DNA of 64,000 nt from an uncultured Eubacteriales bacterium. Lineage in GTDB: Bacteria > Bacillota > Clostridia > Oscillospirales > Acutalibacteraceae. Made by a program: the position numbers and the translations under genes. Below the pieces are notes generated by a model that searched no databases, was not told where the DNA came from, and worked only from the letters and a program-made list of their open reading frames with translations. The stretch lies in the NCBI GenBank assembly GCA_964540535.1, contig CAZIMO010000002.1, positions 216,705 to 280,704 of the forward strand, in the 5' to 3' direction. This document shows, in pieces, positions 1 through 64,000 of this stretch. How positions within the stretch are numbered: position 1 is the stretch's first letter; every line of letters starts with the position of its first letter.

Positions 1-785
1 AGACTTCAAAGGTATGCTCGGCAGCTTTGGGCAGACTTATCACCGCCGCTTCAATGATGGGAGTTCTTTTAAAGGGCGAAAAAGATACCTTGACGCTTAA
101 AATCAACGGCGGCGGACCTGCTTCCCCTGTTGTTGCCGTTGCCAATTCAAAAGGTCAGGTTAAGGGCTACATCGGTGACAGAACCGTCAATCTGCCACTC
201 AACAAAAAGGGTAAGCTTGATGTTTCAGGCGCTGTGGGCCAATCGGGCTTTCTTACTGTAATTAAGGATTTGGGACTGAAAGAGCCTTATTGCGCTCAAA
301 CGCCTATTATTTCTGGTGAAATCGCCGAGGACATTACCGCATACTATGCCGCAAGCGAGCAGACGCCTACGGTTTGCGCTCTCGGCGTACTTGTTGACCC
401 AAACACAGAAGAAGTTTTGCTTGCAGGCGGATTTTTAATTCAGCTTTTGCCCACCGCTGACGAAAATACAATTTCACTTGTTGAAAAAGGTCTTGACGGA
501 GTTCGCCCTGTTACAACTATGCTTGCTGAAGGATTAACTCCCGAACAAATTTGCAAAACCGTACTTCCCGAATTTAAAATGCAGCTGCTTGACAGCGAAA
601 ATGTAGAGTATAAATGCGATTGCAGTGAAGAAAGAGTTACTGCGGCGCTTATAGGCGCAGGTGCAGAGGGTCTTTCTGAAATGGCTGAGGATGAAAACAC
701 TGAGGTCGTTTGCCATTTCTGCAATAAAAAATATATTTTCACCCGCGAAGATATATTGAAATTATTAGAAGACGCTTCAAAATAA
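1..785 (+). CDS. hslO: Hsp33 family redox-regulated chaperone (N-terminus upstream of window)
   Basis: Frame is open from base 3. C-terminal zinc-centre cysteines CDC...CHFC are typical of Hsp33. A hairpin terminator follows. Confidence 0.85.
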   Translation, partial: TSKVCSAALGRLITAASMMGVLLKGEKDTLTLKINGGGPASPVVAVANSKGQVKGYIGDRTVNLPLNKKGKLDVSGAVGQSGFLTVIKDLGLKEPYCAQTPIISGEIAEDITAYYAASEQTPTVCALGVLVDPNTEEVLLAGGFLIQLLPTADENTISLVEKGLDGVRPVTTMLAEGLTPEQICKTVLPEFKMQLLDSENVEYKCDCSEERVTAALIGAGAEGLSEMAEDENTEVVCHFCNKKYIFTREDILKLLEDASK

Positions 786-804
786 AATATACTGACAAAC
801 AAAA

Positions 805-830
805 AGTCCCACCGAAAAATCGGCGGGACT
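805..830. terminator. Bidirectional hairpin terminator between hslO and the ferredoxin gene
   Basis: AGTCCCACCG-aaaaat-CGGCGGGACT, flanked by an A-run and a T-run. Confidence 0.65.
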
Positions 831-846
831 TTTCATTTTAACCGAA

Positions 847-1017
847 TTAGTCAGCCTGAGGAGCTGAAACGGGGCAAGTATCTGCACAAGCACCGCAAGA
901 GATGCAAGTATCAGCATCAATTACATACTTGCTATCGCCTTCAGAGATAGCCTCAACGGGACAATCTGCTGCGCAAGCTCCGCAAGCGATGCACTCATCA
1001 CTAATTACATATGCCAT
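847..1017 (-). CDS. 2x[4Fe-4S] ferredoxin, 56 aa (shorter than the ORF-track cutoff)
   Basis: Translates to MAYVISDECIACGACAADCPVEAISEGDSKYVIDADTCISCGACADTCPVSAPQAD. It has two CxxCxxCxxxCP motifs and an SD GGGAGG 9 nt upstream of the ATG. Confidence 0.9.
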   Translation of the reverse strand: MAYVISDECIACGACAADCPVEAISEGDSKYVIDADTCISCGACADTCPVSAPQAD

Positions 1018-1085
1018 GATTATGTACCTCCCTCATAAGATATAACTACATTTTAACACATAAAGTGAAAAAATCAAGTACTAAA

Positions 1086-1949
1086 TTATTCAATTCCTTT
1101 TAAAGCTTCAAGTTCTTCTTTTTCAACACGGATTTTACCGTCTTTCAAGGTCTTTACGGAATGACGGTGAATAAGAAGCGGCGCGGCGTCCGGGCGACGG
1201 TCAAGGCTTACTTTGAGCATACCTGTAATGAGATTATTCTCAATTACCCTGCCCTTTCCCTCGGGAGTATCAACTATCGCGCCGACTTTCGGAGTAACAC
1301 GGAGAAGATGCTCGTAAGTGTCCTGTTCATATTTAAGACAGCACATAAGTCTGCCGCAGGTTCCGCTGATTTTCGCAGGGTTAAGAGAAATTCCCTGTTC
1401 CTTTGCCATTTTAATTGAAACGGGCTGAAAATCATTGAGAAAAGTATTACAGCAGAACGGTCTGCCACAGATACCAAATCCGCCTACCATACGGGATTCA
1501 TCACGGACACCGATTTGGCGAAGCTCAATTCTTGTTCTGAAAACAGACGCCAAATCCTTAACAAGTTCACGAAAATCAACTCTTCCGTCAGCAGTGAAAT
1601 AGAAAAGAATTTTACTGCGGTCAAATGTATATTCAACATCAACCAAATTCATTTCAAGACCGTGCGCAAGAATTTTTTCTTCGCATATTTTAAAAGCTTC
1701 TTTTTCTTTAGCCTTATTTTCTTCTAAATTCTTAATATCCTTTTCGGTTGCAATGCGAATAACTTTTTTGAGGGGGTTGGTTATATCGTCCTCATTCGTG
1801 CCGTGATTGGCTTTTGCAACCAATCCGCATTCCATTCCCCGAACAGTTTCTACTATGGCATAGTCGCCCTTATTAAAGCTTATTCCGTCAGCGTCAAAGT
1901 CATAAATTTTACCGCCGTCTTTAAATCTTATTCCAACAGTTTCTATCAT
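1086..1949 (-). CDS. ricT: PSP1-domain protein YaaT/RicT (stage 0 sporulation / RNase Y maturation complex)
   Basis: PSP1 C-terminal domain with the Cys cluster GICGRPFCC...CGRLMCCL. Conserved position downstream of holB. Confidence 0.8.
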   Translation of the reverse strand: MIETVGIRFKDGGKIYDFDADGISFNKGDYAIVETVRGMECGLVAKANHGTNEDDITNPLKKVIRIATEKDIKNLEENKAKEKEAFKICEEKILAHGLEMNLVDVEYTFDRSKILFYFTADGRVDFRELVKDLASVFRTRIELRQIGVRDESRMVGGFGICGRPFCCNTFLNDFQPVSIKMAKEQGISLNPAKISGTCGRLMCCLKYEQDTYEHLLRVTPKVGAIVDTPEGKGRVIENNLITGMLKVSLDRRPDAAPLLIHRHSVKTLKDGKIRVEKEELEALKGIE

Positions 1950-1964
1950 ATATTTACTCCTATT

Positions 1965-2834
1965 TTATCTTCCTATGGCTCTCTTGAATTCATAGCACAT
2001 ACGAATTACAAGCAGATTGTTGTTACAGTTGCGGTCAATGGACTCGGTAAGCTCATCGCACACAGCGCAAAGCTGTATAAGATTTTTAGCAGTTACCGAA
2101 TTTGAAAGAGTTACTGCCTCATTTTCAAACCGAAAATCACGCTCAAATCCGCTCTTTTTTACAAGCGCATCGCGAAATACCTCTGAAAGCAAGGTAAGCA
2201 CCGACTTTGCAAACTGATTATTCTTTTGAAAAACCGCTGTTTGCTCCATAAGCGCGGATTCATTGACATTAAGAAGCGCCGAAACAAAGCCTTTAACCGC
2301 ATTTTCTTCTTTTTCGCTGATTTCGCTCTCATCGCTTAAAAGCGAATACACCTGAACGCGTGACAGCACTGTTTCAAGCATAGTGCTTTTTGAGGTGGTT
2401 AAGATTATAAAAAACACATATAACGGCGGTTCTTCAAGAATTTTAAGAATTGCATTCTGCGCCTGTTCATTCATATTCTGTGCATTTTTTAAAATATATA
2501 TTTTGCGGTCGCTTTCGTTAGGAACGATAAATGCATCGTCACGGATTTCACGGACTGCGTCGACGGTAAAATTACGGCTTTTGCCTTTAACACCGTCAGT
2601 TTCGGTTATATCGGGATGTCCGTTCTTTTGCGCTTTTAAGCAGTCGGAGCATACACCGCAGGGCTTGCCGTTCCCTCGGCAAACAAGACATTTCGCAATA
2701 AACCGAGCAAAGCTCTCGCCCTCTTTTTCGTTCTGACACTCCACCAAAACTCCGTGAGGAAAGCTCCCTTGCTCAACCGAGGACTGCACCGCACCGTAAA
2801 GCTTATTAAGTTTTTGTAAAGCCTCGTTTGTCAT
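1965..2834 (-). CDS. holB: DNA polymerase III delta-prime subunit
   Basis: Clamp-loader AAA+ fold with zinc module CxxC..CGVCSDC. Sits in yaaQ-holB-yaaT synteny. Confidence 0.8.
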   Translation of the reverse strand: MTNEALQKLNKLYGAVQSSVEQGSFPHGVLVECQNEKEGESFARFIAKCLVCRGNGKPCGVCSDCLKAQKNGHPDITETDGVKGKSRNFTVDAVREIRDDAFIVPNESDRKIYILKNAQNMNEQAQNAILKILEEPPLYVFFIILTTSKSTMLETVLSRVQVYSLLSDESEISEKEENAVKGFVSALLNVNESALMEQTAVFQKNNQFAKSVLTLLSEVFRDALVKKSGFERDFRFENEAVTLSNSVTAKNLIQLCAVCDELTESIDRNCNNNLLVIRMCYEFKRAIGR

Positions 2835-3157
2835 ATCTTGTAAAACTGCTCAACATCAAGCACAAAAATCGTAGCTCCGCCGACAGTGACTTGAATAGGC
2901 ATTGATGAAAGCATGGACTCTCCTATATATGTAGTATTGACAGGAGTGATTTTTTTACGCTGACTGCTATGCTCGCCGATGATATTTGTAACCTCATCAA
3001 CCTTTCTGTCTTCAACACCTATCAAAAGCGTAACATTTCCCGCACGCAAAAAACCGCCCGAAGTTGAAAGCCTTGTTGCAGAGTAGCCGTTTTCTGTAAG
3101 TCCGTTCATAACGGCATTAGCATCATCATTATTGATAATTGCAATTATAAGTTTCAT
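2831..3157 (-). CDS. darA: PII-like cyclic-di-AMP receptor (YaaQ/DarA family)
   Basis: 108 aa. N-terminus MKLIIAIINNDDA..GYSATRLSTSGGFLR is typical of YaaQ. Overlaps the holB start by 4 nt. Confidence 0.75.
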   Translation of the reverse strand: MKLIIAIINNDDANAVMNGLTENGYSATRLSTSGGFLRAGNVTLLIGVEDRKVDEVTNIIGEHSSQRKKITPVNTTYIGESMLSSMPIQVTVGGATIFVLDVEQFYKI

Positions 3158-3202
3158 AAAATCGCTCCTGTTTTACAAAATTTTAAGCTGTGAATTTTGC
3201 TG

Positions 3203-4144
3203 TTACTGTAATATTTGTGCTATCGCTATCATTATAGGCATTGTTAAAATTGAAAGTATGCTTACAAGAGATGTCACTTTTGAAGCAAGGGCTGTGTCTC
3301 GGTTGTATTTTGCCGCAAACATCACTGTGTTGTTTGCTGTCGGCGAAGAAGCGCTAAGCGCGCAGGCCGCAATTAATGTTCCGCCAAAACCTAAAAGCTT
3401 TAACCCAAAAATTGTTATAAGAGGCATTGCTATAATTTTAAGCACCGCCGTACCCCATATTCTTTTATCTGAAAAAAGAGTTTTCCAATCGGCAGAGGCG
3501 AGATATGTGCCGAACATTACCATTGCGAGAGGTGTGTTTAAATCAGCAAGGTATGAAATTGGCTGATAAATAACATCGGGCAGTTTTGCTTTCAGCAAAA
3601 ACAACGGTAATGCAATGCCTACACCTATTACACCGGGATTTATAATAAGCTTTTTCAGATTAAATTTACTGTTTTTGCCCTTTTTCTGCATAAGGCTCAC
3701 GCCGTGAGAGAAAGAAAGAATATTAAACGGTATCAATATTACAGAGCAATAGAACACGCCCTCGTCGCCGAGCACCGCCTCAGCAAGAGGCAACGCCATA
3801 TACCCCACATTGCCGTAGCAGGAAGCATATTTAAAAATACAGGCAGTATCACTGTCGCCTCTATTGAAAAATATTTTAGCAAAAATCATACCGACAATAT
3901 GGAAAAATACTCCGCCAACCAGCGCAAGCAAAAGTCCCTTTAAAGACTCACGGCTGTATTCCATACTCATAAACGATCGTATGATAATTGCAGGGGCTAC
4001 AATGTAAAACAGCAGGTCAGTTGTCATTCGTGAAGCTTTTTCTGTATAAATGCCGATTTTATGACAAATAAATCCCACAGCGGCTATCAAGAAAAGAATT
4101 ACAACCTGCGTAAATGCCGTAATTACATTAGTTAAAAACAGCAT
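3203..4144 (-). CDS. AEC (auxin efflux carrier) family permease
   Basis: About 10 TM segments. Size and end motifs fit AEC/malate-permease-like transporters. Confidence 0.7.
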   Translation of the reverse strand: MLFLTNVITAFTQVVILFLIAAVGFICHKIGIYTEKASRMTTDLLFYIVAPAIIIRSFMSMEYSRESLKGLLLALVGGVFFHIVGMIFAKIFFNRGDSDTACIFKYASCYGNVGYMALPLAEAVLGDEGVFYCSVILIPFNILSFSHGVSLMQKKGKNSKFNLKKLIINPGVIGVGIALPLFLLKAKLPDVIYQPISYLADLNTPLAMVMFGTYLASADWKTLFSDKRIWGTAVLKIIAMPLITIFGLKLLGFGGTLIAACALSASSPTANNTVMFAAKYNRDTALASKVTSLVSILSILTMPIMIAIAQILQ

Positions 4145-4149
4145 TTACT

Positions 4150-5085
4150 TCAGCCCTCTTCACCATCATCGGTAATTTCGTATATGACAGGCGGAATATC
4201 CTCGTCAGACTCGCCTAAAATCTCAAAAGAGTCGTTACTCTTCGCCGCTTTCATTGAGTTAACAATGTAACAAACTGCGAAAAATGCAAATCCAAAATCG
4301 CAGAGCGCAAAAGGAAATTCCTCGGGTAAAACACCGCCGTTTCCTGTGATAATAACAACAAGTCTGGGCAAATTAGCCGCCGCACATAAAAACGCCGACG
4401 CAAAGCCTGCCGCCCAAAGCGAACGCATAGACTTTTTGTTTGAAAGTCCTGATGAAATTCTTGCGAAGCTTAATAAAAACAGCATCATAAATGCAATGGC
4501 GAAAAGCTCAAGCATAAGGTCAGAAACATTTACATAAGAAATCTTCTTGACAAAACGCATAACAAGTCTTACCGCCGCCCATACAAGAGGACAAAGCGCC
4601 AACAGCTTGTATTTTGAATATGTTGTTCTGCCGTCGATATAAGAAATACCGAAAACGATAATATAAATTGCCGCTAAAATTCCGAAAATTCCTTGAAACA
4701 AAGTAGGAACTATGCTGATTTCATGTGTTAAATAGCCCTGTTTTACAAGAATAAGCGTTGAAAATGCAGTAACTGCATCTGCTACAATGCCTACTCCGAA
4801 AACAAACGAAGCCGTAGCCAAAAGCTTATTTTTTCTGTAAACCGCACGGGATTCGGGTACACTTTTTGCAAGCAATGTGAGTACATAAGGCGCAAGCACT
4901 GCAAGAATGCAAACAGCATACATAAGATAAACCGACCAATTGATTTCTTTATAAAAGCCTGTATCGCTTTCAATCAATGACAAAAGCTGATAAACTCTGA
5001 AAGGAATTGCAACGCACAGAAGTCCTGCGGTTATATAAAGAGAATACAAAGGATTTATTTTTTCTGAACTTCCTATTACTTTCAT
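4150..5085 (-). CDS. Polytopic membrane protein with acidic C-terminal tail, function unknown
   Basis: Eight or more hydrophobic segments. Tightly packed between the AEC permease and citrate synthase genes. Confidence 0.5.
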   Translation of the reverse strand: MKVIGSSEKINPLYSLYITAGLLCVAIPFRVYQLLSLIESDTGFYKEINWSVYLMYAVCILAVLAPYVLTLLAKSVPESRAVYRKNKLLATASFVFGVGIVADAVTAFSTLILVKQGYLTHEISIVPTLFQGIFGILAAIYIIVFGISYIDGRTTYSKYKLLALCPLVWAAVRLVMRFVKKISYVNVSDLMLELFAIAFMMLFLLSFARISSGLSNKKSMRSLWAAGFASAFLCAAANLPRLVVIITGNGGVLPEEFPFALCDFGFAFFAVCYIVNSMKAAKSNDSFEILGESDEDIPPVIYEITDDGEEG

Positions 5086-5093
5086 AATACTGA

Positions 5094-6509
5094 TTACCTT
5101 TCTTCAATAGGAATATATTCCTTTTGAATACCGTCTGTACGAAGAATTCTGTTTTCCATAGGCACATAAGCGCGAGGAATAGTAACATTCTTATAAGCAG
5201 GACGGATAATTCTGCCTCCGTTTGTGATTTCTTCAATACGGTGCGCCGACCAGCCTGCCATACGGGCGGCTGTAAAGAGCGGTGTGAAAAGATCCTGCGG
5301 AATACCAAGCATATCGTAAACAAGACCCGAATACAAGTCAACATTTGCGCAGATTTTCTTTTTATCGCCGCGGTATTTTGCAAAAAGCACAGGAGTAAGC
5401 GTTTCAACAAGATTTAAAAGTTTGAATTCATCTTCTCTGCCTGTCTTTTTTGAGAATTCCTCGGCATAACGGCGAAGAATAAGCGCGCGGGGGTCTGAAA
5501 GAGTATAAACTGCGTGACCCATACCGTAAACAAGACCAGAGCCGTCGCCTGCTTCTTTGTGCATAATTTTTGTAAGATAATCGGCAACCTGACCCTCATC
5601 GGTAATATTTGTAATATTCCGCTTCATATCCTCAACCATTTTATGAACCTTAATATTTGCGCCGCCGTGACGGGGTCCTTTAAGCGAGCCGATACCTGCG
5701 GCAATTGCAGAATATGTATCTGTTCCGCTTGAGGTGATACAGCGCGTGGTAAAGGTTGAGTTGTTACCGCCGCCATGTTCTGCGTGGATAATCATACAAA
5801 TGTCGAGAAGCTTTGCCTCTTCGTCTGTAAAGTGCTTATCACTGCGTACCGAACGCAAAATACTTTCAGCAGTTCCCAATTCCTTTTTGTTTTGATGCAT
5901 ATACATACTCTTTTTATCATAAACACGGCGTTTAACCTGATAAGCCGCAGTCATAATTACAGGAACCTGCGCAATAAGCTGAATACACTGACGAAGCACA
6001 TTTTCGGGCGAAATATCATCAGGATTGGGGTCATATGAATAGAGCGCCAACACGCTTCTTGCTATTTTATTCATAACATCCGGCGAGGGTGCTTTCATAA
6101 TCATATCTTCAATAAATTCGTCGGGAAGCTCACGGCACTCTGCAAGCACCTCTGTAAAGCGTGCAAGCTGTTCTTTTGTGGGGAGCGTACCGAAAATAAG
6201 AAGCCACACAACCTCTTCATAGCCGAAGCGGTTTTCTTTTTCGCAACTTGCAACTATATCGTTCATATTGATTCCACGGTAAACAAGCCGGCCGTCTTTA
6301 GGTACTTTTTCACCGTCGTCTATATAATAGCCTTCAACAGAGCAAACCCGAGTAAGACCTGCAAGCACGCCTGTGCCGTCATAATTGCGAAGTCCCCTTT
6401 TTACTTCAAATCTGTTGTAATAATCGGGATTTATATAGTTATTTTTGCGAAGCTCCTCGCATAAAGTTGAAAGAGCATCATTAGAGATATTTGAAATGTA
6501 TTCTGACAT
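5094..6509 (-). CDS. Citrate synthase
   Basis: Citrate synthase signatures HAEHGGGNNSTF, GPRHGGA and GMGHAVY. Confidence 0.9.
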   Translation of the reverse strand: MSEYISNISNDALSTLCEELRKNNYINPDYYNRFEVKRGLRNYDGTGVLAGLTRVCSVEGYYIDDGEKVPKDGRLVYRGINMNDIVASCEKENRFGYEEVVWLLIFGTLPTKEQLARFTEVLAECRELPDEFIEDMIMKAPSPDVMNKIARSVLALYSYDPNPDDISPENVLRQCIQLIAQVPVIMTAAYQVKRRVYDKKSMYMHQNKKELGTAESILRSVRSDKHFTDEEAKLLDICMIIHAEHGGGNNSTFTTRCITSSGTDTYSAIAAGIGSLKGPRHGGANIKVHKMVEDMKRNITNITDEGQVADYLTKIMHKEAGDGSGLVYGMGHAVYTLSDPRALILRRYAEEFSKKTGREDEFKLLNLVETLTPVLFAKYRGDKKKICANVDLYSGLVYDMLGIPQDLFTPLFTAARMAGWSAHRIEEITNGGRIIRPAYKNVTIPRAYVPMENRILRTDGIQKEYIPIEER

Positions 6510-6618
6510 ATTTTACCTCCTTGCAGAAAAATTACGATTATCAAAAATCAATATAAATATACATTATATATTTTAATACATTCAAGGACTAAAGTCAACA
6601 AAAAGGGAGCGATAAAAA

Positions 6619-7587
6619 ATGAAAAGTTACAGTATGATTTGTTTTTTCTTGAGCCTTGCCATGATACTTTGCCCGCTTTGCTCGGTAGAGAAAGCGACAG
6701 ATGTTATCTCGCAGGAGCTTTTAGGCGATGAAATAACTCTGCCGACAGAAGAAACAGCAGTGGCGACTGTAAAGGTTATGAACGCAAGCAGCAAAAATAT
6801 TACAGAAATGTCATTGCGAGATTATCTTATCGGCGTGGTGGCGTCTGAAATCAATGCGGCTTATCACGAAGAAGCCATAAAAGCGCAGATAATAGCGGCG
6901 CACACAATGCTTTTATATTCAAAGGAACACAAGAATGACGGACTTAACGGCGCGGACATCAGCGACAGCAGTGCTACGCATCAAGGATTTTTGACAAAAG
7001 ACGCTCAAGCTGAAAAATGGGGCAATAATTATGAAGCAAACCGTGAGAAAATTGAAAAATGCGTTGACGAAGTAATTGATTTGACGGTTCAGTATAACGG
7101 CGAACCGATAAACGCAGTTTTTCATTCAATCAGCAACGGGCAAACCGAGAACGCAACAGATGTTTGGGGCGGTGAATACCCATATTTGATTTCAGTGAAC
7201 AGTGTGGGCGACAAGCTGTCCCCTGCTTACAGCTCCGAAACAAAGATAACGGCTGAAAAATTCAAGGAAACCGTTACAAAAGAGGGCGCTGAATTAAAAG
7301 AAAAGCCCGATGACTATATCGGTAAAATTACCAATACAGACACGGGAATGGTGAAAACAATTGTTATAGGCGATAAAACCTTTAAGGGTACTGAAATCCG
7401 CGCGCTTTTCGGACTGAAAAGCAGTACATTCACGGTGAAATATAATGACGGAAATTTTATTTTCACCGTCAGCGGATACGGACACGGCGTGGGTATGAGC
7501 CAATACGGCGCAGACTATATGGCGCGGCAGGGCTTCACCTATACCGAAATTTTAAAGCATTATTATACGGGAACGGAAATAAAATAA
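6619..7587 (+). CDS. spoIID: Stage II sporulation protein D (SpoIID/LytB domain)
   Basis: Signal/TM N-terminus. SpoIID motifs EAIKAQIIAAHT and GYGHGVGMSQYGA. RBS AAAGGGAG. Confidence 0.9.
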   Translation: MKSYSMICFFLSLAMILCPLCSVEKATDVISQELLGDEITLPTEETAVATVKVMNASSKNITEMSLRDYLIGVVASEINAAYHEEAIKAQIIAAHTMLLYSKEHKNDGLNGADISDSSATHQGFLTKDAQAEKWGNNYEANREKIEKCVDEVIDLTVQYNGEPINAVFHSISNGQTENATDVWGGEYPYLISVNSVGDKLSPAYSSETKITAEKFKETVTKEGAELKEKPDDYIGKITNTDTGMVKTIVIGDKTFKGTEIRALFGLKSSTFTVKYNDGNFIFTVSGYGHGVGMSQYGADYMARQGFTYTEILKHYYTGTEIK

Positions 7588-7637
7588 TTCAGCATAAAAA
7601 ATCGACGAGGACTTTTTCCCTCGCCGTTGCTTTGTAT

Positions 7638-8816
7638 TTAATTTGATTTTTTCTTTAATCCCAGCAATACTGCACCGCTGAATATCATTGCAACAAATGC
7701 CGCACTGACTGATGTATTGTAATCTGTATTTGGGATTTCAACATCTGTTACAAGGTTATCAGAGCCTGTGTTATTGCCTGTGTTGCTTGTATCAGCATTT
7801 TTAATTTCAAAGTCAGTGACCGCCTCGCCGTCAGTGAATACAATTGAAACAGTATGCTTGCCCGCATCAAGAGTTTTAAGATAATCTGCCTTAAATTCAA
7901 TTATCGTACTGCCCTCGGTTGCGGTATAATTACTGCTGTCAACAGGCTTGCCGTCAACCTTAACACCTGTGAACTTGCTGAACTCGCCGTCAGCTCTGAC
8001 TGTAAGAGAATTTGAAGTTACAACAGAATTTGCACCATCGATTATGTTATAATTTATCGGTGCCTTATAATTTATATCTAATAACGAAATATCAATTTTT
8101 TCAATGTCAGCAGGGACATTATCATTACAATAACATTCCTTAATAGTATCCCAATAACTTCCGTATTTAAACGAAATCAAATCGTATGGGGATTCAAAAC
8201 CGTTAGCACATTTTCTACCATAGCCAAAATAGAATTCCACTTTTGCAAGACAAATATCATCTTCATCATAATGGTACTTGCAAGAACCGTCATCAAAAAT
8301 ATATGTTGTACATACCTTTATACTATCTTTAGGATTAGATACGCCTACAGCATCTCTTGTTTGGCGAACTATACTTCTATTTTGAGGGTAAGAAAATGAA
8401 TATGTAAATACTTCATTTGCTTTGTACTCATCAGAACCTGCCTCACCGCCTGCACCGCCAAAATCTCCGTGTGCAATTTTTCCTGTCAGATACTCCCCAA
8501 CTTGTTTTATTTTTACTTCTCCGCCATTTTCAAGAAAAGCAAAACGGTAAACGGGAAACTCAGTTTCAGTTCCTATATCTCCTAATATAGTGCAATCTTG
8601 ATATACCACACCGACTTTTTCGTAAACTCCTGTCAATTCGTATGTCACATCTGTACCGGGGATTTTAACCGTTACATTCTCAACATAGTTATAATCTATG
8701 TCTGTGCCGGGTATTTTTGACGCTACTCTTTTGAGGGGTTCTGACGCTGTTGCGGAAGTTATAACGGATAAACACATTACAACTGCCAATGCTAATGTTA
8801 TAGTTTTCTTCTTCAT
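7638..8816 (-). CDS. Secreted protein with C-terminal membrane anchor, function unknown
   Basis: The likely start is MKKKTITLALAV (signal peptide). The track's longer start at 8981 reads antisense through repeat copy D. C-terminal hydrophobic helix followed by KKKSN. Confidence 0.55.
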   Translation of the reverse strand: MKKKTITLALAVVMCLSVITSATASEPLKRVASKIPGTDIDYNYVENVTVKIPGTDVTYELTGVYEKVGVVYQDCTILGDIGTETEFPVYRFAFLENGGEVKIKQVGEYLTGKIAHGDFGGAGGEAGSDEYKANEVFTYSFSYPQNRSIVRQTRDAVGVSNPKDSIKVCTTYIFDDGSCKYHYDEDDICLAKVEFYFGYGRKCANGFESPYDLISFKYGSYWDTIKECYCNDNVPADIEKIDISLLDINYKAPINYNIIDGANSVVTSNSLTVRADGEFSKFTGVKVDGKPVDSSNYTATEGSTIIEFKADYLKTLDAGKHTVSIVFTDGEAVTDFEIKNADTSNTGNNTGSDNLVTDVEIPNTDYNTSVSAAFVAMIFSGAVLLGLKKKSN

Positions 8817-8933
8817 TTTAATTGTCCTTTCAAACTTTTTTCTAATTCTATCACATAATTTTTGAAATTGCAATACATTTGCATTACATTTGTTATGCAA
8901 ATAATAAATATATTCATATATATAATAACATTG

Positions 8934-9032
8934 CAGAGATGATAACATAAAAAATACAACGAAAGGAACGATACCGTGCATAAAATGCTGTTTTTAACGG
9001 CTCTTTGTGCCAATTCTGTATTGCATGGCGAT
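8934..9032 (+). repeat. Copy D of the dispersed ~88-nt leader element (most diverged copy)
   Basis: AAAAATACAACGAAAGGAACGATACCGTGCATAAAATGCTGTTTTTAACGGCTCTTTGTGCCAATTCTGTATTGCATGGCGAT, then tttt-ATG of the next gene. Confidence 0.85.
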
Positions 9033-9036
9033 TTTT

Positions 9037-9219
9037 ATGAAAAAGTTTAAAATACCTTCTATTCCCCCCACAACAAGCAAGTGCATTCGTTTTCCCAACG
9101 ATTTAATTGAAGAGGTTGAAACGGCAATTGTGGGTAAAAACTGCACATTCACTGCATTTGTAATTGAGGCGGTAAGAGTTGCCTTGGAAAATTTAAAAGA
9201 AGAAGACGAAAACGAATAA
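9037..9219 (+). CDS. Small ribbon-helix-helix-like DNA-binding protein (60 aa)
   Basis: IRFPNDLIEEVETAI...AFVIEAVRVALE resembles a CopG/Arc-type RHH. Start taken at MKKFK, immediately after the element. Confidence 0.5.
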   Translation: MKKFKIPSIPPTTSKCIRFPNDLIEEVETAIVGKNCTFTAFVIEAVRVALENLKEEDENE

Positions 9220-9280
9220 AAAAACGGCAGAGATAATTCTCCGCCGTAATTATATTCTCCCTTTAGCAAGGGGGAATTTT

Positions 9281-10495
9281 TTATTGTCTGTAATCCTTTA
9301 AGAAATCTGCGAGTGATTCCATTGCCTCGTGCAATACGCTTCTTCTGGGAAGATACACAATTCGTGCGTGGTCGGGTGTTGGATAATTGAAGCCCCTGCC
9401 GTGCATAATAAGTATCTTCTTTTCTTTCAAGAAATCCATAACCATTTTTTCGTCGTCATAGATATTGAACTTTTTCACATCGAATTTCGGGAATATGTAA
9501 AAAGCGGCTTTGGGCTTTACAACCGACACGCCGTCAATGCTTGAAAGTCCTTCATAAACGCATTTACGCTGTTCATAAATTCTTCCGCCGGGTAGCAAAA
9601 GCTCGTCAACGCTTTGCGTTCCGCCGAGAGCAGTCTGAACAATACTCTGCGCAGGCACATTTGAGCAAAGACGCATTGAAGAAAGCAAATTAAGGCCTTG
9701 AATATAGCCTTTAATTTTCTTTTTATCACCGCTGACTACCATCCAGCCCACACGGAAGCCCGCAACTCTGTGGGACTTTGAAAGTCCGTTAAAGCTTATG
9801 CATGGTACATCGGGGTCTATTGAGGCCAGTGCGGTATGTTTAAGTCCATCCATGACAAGACGGTCATAAATTTCATCTGCAAAGAGAATAAGCTCGTGCT
9901 GACGGGCGATTTCAACAATTTCTTTCAAAATTTCGTCGCTGTAAAGAGCGCCCGTAGGGTTGTTGGGGTTGATAATGACAATACCCTTTGTATTAGGAGT
10001 GATTTTACTCTTTATATCGTCAATATCCGGGTTCCACTCGTTAAGCTCATCGCACATATAATGCACGGGAGTTCCTCCTGCAAGGTTTACAGAGGCAGTC
10101 CACAAAGGATAGTCGGGCGCAGGAACCAAAATTTCATCGCTGTGATTTAAAAGTGCCTGCATTGACATTGTAATAAGCTCGCTAACGCCGTTACCTGTGT
10201 AAATATCGTCAATATCAACACCCTTAATACCTTTAAGCTGGCAATACTGCATAATTGATTTTCTTGCTGAGAAAATACCCTTTGAGTCAGAATAGCCTTC
10301 GCACTCGTGAATATTGCAAATCATATCACGGATCATTTCGTCGGGAGCTGTAAATCCAAACGGGGCCGGATTGCCGATATTAAGCTTTAAAATTCTTTCG
10401 CCCTTCAGCTCCATTCGCATTGCTTCTTCCATTACAGGACCGCGTATATCATAGCGAACACAGTCTAACTTTTGGCTTTTGTCAAACTCTCTCAC
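9281..10495 (-). CDS. Class I/II PLP-dependent aminotransferase (alanine aminotransferase-like)
   Basis: 404 aa. KLNIGNP start motif, SFNGLSKSHRVAGFRVGW PLP-lysine region, GRGF near the C-terminus. Confidence 0.85.
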   Translation of the reverse strand: MREFDKSQKLDCVRYDIRGPVMEEAMRMELKGERILKLNIGNPAPFGFTAPDEMIRDMICNIHECEGYSDSKGIFSARKSIMQYCQLKGIKGVDIDDIYTGNGVSELITMSMQALLNHSDEILVPAPDYPLWTASVNLAGGTPVHYMCDELNEWNPDIDDIKSKITPNTKGIVIINPNNPTGALYSDEILKEIVEIARQHELILFADEIYDRLVMDGLKHTALASIDPDVPCISFNGLSKSHRVAGFRVGWMVVSGDKKKIKGYIQGLNLLSSMRLCSNVPAQSIVQTALGGTQSVDELLLPGGRIYEQRKCVYEGLSSIDGVSVVKPKAAFYIFPKFDVKKFNIYDDEKMVMDFLKEKKILIMHGRGFNYPTPDHARIVYLPRRSVLHEAMESLADFLKDYRQ

Positions 10496-10572
10496 AAAAT
10501 CACCTCAATTAACTAAGAAAAAAACAGGCGGATGCCGTTATTGTGCATCCGCCATTTCTTTTGTAACAGAAA

Positions 10573-10857
10573 TTACTGCTCAATAGCGTAAACGCTAACC
10601 TTTTTTCTGTCTTTACCCATTCTCTCAAACTTAACCTTACCGTCGATGAGAGCAAAGAGTGAATCGTCAGAACCGCGGCCTACATTGTTGCCGGGATGAA
10701 TGTGAGTTCCGCGCTGTTTAACAATGATGTTACCTGCAAGAACTGCCTGTCCGTCTGCCTTTTTAACGCCAAGACGCTTTGACTCTGAGTCACGGCCGTT
10801 CTTTGTTGAACCCATACCTTTTTTATGAGCGAATAACTGAATGTTGATTTTAAGCAT
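10573..10857 (-). CDS. rpmA: 50S ribosomal protein L27 with cleavable N-terminal extension
   Basis: [24 protein letters not shown]. The ATG overlaps the prp stop (ATGCTTAA). Confidence 0.95.
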
Positions 10858-11173
10858 CAAAAACACCTCTTTCAAGTTTCAAGTTGTTAGGATACTGACC
10901 CGCCAATTCATTTAGATGTAAATAAAGGCCGTCAGTAATTACTTTTGCTTTGCGGGCATCTTCAAAATTCATTTCAAATTTAAAATACCCATCGGTAACT
11001 TCTGCATTTGCATTGATTTTCATTATTTCAAGAATTGTATTTGCCGCCATATAGACTGCCGAAGAAACTGCGCTGCAAACAATATCCGCGCCCTCTTCGC
11101 CTGCGCCGGAATGACCGCTTAATTCAAAAGAAACAACTGTATTTTCACAAAACAGAAATTTTGATTTTGTCAT
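10850..11173 (-). CDS. prp: Ribosomal-processing cysteine protease Prp
   Basis: [13 protein letters not shown] catalytic motif. Located between rplU and rpmA. Confidence 0.9.
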
Positions 11174-11484
11174 TATGCGTTGATACCGGTAATTTCAACC
11201 TTTGTGTAAGGCTGACGGTGACCCTTTTTGCGTTTCTCGTTCTTCTTTGACTTGTAAGTAAATACTGTAATTTTCTTACCCTTACCGTTCTTGATAACCT
11301 TACCTGTAACTGTTGCGCCCTCAACATAAGGAGCGCCTGCTGTAAGACCTGCATCAGAACCAACTGCGAGAACCTTGTCAAAAGTGATTTCAGCATTCTC
11401 TTCAGCGTCAAGCTTTTCAACGAATACAACATCGCCGTTAGCTACCTTGTACTGCTTGCCGCCTGTAACAATGATTGCGTACAT
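11173..11484 (-). CDS. rplU: 50S ribosomal protein L21
   Basis: [14 protein letters not shown] start, 103 aa. Confidence 0.95.
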
Positions 11485-11577
11485 TTTTCTAACCTACCTT
11501 AAATTATAGACTCGCTATTGAGGGCGGGAAAACTCCGCTTTCAGTATAAAAAGACATACTGCCCCCTAATATGCGGC
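11485..11577 (-). promoter_or_regulatory. Structured 5' leader of the rplU-prp-rpmA operon (probable L21 leader)
   Basis: Sense strand folds as a three-way junction: GGGGGC/GCCCUC closing stem, CAGUAU..AUACUG hairpin and GCGG..CCGC hairpin. Position matches the Firmicute L21 leader. Confidence 0.45.
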
Positions 11578-11583
11578 TTGAAT

Positions 11584-11612
11584 ATAATAACAAAATAAGA
11601 AGTAATTGTCAA
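11584..11612 (-). promoter_or_regulatory. Sigma-A type promoter for the rplU operon
   Basis: Minus strand reads TTGACA, 17 nt, TATTAT. Confidence 0.6.
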
Positions 11613-11723
11613 GAGTTATACAGCAAATTTATTTTAATATAACAATATTACCGTTTATATTTGCAATTATTTGGAAAGTATAGTAAAATACAACACAGAA
11701 AATAATATTTTGAGGTGTCATTT

Positions 11724-12392
11724 ATGGATATTTTGGAAGCTATGCAGCTGCGCCACTCAGTGCGTAAGTATACCGACAAAAAAATTGAGGGCGAGGTACT
11801 TGCCGAATTAAAGTCTGAAATTGAAGCCTGCAACAAAGAAAGCGGGCTGAATATTCAGCTTATTACAGACGAGCCTAACGCTTTCACGGGAATGCTCGCC
11901 CATTACGGAAGCTTTGAGGGTGTACAAAATTATATTGCTCTTGTAGGTGAAAAGAGTGCCGATTTGCAGGAAACAGCGGGATATTACGGCGAAAAAATCG
12001 TACTGAAAGCCCAAATGCTCGGACTTAACACCTGCTGGGTAGCCCTCACCTTCAGCAAACGCAAGTCAAAATACAAGGTAGGCAAAGGCGAAAAGCTTGT
12101 TTGCGTAATCGCAGTGGGCTACGGCGAAAATCACGGCAAGCCGCATAAAAACAGATTTCTCGATTCCGTTTGTACATTCTACGGCGATATGCCCGACTGG
12201 TTCATGAACGGTATGCAGGCTTCACTGCTCGCCCCCACCGCTACCAATCAGCAGAAATTCTGTTTCAGCTTGCTTGACGGCAACAAGGTAAAGGCAGAGG
12301 CAACAGGCGGTTTTTACTCAAAGATCGATTTGGGAATTGTGAAATATCACTTTGAGCTTGGCGCAGGCAAAGAAAATTTTGAGTTTGTGTAA
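11724..12392 (+). CDS. Nitroreductase family protein
   Basis: MDILEAMQLRHSVRKY start motif. RBS GAGGTG 7 nt upstream of the ATG at 11724. Confidence 0.85.
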   Translation: MDILEAMQLRHSVRKYTDKKIEGEVLAELKSEIEACNKESGLNIQLITDEPNAFTGMLAHYGSFEGVQNYIALVGEKSADLQETAGYYGEKIVLKAQMLGLNTCWVALTFSKRKSKYKVGKGEKLVCVIAVGYGENHGKPHKNRFLDSVCTFYGDMPDWFMNGMQASLLAPTATNQQKFCFSLLDGNKVKAEATGGFYSKIDLGIVKYHFELGAGKENFEFV

Positions 12393-12427
12393 TATCACTT
12401 GCAGATAATTATACAGCCATAAAATTA

Positions 12428-12454
12428 AGGGACTGTTTTTCAGTCCCTTTTTTA
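12428..12454 (+). terminator. Rho-independent terminator of the nitroreductase gene
   Basis: AGGGACTG-ttttt-CAGTCCCT followed by TTTTTT. Confidence 0.8.
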
Positions 12455-12467
12455 TATCAGTAATACT

Positions 12468-12674
12468 CTACCTGTTTAAGTGCGGATTGTCAGTTCTTTC
12501 CAATAAATAATCAATCGAAACATTAAAATAATCCGCAAAAGCAATCAAGGTTCTGTAATCTGCCTCTCGCTCGCCGTTTTCATATCTGCTTATACTGTTT
12601 TGATTCATATCAAGGTCTAACGCGAGCTTCAACTGCGATATTCCCTTTTGTTTTCACAAAAATTTCAATCGCAT
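12468..12674 (-). pseudogene. XRE-family HTH regulator interrupted by an in-frame TGA at codon 7
   Basis: MRLKFL*KQKGISQLKLALDLDMNQNSISRYENGEREADYRTLIAFADYFNVSIDYLLERTDNPHLNR. Strong RBS AAGGAG is retained. Confidence 0.8.
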
Positions 12675-12813
12675 ATTCTCACTCCTTATTACTGGTATTT
12701 GATGAATCTGACAATTGTATTACATCGAGTCGTCTTGAAAAACACAGCGGTTTATATAATTGCGTGTTACTATGTCTCAAAAGCTAATCTGCTAAAAAAT
12801 ATATAATCAAAAA

Positions 12814-12849
12814 ACAGCACAGACTGTTCATGCGGCAGCCTGTGCTGTT
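12814..12849 (-). terminator. Rho-independent terminator of the aldolase gene
   Basis: ACAGCACAG..(16 nt)..CTGTGCTGT with a T-run on the minus strand. Confidence 0.7.
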
Positions 12850-12864
12850 TTTATATTCATATTC

Positions 12865-13818
12865 TTAAAAATTATCGAAAAGCTCCTTATAAAATCCGCA
12901 GTAATCCTTACGCTTTTTTTCGGTAAAGGTTATTGCTTCTCTTGGGTGGCGGTTAAGCTGACCCGTAAACATATACTGAAAGTCAAAGCCCCAAATCACA
13001 CCCTGTTCTTTTAAAGGAATCATATAGTTTTCAAGAAATTCAATCAGTGTATAAAAGCTGTATTTGGGATTTTTAAGAAATCCGAGTATCAGTTCCATTG
13101 CACAGTTGCCTGCTCCCCTGCCCATTCCCATTGCTGTTGCGTCAATATAAGAAGCGCCGTATGAAAGCGTTTCAATTGTATTGGCAAAGGCAAGATTTTG
13201 ATTATTGTGACCGTGAAAGCCCACCAATTTACCCGCCGGTTCAGCATATTCAAGATATTTTTTTGCAAGCTCCGCCGCATTTTCCGGATAAAGCGAGCCG
13301 TAGCTGTCAACAAGATAAATCACATCTGCCTTTGAAGTGCAAAGCATTTCAAGCGCTTCGTCAATCTGTGTAAAACTTGCCTGCGAAACCGCCATAATAT
13401 TGCACGAGGTTTCATAGCCTAAATCGTGGAAATAGTTAATCATCTCAATAGCCGCAGGAATTTGGTTAATATAGCAAGCCACACGCACCATATCAATTAC
13501 ACTGTCTTTTTTAGGTATAAAATCGTTTTTGTAATCACAGCGGCCAACATCAGCCATAACGGCAATTTTTAAGTCGGAGTCATTATCGCCGACAATTGCA
13601 CGGATATCATCTTCTTTACAGAACTTCCACTTGCCGAAATCTGCCTCATTAAAAAGCTTTGTGCTTGCGCGGTAGCCGAATTCCATATAATCGACTCCGC
13701 ATTTTATATTTGTTTTATAAAGTTCACGGACAAATTCGTCTGAAAACTCAAAATTGTTACAAAGTCCGCCGTCACGGATAGTTGCGTCAACTACCTTAAC
13801 ATCGGAACGTACACTCAT
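12865..13818 (-). CDS. DRE-TIM metallolyase (HMGL-like / pyruvate carboxyltransferase-domain aldolase)
   Basis: VVDATIRDGG start motif and HGHNNQNLAFANT metal site. The start is either MSVRSD at 13818 or MAPRKG at 13842. The track start at 13872 lies inside repeat copy A. Confidence 0.7.
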   Translation of the reverse strand: MSVRSDVKVVDATIRDGGLCNNFEFSDEFVRELYKTNIKCGVDYMEFGYRASTKLFNEADFGKWKFCKEDDIRAIVGDNDSDLKIAVMADVGRCDYKNDFIPKKDSVIDMVRVACYINQIPAAIEMINYFHDLGYETSCNIMAVSQASFTQIDEALEMLCTSKADVIYLVDSYGSLYPENAAELAKKYLEYAEPAGKLVGFHGHNNQNLAFANTIETLSYGASYIDATAMGMGRGAGNCAMELILGFLKNPKYSFYTLIEFLENYMIPLKEQGVIWGFDFQYMFTGQLNRHPREAITFTEKKRKDYCGFYKELFDNF

Positions 13819-13846
13819 TAAATTACCTTTTCTCGGTGCCATTTTA

Positions 13847-13935
13847 ATCGCCATGCGATACAGTATTCGCACAAAGCACCGTTAAAAAACGGCTTTTTAT
13901 GCGCGGTATCGCTCCTTTCATTGTATTTTTCACAC
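13847..13935 (-). repeat. Copy A of the dispersed ~88-nt leader element
   Basis: Sense strand: GTGTGAAAAATACAATGAAAGGAGCGATACCGCGCATAAAAAGCCGTTTTTTAACGGTGCTTTGTGCGAATACTGTATCGCATGGCGAT, then taaa-ATG. Confidence 0.9.
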
Positions 13936-13991
13936 TATATCTTCTCTTATATTCGCTTTAACGCTTAAAAGCTTGAAAGCAATTTTGATGT

Positions 13992-14020
13992 ATTATAGCA
14001 CTGCAAAATAAATTTGTCAA
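13992..14020 (-). promoter_or_regulatory. Consensus sigma-A promoter driving copy A and the aldolase gene
   Basis: Minus strand reads TTGACA, 17 nt, TATAAT. Confidence 0.7.
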
Positions 14021-14087
14021 TAGGAATAAACTAATGTTCTTATAATCTCAAAATTCAAAACATCTCAACAGTTATACAAAACAGAAA

Positions 14088-14188
14088 GTGAAATAAAATA
14101 AATCCCACACGCCGCAGGCGTATTTCACAGCGTCAGCTATTTCACACACGAAGTGTATTTCACAAATCCCGTAAGGGATTTATTTCAT
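14088..14188. repeat. Array of four short variable hairpins, each followed by TATTTCA(C/T), bounded by an inverted GTGAAATA
   Basis: TATTTCAC at 14121, 14138 and 14156; TATTTCAT at 14181; GTGAAATA at 14088. The intervening palindromes are CGCCGCAGGCG, AGCGTCAGCT, ACACGAAGTGT and AAATCCCGTAAGGGATTT. Confidence 0.8.
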
Positions 14189-14194
14189 TGAAAA

Positions 14195-14214
14195 AGCACT
14201 TCAAAAGAAGTGCT
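14195..14214. terminator. Bidirectional terminator just downstream of the tRNA
   Basis: AGCACTTC-aaaa-GAAGTGCT, flanked by AAAAA and TTTTT. Confidence 0.8.
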
Positions 14215-14220
14215 TTTTCG

Positions 14221-14297
14221 TGGCGTGCCTGACGGGATTCGAACCTGCGACCTTCAGAGTCGGAGTCTGACGCTCTATCCAGCTGAGCTACAAGCAC
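14221..14297 (-). tRNA. tRNA-Arg (anticodon CCG), CCA encoded
   Basis: Cloverleaf read by hand: acceptor GTGCTTG/CAGGCAC, D-arm GCTC..GAGC, anticodon stem TCAGA/TCTGA with loop CTCCGAC, T-loop TTCGAAT, 3' GCCA. Confidence 0.9.
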
Positions 14298-14416
14298 ATA
14301 TATAAATGCCAAACTGCAAATTAAGCCTTTATTTCTTTATTGCAATTCGACATTTTAAATTTTCAAAAACGAGAACCGAATACAATTATGGCGGTTAATA
14401 TAAGAGAAATAAAGCC

Positions 14417-15511
14417 TTATACATTGAAACGGAAGAGTACAATATCTCCGTCTTTCATAACATATTCTTTGCCCTCACTGCGTACAAGGCCTTTTTCCTT
14501 TGCCGCCTGCATTGTTCCGCAAGCCATAAGGTCGTCATAATGGATAACCTCGGCGCGGATAAAGCCACGCTCAAAGTCGGTATGTATTTTACCTGCCGCC
14601 TGCGGTGCTTTTGTGCCTTTTTTGATTGTCCAAGCACGAACCTCGGGCTGACCTGCGGTAAGATATGAGATAAGTCCCAAAAGATTATATGATCGCTGAA
14701 TAAGCAAATCCAGGCCGCCCTGCTGAATACCCAAATCTGCAAGGAACATTTCTTTTTCTTCTTTATCAAGCTCGGCAATCTGCGCTTCAAGCTCTGCACA
14801 GATTGGAAGTGTTTCTGCACCCTCTGCCTTTGCAAGCTCGCAAACCGCATTATAGCGCGCATTTTCACGAATATCATTGGCAAAGTCCTCTTCGCTCATA
14901 TTGCAGGCATAAATTACGGGTTTTGAAGAAAGCAATGCAACGGTTGACATAATTTCACGCTCTTCATCGTCCATTTCAACCGCGCGGGCATTTATACCGT
15001 TCTCTAATTCGCTGCGAAGTCGGTTTAAGAAATCAACCTCTTTTTGAAGTGATTTATCACCCTTTAAAGCCTTTGTGCTGCGGTCAATTCTTCTGTCAAG
15101 AAGCTCAATATCAGAGAGAATAAGCTCAAGATTTATTGTTTCAATATCTCTTTGCGGATTAATACTGCCCTCGACATGGATAATATCGTCATTTTCAAAA
15201 CAGCGAACTACATGAATAATTGCGTCAACCTCACGGATATGGGATAAGAATTTATTGCCTAATCCTTCGCCCTTTGACGCGCCCTTTACAAGACCTGCAA
15301 TATCAACAAATTCGATTGTGGCAGGTGTAATTTTTGCAGGATTATACATTTCTGCAAGCTTATCAATTCTGTAATCGGGAACTGCAACAACGCCCACATT
15401 AGGCTCAATTGTGCAGAACGCATAGTTTGCAGACTGTGCGCCTGCATTAGTTATGGCATTAAAAAGTGTACTTTTACCTACATTGGGAAGTCCGACTATA
15501 CCAAGCTTCAT
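14417..15511 (-). CDS. ychF: Ribosome-binding ATPase YchF
   Basis: [20 protein letters not shown]-loop, 364 aa, C-terminal TGS-like domain. Confidence 0.95.
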
Positions 15512-15627
15512 TATATCTCTTCCTTAATTTAGTTTTTACTCTAAAAATGAATTATACACTATTGATGAATTTTTTTCAATATGATAAAATAAATAAAAAT
15601 TACACAATTTGGAATTGCGGTGAAAAA

Positions 15628-16305
15628 ATGCTTGAATTTTCAAGAACCGAAAGACTTATCGGCAAAGAAAGTCTTGACAAGCTTAAAAATGCCAATATAA
15701 TTATTTTCGGGCTGGGCGGAGTCGGTTCATATATTGCCGAAGCTTTGGCGCGGTGCGGAATAGGCAAAATGACGGTTGTTGATAAAGACACCGTTGACAT
15801 AACGAATATTAACCGTCAGTTATATGCTCTTCACTCAACTGTCGGTAAAAACAAGGCGGAGATTGCCCAAAGCAGAATTACAGATATTAACCCCGAATGT
15901 GAAGTCACTCCCATTGTCAAAATGTATTTACCCGAAAATTCCGATGAATTTAATCTTTCACAATATGATTATATTGTTGACGCTGTTGACAATGTAACGG
16001 CAAAAATTGATTTGGCGGTAAAATCGCAGGAATTGGGCGTACCGATGCTTGCATCAATGGGTACGGGCAACAAGCTTGACCCCACGGCATTTAAAATAAC
16101 GGATATTTATAAAACAGACACCTGTCCTCTTTGCAGAGTTATGAGAAAAGAATTAAAAACAAGAGGTGTGAAAAAGCTAAAGGTGCTTTATTCAACGGAA
16201 ATACCGCACAATGACGGCGAACGCACTCCTGCAAGCATTTCATTTGTTCCGAGTGCGGCAGGACTTATAATCGCAGGAGAAGTTATAAAGGATTTAATAA
16301 AATAA
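15628..16305 (+). CDS. tcdA: ThiF/MoeB-family tRNA threonylcarbamoyladenosine dehydratase
   Basis: GLGGVGS Rossmann motif and the ...CPLCRVMRKELK motif typical of TcdA. Start taken at MLEFSRTERL. Confidence 0.75.
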   Translation: MLEFSRTERLIGKESLDKLKNANIIIFGLGGVGSYIAEALARCGIGKMTVVDKDTVDITNINRQLYALHSTVGKNKAEIAQSRITDINPECEVTPIVKMYLPENSDEFNLSQYDYIVDAVDNVTAKIDLAVKSQELGVPMLASMGTGNKLDPTAFKITDIYKTDTCPLCRVMRKELKTRGVKKLKVLYSTEIPHNDGERTPASISFVPSAAGLIIAGEVIKDLIK

Positions 16306-16329
16306 GCCAAGCAAAACAAGGTGATACAT

Positions 16330-17697
16330 ATGAAAATAAATCTTAACAACGCTGAAAAATTACAGACTTTAAAGGGTTTTGGCACTTCTGCCTGCTGGTG
16401 GAGCCACTATTGCAAAAATGAAGCTGTTCAAGATGAGATTGCAGAGCTTTTATACGGCGATACAGGGCTTAATCTCAACATTTACCGTTACAACATAGGC
16501 GGCGGAACAGACGATGGCAATTGCAGAGTCGAAAATCCTTGGCGAAGAACCGAAAGTATGTATGTTTATGACCGCGAAGCTCAAGAGGGTCATTGGGATT
16601 ATTCCCTTGACAAAACCGCAAAGGATGTTATGAGAAAATGTCTTGACAAGGGCAATATTGACACTCTTATTGTATTTGCAAATTCGCCCCACTGGTCGCA
16701 GACATCAACAGGTCAGGCGTCGGGCAGTCTTTTATATCACACCTGCAATCTGCCGAAAGCAAATTACAGAAAATTTGCAGATTACTTCTTAACTGCAACC
16801 CAAAGGCTTATTGACGAGGGTTTTCCTGTTAAATATGTAAGTCCCATAAACGAACCTCAATGGAAATGGGGAGGTTCTTATGTCTGGCAGGAGGGCTGTC
16901 ACTATGAACCCGAAGAAATGGCAGAGGTTATGCACATTTTTGCGGAAGAAATAATCAAACGCAATATGAATGTTAAGCTTTACGGTCCGGAAAGCGGAGA
17001 GATGATGGGCCTTACCCACGAATATCTTGAATTACTCAAGAAGGATGAGCTGGTAATGAGCGTTATGCCTGTTTTTGCATACCATTCATATCACGCCGAC
17101 AATGATCCGCAAATAAGAACACAGTTTAAGAATGAATTGGTGCTTTCCCACCCCGAATTACGCTTTGATATGAGCGAATGGTGCGAGCTTCCCAACAAAA
17201 GCCACACAAAAGATTTTAAGGGTGCGTTGATTACCGCAAGAATTATAGGTCAGGATTTAATATATGCAGGTGCTGAAAGCTGGACCTCTTGGGTAGCAGT
17301 AAATCAGTATGCAATTCACGATGACGGCAATGATTATTCTGATGCCACCCTCACGGCAACCAACGATTTCGGCGAATGGTATGTTGCCGAGCGGTATTAC
17401 GGCTTTGCGCACTTTTCAAAATACATACCGCTAAATTCAGTTTGTCTTGACAGCGGATTTTTCCCTGATGAGAAAAACGATTTCAATGTTTTCAGCTTTT
17501 TAACTCCAGAAAAGCAAACCGTTACGGTGATTGTGAACGAAGGAGAAAGCAGAGAAATATCGCTTGACGGCAAATTCCGCAATATGAAAATTATAGAATC
17601 CTGCCAGGAATATAAACTTAAAACGATGTATGACGGCGAATATAAAAACAATATAAAAGTAAACAAAAGCAGCATTATAACTGTAATATGTGAATAA
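16330..17697 (+). CDS. Glycoside hydrolase family 30-like enzyme
   Basis: GFGTSACWW and SPINEPQW motifs typical of GH30. RBS AAGGTGA upstream of the ATG at 16330. Confidence 0.65.
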   Translation: MKINLNNAEKLQTLKGFGTSACWWSHYCKNEAVQDEIAELLYGDTGLNLNIYRYNIGGGTDDGNCRVENPWRRTESMYVYDREAQEGHWDYSLDKTAKDVMRKCLDKGNIDTLIVFANSPHWSQTSTGQASGSLLYHTCNLPKANYRKFADYFLTATQRLIDEGFPVKYVSPINEPQWKWGGSYVWQEGCHYEPEEMAEVMHIFAEEIIKRNMNVKLYGPESGEMMGLTHEYLELLKKDELVMSVMPVFAYHSYHADNDPQIRTQFKNELVLSHPELRFDMSEWCELPNKSHTKDFKGALITARIIGQDLIYAGAESWTSWVAVNQYAIHDDGNDYSDATLTATNDFGEWYVAERYYGFAHFSKYIPLNSVCLDSGFFPDEKNDFNVFSFLTPEKQTVTVIVNEGESREISLDGKFRNMKIIESCQEYKLKTMYDGEYKNNIKVNKSSIITVICE

Positions 17698-17748
17698 GAT
17701 TATCTGCAAAGCAAACGGCGGAAGCATTAAAGCTCCCGCCGCATTTTT

Positions 17749-20700
17749 TTATTTCTTCTTATTTTTCTTTTTTCTTACAATCAGCTTATCAAATGCCGCC
17801 AAAAGTCCCGGCAGTATAAAGAGTATAAGCAATATTGCAGAAAGCGAGCCGATTGAAATTGTTTGGCAAATCTGCGCTATTGTGGGGTCAACAGGGCAAA
17901 GTCCGATTACTCCCGTTACAACCACCATAATAAGACCAGATGTGAGAATTGTATGGATTGAACCGTTATATGCCGCAGCAAGCGAGTCTTTAACATCCAT
18001 TGTCCTGCGGTTTTCACGGTAATAATTCGTAAACAGAATTCCGTAGTCAATTGTAGCACCCATAAGAATGCACTGAACAATAATTAACGCGAGGTAATAA
18101 ATGCTGTAACCCATAAGTCCGTTCACAGACATTGTAATATACACACCGCTTTGAACAAGCAAAACAAGTATAAGCGGAACCCATATCGAACGGAAGCTTA
18201 TAAGTACAACAATGAAGATTGCGGCAATTGTCAAAAGCGTAATAAACAGCAGTTCTGTATCAAAGCTTCGCTCCATTTCGTAATTCATTGGAGTATTGCC
18301 TATGAGATAAAAGCGGTTCTCAAGATTATTGTTACACATTTCATTAAGCGTTGTCATAAATGAAGCGGTTTCTTCCGATTCAACGGGTAATGAGGTTTCA
18401 ATCATCATAAGCGAATGATTCATACCCAAAAGCTGATTGATACCGTCATCTATTTGGGCTTTCATTTTGACTGTTTCATCTTTCATATCTTCACTTATGA
18501 ATGCGGAAAATTTTGGGTCATTGATCATATTTTCTGAAAGATAGCCGAACATTTCTTCTATTGTCAGCTTCCATTCGGGATTGCTCTGTTTTGTGCTTGT
18601 ATAATAGAGATAAAGCATTTCTACTGTATTGCTGTCAAAGCCGTCTGTAATACCTGCAAGAACATTCGGAAGTTCCTGCGCGGTATATGATTTCTCTGAA
18701 GCCACCGCATCAATAACCTTGATTGAGTTTTTAAGCTTTGAAGCCATTTCAGCGTCAAAATAGCCTGCGTAATCTTCATTGGGAAGTACATCGCTGTCTG
18801 CAAAGTGAACAAAGCTCTGAACTGACATTTTCCATTTACTTGTATCGCCGTGTTCGCTGATATAAAGAAGATAAATTTGACGAAGCTGTGAGGTGGGCAT
18901 ACCCGTAATTTTTGCAAGCTCCTGCGGAGCGAAAGCTGTGCCTTTAACAGTAGCGTCAATTACCTTTTGACCCATTTCGATTTGCGAAAGCTGTTCTTCA
19001 CTCATTCTTGATGAGAACATCGCTTTATTATTTGCAACAAAGTTTATAAGCTGATAAATTGACATTTGGTGGGTCGGCTGCACCACCTGCCAAGCAATAT
19101 ATTTTGCAATTACATCTTCATAATTTACTGCTTCGGGATTTTTCAAATATTCATAATGATAAGCGTAAAGGAAAAGCATATCATCGGCAGAATAACCGAG
19201 AACCGAAGCCATATTGTAGCAGTCTCTTTTTGCAAGTACTTTTTCTTTATCTGTAAAGGTTACCAGAGTTGAAAGCTGTGACTTTGCTTTATCGTCAATC
19301 ATTGCGGCATACTGAGGATTTTTAGCAACCTCATTTACAACAAAATCTGCAAAAACAGGCAATGTCATTTTGCCTAAATCGGCGCCGTTATTCTTACTGT
19401 AATAAAGCACAAAAAGCTTTTTTATATCGTCGGCATTCATACCGAAGGTTTCGGCAAGTTCATTTGCAGTTTTAGGCGTTGTAAGCGATTTAGGGTCAGA
19501 AAACGCTTTCATTTCTTCAAGACTTGCTTTCATTTCTTCGCTTATAAAGCCCGAAAATGTAGGATTTGGAATAATTTCATTTGAAATAAAGTCGCAAAGT
19601 TCAGGAAGCGTCATTGTAAGAAGCTCGTCGCCGGAATAATAGCTGTAATAAAGAATGTCAAGAAGCGACGGATCAAGGCTTATTGCAACGCCCATATTAT
19701 CAATCATATCAACCATACCGTTTGCCGTAAATGACTGACCGAGAGTGGTTGAATAGCTCATAACACTTTTAACATTTTCATTTTTTTCAAGTTCTGCCGC
19801 CATATCGGCAATGCGTTCCTCATCGTCATTGCTGTAAAGCATAACAATTGGGTTTGAGGGTGTAAACACTTCGGCAATTGGGTCGTCAGACGAAATGGAA
19901 TAAGCGATTTGTGTGTAGCCCTGCAAAATATATGAGCCTGCAAAAATAACCACAAATAAAATTGCGATAACCTTGCGAAGCTTAAATTCGCCCTTTGAAA
20001 TAAGTCCCATCGGAATATGAAGTTCTTTTTTCTCGGTATCTTCAATTAAGCCGTCAAAAATAAGCATAAGCGCAGGCAAAATTGTAAGCACGCAAATCAT
20101 ACTGAGCAATACGCCCTTTGCAAGTACAACACCTAAATCCATACCGATTTTAAAGCTCATAAACACAAGCATAATAAGACCTATAACAGTGGTCATACCG
20201 CTGCTTGTGATTGAAGAAAACGCATTTCTCAACGCAACCTTCATAGCTTCTTCATTATCGTCAAAATTTTCTTTTTCCTGACGGTAACGGTTGGCGAGAA
20301 TGATTGAGTAATCCATTGAAAGAACCAACTGCAAAATTGCAGCAATTGACATTGTAATTTGCGAAACCGAACCGAGAACTAAATTTGAACCCATATTTAT
20401 TACAATTGCCAAACCGATTGTCGCCATAAAGAGTATAGGTTCAAACCAAGATCCGCTCATAACAAACAGAATTATCAGCAAAATTACAATAGCGGCGCCT
20501 ATAACTATCAGCGGCAAATCAACATTGCTGGCGCTGTCGTTTACACATTCAAATTCGTATGAAGAAAAATTATCTTCAATGGCTTCTTCAATCGCAATCT
20601 CTTCGGGCGAACCGTATGTATAAGAGGTTGAAACCGTAAATTTTGTATATCCGTCCTTATTATAATCTTCACTGTTTTCAACATAGGCTACGCTGTCAAC

Positions 20701-20976
20701 ATTTTGAATGCCTGAAAGCCGGTGACGGATATAATTTATTTCATCTGCACTTAAATCCTTAAACATTACACGGATTGTTGAAGATGTAGTTGTTGAGAAC
20801 TCGGTCATCATTATATCAATACCCTGTTTCATAGAAGAATTATCGGGCAGATACTTTGTCATATCCGTATTGACTTCTACTTTCGGTATAAGCGCGGCGC
20901 AAAAGGCACAAATTACAAGCATAAAAGCCAAGACGAAATTATGCTTTTCAACAATAAAATTTGCTATTTTTTTCAA
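17749..20976 (-). CDS. MMPL/RND-superfamily transporter with a large repeat-containing extracytoplasmic insert
   Basis: Two 6-TM bundles flank an insert of about 430 aa. Probable TTG start at 20976 (LKKIANFIVEKH) with SD GAGGTG. Confidence 0.75.
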   Translation of the reverse strand: MKKIANFIVEKHNFVLAFMLVICAFCAALIPKVEVNTDMTKYLPDNSSMKQGIDIMMTEFSTTTSSTIRVMFKDLSADEINYIRHRLSGIQNVDSVAYVENSEDYNKDGYTKFTVSTSYTYGSPEEIAIEEAIEDNFSSYEFECVNDSASNVDLPLIVIGAAIVILLIILFVMSGSWFEPILFMATIGLAIVINMGSNLVLGSVSQITMSIAAILQLVLSMDYSIILANRYRQEKENFDDNEEAMKVALRNAFSSITSSGMTTVIGLIMLVFMSFKIGMDLGVVLAKGVLLSMICVLTILPALMLIFDGLIEDTEKKELHIPMGLISKGEFKLRKVIAILFVVIFAGSYILQGYTQIAYSISSDDPIAEVFTPSNPIVMLYSNDDEERIADMAAELEKNENVKSVMSYSTTLGQSFTANGMVDMIDNMGVAISLDPSLLDILYYSYYSGDELLTMTLPELCDFISNEIIPNPTFSGFISEEMKASLEEMKAFSDPKSLTTPKTANELAETFGMNADDIKKLFVLYYSKNNGADLGKMTLPVFADFVVNEVAKNPQYAAMIDDKAKSQLSTLVTFTDKEKVLAKRDCYNMASVLGYSADDMLFLYAYHYEYLKNPEAVNYEDVIAKYIAWQVVQPTHQMSIYQLINFVANNKAMFSSRMSEEQLSQIEMGQKVIDATVKGTAFAPQELAKITGMPTSQLRQIYLLYISEHGDTSKWKMSVQSFVHFADSDVLPNEDYAGYFDAEMASKLKNSIKVIDAVASEKSYTAQELPNVLAGITDGFDSNTVEMLYLYYTSTKQSNPEWKLTIEEMFGYLSENMINDPKFSAFISEDMKDETVKMKAQIDDGINQLLGMNHSLMMIETSLPVESEETASFMTTLNEMCNNNLENRFYLIGNTPMNYEMERSFDTELLFITLLTIAAIFIVVLISFRSIWVPLILVLLVQSGVYITMSVNGLMGYSIYYLALIIVQCILMGATIDYGILFTNYYRENRRTMDVKDSLAAAYNGSIHTILTSGLIMVVVTGVIGLCPVDPTIAQICQTISIGSLSAILLILFILPGLLAAFDKLIVRKKKNKKK

Positions 20977-21027
20977 ATATGACACCTCAATCGGCAAAAA
21001 ATTTATATTCAAATTATAAAGGCTTAT

Positions 21028-22152
21028 TTATCGCATTTCAAGATACATCTTTTTAATATCACTATAAGAAAGCGGTATAATATTTCTCTCCATAAGCGGA
21101 GTCATACTCATTTCAGTGAGTATTTCGATTTCATCTTCGGTTTTAACACCTATTTCGGTAAGGGTCATAGCCATTCCCATTTTCTGTTTAAGCTCTGTAA
21201 TTGCATCTGCCATTTCGTAAGCGTCGGCAAATCCGCAGTCACGTGCAAAATTGTGAAGTCTGCCGTTTTCAGCCTCTGCATTGAAGCGTGTGAAATAATC
21301 AAGTGTCATAGCGCAGGCTTCGCCGTGAGGAACACTATAAAGATTTGTTAAGGGGAATGAGCAGGCGTGACTGCCGGCTGTACGAGGATTTGAAAATGCA
21401 ACTCCTGCAACAATTGAAGCCTCCGCCATTTTTTCACGGGCTTCAAGATTATTCGGCTCACAGTAAGCCTTGTAAAGCCACTCAAAGACAAGCCGAGCCG
21501 CTCGAACCGAACAAGCCTCACAAATCGGCTGATGAAGAACACTCCAAAAACTTTCTAACGCATGGGCAAGCACATCAAGTCCTGTTGATGCCGTAACTCT
21601 GGGCGGAACACTCAAAGTCAATTTGGGGTCAACTATTGCAACTTTCGGATACATAAGAGCGTCATTCATTGTGGATTTCACATTTTTCTGCAAATCGGTA
21701 AGCACCGAAATGTTTGTAATTTCACTGCCTGTTCCGCTTGTAGTGGGAACTGCAAGCATATGAATAACCTCATCTGCATTTACAGGTTTACCGCCCGTGT
21801 GATAGCTTTCAATTATATCACTGCCCTTTGCTATTGCGCAAGCCGCCTTACAGCAATCCATAGGCGAACCGCCTCCCAAAGCCACGGCAAAATCCGCATT
21901 GTTCTCACGAAGCACTTTAACGCAGGCATTAACATTTTCTGTTGTAGGGTTTGGTCTTATATCGCTGAAAACCGTTTTAATCACGCCATTGCAGTTTTCA
22001 ATTATCTTATCGGCTGTACCGTTATTTTTAAGAGTATTTGAGCATACAAGAACTCCCCTTTTATATCCTAATTCGTTTATAATTTCGGGCAATTCGTTAA
22101 TTTTATCTGTTCCGAAACAGATTTTTACCGGCAGGCTGAAATTCCACATCAT
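21028..22152 (-). CDS. Iron-containing (group III) alcohol dehydrogenase
   Basis: GGGSPMDCCKA and the histidine metal-site region HACSFPL/HGEAC. Confidence 0.85.
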   Translation of the reverse strand: MMWNFSLPVKICFGTDKINELPEIINELGYKRGVLVCSNTLKNNGTADKIIENCNGVIKTVFSDIRPNPTTENVNACVKVLRENNADFAVALGGGSPMDCCKAACAIAKGSDIIESYHTGGKPVNADEVIHMLAVPTTSGTGSEITNISVLTDLQKNVKSTMNDALMYPKVAIVDPKLTLSVPPRVTASTGLDVLAHALESFWSVLHQPICEACSVRAARLVFEWLYKAYCEPNNLEAREKMAEASIVAGVAFSNPRTAGSHACSFPLTNLYSVPHGEACAMTLDYFTRFNAEAENGRLHNFARDCGFADAYEMADAITELKQKMGMAMTLTEIGVKTEDEIEILTEMSMTPLMERNIIPLSYSDIKKMYLEMR

Positions 22153-23054
22153 TTAAGTTTTCCCCCTTGGATTACATTTCTGCAATTCATTTCTCTGTTT
22201 ATTGTATTAAGCACCTTTTTCTTGTCACCGCTCCACTTCGGTTCAACAAGATATTTTTTAGGCGCGTCGCCTGTAATTCGGTGAATAACCACATTTTCGG
22301 GTATTCTTTCAAGACACCCTAACAGTATATCAATATATTCGCTCATTTGCAATGGAATTGCAATTCCTTTTTTGTAGTCCTCATACAAATCCGTATCTCT
22401 CAAAATATGTAAAAGCTGAAGCTTTACTCCGTCAGTTCCGCATTTGACGGCAAAATCCACGGTATTGAAAATGTCCGCTTCCGTTTCACCCGGCAAGCCG
22501 ATTATTATATGAGTGATTACTGTAATTCCGCGTTTTTTCAACTCTTTCACTGCATTTTTATACACATAATTGGGATAACAGCGCCGAATATACTCGGCGG
22601 TTTCTTCGTTAGCGGTTTGAAGTCCCAATTCAACCCAAACAGGCTTAATTCTATTAAGCTTTTCGAGCAAATCAAGTATATCTTCGGGCAGGCAGTCGGG
22701 TCGGGTAGCTATTGAAATTGCAACAATATCGTCACGGTTTATTACTTGCGTAAAAATATTTTCAAGATATTCTGCAAAGGTATATGTATTGGTATAGCTT
22801 TGAAAATACGCAATAAATTTTTCGGCGTTCGTTTTGCTCTGAATTCGCTTTTTGGCATTTTCAAGCTGAACATTTATATCTTCGCCGAATTCTGCAAAGT
22901 GTGATGAACCGTTATGGCAGAAAATACATCCGCGTGTATCCAAAGTACCGTCACGGTTCGGGCAGGTAAGCCCTAAATCCAACGACAGCTTATACACCTT
23001 TTCGCCGAATGTTTCTTTAAGATATTCATTTAAAGAGTAAAATCTGCCGTTCAT
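22149..23054 (-). CDS. TIGR01212-family radical SAM protein
   Basis: CPNRDGTLDTRGCIFC cluster near the N-terminus, about 300 aa. Overlaps the adh start. Confidence 0.8.
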   Translation of the reverse strand: MNGRFYSLNEYLKETFGEKVYKLSLDLGLTCPNRDGTLDTRGCIFCHNGSSHFAEFGEDINVQLENAKKRIQSKTNAEKFIAYFQSYTNTYTFAEYLENIFTQVINRDDIVAISIATRPDCLPEDILDLLEKLNRIKPVWVELGLQTANEETAEYIRRCYPNYVYKNAVKELKKRGITVITHIIIGLPGETEADIFNTVDFAVKCGTDGVKLQLLHILRDTDLYEDYKKGIAIPLQMSEYIDILLGCLERIPENVVIHRITGDAPKKYLVEPKWSGDKKKVLNTINREMNCRNVIQGGKLK

Positions 23055-23183
23055 TCAATCACCTTTTAGATTATAATAAAAATATTTGTAAATTGCAATA
23101 ACGGTAATATTCTTGCCGTATTTTTCATAAAAAAATCCCGAAGCTTTTGCCTCGGAATTTTTATAGGTCTTATTTAACTGTTA

Positions 23184-23324
23184 TTAGTTGGATGGATTGT
23201 TTTCTGATTTTGATTCGGGACAATCCTTTACATTTGAGAACTGATTGTTAGACTTTTTGTTGTTCTGCTGATTGTTTTTGCTGTTCTGTGGGTTATTTTT
23301 GCTATTGTTATTCTGATTATTCAT
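23184..23324 (-). CDS. Small Asn/Gln/Lys-rich protein, 46 aa (below ORF-track cutoff)
   Basis: MNNQNNNSKNNPQNSKNNQQNNKKSNNQFSNVKDCPESKSENNPSN. SD GAGGTG 6 nt upstream. A terminator hairpin lies downstream. Confidence 0.5.
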   Translation of the reverse strand: MNNQNNNSKNNPQNSKNNQQNNKKSNNQFSNVKDCPESKSENNPSN

Positions 23325-23437
23325 TATTATCACCTCGCAACAGTATTATTACCCTATTTTAAAAAAATATTCGTCATAGAAACTTATAGAAATATGTGGT
23401 AAAATAAAAGCAATATAATTATTACGGGAGAAAAAAT

Positions 23438-24310
23438 ATGATTGATTTTGAACGCTCCAAAGAAATATTTTTGAAAATAATGCCAAATGAAGAATTGGCG
23501 GAAAAAATTGAAAACTATATAAAAAACCATAAAATTATTATTAAATTTTTCCTTGGTTTTTGCCGTAAAAATCGTTGGGAACCGACACTCAAATTAAATC
23601 CTATGATGAAACTATCGCTGGTTTATTTATTTTTGCCTGTTGTCTGTGACAGATACACCGCAAAGAATATAAGCGAAGAAATATTTTGGGACACAATGAG
23701 CGATATTAAAATATGGATAGACGACCACTATGCGCGTACGGGAGAATACGGACTTTATGAGCTTCATTGGATTATGCATCATATGAATCTTAATATTTTT
23801 AAATTAGGCAGACTGCAATTCCAGAAAAGCTTCTGGCATTTTAAAACTCCTTACGAAAAGAACGGAGTAAAAATCAATTTCGGTGATAAAATTATCAATA
23901 TACATATTCCCCGCGGTGAAAAACTCGATATTTCAGCCTGCAAAAAGTCCTTACAGACAGCCAAAGTATTCTTTGAACAATATTTTGCAGAATATCCCAA
24001 CAACCGATTTATGTGTCATAGCTGGCTTTTATATCCTAAAAACAAAAATTTTATGTCTGCTGACAGTAACATTCTTAAATTCGCAGATATGTTTGATATG
24101 ATTGAAGAAAAAGAAACTCCTCAACAGACATATTTGTGGATTTTCGGAGTAAAATTGAAAAATCCCGCTCTTATGAATAACAAAAAAGAAACGGGAAATT
24201 ACGGGTATACTGATATTTTACCGCAGAAAAACGCATTACAGAAATCTGCTGTTGAATATGTAAAAAACGGCGGAACATTCGGCGATGCGTTGGGGGTAAT
24301 AATATTATAA
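23438..24310 (+). CDS. Conserved hypothetical protein (family not confidently recognised)
   Basis: 290-aa ORF with an RBS and no TM segments. AT-rich relative to its neighbours. Confidence 0.5.
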   Translation: MIDFERSKEIFLKIMPNEELAEKIENYIKNHKIIIKFFLGFCRKNRWEPTLKLNPMMKLSLVYLFLPVVCDRYTAKNISEEIFWDTMSDIKIWIDDHYARTGEYGLYELHWIMHHMNLNIFKLGRLQFQKSFWHFKTPYEKNGVKINFGDKIINIHIPRGEKLDISACKKSLQTAKVFFEQYFAEYPNNRFMCHSWLLYPKNKNFMSADSNILKFADMFDMIEEKETPQQTYLWIFGVKLKNPALMNNKKETGNYGYTDILPQKNALQKSAVEYVKNGGTFGDALGVIIL

Positions 24311-24318
24311 AGCGAAAA

Positions 24319-25317
24319 TCAGTTATCGCAGATGACAGTATTGCTTTCTTCCGGATATTTCATATTCCAGCTTTTGCGAAGCGCTGTCATAATACTCATT
24401 ACATCTTCGCTGTAATCAAGTTTCATTGTGTTTTTACCGCTTTGAACTGCAATTTCCATATTTTCGATTTCATAGCAGAGGGCATTTTTAGTGTCCCCTG
24501 CTTTTATTGTTTCTGTTCGGTTGCTGTCGGTATAAGTGATAACGGCCTTGTCGGCTCTTGGGTATTCAAAAATCTCTATATAAGCCTTATCATAACAAAT
24601 TGTGGCACGCTTAGGTTGTTTTGTGTGTAAGGAAAGGGTTACGCTTGCCATTTCGTTCTTTGAATTTTTAAGAATTAAGCTTGACTGCTCGTCTGCACCC
24701 GTCGGAGCAAATTTCACCTGCGATGAAATCTCATTCGGAAACTCCGTCATAAACATTCTCACGCAGGAAAGTGCATAAACGCCGATGTCGAGCAACGCAC
24801 CGCCTGCCAAATCCATATTGAAAAAGCGGTTTGACATATCGTATTCTTTAAAACTGCCGAAGTTCACCTGCGCAAGATTAAAATAACCGAGCTTACCCGA
24901 TTCAATTATTTTTGCAAGCTCTGCATACAACGGCATATTATAAATTGTCATTGCTTCGGCTAAAATAAGATTTTTTGAATTTGCCAGCTCAACCGCCTTG
25001 TTAAGCTCTGCTGAATTGAGCGTGATTGCCTTTTCACACAGAATATGCTTACCGCTGTTTAACGCTTTCAAAATATATTCAATATGCTTATTATGCGGTG
25101 TGGCGATATAAACTATATCCACATTTTCATCGGTAAAAAGCTCGTCAATGCTTTTATAAACCTTTTCAATGCCGTACTTTTCGGCAAAAGTCAATGCTTT
25201 TTCGTAGGTTCGGTTCGCAACCGAATAAACCTTACCGCCCATTTTGTTCATAGCAGCGGCAAATTCATTGGCAATACTTCCGCATCCTAAAACTGCCCAG
25301 TTGTATTTGTTTGACAT
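24319..25317 (-). CDS. Gfo/Idh/MocA family oxidoreductase
   Basis: N-terminal Rossmann WAVLGCGSIANEF and the EKA motif LCEKAITL. Confidence 0.85.
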   Translation of the reverse strand: MSNKYNWAVLGCGSIANEFAAAMNKMGGKVYSVANRTYEKALTFAEKYGIEKVYKSIDELFTDENVDIVYIATPHNKHIEYILKALNSGKHILCEKAITLNSAELNKAVELANSKNLILAEAMTIYNMPLYAELAKIIESGKLGYFNLAQVNFGSFKEYDMSNRFFNMDLAGGALLDIGVYALSCVRMFMTEFPNEISSQVKFAPTGADEQSSLILKNSKNEMASVTLSLHTKQPKRATICYDKAYIEIFEYPRADKAVITYTDSNRTETIKAGDTKNALCYEIENMEIAVQSGKNTMKLDYSEDVMSIMTALRKSWNMKYPEESNTVICDN

Positions 25318-25364
25318 AACTTCTCCACCTTTTATTGAACTGCCTTTTTGTTATATATCGTTTT

Positions 25365-25512
25365 TTAATTTTCTAACCTATTCAGCCAATCTCTTCGTAC
25401 ATAAAGGAAACAAATTACAGTAACAGTGTTTAATTCTTCACGTACAACATAAAATATCGGATATTTCATTATAGTTATTTCTCAAATCAGCACTCGGTCT
25501 AATTGTCGGCAT
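25365..25512 (-). pseudogene. Remnant of a Phd/YefM-RelE/ParE toxin-antitoxin pair (deletion fusion)
   Basis: Antitoxin N-terminus MPTIRPSADLRNNYNEISDI is joined out of frame to the toxin C-terminus KYPIFYVVREELNTVTVICFLYVRRDWLNRLEN. Confidence 0.7.
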
Positions 25513-25547
25513 AATGTCATCTTCGTTAATGTTATAGAAAAATTATA

Positions 25548-27656
25548 TCAAAACATTGACACAGCGTCAACAAACAGATGGGAAATCAGATTTACAATAA
25601 TACAGATTCCCATTCCGCAAAGGGTTGGGATTAAAAATGCGGCGGCAGTCCATTTCAGGCTTTTTGTTTCTTTTTTGACCGTAAGCAAGGTTGTTGAACA
25701 TGGCCAGTGCATAAGCGAAAATATTATCGTGCAGAGCGCGGTTGTTATTGTCCAGCCGTTAGCAACCAGCAATTCACGCAATTCAAAAAGAGAAGAATAG
25801 TCGGTCAGCGTACCCATATTGAGATATGCCATAATTATTATGGGCAAAACTATTTCGTTTGCGGGAAATCCGAGTATGAAAGCTCCGAGAATTACACCGT
25901 CAAGTCCCATAAGCCGACCTAACGGGTCAAGAAAATCGGTAAAGTGGGCAAGCAATGTTTTGTCGCCCGATGTTATATTGGCAAGAAGCCATATTACAAT
26001 TCCGGCAGGAGCGGCGACCACAACGGCTCTGCCAAGCACGAAAAGCGTTCGGTCAAAAATTGAACGCACAAGAGTTTTGGCGATTTGAGGCTTTCTGAAC
26101 GGCGGAAGTTCAAGCGTAAAGGATGACGGCATTCCTTTTAGTATTGTTTTGCTTAAGACTTTTGACACTGCAAAAGTCTTAAAAATACCGAGCAGAATTA
26201 CGGTACACAGCAAAACCGACGATAAAACACTGCCTGCGAAATTCGACACAGTAACAAGAAAGAACATTGTTATAATTGCAATCAGTGTGGGAAATCTGCC
26301 GTTACACGGCACAAATACATTTGTGAGAATTGCTATAAGCCGTTCACGGGGAGAGTCGATAATTCTGCATCCTGTAACGCCCACAGCATTACAGCCAAAG
26401 CCCATACACATAGTCAACGCCTGTTTACCGCATGTATTGGCTTTTTTTAAATATCGGTCAAGATTAAAGGCCACTCTCGGCAGATAGCCGAAATCCTCAA
26501 GCAAGGTGAAAAGCGGAAAAAATATCGCCATTGGCGGTAACATTACCGAAACCACCCACGCAAGCACCTTATATCCGCCGTGAACAACTAAATCTACAAG
26601 GATTTGCGAAGCCCCTAAATTCAAAAGCCGCTCCGCCAAGATATTTTCAAAGCCTAAAAGCAGTGACGAAATCCACTGCGACGGATAATTCGCCCCGTAA
26701 ATTGTAATCCACAAAATAAACAGCAAAAGCAAAAGCATTGTAACGGTGCCTGTGGTTTTACCCATAAAAATTCTGTCAAGCAACTCGTTATGTTTTTTAT
26801 ACTTGCTTTCTGTGCATATAACACAATTTTGTGTTATTTCTTCTGCACGGGTTACAAGGGAATGCGTTAAATAATCGCAGAAATCCTCTTTTGAAATAAA
26901 TTTTGAATAAACAATATTTCTTGTACGCTCTGCCGCTGAAAGCAGAGCTTTTTTATTTTTAACAGATTTATTGTCAAATAACTTTTGAGAATATTTGCCG
27001 TCAAAAAGCAGTCTTAATGCGTAATAAGGATTGCGCGGCTCATCATCTGCAATTTTTTTAAGCACAGATGTAAGATACTCTATATTTTTTTGGATTTCGG
27101 GAAGCTTTATTGGATTTTCGCTATTTGATTTCGGATTTCGGCATAAATCCGCAATGGCATTTTTAAGGTCATAAAGACCTTTTTTTCTGCCTGCGCTCAT
27201 TGGAATGACAGGAATATGTAACGAATTGCTCAAATACTCAAAATCAATTTTCACTCCGTTCTTTTCAGCTTCATCCATAAGATTTACCGCCAAAATAACA
27301 TTATCGGTAATTTGCAGAATTTGCAGTGCAAGGTTGAGATTGCGTTCAAGGCAATTTGCATCTGCCACAACCACAACTCCGTTATATTCGCCAAAGGATA
27401 AAAGCTCTTCAGCACATTCTTCTTCAAATGAATGTGAAAAAAGCGAGTATGTTCCGGGCAAATCAACGAGTACATAATCTGTATTCTCAAAGCAATACCG
27501 CCCACGGGCATTACCTACGGTTTTGCCTGCCCAGTTGCCTGTGTGCTGATGAAGTCCCGTAAGGCAATTGAACACTGTACTTTTACCCACATTAGGATTA
27601 CCTGCAAGGGCAATTGTATATTCAGTATTTGATTGCTTTTTATTTTTCTTCGCCAA
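25548..27656 (-). CDS. feoB: Ferrous iron transporter FeoB
   Basis: N-terminal G-domain GNPNVGKST followed by a polytopic membrane domain, 702 aa. Confidence 0.95.
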   Translation of the reverse strand: MAKKNKKQSNTEYTIALAGNPNVGKSTVFNCLTGLHQHTGNWAGKTVGNARGRYCFENTDYVLVDLPGTYSLFSHSFEEECAEELLSFGEYNGVVVVADANCLERNLNLALQILQITDNVILAVNLMDEAEKNGVKIDFEYLSNSLHIPVIPMSAGRKKGLYDLKNAIADLCRNPKSNSENPIKLPEIQKNIEYLTSVLKKIADDEPRNPYYALRLLFDGKYSQKLFDNKSVKNKKALLSAAERTRNIVYSKFISKEDFCDYLTHSLVTRAEEITQNCVICTESKYKKHNELLDRIFMGKTTGTVTMLLLLLFILWITIYGANYPSQWISSLLLGFENILAERLLNLGASQILVDLVVHGGYKVLAWVVSVMLPPMAIFFPLFTLLEDFGYLPRVAFNLDRYLKKANTCGKQALTMCMGFGCNAVGVTGCRIIDSPRERLIAILTNVFVPCNGRFPTLIAIITMFFLVTVSNFAGSVLSSVLLCTVILLGIFKTFAVSKVLSKTILKGMPSSFTLELPPFRKPQIAKTLVRSIFDRTLFVLGRAVVVAAPAGIVIWLLANITSGDKTLLAHFTDFLDPLGRLMGLDGVILGAFILGFPANEIVLPIIIMAYLNMGTLTDYSSLFELRELLVANGWTITTALCTIIFSLMHWPCSTTLLTVKKETKSLKWTAAAFLIPTLCGMGICIIVNLISHLFVDAVSMF

Positions 27657-27671
27657 GGAACATACCCCCTA

Positions 27672-27905
27672 TTATATGTTGTCACATTTTACAAACACTG
27701 TTTTTGCGTCTTCTTTACGAATTGCAATTACAGCACCTTTAACAAGATATGCTGCAATATCCTTTTTTGTGCTTTGTCCCGTACATTTTATCCTTGCTCC
27801 GCATATTATTCCTAAATCCTGAAACCGACGGCGAAGCCCGCCAATTGCTTCAAGACGGGAAACGCAGGCGCATTCGCCCACATTTAAATTATCAAGAGTT
27901 GTCAT
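27672..27905 (-). CDS. feoA: FeoA family protein
   Basis: 77-aa SH3-like protein immediately upstream of feoB. Confidence 0.85.
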   Translation of the reverse strand: MTTLDNLNVGECACVSRLEAIGGLRRRFQDLGIICGARIKCTGQSTKKDIAAYLVKGAVIAIRKEDAKTVFVKCDNI

Positions 27906-28028
27906 ATTCTCACCTTTTTCTTTCCCCTATCATAATATTTTCTTCATTACTTATTGTGACAATTTTTTCGTGAAGTGTGATATAGAATAAAAACAAAGTA
28001 AGAAAGAAAGGAATTAAAGGTTAAAACA

Positions 28029-28361
28029 ATGAGCGTAAAAATTGATTTTGACGGCGAAACTCTTTACTGCCGTTTAAGCGGTGAAATAGATCACCATACT
28101 GCCCTGCCTATCCGCCTTGAAGCAGATGACAGAATTGAAAACTGCCGACCCAAACACACAATTCTTGATTTTTCCGATGTAACATTTATGGACAGTTCCG
28201 GAATAGGCTTGGTAATGGGCAGATACAAATTATTATCTGAATTTGACGGCACACTTGAAATTACAGGGCTTTCAAACAACTCTTACAAGGTTATGCGTCT
28301 TGCAGGACTTGACAGAATTGCGACTATAAGCAAAGGAGTAAAAAATAATGGTAATAAATGA
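28029..28361 (+). CDS. spoIIAA: Anti-sigma-F factor antagonist
   Basis: STAS domain with the phosphorylatable DSSGIG motif. First gene of the operon. Confidence 0.9.
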   Translation: MSVKIDFDGETLYCRLSGEIDHHTALPIRLEADDRIENCRPKHTILDFSDVTFMDSSGIGLVMGRYKLLSEFDGTLEITGLSNNSYKVMRLAGLDRIATISKGVKNNGNK

Positions 28362-28779
28362 ATTCAGAATGACGGTTGACAGCCGTTCGGTAAACGAAAG
28401 CTTTTCACGTGCTGTTGTTGCGTCATTTGCCGCTCAATTAGACCCCACTGTTGAAGAAATAAACGATATTAAAACTGCGGTCAGCGAGGCAGTGACGAAC
28501 TGTATTGTACACGGCTATAAAAACTCTGTGGGTAAAATTTACATAAGCGTAAAAATTCACGAGGATAACAGGGTTATTATTATAATCCGTGACAGAGGCT
28601 GCGGTATAAGCGATATAAAAAAAGCCCGTGAGCCGCTTTTCACAACTTTAGGCGGTGACCGTGCAGGGCTTGGATTTTCTGTTATGGAAAGCTTTACGGA
28701 CAAGCTGGCAGTTCGCTCAACCTTGGGCAAGGGAACTACCGTTACCCTTTGCAAAAAAATCTGCGGGCGTGTAAAATGA
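28348..28779 (+). CDS. spoIIAB: Anti-sigma-F factor (serine kinase)
   Basis: HATPase_c motifs NCIVHGY and DRGCGI. Overlaps both flanking genes. Confidence 0.9.
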   Translation: MVINEFRMTVDSRSVNESFSRAVVASFAAQLDPTVEEINDIKTAVSEAVTNCIVHGYKNSVGKIYISVKIHEDNRVIIIIRDRGCGISDIKKAREPLFTTLGGDRAGLGFSVMESFTDKLAVRSTLGKGTTVTLCKKICGRVK

Positions 28780-29426
28780 CACGGGATGAGCTGATATTAA
28801 ACAATTTGGGTCTTGCAGGAAGCTGTGCTTCTCGCTTTTTAGGTAAGGGCGTTGATTATGAGGACTTATATTCGGCAGGCTGTGTTGGACTGATTAAAGC
28901 GGCAGACGGCTTTGACGAAAGCTTAGGATTTGCATTTTCCACATACGCAGTACCGTCAATACTCGGTGAAATACGCAGAATATTCCGTGATGGCGGAGCA
29001 GTAAAGATAAGCCGTTCGCTTAAAGAAAAGGCGAGAATACTGACTGCCGTAAAAGAAAAATTAGAGAAAGAAAACGGCGTTGAGCCGACAGTTTCAGAAA
29101 TAGCCGAAAAAATGGGCATAAGCATTGAAGAAACCGCACAGCTTATATGCGTTTCACAGCCCGTTATTTCGCTCACCGCCGAAGATGACGATGAAAAGCA
29201 GATTGATGTACCCTGCGACGATGAATACACTCCGATTGTTGACAGACTTTCGGTTCAGCAAATCCTTTCAACTCTTGACGAGCGTGACCGCAGGCTTATT
29301 GAGCTTCGTTTTTTTGAAGGTCTGACGCAAAGCAAAACTGCAAATATTCTCGGGATTTCACAGGTTCAGGTATCACGAAAAGAGAAAGTAATTCTTTCGG
29401 ATATGCGTAAAAAACTGATAGGCTGA
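28776..29426 (+). CDS. sigF: Sporulation sigma factor F
   Basis: Sigma-70 regions 2-4. The ATG overlaps the spoIIAB stop (ATGA). Confidence 0.9.
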   Translation: MTRDELILNNLGLAGSCASRFLGKGVDYEDLYSAGCVGLIKAADGFDESLGFAFSTYAVPSILGEIRRIFRDGGAVKISRSLKEKARILTAVKEKLEKENGVEPTVSEIAEKMGISIEETAQLICVSQPVISLTAEDDDEKQIDVPCDDEYTPIVDRLSVQQILSTLDERDRRLIELRFFEGLTQSKTANILGISQVQVSRKEKVILSDMRKKLIG

Positions 29427-29503
29427 CAAAAATTTGATATTTTCATTAAAATATGATAGAATAGATAAAATATGAATTCTATCATAATTTTTTGGTGATA
29501 TTT

Positions 29504-31687
29504 ATGAAAAAGACTGTACAAATTGTGGCTCTTCTCTGCGTTATCGCTTTGCTTTTTACTGCCTGCGGAAACGGTGTTTCAAAAATCTCGGTTAAGACTG
29601 ACAAAATTAAATACAGTACCGCTGAATATACAGGTGACGAGCTTCACAAAGCTGAAAATTCGAGTTATAAATCCGTTTGCAGTTCAGGTCTTATTGAAAT
29701 GCTTTTTGATGACACCGCAATGGCTGTTGCAATTAAAGATACCGGTTCGGGCAATATATGGACAAGCCTGCCGCAAAATTCAGTTAAAAAGCAAATAAAC
29801 AGCTCTGCCGTTGAAGTTGAGCTTTCAAACGGCGATGACACAGTTTATGTTCTTAATTCACAGGACAATTCAGTAAAATTCGGAAATGCAGTTTCAACCG
29901 TTTCCGATGACGGAATTTCAGTTAAATATGCAATTTCCCTTGACGATGAGACAGGCAAAGCCGATATAAGCAGTCTTAAAAACGGTGAAATCAGAGTTGA
30001 TTTGACAGTTAATTATACTCTTAAAGACGGTTCGTTTTATGTAAACGTAAGTATGAATACCGTTACTCTGCCTGAAAATGTTTATCTTGAAAAAATCAAA
30101 GTTTTGAATACTTTCGGCGCTTATGACAACAGCGGTGCTGACGACTTTATTTTCGTACCCGACGGCAGCGGAGCGCTTATTATGACAGGCATTGAAGATG
30201 CAGAATTTACACCGCTCACCCTTTCTGTTTTTGACAATGACGCCGCAACAGATGAAAATGCGGGAAAATCGTCATGTCTTGTAGGCGCATTCGGAATTAA
30301 GCGTTCAAACGGTGCTTTTTTGTGCATTATCGACAGCGGCGCTTCAATTGCCGAAATCGAGGCAGAACGCAGTACGGATACAACGCTTAACAGAGTTAGT
30401 ACGGCTTTTAATATTACAGATATTTCTGCCAAACAGGAAAAAAACAGCGTAAATAAAACTATCGGTTACAGCTACAAAAACGAAATTACGCTTTGTTACC
30501 GCTTCCTTTCGGGCAGATCTGCAACATATTCGGGTCTTGCCTCTGCCTGCCGTGAAAATTTAATCAGAAATTCAGTGCTTTCAACAAAAACACTTGCAAC
30601 TGACGAAAAGTATATTCCCCTTGTGCTTTCACTTCAAGGCGGTTACACAAATGAAAACGGCAAGTACAGTGTACTTACAAATTACGGACAGGCGCTGTCG
30701 CTTGTTACTCTTTTAAAGGCAAAGGGTATCAACAACATTTATTTGCGTTACAACGGTCTTTACAGCGACGCTAACAACGGAAGCTCGGCTGATTTCGGCA
30801 ATTTTTCTAAAAAGCTTGGAAAAAATAAGGAATACGAAGCGCTTTATACATATTTAAAAAGTCAGAATTTTTCACTGTTCCTTGAAACTGATTTGCTGAC
30901 ATATTCTTACAGTTCAAACGGAGCTAAGGCTCTTGGCGGCGGCAATATCAAAAGCAAAGCCGAAGAGGTTTTTCCGTATTCAACAAGCGCCCAAGGCTAT
31001 CTTAAAATGAGTAAGTTTGAAAATAAGATAGAAGCTATATTAAGAGCTTCGGCAGACATAAATTTTGACGGTTATTCGATGAATGATGCAGGCGCATATC
31101 TTTACTCTGATTACTCTGACAGCTTTTATGCAAGGGTAACCGCACAAAAAGAGATTTCAGCGCAGCTCCCTGTGCTTGCGGCGTCAAAAAAACTTATGAT
31201 TGACACAGGCAATATTTATTCCGTCAAAAATGCCGATGTTATTTCAAATATTGCGGTTTCTCCTGCTTCAAGAACCGAAAGCGAAGCGTATGTGGGCATT
31301 CCGTTTATGCAGATGATGCTTCACGGCATTACCGAATACAGTGCGTCGGGAATTAACTCTGCCGATGACATTAAAACCGCATTTTTGAAATCAATTGAAT
31401 ACGGTTGCTTGCCGAGCGCTGAATGGTACTGCACAAAGCTTGCCGAAGAGCTTGACGGCAAATACTATTATGACAGCAACATAAACGATATGGTTACATA
31501 TTACACCAAAGCTAACGAGGTTTTAGGCGATATCCGCGCGGAAAGAATGACTTCTCATTATAAAGAGCAAGACGGCGTTTACTGCACCGAATATGACAAC
31601 AGCACAAAGGTTTATGTAAACTATACAGATAAAGATGTAACCGTAAACGGAATCAAAATTCCGGCACTTGACTGCGTAAAAATCTAA
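29504..31687 (+). CDS. Large secreted lipoprotein, function unknown
   Basis: MKKTVQIVALLCVIALLFTAC lipobox, 727 aa. Confidence 0.6.
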   Translation: MKKTVQIVALLCVIALLFTACGNGVSKISVKTDKIKYSTAEYTGDELHKAENSSYKSVCSSGLIEMLFDDTAMAVAIKDTGSGNIWTSLPQNSVKKQINSSAVEVELSNGDDTVYVLNSQDNSVKFGNAVSTVSDDGISVKYAISLDDETGKADISSLKNGEIRVDLTVNYTLKDGSFYVNVSMNTVTLPENVYLEKIKVLNTFGAYDNSGADDFIFVPDGSGALIMTGIEDAEFTPLTLSVFDNDAATDENAGKSSCLVGAFGIKRSNGAFLCIIDSGASIAEIEAERSTDTTLNRVSTAFNITDISAKQEKNSVNKTIGYSYKNEITLCYRFLSGRSATYSGLASACRENLIRNSVLSTKTLATDEKYIPLVLSLQGGYTNENGKYSVLTNYGQALSLVTLLKAKGINNIYLRYNGLYSDANNGSSADFGNFSKKLGKNKEYEALYTYLKSQNFSLFLETDLLTYSYSSNGAKALGGGNIKSKAEEVFPYSTSAQGYLKMSKFENKIEAILRASADINFDGYSMNDAGAYLYSDYSDSFYARVTAQKEISAQLPVLAASKKLMIDTGNIYSVKNADVISNIAVSPASRTESEAYVGIPFMQMMLHGITEYSASGINSADDIKTAFLKSIEYGCLPSAEWYCTKLAEELDGKYYYDSNINDMVTYYTKANEVLGDIRAERMTSHYKEQDGVYCTEYDNSTKVYVNYTDKDVTVNGIKIPALDCVKI

Positions 31688-31700
31688 TTGTTTACGAATT

Positions 31701-32135
31701 TTAATCTGCTATATTTATTACTATTCTATTTTTCCTTTCTGAAAGTTTCTTAAATTTAAAAGCACCGCCAACTGTATGCTTTACATAAGTTATGACATAA
31801 TCATATTGTTCAATCATCCATTTATTACGATAGTTAATAGCATATCGTAACGGAACACATTCAATACCATCCGGAAAAACCGTGTTGACAAAACTTTCTT
31901 CCTTATATTTATCTCTATCACTTGGAAGATAAGCCAAAACAACTGCATAGTTTATGTGATAAACCTAATTTAACTCAATTATAATCCGTTTTACCATTTG
32001 GTCAAAATTTCCGTGGTTACCTACATAGAAATTATAAACCTTTTTATTCTCAATTAAATCAATAAGAGTCGACCGCAGTGTCGGCTCTATTTCTTTTGGT
32101 GCATCTTTATGCCCGAAGAATGTACAAGTTAACAT
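31701..32135 (-). pseudogene. SLOG/DUF1273-like protein interrupted by a single in-frame TAG
   Basis: MLTCTFFGHKDAP...RIIIELN*VYHINYAVVLAYLPSDRDK... The two track ORFs (31965-32267 and 31701-31937) are in the same frame. Confidence 0.7.
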
Positions 32136-32257
32136 TAAATCACCGTCTTTCTTATACACAAGTATACTATATATGGTCCAAAAAGTCCATATATAGTCGT
32201 TTTCTTCCCTTGCAAACGGATAAACTATTCGTATAGAATTGTTTTGGAGGGTGGAAT

Positions 32258-32500
32258 ATGAATACAAGAAAGGCGGTTGCCAACCGATTGATTGAACTGT
32301 GTGAGCAGAAGAATTTATCTCTTAATGCTCTTGCAAGAACATCCGCTGTTCCGCCTTCAACTCTTAAAAACATTATAAACGGCGGCAGTCAAAACGCAGG
32401 TGTAGTAACTATCAAAAAGCTGTGTGACGGTTTAGAAATTTCGCTTTATGATTTTTTTGATACTGAAACATTTAAAACTTTAGAACAAGAAATAAAGTAA
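32258..32500 (+). CDS. XRE-family HTH transcriptional regulator
   Basis: 80 aa with HTH LSLNALARTSAVPPSTLKNI. Divergent from the SLOG pseudogene. Confidence 0.8.
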   Translation: MNTRKAVANRLIELCEQKNLSLNALARTSAVPPSTLKNIINGGSQNAGVVTIKKLCDGLEISLYDFFDTETFKTLEQEIK

Positions 32501-32514
32501 TTTAAAATAAAATT

Positions 32515-32559
32515 AACCCACTATGATACTTTCAAAGCCGAAAGCGGTCATAGTGGGTT
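32515..32559. terminator. Bidirectional terminator (12-bp stem)
   Basis: AACCCACTATGA..(21 nt)..TCATAGTGGGTT with A/T runs on both sides. Confidence 0.7.
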
Positions 32560-32619
32560 TACTTATTTACATATTCAATTTTATTCTATTCGCAATAACT
32601 GTGCGAAGCGCAGTAATCC

Positions 32620-34299
32620 TTATCCGAAGAAGTTCCAGCCAAACAGTCCGCCTGTGGCTTCTGTTGTGGTTTCAGGGTCGGGTTCAGGTTCGGGTTCTGT
32701 GGTTGGCGGTGCGCCCCAAACTTGAATGTACACATCTGTACCCTTAATTTTGCTTGAACCGGACTGTGGTGTTACCTCATAAACAGTTCCTTCAGCATAA
32801 TCTCCGTTATTCTCTTTTTCAATGATATTCACAACAAAGCCTGCTTTTTCAAGCGTTGACTTTGCCACATCAACATTCAAGCCCTCAACAGGCGGAATTG
32901 TCACATATTCGGGACCTTTGCTGACTACAAAGCTCAAGCTTGTACCCATTTCGACCTCTGTTCCGGGATCAATGCTTTGAGAAATAATATATCCCTTTTC
33001 AACGGTCGCACTGTATTCGCTTGTCGAACTGATTTTGAATCGCTCGTTCTGAACAGGGTTCTGTGCAATCATATCATATGACGAATTGACAAAATTCGGA
33101 ACTTCAATTGTTTCGGGTGCTTCTGTGCCCTGCTCTGTTGAATGTTCTTCTTCAGCAGTATCAGAGAAATGCTCATACACCATAAAACCTGCAAAAATCA
33201 AAAGACCGATACCGAGAATTATTAAGAATGTAATCAACACTATTTTCACAGGATTGCTTTCTTCTTCAGCCACAGGTTCAGAAGCTTCTTTCTTTTGCGG
33301 TTCGGGAACATTAACTCCCGAATATGATGAAACAACATTACCGGGTGTTGCCGAAAGCTCTTCACGGAGAGTTTCAATATCCTTTGTTCTGTCAGCAGGG
33401 TCAACCTGCAAACCGTTCATAAGCGCATTTATAACATAAACAGGAATAATCTCTGCATAACGAGCAGGGATTATAAGCTGATCATTCATTGAACGGGTTA
33501 CCGCGTCCTGCGGTACACTGCCCACAAGTGAACGGTAAACCACTGCGCAAAATGAATAGACATCTGACCAAGTACCGTTTTCGTAGGAATATCCGTATTG
33601 CTCAATAGGTGTATATCCCTCAAAAAACTCGGGAGCAAGCTCACTGCCTTCAATACGAGCTTCGCTTATTGAAAATCCCCAAAGACGGAACTTACCGTCA
33701 CGGCCGATAAGCAGATTATCGGGGTTTATTCCGTTGTGAGTAATTCCCATTTGGTGAAGCGCCGAAAGGGTTGAAAGCACAGGCATAAAAAGTCCTTTGG
33801 CTTTTTCCCAATTAAGATATCCTGTTTGGCTTTTAAGCAAAAATTCACGCAGAGTAATGCTTTCAACATATTCGCTTACCGCATAAGCAGTATTATTTTC
33901 TTCAACAATATCTATTACAGGCACAAGCGCCGAGAGTCCGCGTACACGGGCAAGACTGCGCCAAAGCTTTAAGAATTTGTTGAGATAGCTGTAATAAATT
34001 TCAGTATACTGTTCTTTTATATTAAGCTCTGTTTCACCGAAAGAACGGTCAACAAACTTTTCGGGCAGAAATTCACGTATTAAAACAGGGGATTTACGGT
34101 CAATATCATAAGCCATATATGTAGCGCCCTCACTGTTGGATGAAAGCATTTTACCGACTATGTATTTATTACCGATTGGTGTTTTAAGAGGAAGATAAGG
34201 AGAAATTTGCGGAGAATCAACATAATATCCACATTTGGGGCATTGCTTTTCGCCGTAAATTTCATTCATACAGCTCATACAAAGATTATCTAAATTCAT
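32620..34299 (-). CDS. Zinc-ribbon / degenerate Ser-Thr kinase domain / TM / 2x PASTA protein (predicted pseudokinase)
   Basis: CMSC..CPKCG ribbon. The kinase fold has VAIK>LIRE, HRDIKP>HNGINP and DFG>WGF. One TM helix and two C-terminal PASTA repeats. SD GAAAGGG before the ATG at 34299. Confidence 0.7.
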   Translation of the reverse strand: MNLDNLCMSCMNEIYGEKQCPKCGYYVDSPQISPYLPLKTPIGNKYIVGKMLSSNSEGATYMAYDIDRKSPVLIREFLPEKFVDRSFGETELNIKEQYTEIYYSYLNKFLKLWRSLARVRGLSALVPVIDIVEENNTAYAVSEYVESITLREFLLKSQTGYLNWEKAKGLFMPVLSTLSALHQMGITHNGINPDNLLIGRDGKFRLWGFSISEARIEGSELAPEFFEGYTPIEQYGYSYENGTWSDVYSFCAVVYRSLVGSVPQDAVTRSMNDQLIIPARYAEIIPVYVINALMNGLQVDPADRTKDIETLREELSATPGNVVSSYSGVNVPEPQKKEASEPVAEEESNPVKIVLITFLIILGIGLLIFAGFMVYEHFSDTAEEEHSTEQGTEAPETIEVPNFVNSSYDMIAQNPVQNERFKISSTSEYSATVEKGYIISQSIDPGTEVEMGTSLSFVVSKGPEYVTIPPVEGLNVDVAKSTLEKAGFVVNIIEKENNGDYAEGTVYEVTPQSGSSKIKGTDVYIQVWGAPPTTEPEPEPDPETTTEATGGLFGWNFFG

Positions 34300-34378
34300 A
34301 TTGATGCCCTTTCCGTTATAGTCTGAAAAATATGATACCAAATACTATGGTGCATTGTCAAATTACAAATTAGTTACA

Positions 34379-35974
34379 TCAGGTTTCATCAGAAAGCACC
34401 GCTTCGGCACATTTAACTCCGTCAACTGCCGCTGAAACAATTCCGCCTGCATAGCCTGCGCCCTCACCGCAAGGATAAAGTCCCCGGATATTGGTCTGAT
34501 AAAACTCATCACGAATAATTCTAACAGGCGATGAGCTTCGGGTTTCAGGCGCAGTAAGCACTGCGTCGTTCATAGCGAAGCCCTTAAGCTTTTTATCCAT
34601 TTGAGCCAAAGCTTCACGCATTGTATTAACCGTTTTTGACGGCAAAACATTGCTTATATCGCCCATTGCCACTCCTGTTGGGAATGATGGCTTCACTGCC
34701 CCCAATTTAGTTGAACTTTGTCCCTTTAAGAAATCGCCCACCAGCTGTGCAGGAGCGGTATAATCACCGCCTCCGCAATTGAATGCCTTCTGCTCAATTT
34801 CACGCTGAAGCTGAAATCCCGAAAGCACATGCTCGCTTGGAAAATCCTCGGGATTTATACCCACCAAAATTGCCGAATTCGCATTTTCTTTATCACGGGC
34901 ATATTCGCTCATTCCGTTTGTCACCACTCCGCCCTTTTCAGACGAAGCACAGACGACCGTACCGCCCGGACACATACAAAATGTGTAAGCTCCCCTGCCG
35001 TGTGGCGGATGGCAAGCTAATTTATAATCTGCCGCACGAAGTTTCGGATGATTTTTAAAATCACCGTACTGAACGGTATTTATAAACTCCTGCGGATGCT
35101 CAATTCTCGCGCCTACCGAAAAAGGCTTTTGCATCATCTGTATGCCGTTATTGTAAAGCATTTCGATTGTGTCCCGCGCGGAATGACCTATTGAAAGAAT
35201 GAGAGTATCGGTTTCTAAATCGGTTTCTTTGCCGTATTTATCTTTAAGAGTTATTCCGTGAATAAATCCGTTTGCAACAATTATGTCTGAAAGCTGTGTT
35301 TCAAAAAGCACCTTACCGCCAAGCGAAATAATCTCTTCACGAATTGCTTTTACCGTTGCTTTCAGTTTGTCAGTACCTATATGTGGCTTTGCATTTACAA
35401 GAATATCTTCGGGTGCACCGTGATTTACAAATTCTTCAAAAACAAATCTGCAACGGCTGTCTTTAATACCTGTTGTAAGCTTACCGTCTGAAAATGTGCC
35501 TGCACCGCCCTCGCCGTACTGAATATTTGAGGCTTCGTCTAAAATTCGGTTAGTCCAAAAATTATTCACATCTGCCGTGCGTTTATCAACATCACGTCCA
35601 CGCTCAACAACTATTGGGCAGTGTCCGCTTCTCGCCAAAATAAGCGCCGCAAACATACCTGCAGGACCGAATCCTGCAATTACCGGAGGAAGCGTGCTTT
35701 TACGGTTCGATTGAGGAATATTATATGAATATTTTTCGCTTTTTATGACGCGGTTATTATTGAGCGACGCAAGAATTTTATCTTCATCGCCGTCAACTGT
35801 CACGTCTGCCGTATAAACGAATTTAACCTCTCCCTTTCGGCAGTCAACACTTTTTTTAAATATTTCGGTTTTTAATATTCGGTTTTTATTTATTTTAAGC
35901 GCCTTTGCCGCTGCATCTTCAATATCGTGAAAATCGCAGTCAAGGTCAAGCTTAATTTCACTTATTCTAAGCAT
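34379..35974 (-). CDS. FAD-dependent oxidoreductase (COG2509-like)
   Basis: VIAGFGPAGMFAAL dinucleotide-binding motif, 531 aa. Confidence 0.7.
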   Translation of the reverse strand: MLRISEIKLDLDCDFHDIEDAAAKALKINKNRILKTEIFKKSVDCRKGEVKFVYTADVTVDGDEDKILASLNNNRVIKSEKYSYNIPQSNRKSTLPPVIAGFGPAGMFAALILARSGHCPIVVERGRDVDKRTADVNNFWTNRILDEASNIQYGEGGAGTFSDGKLTTGIKDSRCRFVFEEFVNHGAPEDILVNAKPHIGTDKLKATVKAIREEIISLGGKVLFETQLSDIIVANGFIHGITLKDKYGKETDLETDTLILSIGHSARDTIEMLYNNGIQMMQKPFSVGARIEHPQEFINTVQYGDFKNHPKLRAADYKLACHPPHGRGAYTFCMCPGGTVVCASSEKGGVVTNGMSEYARDKENANSAILVGINPEDFPSEHVLSGFQLQREIEQKAFNCGGGDYTAPAQLVGDFLKGQSSTKLGAVKPSFPTGVAMGDISNVLPSKTVNTMREALAQMDKKLKGFAMNDAVLTAPETRSSSPVRIIRDEFYQTNIRGLYPCGEGAGYAGGIVSAAVDGVKCAEAVLSDET

Positions 35975-37205
35975 TGTTTATCCTTTCAGCTATGGTTCTG
36001 CCTGCAAGTCTGCCCGAGCTCCATGCCCACTGAAGATTGTATCCGCCGCAGTCACCGTCAATATTCAATGCCTCTCCGCAACAGAAAAGATTATTTACGC
36101 ACTTTGATTCCATTGTTTCGGGATTAAACTGTGAGCAATCAGCGCCGCCTGCAGTAACCTGCGCATAATCAAAGCTTCTTGAATTTTTGATTTTAATTTT
36201 CCAGCACTTGCAAAGCTTCGCAAGCTTTATAATTTCAGCGTCGTTCAGCTCAAAAATCTTGCCGTTCGGCGCAATTCCACACTCTTTTAAAAGCGTAATG
36301 CACAACTGCTTATTCATTAAACCAATCAGCAGATTTTCGCAAAGACCTGTGCCGAACTCACGGCGGTCAAAGAGATATTTTTCAATTTGCTCCGCTGTGA
36401 AATCCGGTGTAACATCAAGATTTATATAAATGTTGTTCGACGGCGACATTGAAACAAAGCGTGAAAGCTGCATTATCGGAATTCCCGAAAGTCCGTAATC
36501 GGTAAACTGCACCTCGCCGTAATTTTCAAGTGTTTTTTCGCCGTCAATTATTAAATCTGTTTTACAGATTGAGCGAACTCCCTTTAAAGCTTTTGTAAAA
36601 TCATCACAATTAAGTGACACAAGGGCAGGAGCTATAGGTGTGATTTTATGGCCCATCATTTCAAGCAATTCATATGCGTCGCCGTCTGTTCCGTGAACCT
36701 TTGCGGCTTTCCCTCCGCAGGCTATCACCACGTAATCGAAGCGGTCACGGTTATTTACAACAATTTTCGGCTTAACTCCGTTATCAACTGTTTTAAGGTG
36801 AACGGCGCGGTAATCGCACAGTGTTTCAACTCCTAAACGGTTGCACTCAAAACGCAGTGCGTCAAGCACCGATGAGGCTTGATTTGAAAGAGGGTAAACT
36901 CTGCCCTCATCTTCTGTACGGGTATATAAGCCCAAGGAATTAAAAAATTCGATATTCTTTTGCGGAGTAAATGTGTTAAGAGCAAATTCTGCAAATTCAG
37001 CTTCACCGCGATAGTCGGAAACCGAGGTATTTCTATTTGTAAGGTTACATCTGCCGTTGCCTGTCACGAGCAGTTTTTTACCTACACGCGGCAGTTTTTC
37101 AATAAGCGTAACCCTTACGCTTTCTTTATCCTTTATATTATGAAGAAGCTCAATTACGCAGGCAAGCCCCGACGCTCCGCCGCCGATAACTGCAATCTTA
37201 ATCAA
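35967..37205 (-). CDS. HI0933/BaiN-like FAD-binding protein (aminoacetone oxidase family)
   Basis: IAVIGGGASGL N-terminus, GNGRCN motif and C-terminal GGYNLQWAWSSG. Confidence 0.75.
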   Translation of the reverse strand: MIKIAVIGGGASGLACVIELLHNIKDKESVRVTLIEKLPRVGKKLLVTGNGRCNLTNRNTSVSDYRGEAEFAEFALNTFTPQKNIEFFNSLGLYTRTEDEGRVYPLSNQASSVLDALRFECNRLGVETLCDYRAVHLKTVDNGVKPKIVVNNRDRFDYVVIACGGKAAKVHGTDGDAYELLEMMGHKITPIAPALVSLNCDDFTKALKGVRSICKTDLIIDGEKTLENYGEVQFTDYGLSGIPIMQLSRFVSMSPSNNIYINLDVTPDFTAEQIEKYLFDRREFGTGLCENLLIGLMNKQLCITLLKECGIAPNGKIFELNDAEIIKLAKLCKCWKIKIKNSRSFDYAQVTAGGADCSQFNPETMESKCVNNLFCCGEALNIDGDCGGYNLQWAWSSGRLAGRTIAERINNA

Positions 37206-37208
37206 GAC

Positions 37209-37595
37209 TTATCCCTGCCTTTCAATATACTCATAAAGCTTTTCAATAGTCACAGGACTCATAACATGCTCCATTTTGCAGGCGTCGTTTTCTGCATTTT
37301 CTTCATCAACGCCTAAGTTATCTATCAAGAACTGTTTAATAAGCTTGTGACGGTGCAGAACATTCGCCGCATAGCTTTCGCCGGCAGGAGTAAGAACTAT
37401 ATCGCCGTAAGTTATATGCTCTAAAAATCCGTATTGTGTGAGCGTATTTACCGCGCGGTTTACGCTGGGCTTTGAAACACCGAGATGTTCGGCAATATCG
37501 GTAAGCCGTACATTTCCTCTTTGCTGTGAAATTACAAAAACTGCCTCAAGATAGTCTTCAAGAGATGATGTCATACTGTAAGCTTCTTTTTTCAT
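37209..37595 (-). CDS. DtxR/MntR-family metal-dependent transcriptional regulator
   Basis: LEDYLEAVF..., the HTH VRLTDIAEHLGVSKPSV, and a dimerisation domain. The start is at MKKEAYS (37595) or MTSS (37574). Confidence 0.8.
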   Translation of the reverse strand: MKKEAYSMTSSLEDYLEAVFVISQQRGNVRLTDIAEHLGVSKPSVNRAVNTLTQYGFLEHITYGDIVLTPAGESYAANVLHRHKLIKQFLIDNLGVDEENAENDACKMEHVMSPVTIEKLYEYIERQG

Positions 37596-37600
37596 TACCA

Positions 37601-37688
37601 ATCGCCATGCGATACATAATTCGCACAAAGAGCTATATAAAAACAGCCTTTTATGCGCGGTATCGTTCCTTTCATTGTGTTTTCGCGC
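37601..37688 (-). repeat. Copy B of the dispersed ~88-nt leader element
   Basis: Sense strand: GCGCGAAAACACAATGAAAGGAACGATACCGCGCATAAAAGGCTGTTTTTATATAGCTCTTTGTGCGAATTATGTATCGCATGGCGAT, then tggta-ATG. Confidence 0.9.
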
Positions 37689-37718
37689 CGAATACTTTTT
37701 TGAAATAATTATTATAAT

Positions 37719-37748
37719 ATTTTATCACGGTTTTATGCAAATAGTCAA
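37719..37748 (-). promoter_or_regulatory. Sigma-A type promoter upstream of copy B and the mntR-like operon
   Basis: Minus strand reads TTGACT, 18 nt, TAAAAT. Confidence 0.55.
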
Positions 37749-37801
37749 CTGAATTATGTAACAAAAAAGCCTTGCTGAAACGCAAAGCTTTATAATGTAT
37801 A

Positions 37802-38167
37802 TTATTTTTCCTGCAAGCCGTTTAAAAGCTCTTTTTGCTGTTCTTCGTTCATCATTCTGAATTTCACAATAAGCTCCCGTTCTTCTTTTGAAAGCTGTGA
37901 AAGGTAACGGGTATCAAGCTGACCCTCAAAATAATCGTCATCATAAACATATTCTGCGGGAATCCTCTTTTCAAAAAACTTATCAACAGGCACTCTGTAA
38001 AAATCGGCGAGCCTTACCACAGTTTCAATATCAAGTGAACGGCGGCCTATTTCATAACCGCAGTAGGTTGAACGGCTTACGCCGAGAACATCGGCAATTT
38101 GCTGTTGTGAAAGTCCGTTTTGATTTCGGAATATTTTAAGCTGACGGCACAGCATTTGATTTAACAT
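37802..38167 (-). CDS. XRE-family HTH transcriptional regulator
   Basis: Start at MLNQMLCRQLK with SD AAGGTGGG. HTH LSQQQIADVLGVSRSTYCGYE. Confidence 0.8.
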   Translation of the reverse strand: MLNQMLCRQLKIFRNQNGLSQQQIADVLGVSRSTYCGYEIGRRSLDIETVVRLADFYRVPVDKFFEKRIPAEYVYDDDYFEGQLDTRYLSQLSKEERELIVKFRMMNEEQQKELLNGLQEK

Positions 38168-38312
38168 ATAATCCCACCTTTGCACTATACAATGATTATA
38201 CAATGATTTTTTTACAGAAGCAACGAATTTTTTGTAGAAATAATAAATATATTGCAAAATTTTGTCGATATGTTAAAATATAAAATATAAATTTGAATTA
38301 AGGAATGGTTTT

Positions 38313-39359
38313 ATGCCTTATATTATTGGCGGAATTATTATTGCTGTTGTAATAATCGTTCTTTTTGTTACAGCAGCAAAAATTATGGATATGGCAGGCA
38401 TTGGCAAGCGTTGTGAGGGCAATGAAAATCTTAAATATTTCAAAGCGAAGAATTTTGATAATCTCAACGCAAGACCCGTAAGTTTTAAATCTGACAATGG
38501 TCAAACTCTTAACGGATTTTTTTACAGCAGTGCAAAGGTTGAAAAATATAAAGCTTTGATAGTTTTTTCGCACGGTATGGGCGCAGGACATTTGGCTTAT
38601 ACTACCGAAATAAATTATTTTGCGCAAAAAGGTTATCTTGTTCTTGCCTACGATAACACAGGCACCTGCACTTCAGAGGGCAAAAAGCTTAAAGGACTTG
38701 CACAGGGCATAATAGATTTAAGCTTTGCGCTTAAATATGTATCCGAACGTGAAGATTTAAAGGAATACCCTGTACTTCTTGCCGGACATTCTTGGGGAGC
38801 TTACAGTATTTGCAATGTTCAGTCGCTCAAGCCCTATGTTGATATTAAAGGAATTGCCGCATTCTCGCCCTTTGACTCAATGAACAGACTTCTTTGTGAT
38901 ACGGCGAAGCAAATGACCAAAATTGATTTGAAAATCTTAAATCCCTTTTTTGATATCATCAATTTTATCCGTTTCGGAAAAACCGGTGTTCTTCGCACCT
39001 GCGACACAATAAACAGCAATTCAATACCCACGCTGATTATGCACGGCGGCAACGATTTAACGGTCACGCTTCAAAACAGCCCTGTGGGCAGAAAAAGCAG
39101 AATTGCCGATAATGAGAATGCAAGAACCGTGCTTTATGACAGCAAATATCACAATGTATACCTTGCAAAAGACGCAGAGCAATATATGAACGATATTTTT
39201 GCTAAAATCGGCTCGCTTCCTGAAAACAGCCCCGAAGCATATGAAATTTATCAAAATATCGATTATTCACTGATTACAAAGGAAGATTTGACGGTTATGG
39301 ATACCGTAAACGACTTCTTTGAAGAGTGCATTATGAAACGAAATTTTTTGAATGAATAA
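38313..39359 (+). CDS. Membrane-anchored alpha/beta hydrolase
   Basis: N-terminal TM helix and the nucleophile elbow GHSWGA. Confidence 0.75.
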   Translation: MPYIIGGIIIAVVIIVLFVTAAKIMDMAGIGKRCEGNENLKYFKAKNFDNLNARPVSFKSDNGQTLNGFFYSSAKVEKYKALIVFSHGMGAGHLAYTTEINYFAQKGYLVLAYDNTGTCTSEGKKLKGLAQGIIDLSFALKYVSEREDLKEYPVLLAGHSWGAYSICNVQSLKPYVDIKGIAAFSPFDSMNRLLCDTAKQMTKIDLKILNPFFDIINFIRFGKTGVLRTCDTINSNSIPTLIMHGGNDLTVTLQNSPVGRKSRIADNENARTVLYDSKYHNVYLAKDAEQYMNDIFAKIGSLPENSPEAYEIYQNIDYSLITKEDLTVMDTVNDFFEECIMKRNFLNE

Positions 39360-39367
39360 GGTGTCTT

Positions 39368-40027
39368 ATGATTTTCAACAGAAGAAAAGACTATTCTGCG
39401 CGCACAGAATATGACAGAGAGAAAAATAATAAACGTAATAATTACCGCATCCTGAACGAAGAATACGCTTTTCCCTCGCAAACTGTTTTACTTGGCGATT
39501 CAATTACCGATTTTTTCAATTGGTATGAATTATTTTATGACTTTTCACAGTCAGCAAATCAAGCTGTTTATAACCGCGGCATAGGCGGCGACACTACCGA
39601 CAGACTTCTTGAAAGGCTTTATGACAATGTGCTTAATATTAAGCCGAAAAATATTGTTCTGCTCATCGGCACAAATGATATTGGAAGAGGTCTGCCCCTT
39701 GAAATGTCGGTAAATAATGTTGATACTGTTCTTAAACAAATTAAAACTGTCTGTCCCGAAGCAAGCATCGTTTTTCAGGCAGTTTATCCTATTAACAGAC
39801 CTATGCGTAACAGAAACGAAAAACGCAGTAACGAAAAAATCGCCTTAATGAATAAAGAGTTTATTAAATTAAGTGAAAAATACGGCTGTCATTGGCTTGA
39901 TCTCACCGATGAATTGAGAGATAGCGACGGAAATCTGAAAAAAGAATTTACTTATGACGGCTTGCACATCAATGTCAGGGCGTACAAAATTGTAGCGGAA
40001 AAAGTTATTCCGCTGTTAGAAAAGTAA
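39368..40027 (+). CDS. SGNH/GDSL-family hydrolase
   Basis: Block I LLGDSIT, block III GTND, block V DGLH. Confidence 0.8.
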   Translation: MIFNRRKDYSARTEYDREKNNKRNNYRILNEEYAFPSQTVLLGDSITDFFNWYELFYDFSQSANQAVYNRGIGGDTTDRLLERLYDNVLNIKPKNIVLLIGTNDIGRGLPLEMSVNNVDTVLKQIKTVCPEASIVFQAVYPINRPMRNRNEKRSNEKIALMNKEFIKLSEKYGCHWLDLTDELRDSDGNLKKEFTYDGLHINVRAYKIVAEKVIPLLEK

Positions 40028-40094
40028 ATCAAAATCACTGTATAAAAAGCTGTAAAAAAACAAATTTTTTACAGCTTTTTTTGTTTTATACGGT

Positions 40095-41405
40095 CTATAT
40101 TTTTTTCATACCTTTCAAATCTTCTGTTGCAGGGTTTTCTATCAGTTCGCCTTTTGCTGTGAAACGAGAGCCGTGGCAGGGGCAGTCCCATGTATGTTCT
40201 TCGGCATTCCATTTCAACGCACAGCCCATATGAGGACATCGCTTTGTTGTTGGCGTTGCAAGGTTGATTGCTGTTTCACCCAAATTTATAAAAAGCTGTG
40301 GAGTTAAAATACTTCGTGATGGCGAAAAAAGCTCTTTATATTCATTATCTTTATCGGTAACCAAATCCGCAAGCAGATTAGCTGACACCATTGACGAGGT
40401 AATACCCCATTTATTAAAGCCCGTTGCCACATAAAGATTGGGCGTTTTTGGCGAATACTGCCCTATATACGGAACACCGTCAAGGCTCATACAGTCCTGC
40501 GTTGCCCAACTGTATTTTTCAGGACAGTCGGGAAAATGAAGTTTCGCAAAGGTACGGATTTCGCTGTATCCACCGCCCTGCTTGCCTGTGCGGTGGTCGC
40601 CGCCGCCCACTATAATGTAATTTTTATAATTTCTGAATGTATAACCGCCTGTTGCCTCGTCAACATACATTCCGTTGATTTTCGGTCCGTTTTCAAGCGC
40701 AGTAAGATATGAGCGTTCTTGAAAAAGCTTGATGAAATATGCACCGCGTCTGTTCATAAACGGAAAGTGCGTTGCAACAATGATTTTATCTGCAACCAAA
40801 TCACCGGAAAATGTAATTGCATGAGTTCCCCGAACCTCAATGACCTTTGTGTTCTCGTAAATTTCTAAATCCTTTGAGATTTCAGAAAGCATTTTCAAAG
40901 GATCAAACTGTGCTTGATTGCGAAATTTCACTGCTCCCACAATTTTAACAGGTACGGGAATTTCACTGACAAAATCCGCTGAATAATGGATTTTTGCAAG
41001 GGCTGAAAGCTCTTTTTCAACCTTTTTCATACTGTCAGTACAATAAACAAAATTATCCTTATTCTCAAAATCGCATGGGATTTGTTCCGCTAATCGGCGG
41101 TACTCATCTATTGCCTTTTCATTGGCTTCAAGATACATCCGGGCTTTTTCTTCGCCAAAGCTTTTAATAAGCTTATCATAAATAAAGCCGTGCTGTGAGG
41201 TGATTTTTGCAGTGGTATTCGGGGTTACTCCACTGCAAATTCTGTCAGCCTCTAAAAGAATACAGCTAACCCCTCTTTGCTTTAATTTATAGGCGCACAA
41301 AATGCCTGCAATACCGCCGCCGATTATAAGTACATCAGTCTTTTTATTACCTTTTAGCGTTGGAAAGGTTTTAAATTTTGACTCTGCCGACCACAATGAG
41401 AGCAT
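40095..41405 (-). CDS. FAD-dependent oxidoreductase fused to a C-terminal Rieske [2Fe-2S] domain
   Basis: VLIIGGGIAGI motif. Rieske motif CPHMGC...CPCHGSRF. Confidence 0.8.
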   Translation of the reverse strand: MLSLWSAESKFKTFPTLKGNKKTDVLIIGGGIAGILCAYKLKQRGVSCILLEADRICSGVTPNTTAKITSQHGFIYDKLIKSFGEEKARMYLEANEKAIDEYRRLAEQIPCDFENKDNFVYCTDSMKKVEKELSALAKIHYSADFVSEIPVPVKIVGAVKFRNQAQFDPLKMLSEISKDLEIYENTKVIEVRGTHAITFSGDLVADKIIVATHFPFMNRRGAYFIKLFQERSYLTALENGPKINGMYVDEATGGYTFRNYKNYIIVGGGDHRTGKQGGGYSEIRTFAKLHFPDCPEKYSWATQDCMSLDGVPYIGQYSPKTPNLYVATGFNKWGITSSMVSANLLADLVTDKDNEYKELFSPSRSILTPQLFINLGETAINLATPTTKRCPHMGCALKWNAEEHTWDCPCHGSRFTAKGELIENPATEDLKGMKKI

Positions 41406-41411
41406 AAAAAA

Positions 41412-41457
41412 TCACCTGTAATATTTTAACCTTTGTAAGATTAAATATTACAGGTGA
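41412..41457 (-). terminator. Rho-independent terminator of copA
   Basis: 15-bp stem TCACCTGTAATATTT/AAATATTACAGGTGA with a T-run on the minus strand. Confidence 0.8.
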
Positions 41458-41476
41458 AATTTTGTATCAGATAAAA

Positions 41477-43966
41477 TTACTCAACAACCTTGTAGCCCTG
41501 ATCTTCAACTGCTTTTTTTAGAACAGCAGGCGCTAAATCAGCATCAAGAGTAACAAATGCGGTGCCGTCTTTGTGATTTACAACAGCTTCGCGTACCTCT
41601 GCAAATCCTTCAAGAGTTTTCTTAACTGTTGCTTCGCAGTGAGGACACATCATACCTTCAATTTTCATTGTGATTTCCATAGTTTTTTTCTCCTTTGTTT
41701 TATTTTTTATCTTTTTATCTTTTTTCGCATTACGGATATTTACAAAATTAAGCCGTAAAGCGTTTGATACCACACAGAATGACGAAAGGCTCATTGCCGC
41801 CGCACCGAACATCGGGTTAAGCTCCCAACCGAAAAGGTTTATAAATACACCTGCAGCAAGAGGAATACCGATTGCATTGTAGAAAAATGCCCAGAAAAGA
41901 TTTTCGTGAATATTGCGAAGTGTTGCACGGCTTAATCTGATTGCGGCAGGCACATCTGAAAGACGGCTTTTCATAAGTACAATATCAGCCGCATCAATTG
42001 CAATGTCAGTGCCTGCGCCGATTGCAATACCTATATCAGCACGGGTAAGCGCAGGGGCGTCGTTAATACCGTCGCCTACCATTGCAACCTTACCGCTGTC
42101 TTTAAGCCTGCGTATTACAGCCTCTTTGCCGTCGGGCATAACACCTGCAATAACCTCGTCAACACCTGCAATTTTACCGATTGCATTAGCGGTTTTTTCA
42201 TTATCGCCTGTAAGCATTACCACACGAATACCCATATTCTGCAGTTCTTTAATTGCCTGCGGACTGTCCTCTTTAATAACATCAGCCACTGCAATTATTC
42301 CCAAAAGACGGTTTTCTATACTGAAAAGCAATGGAGTTTTGCCCTCATCAGCAAGACTTTCGGCAATTTTTATTGTATTTTCATCAACAGAAACCTTTTC
42401 ATTTATGAATTTAAGGCTTCCGCCGTAAATCGTCTTATCGCCTATTTCGGCTGTTACTCCGTTTCCCGACAGAGCTTTAAAATTCTGCACCTCTGCCGCA
42501 GTAATTCCTGTTTCTTCACCTTTAGCTATAATCGCCTTTGCCAACGGATGCTCGCTTTTGACCTCAAGAGAATACGCCATATTCAAAAGCTGTTCTTCTG
42601 TAATATTTTCAGCAGGAATTATATCTGTAACCTTAGGACTGCCGAGAGTTATTGTTCCTGTTTTATCAAGTACAACTGTATTCACTCTGCCTGTTTCTTC
42701 AAGAGATACGGCAGTTTTAAATAAAATTCCTTTTTTTGCGCCTACGCCGTTGCCGACCATAATGGCAACAGGAGTTGCAAGTCCTAAAGCGCAGGGACAG
42801 CTTATTACAAGCACTGAAATTGCCCTTGCCAACGCATAGCCTGCGCTTTGACCTACTATAAGCCACACAATAAGCGTTACTATCGCAATGGTGATTACCG
42901 CAGGAACGAAAATGCCCGAAACCTTATCGGCGATTTTGGCTATAGGCGCTTTTGTTGCGGCGGCGTCGCTTACCATTTTAATAATTTGTGAAAGAGTTGT
43001 GTCCTCGCCCACACGCAAGGCTCTGCATTTTATATATCCCGACTGATTAAGTGTTGCAGCTGAAACTCGGTCACCCACAGCTTTATCAACAGGAATGCTT
43101 TCTCCTGTGAGCGCCGACTCGTCAACAGCTGTTTCGCCCTCAAGAATTTCGCCGTCAACTGAAATCTGCTCGCCGGGGCGAACCACGAAAATATCGCCGG
43201 TTTGCACCTGTTCAATCGGTAATTCGGTTTCAACACCGTCTTTAATTATAACAGCAGTTTTCGGCGCTAATTTCATAAGGGATTTTAATGCGTTTGTAGT
43301 TTTTCCCTTTGAACGGGCTTCAAGCATTTTTCCCACGGTAATAAGGGTTAAAATTGTAGCCGCTGACTCAAAATAGAACTCGTGAAGCCAATGATGAGCC
43401 ATTTCTCCGCCTACGGCAGTCATTTTGAAAAGTGCGTATACGCTGTATAGAAATGAAGCGCCCGAACCGAGAGCCACAAGCGTATCCATATTCGGCGATC
43501 GGTGCAAAAGTCCTTTAAATCCGCTGATAAAGAATTTTTGATTTATGACCATTATAATCGCGGTCAAAAGCAACTGTAAAATTCCGATTGCCATAGGATT
43601 TGACGCTAAAGCTTCGGGCAGCCACCAGCCCCACATAACATGCCCCATTGAGATATACATTAAAATTATTAAAAATCCCAATGACGCAATAAGCCGTTTT
43701 TTAAGCTTGGGAGTTTCAGTGTCTTTCAGCGTATCTTCATCGCTGTTTTGTAATGTAAACTTTTTACTGTCTTTTAAAGACGCGCCGTATCCTGCATCGG
43801 TTACGGCAGATATAACTTTTTGAGGATCTGCCGAGCCTTCAACGCCCATTGAGTTAGTGAGCAGACTCACTGAACAGGAATTTACACCTTCCACCGCATT
43901 AACTGCCTTTTCAACGCGGGCAACACAGGCGGCGCAGCTCATTCCGGTAACAATATATTGTGTCAT
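41477..43966 (-). CDS. copA: Copper-translocating P1B-type ATPase with N-terminal and C-terminal HMA domains
   Basis: [23 protein letters not shown], plus a C-terminal GMMCPHC domain. Start at MTQYIV; the track start at 43978 lies inside repeat copy C. Confidence 0.9.
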
Positions 43967-43970
43967 AATA

Positions 43971-44057
43971 ATCGCCATATGATACAGAATTCGCGCAAAG
44001 AGCCGTTAAAACAGTTTTTTATGCGCGGTATCGTTCCTTTCATTGTATTTTTCACAC
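43971..44057 (-). repeat. Copy C of the dispersed ~88-nt leader element, filling the csoR-copA spacer
   Basis: Sense strand: GTGTGAAAAATACAATGAAAGGAACGATACCGCGCATAAAAAACTGTTTTAACGGCTCTTTGCGCGAATTCTGTATCATATGGCGAT, then tatt-ATG. Confidence 0.9.
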
Positions 44058-44064
44058 AATCACC

Positions 44065-44364
44065 TTATTTCATAAGTTTTTGCAGTGTTGACAGCAAATC
44101 GTCAACAGTTTCGGTTTTACCTGCCTTAATATCATCGGCAACGCAGGTTTTTATATGATTTGCAAGAAGCTCTTTATTAAAAGCATTCAGCGCCGCATTA
44201 ACAGCCGATACCTGTATTATTATATCCGTGCAATAGGCATTTTTTTCAACCATTCCGCGAATACCGCGAATTTGTCCCTCAATTCTGTTAAGACGGTTGA
44301 TAAGAGCCTTGTACTCTTGCTCACTGCGGAGCTTTGTCTTGCATTTTTCACAAGTATTACCCAT
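44065..44364 (-). CDS. csoR: CsoR-family copper-sensing repressor
   Basis: 99 aa. RLNRIEGQIRGI motif and the C..H..C ligand pattern (AYCTD...HIKTC). Confidence 0.9.
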   Translation of the reverse strand: MGNTCEKCKTKLRSEQEYKALINRLNRIEGQIRGIRGMVEKNAYCTDIIIQVSAVNAALNAFNKELLANHIKTCVADDIKAGKTETVDDLLSTLQKLMK

Positions 44365-44387
44365 AATCCCACTCCTTTTACAGTTTT

Positions 44388-44416
44388 ATTATATACCCCC
44401 TGTGGGTATGTGTCAA
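44388..44416 (-). promoter_or_regulatory. Consensus promoter with a CsoR operator in the spacer
   Basis: Minus strand reads TTGACA-CATACCCACAGGGGGTA-TATAAT. The spacer carries the palindrome ATACCC..GGGTAT typical of CsoR operators. Confidence 0.75.
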
Positions 44417-44486
44417 GATAAAAAATAAGGCGGAGATTATAATTTTCTCCACCGTTATTTTAGTTAAGGCGAAGGGAGTCGAAGCC

Positions 44487-45335
44487 TTAATTCATATGTT
44501 CCTTTGATGCGGTTAGAGTGTTTTTCAAAAGCATCGTGATTGTCATAGGTCCTACACCGCCGGGAACGGGAGTGATATATGAGCATTTATCTTTTACCGC
44601 TTCAAAATCCACATCTCCGCAAAGCTTGCCTTCAGTATTTCGGTTCATACCTACATCAATAACAACTGCACCGTCTTTCACCATATCGGGTGTCACAAAA
44701 TACGCTTTACCCACTGCGGCAACAAGAATATCGGCGCGCTTTGTTACCTCTGATAAATTCTTTGTGCGTGAATGGCAGATTGTAACCGTTCCGTTCTGAC
44801 CGAGCAAAAGCATGGCCATAGGCTTGCCTACAATATTGCTTCTGCCGATTACAACGCATTCTTTGCCCTCAACCGAAATACCGTAATATTTGAGCATTTC
44901 CATAATTCCTGCCGGTGTACAGGGAAGAAAAGAATGGTCGCCAATCATAATATGACCTGTATTCACAGGGTGAAATGCGTCAACATCCTTATGGGGAACA
45001 ATCGCATTGAGAACTCTTTTTTCGTCAATCTGTTTTGGCAACGGCAACTGACACAGAATTCCGTCAACCGCTGCGTCATTATTAAGTTTTTCAACCAGTT
45101 CAAGTAATTCTTCGGTTGTGGTCTCTTCGGGCAGCGCATATTCAAAAGACTCCATACCTACCTCGGAGCAGCCTTTTTTCTTATTGTTTACATACACCCT
45201 TGAAGCAGGGTTATTACCGACAATTACAACTGCAAGCCCTGTTTTTTTGCCCTGTGAGCTAAGAGACTCAACCTCTGTCTTGATTTCTTCACGGACAGAC
45301 GCCGAAACCTCTTTACCGTCAATAATTTTATACAT
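44487..45335 (-). CDS. folD: Bifunctional methylenetetrahydrofolate dehydrogenase/cyclohydrolase
   Basis: 282 aa. GILCQLPLP and GRSNIVGKP motifs. Confidence 0.95.
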   Translation of the reverse strand: MYKIIDGKEVSASVREEIKTEVESLSSQGKKTGLAVVIVGNNPASRVYVNNKKKGCSEVGMESFEYALPEETTTEELLELVEKLNNDAAVDGILCQLPLPKQIDEKRVLNAIVPHKDVDAFHPVNTGHIMIGDHSFLPCTPAGIMEMLKYYGISVEGKECVVIGRSNIVGKPMAMLLLGQNGTVTICHSRTKNLSEVTKRADILVAAVGKAYFVTPDMVKDGAVVIDVGMNRNTEGKLCGDVDFEAVKDKCSYITPVPGGVGPMTITMLLKNTLTASKEHMN

Positions 45336-46245
45336 TTTCCTCTACCTCCGAAGGAGTTGATTTTTTCGCTTTATTCAGTTTTATAAAATTATAAACCGTA
45401 AGCACAATACAAACCGTTGCAACAGCGATTGAAAGCAACTGTGAAACACGAAGATTGGTGTCGCCTATATAAAGGCTGTCGGTACGAAGTCCTTCAACAA
45501 AAGCTCTTTCAAGTCCGTAAATAATGCCATAGCCCAAAAAGAGCTGACCGTCGAATTTATGAAACTTCTGACACACAATATACAAAATTAAAAATCCAAA
45601 AAGACACCAAAGCGATTCATAAAGAAATGTGGGGTGAACAGGCAAATCGGGATTCATTTCAATTCCGTTTGCGTCAAATTCTGCTTGATGGCTGTTTATG
45701 TAAGCCACCACCTTATCGCTTGTCATACCCCAAGGAAGAGTTGTGTTTGTGCCGAATGCCTCTTGATTTGTATAGTTGCCCCAACGGCCTATGCCTTGAC
45801 CGATAAGTAAGCTCATTCCCGCCAGGTCAAGAAGCTTTAAAAAGCTTAAATCCACCTTTTTGCAAACGAAATATGCGGCAATCAACGCGCCGATAATTCC
45901 GCCGTAAATTGCAAGTCCGCCATTCCAAATCTGTACTATCTCACCGAGGTTGTTTTTAAAATAATCCCATTCAAAAATTACATAGTATGCGCGTGCGCCT
46001 ACAATTCCTCCGATTGTGCCCCAAATAAGCACATCAAGCATTTTGTCTATGCTTAATTTCCATACATAAGCCTTTCTTCCGCCGAAAAGCACTGCAAGCA
46101 CAAATCCGAATGCAATAATCGCACCGTAAAACTTAATGCTTACGGTGTTATTGCCGAGCGGAATTTCAACAAGTGTGTCATACACATTAAAATTCCAACC
46201 TAAACCCGGAAAAGATACCTCGGTATAACCTGTCAACCACTTCAT
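45328..46245 (-). CDS. lgt: Prolipoprotein diacylglyceryl transferase
   Basis: GGLAIYGGIIG and GRWGNY motifs, polytopic. Confidence 0.9.
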   Translation of the reverse strand: MKWLTGYTEVSFPGLGWNFNVYDTLVEIPLGNNTVSIKFYGAIIAFGFVLAVLFGGRKAYVWKLSIDKMLDVLIWGTIGGIVGARAYYVIFEWDYFKNNLGEIVQIWNGGLAIYGGIIGALIAAYFVCKKVDLSFLKLLDLAGMSLLIGQGIGRWGNYTNQEAFGTNTTLPWGMTSDKVVAYINSHQAEFDANGIEMNPDLPVHPTFLYESLWCLFGFLILYIVCQKFHKFDGQLFLGYGIIYGLERAFVEGLRTDSLYIGDTNLRVSQLLSIAVATVCIVLTVYNFIKLNKAKKSTPSEVEENV

Positions 46246-46261
46246 ATTTTTAACCCCTCTT

Positions 46262-47542
46262 TCAGTTGGGCAAAATTACAGATATTGCCGAATTTTCAAG
46301 ATTAACGGCACTACGAAGTCTGTTATCAACATCTTCAGCAGTTATGCTTTCAAGAACAGCAAGCTGATCGAAAAGTCCGTCGCCGTTGAAATATTCGCCT
46401 ACAAGAGCATTGGCAATAGAATCAACATCGTTGAAATTCATAATAAAATTGCCGTAATGCTTTTTCTTAATTCTGTCAAAGGCTTCACGGTCAACACCCT
46501 CTGCCATAACACGGCGAAGTTCTTCGGTAATTCTTTCACGGACAGTATCATAATCGTTACTTTCACCGCTGAAAAGATGCGCAGAATAGCCGTAGCCCTC
46601 AAAATATTCTGCGTCAAAGGTTGTGTTGATAAGGCCTTCGTTAAGCATAGCTTCATAAAGAGGCGATGTTTTACCTGCAACAATATCAAGAAGAATTGTG
46701 CTTTCAAGTGACTCTTTAAGAGTTCTTTCGGGAGTTTTTATATCCTCTTTAAATCCAATTTGGAAAATAGGCATTGCTACGGGCAGATTGTTAATAACCT
46801 TATCCTTTGCAACCCGGGCAGGCTCAGTAACAAATTTACGCTCAATATTTTTGCACTCTTTAGGCTTAACCATTTTATCTGCTAATTCAAGCACCTGTTG
46901 GACAGTTACATTGCCTGCAACAGCAAGCGCCATATTTGCAGGATTATAAAATGTTTCATAGCACTCATAAAGCAAATCGGCAGTTATGTGGCTTATTGAT
47001 TCAACAGTGCCCGCAATGTCAATTCTTACAGGATGCTTGTGATACAAGGCACGAAGAAGCTCAAAATGTGAACGCCAGCCGGGTTCGTCCTGATACATAT
47101 TAATTTCTTGACCGATAATTCCCTGCTCTTTCTGAACGGTTTTTTCAGTGAAATAAGGGTTTTGAACGAAATCAAGAAGAATTTCAAGAGAAGCCTCTAA
47201 ATTGTCGCTGCACTGAAAAAGGTAACAGGTTTTATCAAAGGTAGTATAAGCATTTGCGTTCGCGCCTGTTTTAGCGTAGCGTGCAAAAGCGTCAAGCTCT
47301 TCGCTTTCAAAAAGCTTATGCTCCAAAAAGTGAGCAATACCTTCGGGAACTTCTGTAAATTCCTTTTCGTCCTCTAATTTAAAGCAAGTGTCAATTGAAC
47401 CGTATTTTGTACCGAAAATCGCATAAGTTGAAGCGTAATTCTCTTTAGGATAAACAAATATTTTAAGCCCGGATTTATGATCGATTTCGAAATAACGCTC
47501 GCCGAGCAATTCATTTTTAATTTCTTTAATATTATTATTCAT
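46262..47542 (-). CDS. M16 (pitrilysin) family peptidase with an HxxEH zinc site
   Basis: HFLEH motif. Start at MNNNIKEIK, overlapping the upstream paralogue. Confidence 0.8.
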   Translation of the reverse strand: MNNNIKEIKNELLGERYFEIDHKSGLKIFVYPKENYASTYAIFGTKYGSIDTCFKLEDEKEFTEVPEGIAHFLEHKLFESEELDAFARYAKTGANANAYTTFDKTCYLFQCSDNLEASLEILLDFVQNPYFTEKTVQKEQGIIGQEINMYQDEPGWRSHFELLRALYHKHPVRIDIAGTVESISHITADLLYECYETFYNPANMALAVAGNVTVQQVLELADKMVKPKECKNIERKFVTEPARVAKDKVINNLPVAMPIFQIGFKEDIKTPERTLKESLESTILLDIVAGKTSPLYEAMLNEGLINTTFDAEYFEGYGYSAHLFSGESNDYDTVRERITEELRRVMAEGVDREAFDRIKKKHYGNFIMNFNDVDSIANALVGEYFNGDGLFDQLAVLESITAEDVDNRLRSAVNLENSAISVILPN

Positions 47543-48806
47543 TGCCGCTTTCCTCCCCTGTGAGAAGATAGATTGTATCAACAGTAACGCGCTTTGCACA
47601 TTCTGTTACCTGTTCACGGGTAACGCCTGCAATAAGCTCTGCATATTCTTGACCGCTTACAAGCTTTTCATCAAGAGCCTGTGAGCCGTAGAAAGTACAA
47701 ACTGCCGCAGGTGAATCCTCAACGCCGTTGAATGCGTCGCAAAGAGCGGTGATTGACGAGTCAAATTCTTCATCTGTAAATTCGCCGTTTTTCATAACCT
47801 CAAGCTGATTTAAAATCTCATTCTTTGCTTTTTCGTAATTCTGATTTTCAATACCGCTTTGAATGAAAATAATACCCTTATCGCGAACGATTCTTGAATT
47901 ACAGTAATAGCAAAGGCTCATTTTTTCACGCACATTGGTAAAAAGCCGGGAATAAGGTCCGCCGCCGAAAATATCGGTCATTACACGGTAAGCGAAATAA
48001 TTATCGTCAGCATTTGTCATACCTGTACGAAGTCCCATAACAAGCTTTGCCTGTGTAATGTCCATTGATTCCTTGTAAAAGCGTGTTTCATCTGCCTTTT
48101 CAATGAATACAGGCTCAAGCTTTGCAATATCACGGTCTGCAATACTGTTTGCGAATTCTGTAAATTTATTTTTGAGCATTTCGCCGTCAAGACTTCCGCA
48201 AGCTGTAATTACGATTGTTGAAGTTTTAAGCATATTTTCATAAGCTTCAAAAAGTGCCTTGCTGTTAAGATTTTCAACATCTTTATAAAGCTTTTCACGG
48301 TCTATTCCGTAAGGCTCATCTTTACACATAAGCTGACGCAGACGAGAAAGCGCATAGCCCCTCTTGTCATTCTTTTCAGCTTCAAGATTTTCAAGAGAGA
48401 AACGGATTTCACGGGCGGTATTCATTTCATCAAAGTAACCGTTTTCTGCATTTGGATTTGAGATTATGTCAACAAGGAAGTCAACTGCGTCATCTGAAAT
48501 TTTTCTGCCGTCAAGAGAAAAACGGTCGTCGGGTACTTCAATTGAAAAGCGCAGCTTAACATCTTCGCCTGCGCACATAATGTTCGAATCAAAATCTGCG
48601 CCGTAAAGACTCTCAACCTTTGAATTAAACTCTTTTACCGTTTTGTATTTCTTTGAGGTATGGCTCATAAACGATGAAAGCACATTCTGTGCCGCAAGCT
48701 GTTCAGTTATGGGCATACAAAAATCAATTCTGATAAAGTTTGTCTTGAATTTATCACTGTTTATGCACAAAAGCTTTACGCCTTTTGCAATTTCTGTGTA
48801 GTTCAT
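47535..48806 (-). CDS. M16 family peptidase-like protein lacking HxxEH (non-catalytic partner)
   Basis: Start at MNYTEIAKG with SD GGAGGA. No HxxEH motif seen. Pairing resembles YmfF/YmfH. Confidence 0.7.
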   Translation of the reverse strand: MNYTEIAKGVKLLCINSDKFKTNFIRIDFCMPITEQLAAQNVLSSFMSHTSKKYKTVKEFNSKVESLYGADFDSNIMCAGEDVKLRFSIEVPDDRFSLDGRKISDDAVDFLVDIISNPNAENGYFDEMNTAREIRFSLENLEAEKNDKRGYALSRLRQLMCKDEPYGIDREKLYKDVENLNSKALFEAYENMLKTSTIVITACGSLDGEMLKNKFTEFANSIADRDIAKLEPVFIEKADETRFYKESMDITQAKLVMGLRTGMTNADDNYFAYRVMTDIFGGGPYSRLFTNVREKMSLCYYCNSRIVRDKGIIFIQSGIENQNYEKAKNEILNQLEVMKNGEFTDEEFDSSITALCDAFNGVEDSPAAVCTFYGSQALDEKLVSGQEYAELIAGVTREQVTECAKRVTVDTIYLLTGEESGNE

Positions 48807-48973
48807 TACAAATCCTCCAAAAACAATATAAATATAATAGCATTTTACCATATTTTTCTTATAATGAAAAGCATATTTTAAAAACTTGATTTAATTTCTG
48901 TTTATTTTTCCCTTACTGTGTTCAAAATAAACCATATATGTGTTAATTTTTTGTTAAAGTGACAATAAATTTG

Positions 48974-49002
48974 TTGACTTTAAAATGAATTTACAATACA
49001 AT
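48974..49002 (+). promoter_or_regulatory. Near-consensus sigma-A promoter reading into the inverted-repeat element and the radical SAM gene
   Basis: TTGACT, 17 nt, TACAAT. The predicted start lies about 10 nt before the element. Confidence 0.6.
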
Positions 49003-49018
49003 AGATAGGATATTTATT

Positions 49019-49403
49019 TTAAGCGAAGCCGACAAATCCAAACTCGCCTAAAATGTGCGTACTGCGGACACTTTTCGGCTTATCGCACCCGAAAGGCTGA
49101 CGCCCGACAAGGTCGCAAAAGTGAAAATCCATCCGTACTCTCTGCCTTTTCGGTGCGAAGCAGTTTAAAATGAACAGATTTTTTTGAACAAGGCGCAAAA
49201 TCGAAAGCATACTGCCGTATGATGAGATTTTTAACGCAGTTCAGAGAGAAATATGCCATTTTAAACCATATTGGGTTCAACTCCCTTCGCCTTATGCAAG
49301 GCACAAAACGCAGTCAATCCTAACGGATTGACGAGTATTTTAACAAAGCAGAACCGAAAATCAAGCCCTAAAAATCGGGTTCGGATTTGTCGGCTTCGCT
49401 TAA
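49019..49403. other. 385-bp unit closed by 23-bp inverted repeats (MITE-like element or large structured leader/ncRNA)
   Basis: Left arm AAGCGAAGCCGACAAATCCAAAC (49021-49043). Right arm GTTCGGATTTGTCGGCTTCGCTT (49379-49401). TTAA at both junctions. No convincing ORF inside. Confidence 0.7.
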
Positions 49404-49421
49404 CTAATCAGGTGTAATTAA

Positions 49422-50882
49422 ATGAAGTTAGTTTACAACATTCAAAAAGCCGGAATGAGTATAGTAGTTGACAAACTGTTAAAGTATATCGACAAAGACC
49501 CTCAGGCTAATATTATTAAGCTTTCCGAGCGTATTGAACCGATTTTCGGCAAAATTTTTCCTCCCGAAAATTTCAAAAGGATTAAAGAAGTTGCCAAAGA
49601 TAAGGATAATGTTTGGACTCAATTTGCACTCAGTATTATAAACGATATTGACCGCAGCGTAATTAAGCAGATGCTCATATCGTTCGGTATTGACGCAGGT
49701 TATTACGGCACAAAAGCAGTGCGTGCTAACCGTGAAAAGCACAAGTGCAACATACCGTTTAATATTCTTTTTGACCCTACCAGTGCCTGCAACCGTAACT
49801 GCAAAGGCTGTTGGTCTGCTGAATACGGTCATAAACAGAATTTAACCCTTGACGAAATGCAGAGCATTGTAACACAGGGCAAGGAATTGGGCTGTCATTT
49901 TTATTGGCTTACAGGCGGCGAACCTCTTATTAAGAAAAAAGAAGTTCTTGAAATCTGCCGTAACAATAAAGACTGCATTTTCTTAATATTTACAAACGCT
50001 ACTCTTGTCGATGAAGAGTTCTGCCGCGATATGAACGAGTGCGGTAACATTACCCTTGCTTTAAGCCTTGAGGGCAGTGAAGAATCTACCGACTGGCGTC
50101 GCGGCGAGGGTTCATATGCAACCACAGTTAAGGCTATGGATTTGCTCAAAAAAAACAAGTGTATTTTCGGTGTTTCTGTATGCTACACAAGCAAGAACCT
50201 GCCCGTTGTTACAAGCGATGAATTTGTTGATATGATTATCGGCAAGGGCGCAAAGTTTATGCTTAATTTCAACTATATGCCCGTAGGTCACGGCGCTGAT
50301 GTAAGTCTTATTCCTACACCCGAGCAAAGAAAAGAGCTTTATATGTGGAATAAGAAAATGCGTAACGGCAAAACGGGCAAACCCATTTTCATTATGGATT
50401 TCCAAAATGACGGCGAATATGTGGGCGGTTGCATTGCAGGCGGCAGAAACTACTTTCACATTAACTCGGCCGGTGATATCGAGCCTTGCGTATTTATTCA
50501 TTATTCTGACTCAAACATCAGAACACATACGCTTTTAGAGGCGCTTCAAAATCCGTTGTTTATGGCTTATTATAAAAATCAGCCATTTAACGACAATCAT
50601 CTTCGCCCCTGCCCGATGCTTGAAAATCCCACAAGACTTCGCGAGCTTATTGCAGAAACAGGCGCAAAAAGTTCTGACCTTGAGCGGCAGGAAAGTGCTG
50701 ACGAACTTTGCAGTAAATGCGACAAATACGCTGAAAAGTGGGCACCGGTTGCTGAAGAATTATGGACAACGCTTCCGCACAAAAATACTCACACGCAGTA
50801 TTACCGTGACACACCCGAGGGTAAAGCGGAGCTTAGCGGCGGATGTACAGGAAACTGTGGATCCTGCGGAATGCACAAATAA
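49422..50882 (+). CDS. Radical SAM enzyme with a C-terminal auxiliary-cluster (twitch/SPASM-like) region, substrate unknown
   Basis: CNRNCKGCW (CxxxCxxC), GGEPL, the later motif GGCIAGGRNYFHINSAGDIEPC, and a Cys-rich tail GGCTGNCGSCG. Confidence 0.75.
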   Translation: MKLVYNIQKAGMSIVVDKLLKYIDKDPQANIIKLSERIEPIFGKIFPPENFKRIKEVAKDKDNVWTQFALSIINDIDRSVIKQMLISFGIDAGYYGTKAVRANREKHKCNIPFNILFDPTSACNRNCKGCWSAEYGHKQNLTLDEMQSIVTQGKELGCHFYWLTGGEPLIKKKEVLEICRNNKDCIFLIFTNATLVDEEFCRDMNECGNITLALSLEGSEESTDWRRGEGSYATTVKAMDLLKKNKCIFGVSVCYTSKNLPVVTSDEFVDMIIGKGAKFMLNFNYMPVGHGADVSLIPTPEQRKELYMWNKKMRNGKTGKPIFIMDFQNDGEYVGGCIAGGRNYFHINSAGDIEPCVFIHYSDSNIRTHTLLEALQNPLFMAYYKNQPFNDNHLRPCPMLENPTRLRELIAETGAKSSDLERQESADELCSKCDKYAEKWAPVAEELWTTLPHKNTHTQYYRDTPEGKAELSGGCTGNCGSCGMHK

Positions 50883-50897
50883 GCGATGTAAAAAAAC

Positions 50898-50928
50898 AAT
50901 GACCGTATTTCTGATAGAAAACGGTCAT
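50898..50928 (+). terminator. Terminator of the radical SAM gene
   Basis: AATGACCGT..ACGGTCATT followed by TTTT. Confidence 0.7.
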
Positions 50929-50950
50929 TTTTATTATATATATAAAATTA

Positions 50951-50977
50951 AAGGACAGACGGTCAGTGTCTGTCCTT
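50951..50977 (-). terminator. Terminator of the nrd operon
   Basis: AAGGACAGAC-ggtcagt-GTCTGTCCTT hairpin just downstream of the nrdG stop. Confidence 0.65.
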
Positions 50978-50982
50978 TTGAA

Positions 50983-51492
50983 TTATATCTCGATTTCAAC
51001 TGCCCGTCCTGTTTCCAATGACTTTTTTGAATCGAGAACTCTTTGGTTAGTTGAACCGCGGAATTTGCAGTTAAGTGATTTTTTTGCCAAAACAAATTTG
51101 CCGTCAATAAGAATATCGGTCTGTTCAAGCAAATGACGCCAACCATCATTATTCGCCATACCCTTATAAAGCTGTTCAAAAGTATAGCCCGTATAGGTTA
51201 CAACATCAAGCCCTAAATCATGAACCATTTTTGCCAAAACCGAAAAGCTTTCAGCCTGTTCAAACGGATCTCCGCCCGAAAAAGTGACTCCTTTAAGCAA
51301 TTTATCCGCTTTTACTGCTTCAATTATTCGCTCCGCCGAGCTTTCATACCCGCCGTTCATATCGTGAGTTTCGGGGTTATGACAGCCCTCGCAGTTATGC
51401 TTACAGCCCTGTGCAAACACAACAAAACGCCAGCCCGGTCCGTCAACAATAGATTCACGGATAACACCTGCAAGTCTTAAAGGCGCTGCCAT
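50983..51492 (-). CDS. nrdG: Anaerobic ribonucleotide reductase activating protein
   Basis: CKHNCEGCHN radical SAM cluster, 169 aa. The ATG overlaps the upstream stop (TAATG). Confidence 0.9.
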   Translation of the reverse strand: MAAPLRLAGVIRESIVDGPGWRFVVFAQGCKHNCEGCHNPETHDMNGGYESSAERIIEAVKADKLLKGVTFSGGDPFEQAESFSVLAKMVHDLGLDVVTYTGYTFEQLYKGMANNDGWRHLLEQTDILIDGKFVLAKKSLNCKFRGSTNQRVLDSKKSLETGRAVEIEI

Positions 51493-51668
51493 TATACCTG
51501 CTCCATTTCTCCCTTGCCGGTGCCGATTGAATGCTTAACTCTGTCTTGTACCTCGGCATATTTAGCATCGTTAAATCTATCAAGAGTACCAACAAGGTAT
51601 CCTGTAATTCTGCGAATTCTTTCAAAGCCTACGCCTTCGCCAACCATTACTGTTTCTTTTTTAGCCAT
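51492..51668 (-). CDS. Standalone glycyl-radical peptide, 58 aa (NrdD C-terminal-domain homologue; below ORF-track cutoff)
   Basis: MAKKETVMVGEGVGFERIRRITGYLVGTLDRFNDAKYAEVQDRVKHSIGTGKGEMEQV. Carries RRxxGYLG...RVKH as at the NrdD C-terminus, with its own SD AAGGAGAG. Confidence 0.75.
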   Translation of the reverse strand: MAKKETVMVGEGVGFERIRRITGYLVGTLDRFNDAKYAEVQDRVKHSIGTGKGEMEQV

Positions 51669-51706
51669 TATTTTTCTCTCCTTAAATATAATTTCAATAA
51701 TCAGTT

Positions 51707-54022
51707 TTATTCTACCGGATGTGACACTTTATCTGCTTCTTCAAGCTCGTTTACGTCACAGCAGTGAACATCTTTTTTGTAGCCGTTGAGCTTTTTGAGA
51801 ACCTCAATGTCAACACCTTCGCCCTCACGGCGTCCGCAACGTGGACAAACATCGCCGATAATTCCTGTGTAACCGCAAACAGGGTCACGGTCAACGGGGT
51901 GGTTGATTGAGCCATAGCCGATGCCTGCGTCATACATACAGCGAACTACCGCTTCAAATGCGTCAAGGTTCTGTGTGGGGTCGCCGTCCATTTCGATATA
52001 TGAAATATGACCGCCGTTTGTAAGCGCATGATAAGGCGCTTCAAGTCTGATTTTATCAAATGCAGAAATCGGATAATAAACAGGCACATGGAATGAGTTT
52101 GTGTAATACTTTCTGTCGGTAACACCCTCAATTACGCCGTAACGCTCTCTGTCCATTGCAACAAATCTTCCCGAAAGTCCTTCGGCGGGAGTTGCGATAA
52201 GTGAGAAGTTCATACCCGTTGCATGGCTTGCTTCATCTGTACGCTGACGCATATGATGAATAATTTCAAGACCCAGATTCTGAGATTCTTTTGATTCGCC
52301 GTGATGCTTGCCTGTAAGAGATTTAAGTGTTTCGGCAAGACCGATAAAGCCTATTGTAAGAGTACCGTGCTTTAATACTTCACGAACTTCGTCGTCAATA
52401 CCGAGCTTTTCAGAATCAAGCCAAATGCCCTGACCCATAAGGAAAGGATAGTTGCGAACTCTTCTCTTTGCCTGGATTTCAAAACGCTCAAGAAGCTGTG
52501 CGATTACAAGATCGATTTTTCTGTCAAGCTCTTCAAAGAAGTAATCAAGATTACCGTGAGCCTTAATAGCAATTCTCGGAAGATTGATAGATGTGAATGA
52601 AAGATTTCCTCTGCCGCCTGTTACACTGCGTGTTTTATCATAGTTATTTGCCATAACACGGGTACGGCAGCCCATATATGCAACCTCTGTATTGGGGTCG
52701 CCTTCAACATAGTTTTCTTTATTGAAAGGTGCGTCCATAAATGAGAAATTGGGGAAAAGACGGAGCGCTGATACACGGCATGCAAGCTTGAACAAATCGT
52801 AGTTTACATCGCCCGGGTTATAGTTTACGCCGGCCTTGACCTTGAAGATATGAATTGGGAATACGGGAGTTTCGCCGTTACCCAAACCTGCTTCGGTAGC
52901 AAGAAGAACATTCTTAACTACCATTCTGCCCTCTGGAGTTGTATCTGTACCGTAGTTGATTGATGAGAAAGGAATTTGAGCGCCTGCGCGTGAGTGCATT
53001 GTATTAAGGTTATGTACAAGAGCTTCCATAGCCTGATATGTTGCGCGGTCTGTTTCCTGAACTGCCTTATCAGTTGCAAAATTCTGAATTTTCTCAACAT
53101 CTGCCGATGTGATACCTAATTTCTTAACAAGAGCCTCTGCTTCATACTTCTGATAATCGTTATCGTTTGCAAGGCAGGGGATTAAGCCGTGCTCATTTTC
53201 AATTTCAGCACAAACAGCTTTAGCTTCATCTTTTGCATTGTCAACGCCGTGAAGAAGCTCAAGAGCTTTAGCAACATTTTCGATATATTTTTTCTTGTAT
53301 GTCTTTTTAACACCCGGAGCCATTCCGTAATCAAAGTTAGGAATACTCTGACCGCCGTGCTGATCGTTTTGGTTTGACTGAATTGCGATACAAGCAAGAG
53401 CTGAATAGCTTGCAATATCGTTAGGCTCGCGAAGGAAACCGTGACCTGTTGAGAATCCGTCTTTAAAGAGCTTAACAAGGTCAATCTGACAGCAGGTAGT
53501 TGTAAGGGTTAAGAAATCCATATCGTGAATATGAATGTCGCCCTCTTGATGCGCCTTTGCGTGTTCGGGTTTCAAAATGTGAAGCACATTGAACTGCTTT
53601 GCGCCCTCTGAACCGTATTTAAGCATTGTACCCATTGATGTATCGCCGTCGATATTGGCATTTTCACGCTTAACATCGTTATCCTTTGCAGAAACGAAAG
53701 TCAAGTCCTCATATGTTTTCATAAGGCGTGTATTCATTTCACGGACGCGAGAACGTTCTGCTCTGTAAAGAATATATTTCTTTGCGGTTCTTGCATGACC
53801 TGTTTCAATAAGTGTTTTTTCAACATAGTCCTGAATTTGCTCAACTGTGGGAATTTGAATGCCGTCACGCTCAATATATTGTATTGCCAGTTTTGCAACA
53901 TCCATAGCCTCGTCAAAGTCTCTTCCGCCGGTAGCCTTTGCTGCTTGATAAACAGCGTTGGCGATTTTTTCAATAGAAAAATCAACCTCGCGGCCGTCGC
54001 GTTTTACAATCTTTTCAATCAT
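51707..54022 (-). CDS. nrdD: Anaerobic ribonucleoside-triphosphate reductase, large protein
   Basis: ATP-cone N-terminus, class III RNR core, Zn ribbon CGYTG..CPRCG. The tail has KKLNGY in place of the canonical RRxxGY. Confidence 0.9.
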   Translation of the reverse strand: MIEKIVKRDGREVDFSIEKIANAVYQAAKATGGRDFDEAMDVAKLAIQYIERDGIQIPTVEQIQDYVEKTLIETGHARTAKKYILYRAERSRVREMNTRLMKTYEDLTFVSAKDNDVKRENANIDGDTSMGTMLKYGSEGAKQFNVLHILKPEHAKAHQEGDIHIHDMDFLTLTTTCCQIDLVKLFKDGFSTGHGFLREPNDIASYSALACIAIQSNQNDQHGGQSIPNFDYGMAPGVKKTYKKKYIENVAKALELLHGVDNAKDEAKAVCAEIENEHGLIPCLANDNDYQKYEAEALVKKLGITSADVEKIQNFATDKAVQETDRATYQAMEALVHNLNTMHSRAGAQIPFSSINYGTDTTPEGRMVVKNVLLATEAGLGNGETPVFPIHIFKVKAGVNYNPGDVNYDLFKLACRVSALRLFPNFSFMDAPFNKENYVEGDPNTEVAYMGCRTRVMANNYDKTRSVTGGRGNLSFTSINLPRIAIKAHGNLDYFFEELDRKIDLVIAQLLERFEIQAKRRVRNYPFLMGQGIWLDSEKLGIDDEVREVLKHGTLTIGFIGLAETLKSLTGKHHGESKESQNLGLEIIHHMRQRTDEASHATGMNFSLIATPAEGLSGRFVAMDRERYGVIEGVTDRKYYTNSFHVPVYYPISAFDKIRLEAPYHALTNGGHISYIEMDGDPTQNLDAFEAVVRCMYDAGIGYGSINHPVDRDPVCGYTGIIGDVCPRCGRREGEGVDIEVLKKLNGYKKDVHCCDVNELEEADKVSHPVE

Positions 54023-54059
54023 TTTGTGCGTCCTCCGTTTTGTGTTTCATTTATTTACT

Positions 54060-54077
54060 ACACGCAATATCTTGTGT
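54060..54077 (-). promoter_or_regulatory. Candidate NrdR box (downstream of the -10)
   Basis: Minus strand ACACAAGATATTGCGTGT, compared with the NrdR-box consensus acaCwAtATaTwGtgt. Confidence 0.55.
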
Positions 54078-54097
54078 TTGTGAATTCAGCAAGTATC

Positions 54098-54136
54098 ATT
54101 TTATAGTATATTGCCGTTTATGTCAATATATAGTGT
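54098..54136 (-). promoter_or_regulatory. nrdD promoter with a candidate NrdR box overlapping the -35
   Basis: Minus strand ACACTATATATTGACA (box) contains TTGACA, then 17 nt, then TAAAAT. Confidence 0.55.
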
Positions 54137-54280
54137 TATAAAATATTAGCCAAAAAAAGCGGTAAATTTTTAGATGATTTTTCCTTTTTTGCTCTGAAGC
54201 CTTGAAAACACGCGGTTTTGGGGTTCGTTAAATTGCATAAGTTTAAAAATAACTAAAAAATTCATCTTGTATAAAAATTT

Positions 54281-54308
54281 GGCTGACCACAATATATTGT
54301 GGTCAGCC
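54281..54308 (-). terminator. Terminator hairpin of the pot operon (its stem is also NrdR-box-like)
   Basis: GGCTGACCACAATATATTGTGGTCAGCC, a perfect 28-nt palindrome. Confidence 0.6.
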
Positions 54309-54332
54309 TTTAACGCAGTAAACTGTGTAAAT

Positions 54333-55550
54333 TTACACATTATAATACTTATTCATACGGTTTTTCTTCAAAATATGAATAATCAGAATTGCAATTATAA
54401 CTGCAATTACCGAGAAAAATCCGATATACAGTCCGCCTGCATCATTTTCGCCCTTAACCTTCATCCAAAGGTTATTCATATACTGCAAGGTATCAGTAGG
54501 AAGATTATGAAACTCCTGCGCCCCTTTCAAGTTTTCGGGATAAACCGCTTCACTGTCTGCAAGAGAATAATCTTCATTCTCTATAACCGCAGTATTGGGA
54601 GTTGCATAATAGATGTATTCCGCATTGGCAAGGGCGATTTCAGGTTCCATCATAAAATTGATAAAAGCCTCTGCGCCCTTTTTATTCTGCGAACCCTTTG
54701 GAATGCACATTGCGTCATAGAATGTGTTTACGCCCTCCTCGGGGAATGCAAAGCCGAGATCGGGGTTATTATCAACCATAAGCTCGTAGTCGCCTGCATA
54801 ATAAGTCGCAAGAGCATACTCGCCGCTTTCCATTTTATTGAAAATTTCATCCATTACATATTCGGGTTTAACGTTTTGACGCTGTTCAAGAAGATAATCG
54901 GCAGCTTTATCCCAATCAGACATATCGGTTGTGTTGATATTCTGACCGAGGGCAAACTGTGCAACAGCAAAAGCGTCACGTGGATTATTGAACATAAGCA
55001 CCTTGCCCTTGTACTGTTCATCCCACAAAATTTTCCAGCTTGTCGGCTGTTCGCTTACCATATTCTTATTATAGATAAGAATAGTGGTTCCCACATTGTA
55101 AATAACCGCATAATCGCTGATACCGTTTTCTACAAGATGTCCGTATTCTTCAGCGTTAAAATACTTTTCATAGTTGGGAATATTTGAATAATCTAACGGA
55201 AGAAGCATTTCTTCAGAAAGCATCCGCTCAATCATATAGTCAGAAGGGATTACAATATCATAGCTGACGCCGCCGCCCGAAAGCTTTGAATACATATTTT
55301 CGTTTGACTCAAAGGTGGTGTAATTCACCTTACAGCCTGTAACTCTTTCAAACTGAGTGATTACATCGACTTCTTCATCGTCAATATATTCGCCCCAATT
55401 GTACACATTAAGCGTTGTACCCTGCAAACCGAGATTTTTGTAATATTCAAGGACTTCTGCCGAAAAGATTTCGTCAACGGCAGATGCAGGAATAACAAAA
55501 ACCGAGCATAATATCAACAAAGTAATTATAAGAGAGATAAGCTTTTTCAT
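54333..55550 (-). CDS. potD: Spermidine/putrescine-type ABC substrate-binding protein with an extra C-terminal TM helix
   Basis: Signal peptide, PotD-like fold, last gene of the potABCD operon. C-terminus is GLYIGFFSVIAVIIAILIIHILKKNR. Confidence 0.8.
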   Translation of the reverse strand: MKKLISLIITLLILCSVFVIPASAVDEIFSAEVLEYYKNLGLQGTTLNVYNWGEYIDDEEVDVITQFERVTGCKVNYTTFESNENMYSKLSGGGVSYDIVIPSDYMIERMLSEEMLLPLDYSNIPNYEKYFNAEEYGHLVENGISDYAVIYNVGTTILIYNKNMVSEQPTSWKILWDEQYKGKVLMFNNPRDAFAVAQFALGQNINTTDMSDWDKAADYLLEQRQNVKPEYVMDEIFNKMESGEYALATYYAGDYELMVDNNPDLGFAFPEEGVNTFYDAMCIPKGSQNKKGAEAFINFMMEPEIALANAEYIYYATPNTAVIENEDYSLADSEAVYPENLKGAQEFHNLPTDTLQYMNNLWMKVKGENDAGGLYIGFFSVIAVIIAILIIHILKKNRMNKYYNV

Positions 55551-55553
55551 CGG

Positions 55554-56375
55554 TTACCCCTCCTTTTTAGAACGCTGTTTTTTATCAGAGCGTGACTGCG
55601 CAATGTTCATAAGTATAAGAAGCACAAACATTGCGCCGAAAATAAGCGTTGAAAGCGCATACATATCGGGCTTTACCCTTTTCTTTGTCATTGAAAAAAT
55701 GTGAATTGGCAATGTCTGAAAATCGGGTCCGTTTGTAAAATAACTAATTATAAAATCGTCAAGCGACAGGGTGAACGCCATAATCGCACCTGCAATAACG
55801 CCCGGAAGAATCGCAGGGAAAACCACTTTAAAGAAAGCCTTTAAGGGGTGACATCCCAAATCCTGCGCCGCCTCATAAATTCTGTTATCGGTTTGACGAA
55901 GCTTTGGCAGAATTGAGAGAATAACATAGGGAAGCTGGAATGTAACATGGGCAATAAGCAGTGTCCAAAATCCCAAAACATTGCGTCTGTTGAACATTAC
56001 TCCTGCGAAAACGAACAAAAGCATCATTGAAATACCTGTTACGATTTCGGGGTTCATCATAGGTATGTTTGTAACAGTCATTACAGAGGACTTAACATAT
56101 TTATTTCTCATTGAATTAAGTCCGACTGCGGCGAGAGTACCGAGAGCCGTAGCGATTGCCGCTGAAGTAACCGCAAGAATTATTGTGTTTTTAAGAGCGT
56201 CCATTGTTACTTTATCGCGGAACAGATGCTCATACCATTGAAGCGAAAATCCGTTAAAAATATACGTGCTTTCTGACGAGTTAAACGAGAAAACTATCAT
56301 AACAGCCATTGGCGCATAAAGAAAAATGAACACAAGGGCTATATAAAGCTTTGCTAAAGGAGATGTTTTTGTCAT
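55554..56375 (-). CDS. potC: ABC transporter permease
   Basis: 6 TM segments and the EAA loop EAAQDLGCHPLKAF. Confidence 0.85.
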   Translation of the reverse strand: MTKTSPLAKLYIALVFIFLYAPMAVMIVFSFNSSESTYIFNGFSLQWYEHLFRDKVTMDALKNTIILAVTSAAIATALGTLAAVGLNSMRNKYVKSSVMTVTNIPMMNPEIVTGISMMLLFVFAGVMFNRRNVLGFWTLLIAHVTFQLPYVILSILPKLRQTDNRIYEAAQDLGCHPLKAFFKVVFPAILPGVIAGAIMAFTLSLDDFIISYFTNGPDFQTLPIHIFSMTKKRVKPDMYALSTLIFGAMFVLLILMNIAQSRSDKKQRSKKEG

Positions 56376-57199
56376 ATCAGCACACCTCCGTCATCATCAC
56401 TGTCAGTAAAATAATTGAGTACGCCCAGGCAAATCAAAATCATAACCATAAGCACAAGGGATAATGCCGCACCCACATTGTAATTATATGCGGTTTGGAA
56501 CTGACCCTCAATAACATCGCCTATCAAGGTTATCTGACCGCCGCCGAGCTTTTGCGTAATATAGAATGTACTTACGCTTGGCACAAATACCATTGTAATA
56601 CCGCTCGCTATTCCGGGAATTGTAAGCGGAAAAATCACTTTTCTGAGGCAGTAGAATTTATTACAACCCAAATCCTGCGCCGCCTCAATAAGAGATTTAT
56701 CCATTTTGGACATTGCGGTATAAAGAGGTAAAATCATATAGGGCAAAAAGTTATAAACCATGCCGAGTATAACCGCACCGCTTGTATTGAGCATTTGCAG
56801 TGGTTCAATACCGAAAATGCCTAAAAGTCGGTTAATTACACCCGACTCACCCAAAATTGTAATCCACGAATAAGTACGGATAAGAAAACTCATCCACATA
56901 GGAAGCATTACAAGCATTGTTGCAACACTTTGGAATGAAGCTTTTGTCTGTGCCAGTGCATAGGCAAAGGGATATGCAATCAGCAGGCAAATTGCGGTTG
57001 CCACCGCGCCATAGCTGATTGAAAGAATAAATACCGTTGTATAATCGCCGATTTGCGTGATATTAGAAAAGGTAAATGCTCCCGAAGAATCGGTAAAGGC
57101 ATAATATATAACCATTATAAGAGGTGCAACTATAAACAGCACCGACCAAAGCATATACGGAGCGTTCATAAGCTTTTGAACAAGAGATGACTTTCTCAT
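56372..57199 (-). CDS. potB: ABC transporter permease
   Basis: 6 TM segments and the EAA loop EAAQDLGCNKFYCL. Confidence 0.85.
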   Translation of the reverse strand: MRKSSLVQKLMNAPYMLWSVLFIVAPLIMVIYYAFTDSSGAFTFSNITQIGDYTTVFILSISYGAVATAICLLIAYPFAYALAQTKASFQSVATMLVMLPMWMSFLIRTYSWITILGESGVINRLLGIFGIEPLQMLNTSGAVILGMVYNFLPYMILPLYTAMSKMDKSLIEAAQDLGCNKFYCLRKVIFPLTIPGIASGITMVFVPSVSTFYITQKLGGGQITLIGDVIEGQFQTAYNYNVGAALSLVLMVMILICLGVLNYFTDSDDDGGVLI

Positions 57200-57216
57200 A
57201 ACAGTATCACCTCTCC

Positions 57217-58326
57217 TTATGCTTCAGAGAGTTCGTCGAACTCGTCGCTGAATGAGCTGTAATCGCCGTAAAGTCCGGAATATTCGGACTTTTTCATAAT
57301 GTGCATTTCATCGGGATCGATTGAAATACCTATTACATCGCCGACCTCGCTCTTTTCGGTTGTTTGAATCATCCATTTGAAATTGTCAATATCAACGATA
57401 ATTTCATAATGAACACCTTTAAAAGTCACCGATGTAACCGTACCTTGAAGCATACCGTCTTGAGGAGATACAACATCAATATCCTCCGGTCTGATAACAA
57501 CATCGACAGGCTCGTTATGCTTAAAGCCCTTGTCAACGCACTTGAATTTTATTCCGTTAAATTCAACAGTGAAATCCTCTTTCATTATTCCGTCAAGAAT
57601 ATTGCTTTCGCCGATGAAATCTGCAACGAATGCGTTTTTAGGCTCGTTATATATGTCAATAGGCGTGCCGATTTGCTGAATTTCACCATTGTTCATAACA
57701 ACGACGGTGTCAGACATTGAAAGAGCCTCTTCTTGGTCGTGCGTAACATAAATAAAGGTTATGCCCAATTTCTGCTGAATGTTTTTAAGTTCAACCTGCA
57801 TATCCTTACGGAGTTTAAGGTCAAGAGCGCCGAGAGGCTCGTCAAGAAGCACGACGCGCGGATTAACTGCCAACGCGCGGGCAATGGCAACTCGTTGCTG
57901 CTGACCGCCGGAAAGAGAGTCGATTTTACGCGAGCCGAAGCCTTTAAGATTTACAAGATTAAGCATTTCACTTACTTTTTCTTGAATTGCAGCTTCTTTC
58001 CACTTTTTAAGGCGGAGTCCGAACGCGATGTTTTCATAAACATTCAAATGCGGAAAAAGCGCATAACGCTGAAAAATGGTGTTAACCTGTCGCTTATACG
58101 CAGGAACACCATTGATATTTTTTCCTTCGAAAATAACATCGCCGCTATCCTGCTGTAAAAAGCCTGCAATAATTCGCAGAGTAGTAGTTTTGCCGCAGCC
58201 CGACGGACCGAGCAGAGTCAGAAACTCACCGTCACGGATATAAAGGTTGATGTTATTAAGTATTTTTTGATTTTCAAAGCTTACGCTGATATTTTTGAGA
58301 TCGATGATAATTGGATTATTTTTCAA
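57217..58326 (-). CDS. potA: Spermidine/putrescine ABC transporter ATP-binding protein
   Basis: Walker [18 protein letters not shown], and a TOBE-like C-terminus. TTG start with SD GGAAAGGGG. Confidence 0.9.
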
Positions 58327-58414
58327 TTATGCAGCCCCTTTCCAACCGATAGATATAGTTGAGATTGAACGGCTCAAAAATTCAGAGCCGTTCCACCCTA
58401 ATTGGTATAAAATA

Positions 58415-58443
58415 AATATAATGAAAAATTTCAAAAATGTCAA
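58415..58443 (-). promoter_or_regulatory. Sigma-A type promoter of the pot operon
   Basis: Minus strand reads TTGACA, 17 nt, TATATT. Confidence 0.6.
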
Positions 58444-58471
58444 TAATTTTTGACAAATTTTGATGAAAAAA

Positions 58472-59344
58472 TCAACCGAGAATTTCTGTCAATTTGTCTG
58501 GATTTCTTGTAGTTATGTTATCAATAGACATTGTAAGAACTTTATGCATATCATATTCACTGTCAACAGTCCAAACCGACACCAACAAACCTCTCACACG
58601 GAAGGTTCTTGCTATATCGGAACTTAAACTTTTATAGTTAAAGTTTATACCGACAGCGCCCATATTTTCAACAGTTTCAGCAAGGGATTTTATATATTCG
58701 TCATCCGTATTTTTCTTTTCGTCTACATCTATATTGAGATAATACGGCACAATAGGACATCCGCTTTTTACTGCGGCAACATCTGCCATAGTAATTCCTG
58801 TAAAGAAGACCCGTTCTTTCAATCTATATCTTATTACAAGCTGATGAACCGCTTCCATATTGGCTACGCTTTTCATATCAAGATTTGCTTTGATATTTTT
58901 ATTTTCGTCAAGGAATTTGAATGCCTCTTCAAGGGTAACTTCATTGCCCTTTGGTTTATCGTGAGAAAGCACCGGAGTTCCGTCTTCGGTGAAAGTCACA
59001 TCAAATTCAATTACATCAGCACCGCTGTCAACGCCTGCCTGCATTGCTTCAATAGAATTATCTTTAGTATTCATACAGCCTGTGTGCGCGGTAACTGTAA
59101 AGCGTGGAAGAAGTCTTGCAGGATTTTCTTTATATTTTTTCAGATTTGCCGAACGAACTCCGAAATAAATTGAAGTACCCAAAACAGCCACGACAAGCAC
59201 AAAAGATGTTGAAGCGATTATAACCTGTTTTTTATTCTTTTTTATAGCACTTACAAGCTTTGAAGATTTAATTTTTTGAAATGCTTGCTGTATTTTGGAT
59301 ATATCAAATTTTATATTTTTGAAATCTGTTTTTGCTTTTTTCAT
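58472..59344 (-). CDS. Membrane-anchored glycerophosphodiester phosphodiesterase
   Basis: Start at MKKAKTDF, one TM helix, and the GDPD motif HTGC..ENSIEA..GADVIEFDV. Confidence 0.8.
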   Translation of the reverse strand: MKKAKTDFKNIKFDISKIQQAFQKIKSSKLVSAIKKNKKQVIIASTSFVLVVAVLGTSIYFGVRSANLKKYKENPARLLPRFTVTAHTGCMNTKDNSIEAMQAGVDSGADVIEFDVTFTEDGTPVLSHDKPKGNEVTLEEAFKFLDENKNIKANLDMKSVANMEAVHQLVIRYRLKERVFFTGITMADVAAVKSGCPIVPYYLNIDVDEKKNTDDEYIKSLAETVENMGAVGINFNYKSLSSDIARTFRVRGLLVSVWTVDSEYDMHKVLTMSIDNITTRNPDKLTEILG

Positions 59345-59499
59345 ATATCTCTCCGCCTTTATCCCTTTCGGTAATATAAATTTATTATATTTTAATATTA
59401 AACGCTGCACAAATCAAGTTCTTATTGATTTATTTTTATTTTAGGTATATCATATTTAAGATGTTTTCAGAAAAACCGAACAAATTAAAGGAGTAAACT

Positions 59500-59907
59500 A
59501 TGAAAAAAGCAGTTAATTCAAAAGTTTTTATTTCTATTTTATCGCTTATGCTCGTTGCGGCTATGGCACTTTCATTTTCATCCTGCGGTAATAATGACAG
59601 TACATCAAATGCAGGAGAAAAATCATTTGTATTCAAGGTCGTTGATATTGACGGAACAGAAAAATCCTTTGACGTCACAACAAACGCAGCAACCGTAGGC
59701 GAAGCTCTTATTGAAGAAAAGCTGATTTCAGGCAGTGAAAGCGAATACGGTCTTATGGTAGACACAGTTAACGGCATTAAATACGATTATAACACTGACG
59801 GCTGTTATTGGGCATTCTATATAAACGGTGAATACGCTATGACGGGCGTTGATTCAACCGAAATTACAGACGGCACGGAATATTCCTTCGTTGCGACTAA
59901 AGCTTAA
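59500..59907 (+). CDS. DUF4430-like lipoprotein (transcobalamin-like fold)
   Basis: Lipobox LSFSSC and the C-terminal YWAFYINGEYAMTG motif typical of DUF4430. Confidence 0.6.
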   Translation: MKKAVNSKVFISILSLMLVAAMALSFSSCGNNDSTSNAGEKSFVFKVVDIDGTEKSFDVTTNAATVGEALIEEKLISGSESEYGLMVDTVNGIKYDYNTDGCYWAFYINGEYAMTGVDSTEITDGTEYSFVATKA

Positions 59908-60440
59908 TGAGAAACAAAAAATATCAGCAATTAGCTGACTTGATAATTTTCGCTATGCTCGGCGTTATAATGTTTATATCAAAATATATGACCGAGGCTT
60001 TGCCGAATGTTCACTTAATCGGTATGCTGACAATGACTTATACCGTTGCGTACCGAAAAAAAGCGCTTATTCCTATTTATGTGTTTGTGTTGCTGACAGG
60101 GCTTTTTAACGGCTTTGCGCTGTGGTGGATTCCTTATCTTTATATATGGACAGTTCTTTGGGGAGTCACTATGCTTTTACCTAAAAAAATGAGCAAAAAA
60201 GCCGTTGTTCCGGTTTACGCTGTAATTTGCGCGCTTCACGGACTTGCATACGGCACGCTTTATGCGCCTGTTCAGGCGATAATGTATAATTTGAATTTTA
60301 AGGCTATGACAGCTTGGATTATAGCGGGGCTTCCTTGGGATGCAATTCACGCCGCAGGAAATTTTGTACTTGGATTTCTTATCGTACCGCTTTCAACGGT
60401 TTTAATAAAATTTCACCGAACCGCAGGTCAGGAAAAATAA
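59907..60440 (+). CDS. ECF-type S-component-like membrane protein
   Basis: 177 aa, about 5-6 TM segments, translationally coupled (TAATG) to the DUF4430 gene. Confidence 0.55.
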   Translation: MRNKKYQQLADLIIFAMLGVIMFISKYMTEALPNVHLIGMLTMTYTVAYRKKALIPIYVFVLLTGLFNGFALWWIPYLYIWTVLWGVTMLLPKKMSKKAVVPVYAVICALHGLAYGTLYAPVQAIMYNLNFKAMTAWIIAGLPWDAIHAAGNFVLGFLIVPLSTVLIKFHRTAGQEK

Positions 60441-60443
60441 AAT

Positions 60444-60479
60444 AACCGATTGGGATTTAAAGCAAATTCCAATCGGTTA
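60444..60479. terminator. Bidirectional terminator
   Basis: AACCGATTGG..(15 nt)..CCAATCGGTT with flanking A/T runs. Confidence 0.75.
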
Positions 60480-60484
60480 TTTTT

Positions 60485-60946
60485 TTACTGCTGTTTTTTA
60501 TCAAGAAAGCTTGAAAGCTCTTCCATAAACGCATTTACATCTTTAAACTGCTTATAAACAGAGGCAAAACGGACATAAGCAACCTCATCAATGGCTTTAA
60601 GCTTTTCCATTACAAGCTCGCCTACGTGAACCGAAGTCACCTCACGGTCAAGGGAGTTTTGAAGTGTTGTTTCGATTTCACTTACTGATTTTTCGATAGT
60701 TTCCATTGAAACAGGGCGTTTTTCGCAAGCACGAAGCATACCGTTCATAAGCTTTTGGCGGTCAAACGCTTCACGAGATCTATCCTTTTTAACAATAAGA
60801 ATAGGCACGCTTTCAATAATCTCATAAGTTGTAAATCTTTTTGTGCATTTAATACATTCGCGGCGGCGGCGAATTCTCTCGCCCTCATCTGTAGGTCGGG
60901 AATCAATTACCTTGCTTTCTTCAAATCCGCAAAAAGGACATTTCAT
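60485..60946 (-). CDS. nrdR: Transcriptional repressor NrdR
   Basis: MKCPFCG..zinc ribbon..CIKC plus an ATP-cone, 153 aa. Confidence 0.95.
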
Positions 60947-61016
60947 AAGAACACTCCCTATATTTTACATTCTACATATTGTATTGTAACACAACCGAAG
61001 GCACAATGTAAAGGGG

Positions 61017-61799
61017 TCAAAGCAATTTTTTAAGTCCCCCGAGGGCATTTGTAAGCTCTAAGTCGCTGTCATATCCAAATTCGTAAAGCTCAATAATATA
61101 ATCTCCGTTAAAGCCATACCCTTTCATCATATCAAAAAAGCGTTTGAAATTAAAAACACCGTCGCGCAGAGGCACCATACAGTCCATTTTTTCATTGTGG
61201 TCGCTTATGTGAATGTGACGGATATATTTGTGAAGTTTTGCGGCGAAATCATAAGGGTCGATTCCTGTTCTGACCGACTGTTTTATATCAAAAACCATAT
61301 TGAAATCATCGCCTATATACTGCCCCATACGCAGAAGAAAATCGGGATTTTCACTGCGGTAATGCACCACATTTTCCTGACAGATTTTAAATCCCTCTGC
61401 CTTTCCCATAAGTGTTAATTCGCCGAACCGTTCAAAATATTCTTCATCGCTGATGCTGCCGGGCTTTTTAATGCCGTGCATAACAAGTATTTCAGCGCCG
61501 AGAGCGTGCATCACATCAAAATGACGCTTAAATGAGGTATCTCTCGCCTCATAAAATCGACGGTTATATGAGCTGAAAAGGTGATAGGATTCGGTAAACG
61601 ACCCCATTGTGTGAACCGAAGCCACACGAGTACCGTAAGATTTACAGATTTCTGACATTTTACGGACAAATTCCGGTTCAAATTCAGAATCGGCATTCAT
61701 AAAGATTTCAATTGTTTCAGCACCTGCTTCGCACGCTCTTACAATGGATTTTTCCGTTTCAAGCGGATAAAAGCAGGCAGATGATAAGCCAATATCCAT
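61017..61799 (-). CDS. Xylose isomerase-like TIM-barrel protein (sugar phosphate isomerase/epimerase family)
   Basis: 260 aa. The pattern of conserved H/E/D residues and the size fit the AP-endonuclease-2 / TIM-barrel family. Confidence 0.65.
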   Translation of the reverse strand: MDIGLSSACFYPLETEKSIVRACEAGAETIEIFMNADSEFEPEFVRKMSEICKSYGTRVASVHTMGSFTESYHLFSSYNRRFYEARDTSFKRHFDVMHALGAEILVMHGIKKPGSISDEEYFERFGELTLMGKAEGFKICQENVVHYRSENPDFLLRMGQYIGDDFNMVFDIKQSVRTGIDPYDFAAKLHKYIRHIHISDHNEKMDCMVPLRDGVFNFKRFFDMMKGYGFNGDYIIELYEFGYDSDLELTNALGGLKKLL

Positions 61800-61814
61800 A
61801 TTTTTACTTCTTTC

Positions 61815-62591
61815 TTATCTCTTAATTACCTTTAACCCAACTGTTTGGGTCTGGAAGCCTCCGCCTGTGAGAATTCCTCGGTTAATTCCGCAGTCGGTAA
61901 AATCACGGCCACGGCTGATTATAATATAGTTTTCATCGGCTAAACGGTTGTTTGTAGGGTCAACACCATGCCAGCTTCCGTTATGATACACCTCAACCCA
62001 GGCGTGAGTTTCACCCTCGCCCACCATCATACCGACAACATAACGTGCAGGAATGCCTGCTTTACGCAAAAGAGCAAGAAGAATATGAGAATAATCCTGG
62101 CAAACGCCTGCGCCGTTTAAAAGCGCCTCTTCTGCTGTTGTAACAACGCTTGTTGAGCCTGTTTTATAGACAATATTTGCACGGATTGCTCTTGTAAACT
62201 TCAATGCTGTGTCAACGCTGTCCTGCGATATACCTATTTTAATACGCTCGAACATTCTGTTAAGTTCTGCACCGCATTTGGTGTAACTCGTAGGATATTT
62301 ATATACAGGATTTAAGTCTGATTCAGGGGTAATCTGCTCCCCTGTGATAACTGTTCCCGTAACATCAACGGTAAATTCGTTGTGCATTGTGACAATTCGG
62401 TCGGTAACAAGAATATTGCCGAATCCGTCGTGAGAATAAGTCAGTTCATTTTCGGGAAAAACCGTAATCTTAATGTCCTCAATATGTTGATTTTCGCATT
62501 CAAGAGGAATACAGCGAAGCGTATAACAATGTTTAATTACAGGCAATGAAAACTTGATTGACATATTATAAGAAAAATCTAAAACTGCCAT
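61815..62591 (-). CDS. Transglutaminase-like cysteine protease-fold protein
   Basis: Catalytic triad context GVCQDYSH ... THAWVEV ... DPTN. Confidence 0.85.
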   Translation of the reverse strand: MAVLDFSYNMSIKFSLPVIKHCYTLRCIPLECENQHIEDIKITVFPENELTYSHDGFGNILVTDRIVTMHNEFTVDVTGTVITGEQITPESDLNPVYKYPTSYTKCGAELNRMFERIKIGISQDSVDTALKFTRAIRANIVYKTGSTSVVTTAEEALLNGAGVCQDYSHILLALLRKAGIPARYVVGMMVGEGETHAWVEVYHNGSWHGVDPTNNRLADENYIIISRGRDFTDCGINRGILTGGGFQTQTVGLKVIKR

Positions 62592-63280
62592 TATACTATT
62601 ACTCCTGTTACAAAAAGCTGTGCCAATTCGTTCTGAATTGAGAATTTATAAGGATTATAATCCTCTTCTTCAAGAATCATACGGGTAAGGCGTTCTATTG
62701 AATTGACATTAAAGTCAATTCCCACCTTATAAAGACGGTTGAGCATTATTGAAAACTCTTTCCGCAAAAGCTCCACGGGATAATCAAGCCTTGTATACAG
62801 GTCAAGCCGTTCAATGCTTCTGCCGAATTTAAGAATATTTCTTGAAGTTTCTGCTTCAATATTGTCGTCAGCCGAACCCCAAAAGGCAAAAATCCAATCA
62901 GTTACCTCTTGAACCTTTAAAAGCGGCGCGTTACTGCTGCTGCTTTTTTCCATAATATCAACCGCAAGCTGAAGATACGAAAGAGTATCTGAAGAAATTA
63001 CATTTCGCATTTCAACCGCATTGTCATAAGCGTGAAGAAGGCTTGAATAAATTGACGACGGATCGTTTGCGTCAAACAGGAATGAGCTTATAAACTCTTG
63101 ACGGCAGGAATAGTTATTTGCAATGCCTAAACGGCGGCAAAAGCTTATATATTCTTCGTCATTTATATCAATCATAATGTCATAGCACTCGGTAAAGGCT
63201 TTAAGAGTTGTGAAAACACGCTCAACATACCTACCCAGCCAAAACAAATTGTCGCTTGATTTTATCGAGATAACACCCAT
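62591..63280 (-). CDS. Alpha-E domain protein (DUF403)
   Basis: N-terminal DNLFWLGRYVER motif. Coupled to both flanking genes. Confidence 0.8.
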   Translation of the reverse strand: MGVISIKSSDNLFWLGRYVERVFTTLKAFTECYDIMIDINDEEYISFCRRLGIANNYSCRQEFISSFLFDANDPSSIYSSLLHAYDNAVEMRNVISSDTLSYLQLAVDIMEKSSSSNAPLLKVQEVTDWIFAFWGSADDNIEAETSRNILKFGRSIERLDLYTRLDYPVELLRKEFSIMLNRLYKVGIDFNVNSIERLTRMILEEEDYNPYKFSIQNELAQLFVTGVIV

Positions 63281-64000
63281 GTGTCTTTAAAGCCCCCTCC
63301 CTGCGAAGAATTTACAACAAATGAATTTGCGTCTTTTGAAAAACGGGTCAGACCGCTTTTCCACACCACAGGCTCTTCGCCCATAAGCACAAAAGCGCGC
63401 AAATCTGCCTTGCGTTCTGTCCAAGCGCCGTTTTCGACCACCTTTAAATCGTTAAAACGAATAACCTCTTGGGCAATAAATCGACGAGGCTCTTTTTGAA
63501 TAAGCTTTTTCAATTCGTAAACTCTTTCAAGAGATAATTCACTGCCAAATACAACGCCGTAGCCGCCGGATTCGGCAACATCCTTGATAACAAGCTTTTG
63601 AATGTTGTCAAGCACATACTTCATATCGTCAGAATAAAACGGCAGATATGTAGGCGCATTTGAAAGTATAGGCTCTTCGCCGAGATAATATTGAATCATT
63701 GCAGGCACATAGTAATAAATACCCTTATCGTCTGCCACGCTGTTACCGGGCGCATTTACAAGCGCCACATTGCCTGCACGGTAAGCGTCCATAATATGAG
63801 GAACACCCAGCAGTGAATCTGCGCGGAAAGTCATAGGGTCAATAAAATCGTCATTTATTCTGCGGTAAACTGCTCCTACACGCTGACGCTTGCCCGAATA
63901 TTCACTGTAATAAAGCACGTTGCCCTCAACAAACAAATCCTGCGGCATTGCAAAAACCGAGCCTGTTTTTTCGGCAAGATATGAATGCTCAAAAAACGCA
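63262..64000 (-). CDS. Circularly permuted type-2 ATP-grasp protein (N-terminus beyond window end)
   Basis: The frame stays open to base 64000 (..EHSYLAEKTGSVFAMPQDL..). Carries the motif NAPGNSVADDKGIYYYVP. Confidence 0.8.
   Translation of the reverse strand, partial: AFFEHSYLAEKTGSVFAMPQDLFVEGNVLYYSEYSGKRQRVGAVYRRINDDFIDPMTFRADSLLGVPHIMDAYRAGNVALVNAPGNSVADDKGIYYYVPAMIQYYLGEEPILSNAPTYLPFYSDDMKYVLDNIQKLVIKDVAESGGYGVVFGSELSLERVYELKKLIQKEPRRFIAQEVIRFNDLKVVENGAWTERKADLRAFVLMGEEPVVWKSGLTRFSKDANSFVVNSSQGGGFKDTWVLSR

Follow-up and report, generated by a model that had tools for sequence, protein, structure and literature searches.

The window analysed here, a stretch of 64,000 nucleotides from an uncultured Eubacteriales bacterium, carries csoR and copA in succession on its minus strand. 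The positions of both genes and the 98-nt spacer between them, as given in an earlier sequence-only reading of this DNA, were re-derived from the open reading frames and are correct. A csoR orthologue at a related locus (L051) contains the PF02583 Trns_repr_metal domain. The promoter upstream of csoR holds, within its 17-nt spacer, a GC-rich inverted repeat of the CsoR-operator type, and it is the sole promoter-like site predicted between 43850 and 44500. Neither a promoter nor a sense-strand terminator is predicted in the csoR-copA spacer or in copy C, the repeated element that occupies it. An internal promoter or terminator inside the element was therefore rejected. The view that the element lies inside a CsoR-controlled operon holds. 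The features of the locus and the other copies of the element are as follows.

44388-44416, minus strand: csoR-copA promoter, TTGACA-17-TATAAT, sigma-70-type, 12 of 12 consensus positions
44065-44364, minus strand: csoR (copper-sensing repressor family), an open reading frame with its stop codon at 44065-44067
44059-44066, minus strand: native copA Shine-Dalgarno (SD) sequence AAGGTGAT, stranded, overlapping the csoR stop codon
43970-44058, minus strand: copy C, an 89-nt insert between csoR and copA, covariance model (CM) score 99 bits
44035-44041, minus strand: 5' arm GAAAGGA, proposed first half of a split SD, complementary to 16S ...CUUUCCU and invariant in nearly all copies
43980-44033, minus strand: three-segment hairpin (P1, P1b, P2 and variable P3), from folds and covariation
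43976-43978, minus strand: ATG within the element, in the reading frame of copA (open reading frame 41477-43978, annotated as MAIIM)
43970-43976, minus strand: 3' arm GGCGATT, proposed second half of a split SD (compare GGUGAUC), conserved in the family
43964-43966, minus strand: copA start codon (ancestral); the equivalent Met begins 119 homologues
13846-13936, minus strand: copy A, before an HMGL-like aldolase gene (ATG 13842-13840), CM score 113 bits
37600-37691, minus strand: copy B, before a DtxR/MntR-family regulator gene (ATG 37595-37593)
about 8944-9033, plus strand: copy D, before a 60-aa open reading frame (ATG 9037-9039), CM score 107 bits

The window contains these four copies and only these four, with CM E-values of 1e-18 to 1e-21; sub-motifs of 14-17 nt occur four times in it, against 0.2-0.3 expected. 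All four are in the sense orientation relative to the downstream gene, and their 3' ends lie 3-4 nt before its ATG. The consensus of the element is (T)AGTGTGAAAAATACAAnGAAAGGAR-CGATACCGnGCATAAAA-[variable stem-loop]-CTTTGTGCGAAtnCTGTATCG-CATGGCGATT-nnn-ATG. The GAAAGGA(A/G) that had been reported on the 5' side of the hairpin is present in each of the four copies, approximately 75 nt upstream of the gene ATG. The accompanying statement that nothing SD-like lies between the hairpin and the ATG is not entirely borne out, as the conserved GGCGAU at 43976-43971 matches GGUGAU, the 3' half of an extended SD. This 3' arm is conserved across the family even though it formed no part of the family search pattern.

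The origin of the element can be read from orthologous loci of close relatives, which were retrieved through protein homologues of CopA, the aldolase and MntR. At three of the four loci (copA, aldolase and mntR), some of these relatives have empty sites, and filled and empty alleles occur among relatives that are 91-97% identical. The copA site is empty in L051, whose CopA is 96% identical, and in L053 and L052. The L051 junction reads ...ATGAAATAAGGTGAT CTA ATGACACAA, placing the csoR stop codon and the copA ATG 9 nt apart (AAGGTGAT-CTA-ATG), and L053, an 88% relative, lacks the element as well and reads ...AATAGGTGAC ATT ATGACACAA. In both, the copA SD is overlapped by the csoR stop codon and the intergenic gap is 8-9 nt. 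The filled junction of the window is ...ATGAAATAAGGTGAT[TGTGTGAAAAATACAATGAAAGGAACGATACC...CATATGGCGATT]ATT ATGACACAA. The native SD AAGGTGAT, which the sequence-only reading had missed, lies 3 nt from the copA ATG in the empty-site relatives and 92 nt from it in the window. That copy C fills the spacer was seen correctly, but the empty-site comparison assigns it 89 of the 98 nt (44058-43970) rather than 87.

The other two loci present the same picture. The aldolase site of copy A is empty in L054 (92%), L055 and L057; the L054 junction is GAGGAGATAT|AAAATG, compared with GAGAAGATAT[AGTGTG...GGCGATT]AAAATG in the window. The mntR site of copy B is empty in L058 (95%) and L063 (91%), which read GAAAAGAGTAT CAAAT ATG, and is filled as in the window in L060-L062 (97%). 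The 3' junction at this locus is not clean (GGTA versus CAAAT), and the spacer also differs between the two empty alleles. The covariance model matches the filled alleles of the three loci only and never the empty ones. For copy D, a look-up with the 60-aa product gave no homologue for an empty-site comparison, and the metagenome contigs hold filled alleles only for copies B, C and D. The converse situation is found at the PSP1/YaaT gene, which is element-free in the window (start at 1949), with a canonical AGGAG-N8-ATG, and is preceded by two tandem copies in its L012 orthologue.

Because these orthologous sites are empty, the whole unit of 89-92 nt, AAAAATACAATGAAAGGA included, was very probably gained by insertion between a pre-existing SD and the start codon. 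At the level of sequence, the paired alleles show an insertion in the sense orientation within the few nucleotides that separate the native SD from the start codon, leaving the old SD stranded about 90 nt upstream. The sequences so placed are AAGGTGAT at copA, GAGGAG at the aldolase gene and AAGAG at mntR. Among 37 non-redundant loci, described below, complementarity to the anti-SD peaks directly 5' of the element (mean of −3.1 kcal/mol against a background of about −0.7 kcal/mol), which indicates that a stranded old SD is the rule. A loss of one G from the stranded SD, as expected of an SD that is out of use, is seen on comparison with the empty alleles in two cases only: GAGAAG stands in place of GAGGAG, and AAAAG or AATAG in place of AAGAG.

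These comparisons support the general idea, already put forward from the sequence, of a hairpin element that sits in ribosome-binding sites (RBSs) and rebuilds them. They retain the pre-existing RBS as the target and dispose of the specific form that the idea had taken, a core of approximately 62 nt bounded by CGAT and dropped into an RBS of the form GAAAGGAG...CGATTAAAATG (or GAAAGGAG...CGATT): empty sites at three loci rule this out, even though the spoIID RBS to which it had been likened, AAAGGGAGCGATAAAAAATG at 6602-6621, is present as quoted. For copA, a tight junction, with a 9-nt spacer and an SD overlapping the csoR stop codon, has been exchanged for a structured spacer of 98 nt within the same operon. 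The junction so replaced was one built for translational coupling.

The element belongs to a family that extends well beyond the window. When one genome per species was scanned with an exact pattern, the 5' motif turned up in 15 contigs, whose sources are Oscillospiraceae and Ruminococcaceae MAGs together with Neglectibacter sp. X58. A looser pattern found it in 35 metagenome contigs. A covariance model built from 20 copies and applied at a cut-off of E < 1e-5 gave 49 matches that reduce to 37 non-redundant loci, from several Oscillospiraceae MAGs, an isolate assembly and metagenomes. Single copies are all in the sense orientation, each directly before a start codon, and in about 26 of the 37 non-redundant copies exactly 3 nt separate GGCGATT from that codon. 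Tandem 90-nt copies occur in L012, L013 and L017. Copy number is high in at least one relative, approximately 97% identical to the window: in its gut-metagenome contigs, the element has an assembler depth 13-23 times as high as its flanks, and contigs of the same depth enter the element from many different contexts and often break inside it. This depth and these contexts imply roughly twenty or more similar copies in that genome. No match was found in viral contigs or in the phage and plasmid collections, and a phage or plasmid origin was rejected on these grounds.

The genes downstream of the 37 non-redundant copies are functionally unrelated. Their products include CopA, another P-type ATPase, MntR, the aldolase, iPGM, MnmA, YceG, a metallophosphoesterase, a YfbR-type HD nucleotidase, an esterase, a DUF255 protein, a HAD hydrolase, an amidohydrolase, a GNAT protein and an ABC ATPase. 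The element has been kept across orthologues down to 81% protein identity (L018 versus L037 and L040). Retention over this range, and in front of important genes such as those for iPGM, MnmA, YceG and CopA, means that the element must permit translation initiation. Copy C is best explained as a member of a dispersed, non-autonomous repeat family of approximately 90 nt in gut Oscillospiraceae. Literature searches, incomplete in coverage, turned up no account of a repeat family that lies in the SD-start interval and brings a structured RBS with it.

Single-sequence folds, RNAalifold and pair counts agree on a three-part hairpin. P1 is CGATAC/GTATCG, P2 is GCATAAA/TTTGTGC, and P3 is an apical and variable stem with several compensatory changes. 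P1b is a two-pair extension in which the N of CCGNGCA covaries with a base of the 3' internal loop (GC 12, GU 13, UG 5, AU 1 and CG 1). In 44 distinct copies, 90.6% of cells are standard pairs, compared with 28-55% after sliding of the 3' partners by 1-3 columns. In 500 shuffles, the observed values of the paired fraction, the number of double changes and the covariation score were never attained; the alignment had been fitted to the model and thus somewhat favours structure. Covariation is seen in P1b and P3. The sense strand folds with a mean minimum free energy (MFE) of −19.2 kcal/mol, against −14.0 kcal/mol for the antisense strand, and is the more stable of the two in 35 of 41 copies, which fits a constraint on the RNA or on the top strand. 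P1 and P2 are nearly invariant in sequence across genera, and the loops and P3 vary. That the two stems are invariant rather than covarying points to a constraint beyond folding, for example binding of the stems by a protein or by the machinery of mobilisation, and suggests that they may also be recognised as sequence.

Conservation of this kind could also arise if the element were a cis-regulatory leader that spread by conferring regulation, for example a translational operator that binds a protein or ligand and is possibly metal-related. The hairpin would then be a binding site rather than a mere bridge, which is compatible with a split SD. This reading draws on the conservation of P1, P2 and both arms across genera and on the sense-only placement of the element in 5' UTRs. 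Three of the 37 targets (copA, mntR and a P-type ATPase gene) serve metal homeostasis, and several others encode metalloenzymes. An alternative small hairpin, AUCGC-AUG-GCGAU, mutually exclusive with the main fold and present in the centroid structure of copy B, could sequester the 3' arm. The remaining targets, however, are unrelated housekeeping genes, and presence or absence of the element varies among strains that are 95-97% identical. Conserved stems with variable loops and junctions are, moreover, the reverse of what riboswitches show, and Rfam 15 returned nothing of note at the element, either for the whole window at gathering thresholds or for the locus at E ≤ 10. A leader of this type is thus judged unlikely. 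Among the hallmarks of a riboswitch or curated cis-regulatory RNA, neither an Rfam match nor conserved loops nor a coherent regulon was found, and a riboswitch or regulon was rejected as the main explanation on two grounds, the lack of any relation among the downstream genes and the variable presence of the element between strains.

The reading that best accommodates the data, and that is probably correct, is a dispersed element that inserts into RBSs and carries a built-in split SD; its mode of translation we infer from modelling. The element would bring its own RBS, split around a stable hairpin, and would thereby restore translation. In the mRNA, folding of P1, P2 and P3 would bring the 5' arm GAAAGGA beside the 3' arm GGCGAU, and the two arms would jointly complement the 3' tail of 16S rRNA (AGAAAGGA|GGUGAUC, with one mismatch). 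The 30S subunit would then pair across the base of the hairpin, with the gene ATG at a normal distance of 8 nt.

Several features of the arms agree with this mechanism. The tail used for cofolding, GAUCACCUCCUUUCU, is what we take to be the general 16S 3' end of Firmicutes rather than that of the host itself, as a 16S 3' end was found neither in the window nor in any of the loci compared. The 5' arm GAAAGGA(G) is perfectly complementary to this assumed tail over 7-8 nt and abuts the base of the hairpin in every copy. The hairpin divides AGAAAGGA|GGUGAUC precisely after position 8. GGCGAU(U), the 3' arm, continues the complement with one C/A mismatch to the assumed anti-SD, and a few copies have a perfect GGTGAT. 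When the four window copies are cofolded with the tail, the MFE structure keeps the hairpin and pairs both arms in all four, with a ΔΔG of −9.4 to −12.4 kcal/mol. Both arms pair with the hairpin retained in 25 of the 37 non-redundant copies, compared with 20% for shuffled 3' arms. In these cofolds the 3' arm contributes little energy, approximately 1.1 kcal/mol. The results are suggestive of bipartite pairing of the arms with the anti-SD.

Spacing provides a separate argument for the 3' arm. Among the element-free genes of the window, 32 of 39 have an SD spacing of 6-9 nt. With the 5' arm alone, and the hairpin treated as a bridge of zero length, the aligned spacing is at least 12 nt, outside this range. 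With the 3' arm as the second half of the SD, the modelled spacing is 8 nt, within it. The fixed 3-nt flank accounts for this value, as it places the GG that completes a GGAGG core 8 nt from the ATG. The split SD proposed from sequence, in the manner of phage T4 gene 38, may thus stand as the best functional model, in a refined form: GAAAGGA by itself would lie out of range, and the 3' arm would be needed.

Another reading takes the element as a neutral selfish repeat with no role in translation. Initiation would in that case be left to the weak 3' arm, to leaderless or SD-independent mechanisms or to coupling, and the GAAAGGA arm and the hairpin would matter only as DNA, for mobilisation. Invariant stems are indeed what a transposase or recombinase substrate would have, a fold with DNA parameters is likewise better on the sense strand, and in one copy (L048) the 3' arm has turned into a canonical GGGAGG, 8 nt from the ATG. 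GGCGAU alone, however, would be a very weak SD in a window where SD runs of at least 5 nt precede 39 of 52 genes. Nor would a neutral repeat explain the extended match of the 5' arm to the anti-SD, its position against the hairpin or a flank kept at 3 nt. This reading is very unlikely.

The internal ATG suggests a different geometry for the split SD. It belongs to the conserved GCATGGCG and precedes the ATG of the gene by 12 nt, and the hairpin could act as in T4 gene 38 by bringing GAAAGGA beside this internal AUG (GCAUGGCG). A start there would add MAIx to the protein; in copies where the frames differ, it would instead open a short coupling uORF. In 32 of 37 non-redundant copies the internal codon reads ATG or GTG, and in 26 of the 37 it is both in frame and open. 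It lies 1-2 nt after P1, and GGA lies 1-2 nt before, which would give a short effective spacing comparable to the 5 nt of gene 38. Gene callers also choose it: the CopA of the window is annotated as MAIIM..., and a 149-aa 'MntR' (P0241) has its called start inside the hairpin.

The in-frame position, however, is an automatic consequence of the fixed 3-nt flank. Copy B, the L001 group, L005 and L017 (a 1-nt indel relative to its orthologue L013) have the internal codon out of frame. The codon is not a start codon in L014, where it is GTA against GTG in the orthologue L003, in one L020 copy, where it is AGG, or in L048, where it is GAG by the very change that creates GGGAGG. Other CopA homologues all begin with MTQ..., and homologue lengths of 826-829 aa for CopA, 325 aa for the aldolase and 128 aa for MntR match the downstream ATG and mark it as the conserved start. 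The internal ATG was judged unlikely to be the main start on the strength of these variants and conserved lengths, and the corresponding geometry has a low probability. Returning to the split SD as such, a functional one of either geometry is somewhat favoured by the modelling, and the bipartite three-way junction in particular is a plausible form of it that falls a little short of an even chance. The internal AUG is conserved despite being judged not to be the main start.

The structure of the element and of its insertion sites gives some indication of the class of mobile DNA to which it may belong. A comparison of orthologues had been put forward as the way to reveal empty sites and target-site duplications. 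Empty sites were found at three loci, but the three filled/empty pairs are incompatible with a duplication of more than 1 nt. The inverted repeats P1 and P2 are internal, and the two ends of the element, AGTGTG... and ...GGCGATT, do not form an inverted pair. With MITEs the element shares its multiple copies, non-coding nature and polymorphism between strains; it differs from them in its lack of terminal inverted repeats and target-site duplication. Pfam detected no transposase domain in 30 of the 58 open reading frames of the window (those within 27-34341), which are core genes such as spoIID, spoIIAA-AB-sigF, rplU-rpmA and feoB. A tblastn search of 486 kb of related sequence with an approximate IS200 TnpA query found no IS200-like TnpA.

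With REP/REPIN-RAYT sequences or IS200/IS605-derived PATEs the element has in common a conserved stem and no target-site duplication, and it differs from them in having no GTAG/CGTC tag and a single three-part hairpin of 54 nt. A target tetranucleotide is not conserved, as the flanks end in GAT, TAT, ATC and others. The 5' flank (...GGTGAT, ...GAGATAT, ...GAGTAT) resembles the 3' end of the element itself (...GGCGATT). By analogy, this likeness, the conserved stems and the lack of a duplication recall HUH or site-specific systems, in which the target resembles the element terminus, and provide only a lead. Integron attC sites and cassettes are not indicated, since the R''/R' core sites (RYYYAAC/GTTRRRY) are absent from the consensus; an integron gene cassette was rejected for this reason and because the element targets core genes in conserved synteny, folD-csoR-copA among them.

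That the element is restricted to the SD-start interval, with a flank length sharply peaked at 3 nt, calls for either real targeting or very strong selection on spacing. It is conceivable, though doubtful, that the family represents a new class of selfish element that homes to RBSs, inserts at a fixed 3 nt before the start codon and is self-neutralised by an SD split around its hairpin. The SD/start region would then be recognised perhaps through the SD-like or anti-SD-like complementarity of the arms; on its bottom strand, the 5' arm is the anti-SD itself, TCCTTTC. Once transcribed, the element would form a three-way junction with the 16S tail and act as an 'intron' of the RBS, removed by folding and not by splicing.

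The comparison with known systems depends on the property considered. In function, the closest analogues would be the split RBSs of T4 genes 38 and 25, reportedly the work of Nivinskas, Malys and colleagues. There, as modelled here, an SD that is linearly too far from the start codon has its distance restored by an intervening hairpin, so that function depends on the fold. In T4 the hairpin shortens the distance between SD and AUG from 22 to 5 nt for gene 38 and from 27 to 11 nt for gene 25, and mutations in the stem lower initiation (PMC3014915). Each T4 case is a single site, inherited vertically, with a spacer in the range of 22-27 nt, whereas the present element has approximately 90 nt and tens of copies in front of many genes. 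Furthermore, the T4 hairpin lies between a whole SD and the AUG, and the hairpin described here appears to split the SD into two halves.

In genomic behaviour, the element would be closest to small dispersed repeats such as MITEs, REPs, BOX/RUP and MIRUs. REP/BIME-RAYT, BOX/RUP/SPRITE, Correia and ERIC sequences are short, hairpin-forming, multicopy intergenic repeats (PMC3184786, PMC2817692, PMC3733652, PMC3049150). Like these and MITEs, the element is non-coding, strain-polymorphic, sometimes tandem, co-transcribed with its neighbours and potentially able to affect their expression. Repeats of the MITE/REP type are scattered through intergenic regions, typically at gene 3' ends or between operon genes and in both orientations, which is not the case here. 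In the present element, neither a target-site duplication nor terminal inverted repeats were seen, nor a GTAG/CGTC tag or a transposase partner. To our knowledge, no family of the MITE/REP type sits specifically between an SD and a start codon. MIRUs, reportedly described by Supply et al. in 1997, are said to be repeats of 40-100 bp that lie in operons in one orientation and preserve the translation of flanking genes. The element resembles them in being a short repeat within an operon, in a single orientation relative to transcription, that would preserve the translation of its neighbours. MIRUs, in contrast, use small open reading frames that overlap the neighbouring stop or start codons (coupling) and are tandem and VNTR-like, with no structured split SD.

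In concept, the nearest parallels would be insertions that neutralise themselves. Self-splicing introns and Rickettsia palindromic elements (RPEs) are insertions that are neutralised at the level of RNA or translation. The T4 gene 60 bypass element is likewise an insertion that is phenotypically silent at the level of translation (bioRxiv 10.1101/2022.08.31.505936). In each of these, as proposed here, a selfish insertion at a place where it would be lethal to expression carries its own device for neutralising the damage. They act within coding sequence, through bypassing, splicing or in-frame tolerance, whereas the present element acts in the translation initiation region. The family is most simply a variation on these known kinds, although there is a substantial chance that it is set further apart by its targeting.

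If the split SD works as modelled, hairpin-bridged initiation is no phage curiosity, as it would serve tens of genes in each cellular genome, and an SD interrupted by a helix junction could be read by the anti-SD. The confinement of a repeat to the SD-start interval implies either a principle of targeting or very strong selective filtering, neither of which has been described for MITEs or REPs. Three gains have occurred since divergence from relatives whose compared proteins are 92-96% identical, and they have changed the 5' UTRs of copA, mntR and the aldolase gene. At copA, the insertion would uncouple the gene from csoR, which may alter the expression of metal homeostasis between strains. 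For engineering, the element may offer a natural and portable RBS cassette that tolerates a structured insert of approximately 55 nt. The family also matters for annotation: it shifts predicted starts, as in the MAIIM form of CopA and the 149-aa 'MntR' that is read through the hairpin, it breaks metagenome assemblies at gene starts, and it could pass for a riboswitch.

The native aldolase ribosome-binding site (RBS) survives free of the element in an 88% relative, where it reads AAGAGGCGATTAAAATG (L055:~985-1003) and is identical to the 3' arm of copy A plus its flank. This site shows that the 3' arm is, as a stretch of sequence, closely similar to the 3' half of an ordinary Shine-Dalgarno (SD) sequence with its spacer. 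At two loci the SD left stranded upstream of the element differs from that of the empty allele. At the aldolase locus, GAGGAG in the empty allele L054 corresponds to GAGAAG in the window (13937-13948), one G having been lost in the filled allele, and at mntR, AAGAG in the empty allele L058 corresponds to AAAAG or AATAG in filled alleles (window 37692-37700). This loss of G, in two cases only, fits a relaxation of selection once the element had inserted.

Two filled mntR alleles, window copy B (37600-37691) and L060:1167-1272, are by sequence comparison the product of one insertion event, because a unique P3 is common to both. The six differences between them are all transitions and all fall within the 5' 45 nt, with none in the 3' 60 nt, and the flanking promoter region is almost identical.

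Elements also occur as tandem pairs with a 90-nt period, at three loci:

L012:2352-2547, minus strand, tandem element pair
L013:2908-3103, plus strand, tandem element pair
L017:7987-8180, minus strand, tandem element pair

In these pairs the junction sequence, GCATGGCAGGCATCAT, is also found ahead of the first copy. The L017 copies are almost identical to each other, and those of L013 differ in P3.

A mini-variant at L038:2159-2228 (minus strand) keeps the same arms around a different hairpin, a 20-nt GC hairpin, and reads AAAAACAAAGAAAGGAG, CGGCGCGGAATGCCGCGCCG, CTTGGTGGTTCCC and then ATG. This combination points to a modular arm-hairpin-arm design. A truncated copy at L009:4499-4582 (minus strand) has only the 5' arm and the P1 and P2 5' strands; the ATG of an ORF lies ~20 nt after it.

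Metal-homeostasis genes account for 3 of the 37 non-redundant targets (copA, the DtxR/MntR regulator and a second heavy-metal P-type ATPase), and further targets encode metal-dependent enzymes: iPGM, a metallophosphoesterase, an HD nucleotidase and an amidohydrolase. This observation covers window copies B and C and loci L001, L021, L029 and L046, and may reflect chance.

The element misleads gene callers. The CopA call includes an extension, MAIIM (window 43976-43978; protein P0001), and a relative's MntR (P0241) is called as 149 aa by read-through of the hairpin (MHKRLFLYSSLCELCIAWRLVMKK...).

Two RNA features of the window lie just upstream of the promoter driving copy A and the aldolase gene:

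14117-14190, minus strand, Gut-1 RNA (RF01706), directly downstream of the tRNA gene
14224-14297, minus strand, tRNA gene

The Gut-1 match, at 60.7 bits, exceeds the gathering score of 50. Three window ORFs matched no Pfam family at E <= 1e-5:

4150-5085, minus strand, 311-aa ORF
7638-8981, minus strand, 447-aa ORF
31965-32267, minus strand, 100-aa ORF

Copy D, on the other strand, overlaps the predicted start of the 447-aa ORF, whose true start is therefore probably further in.
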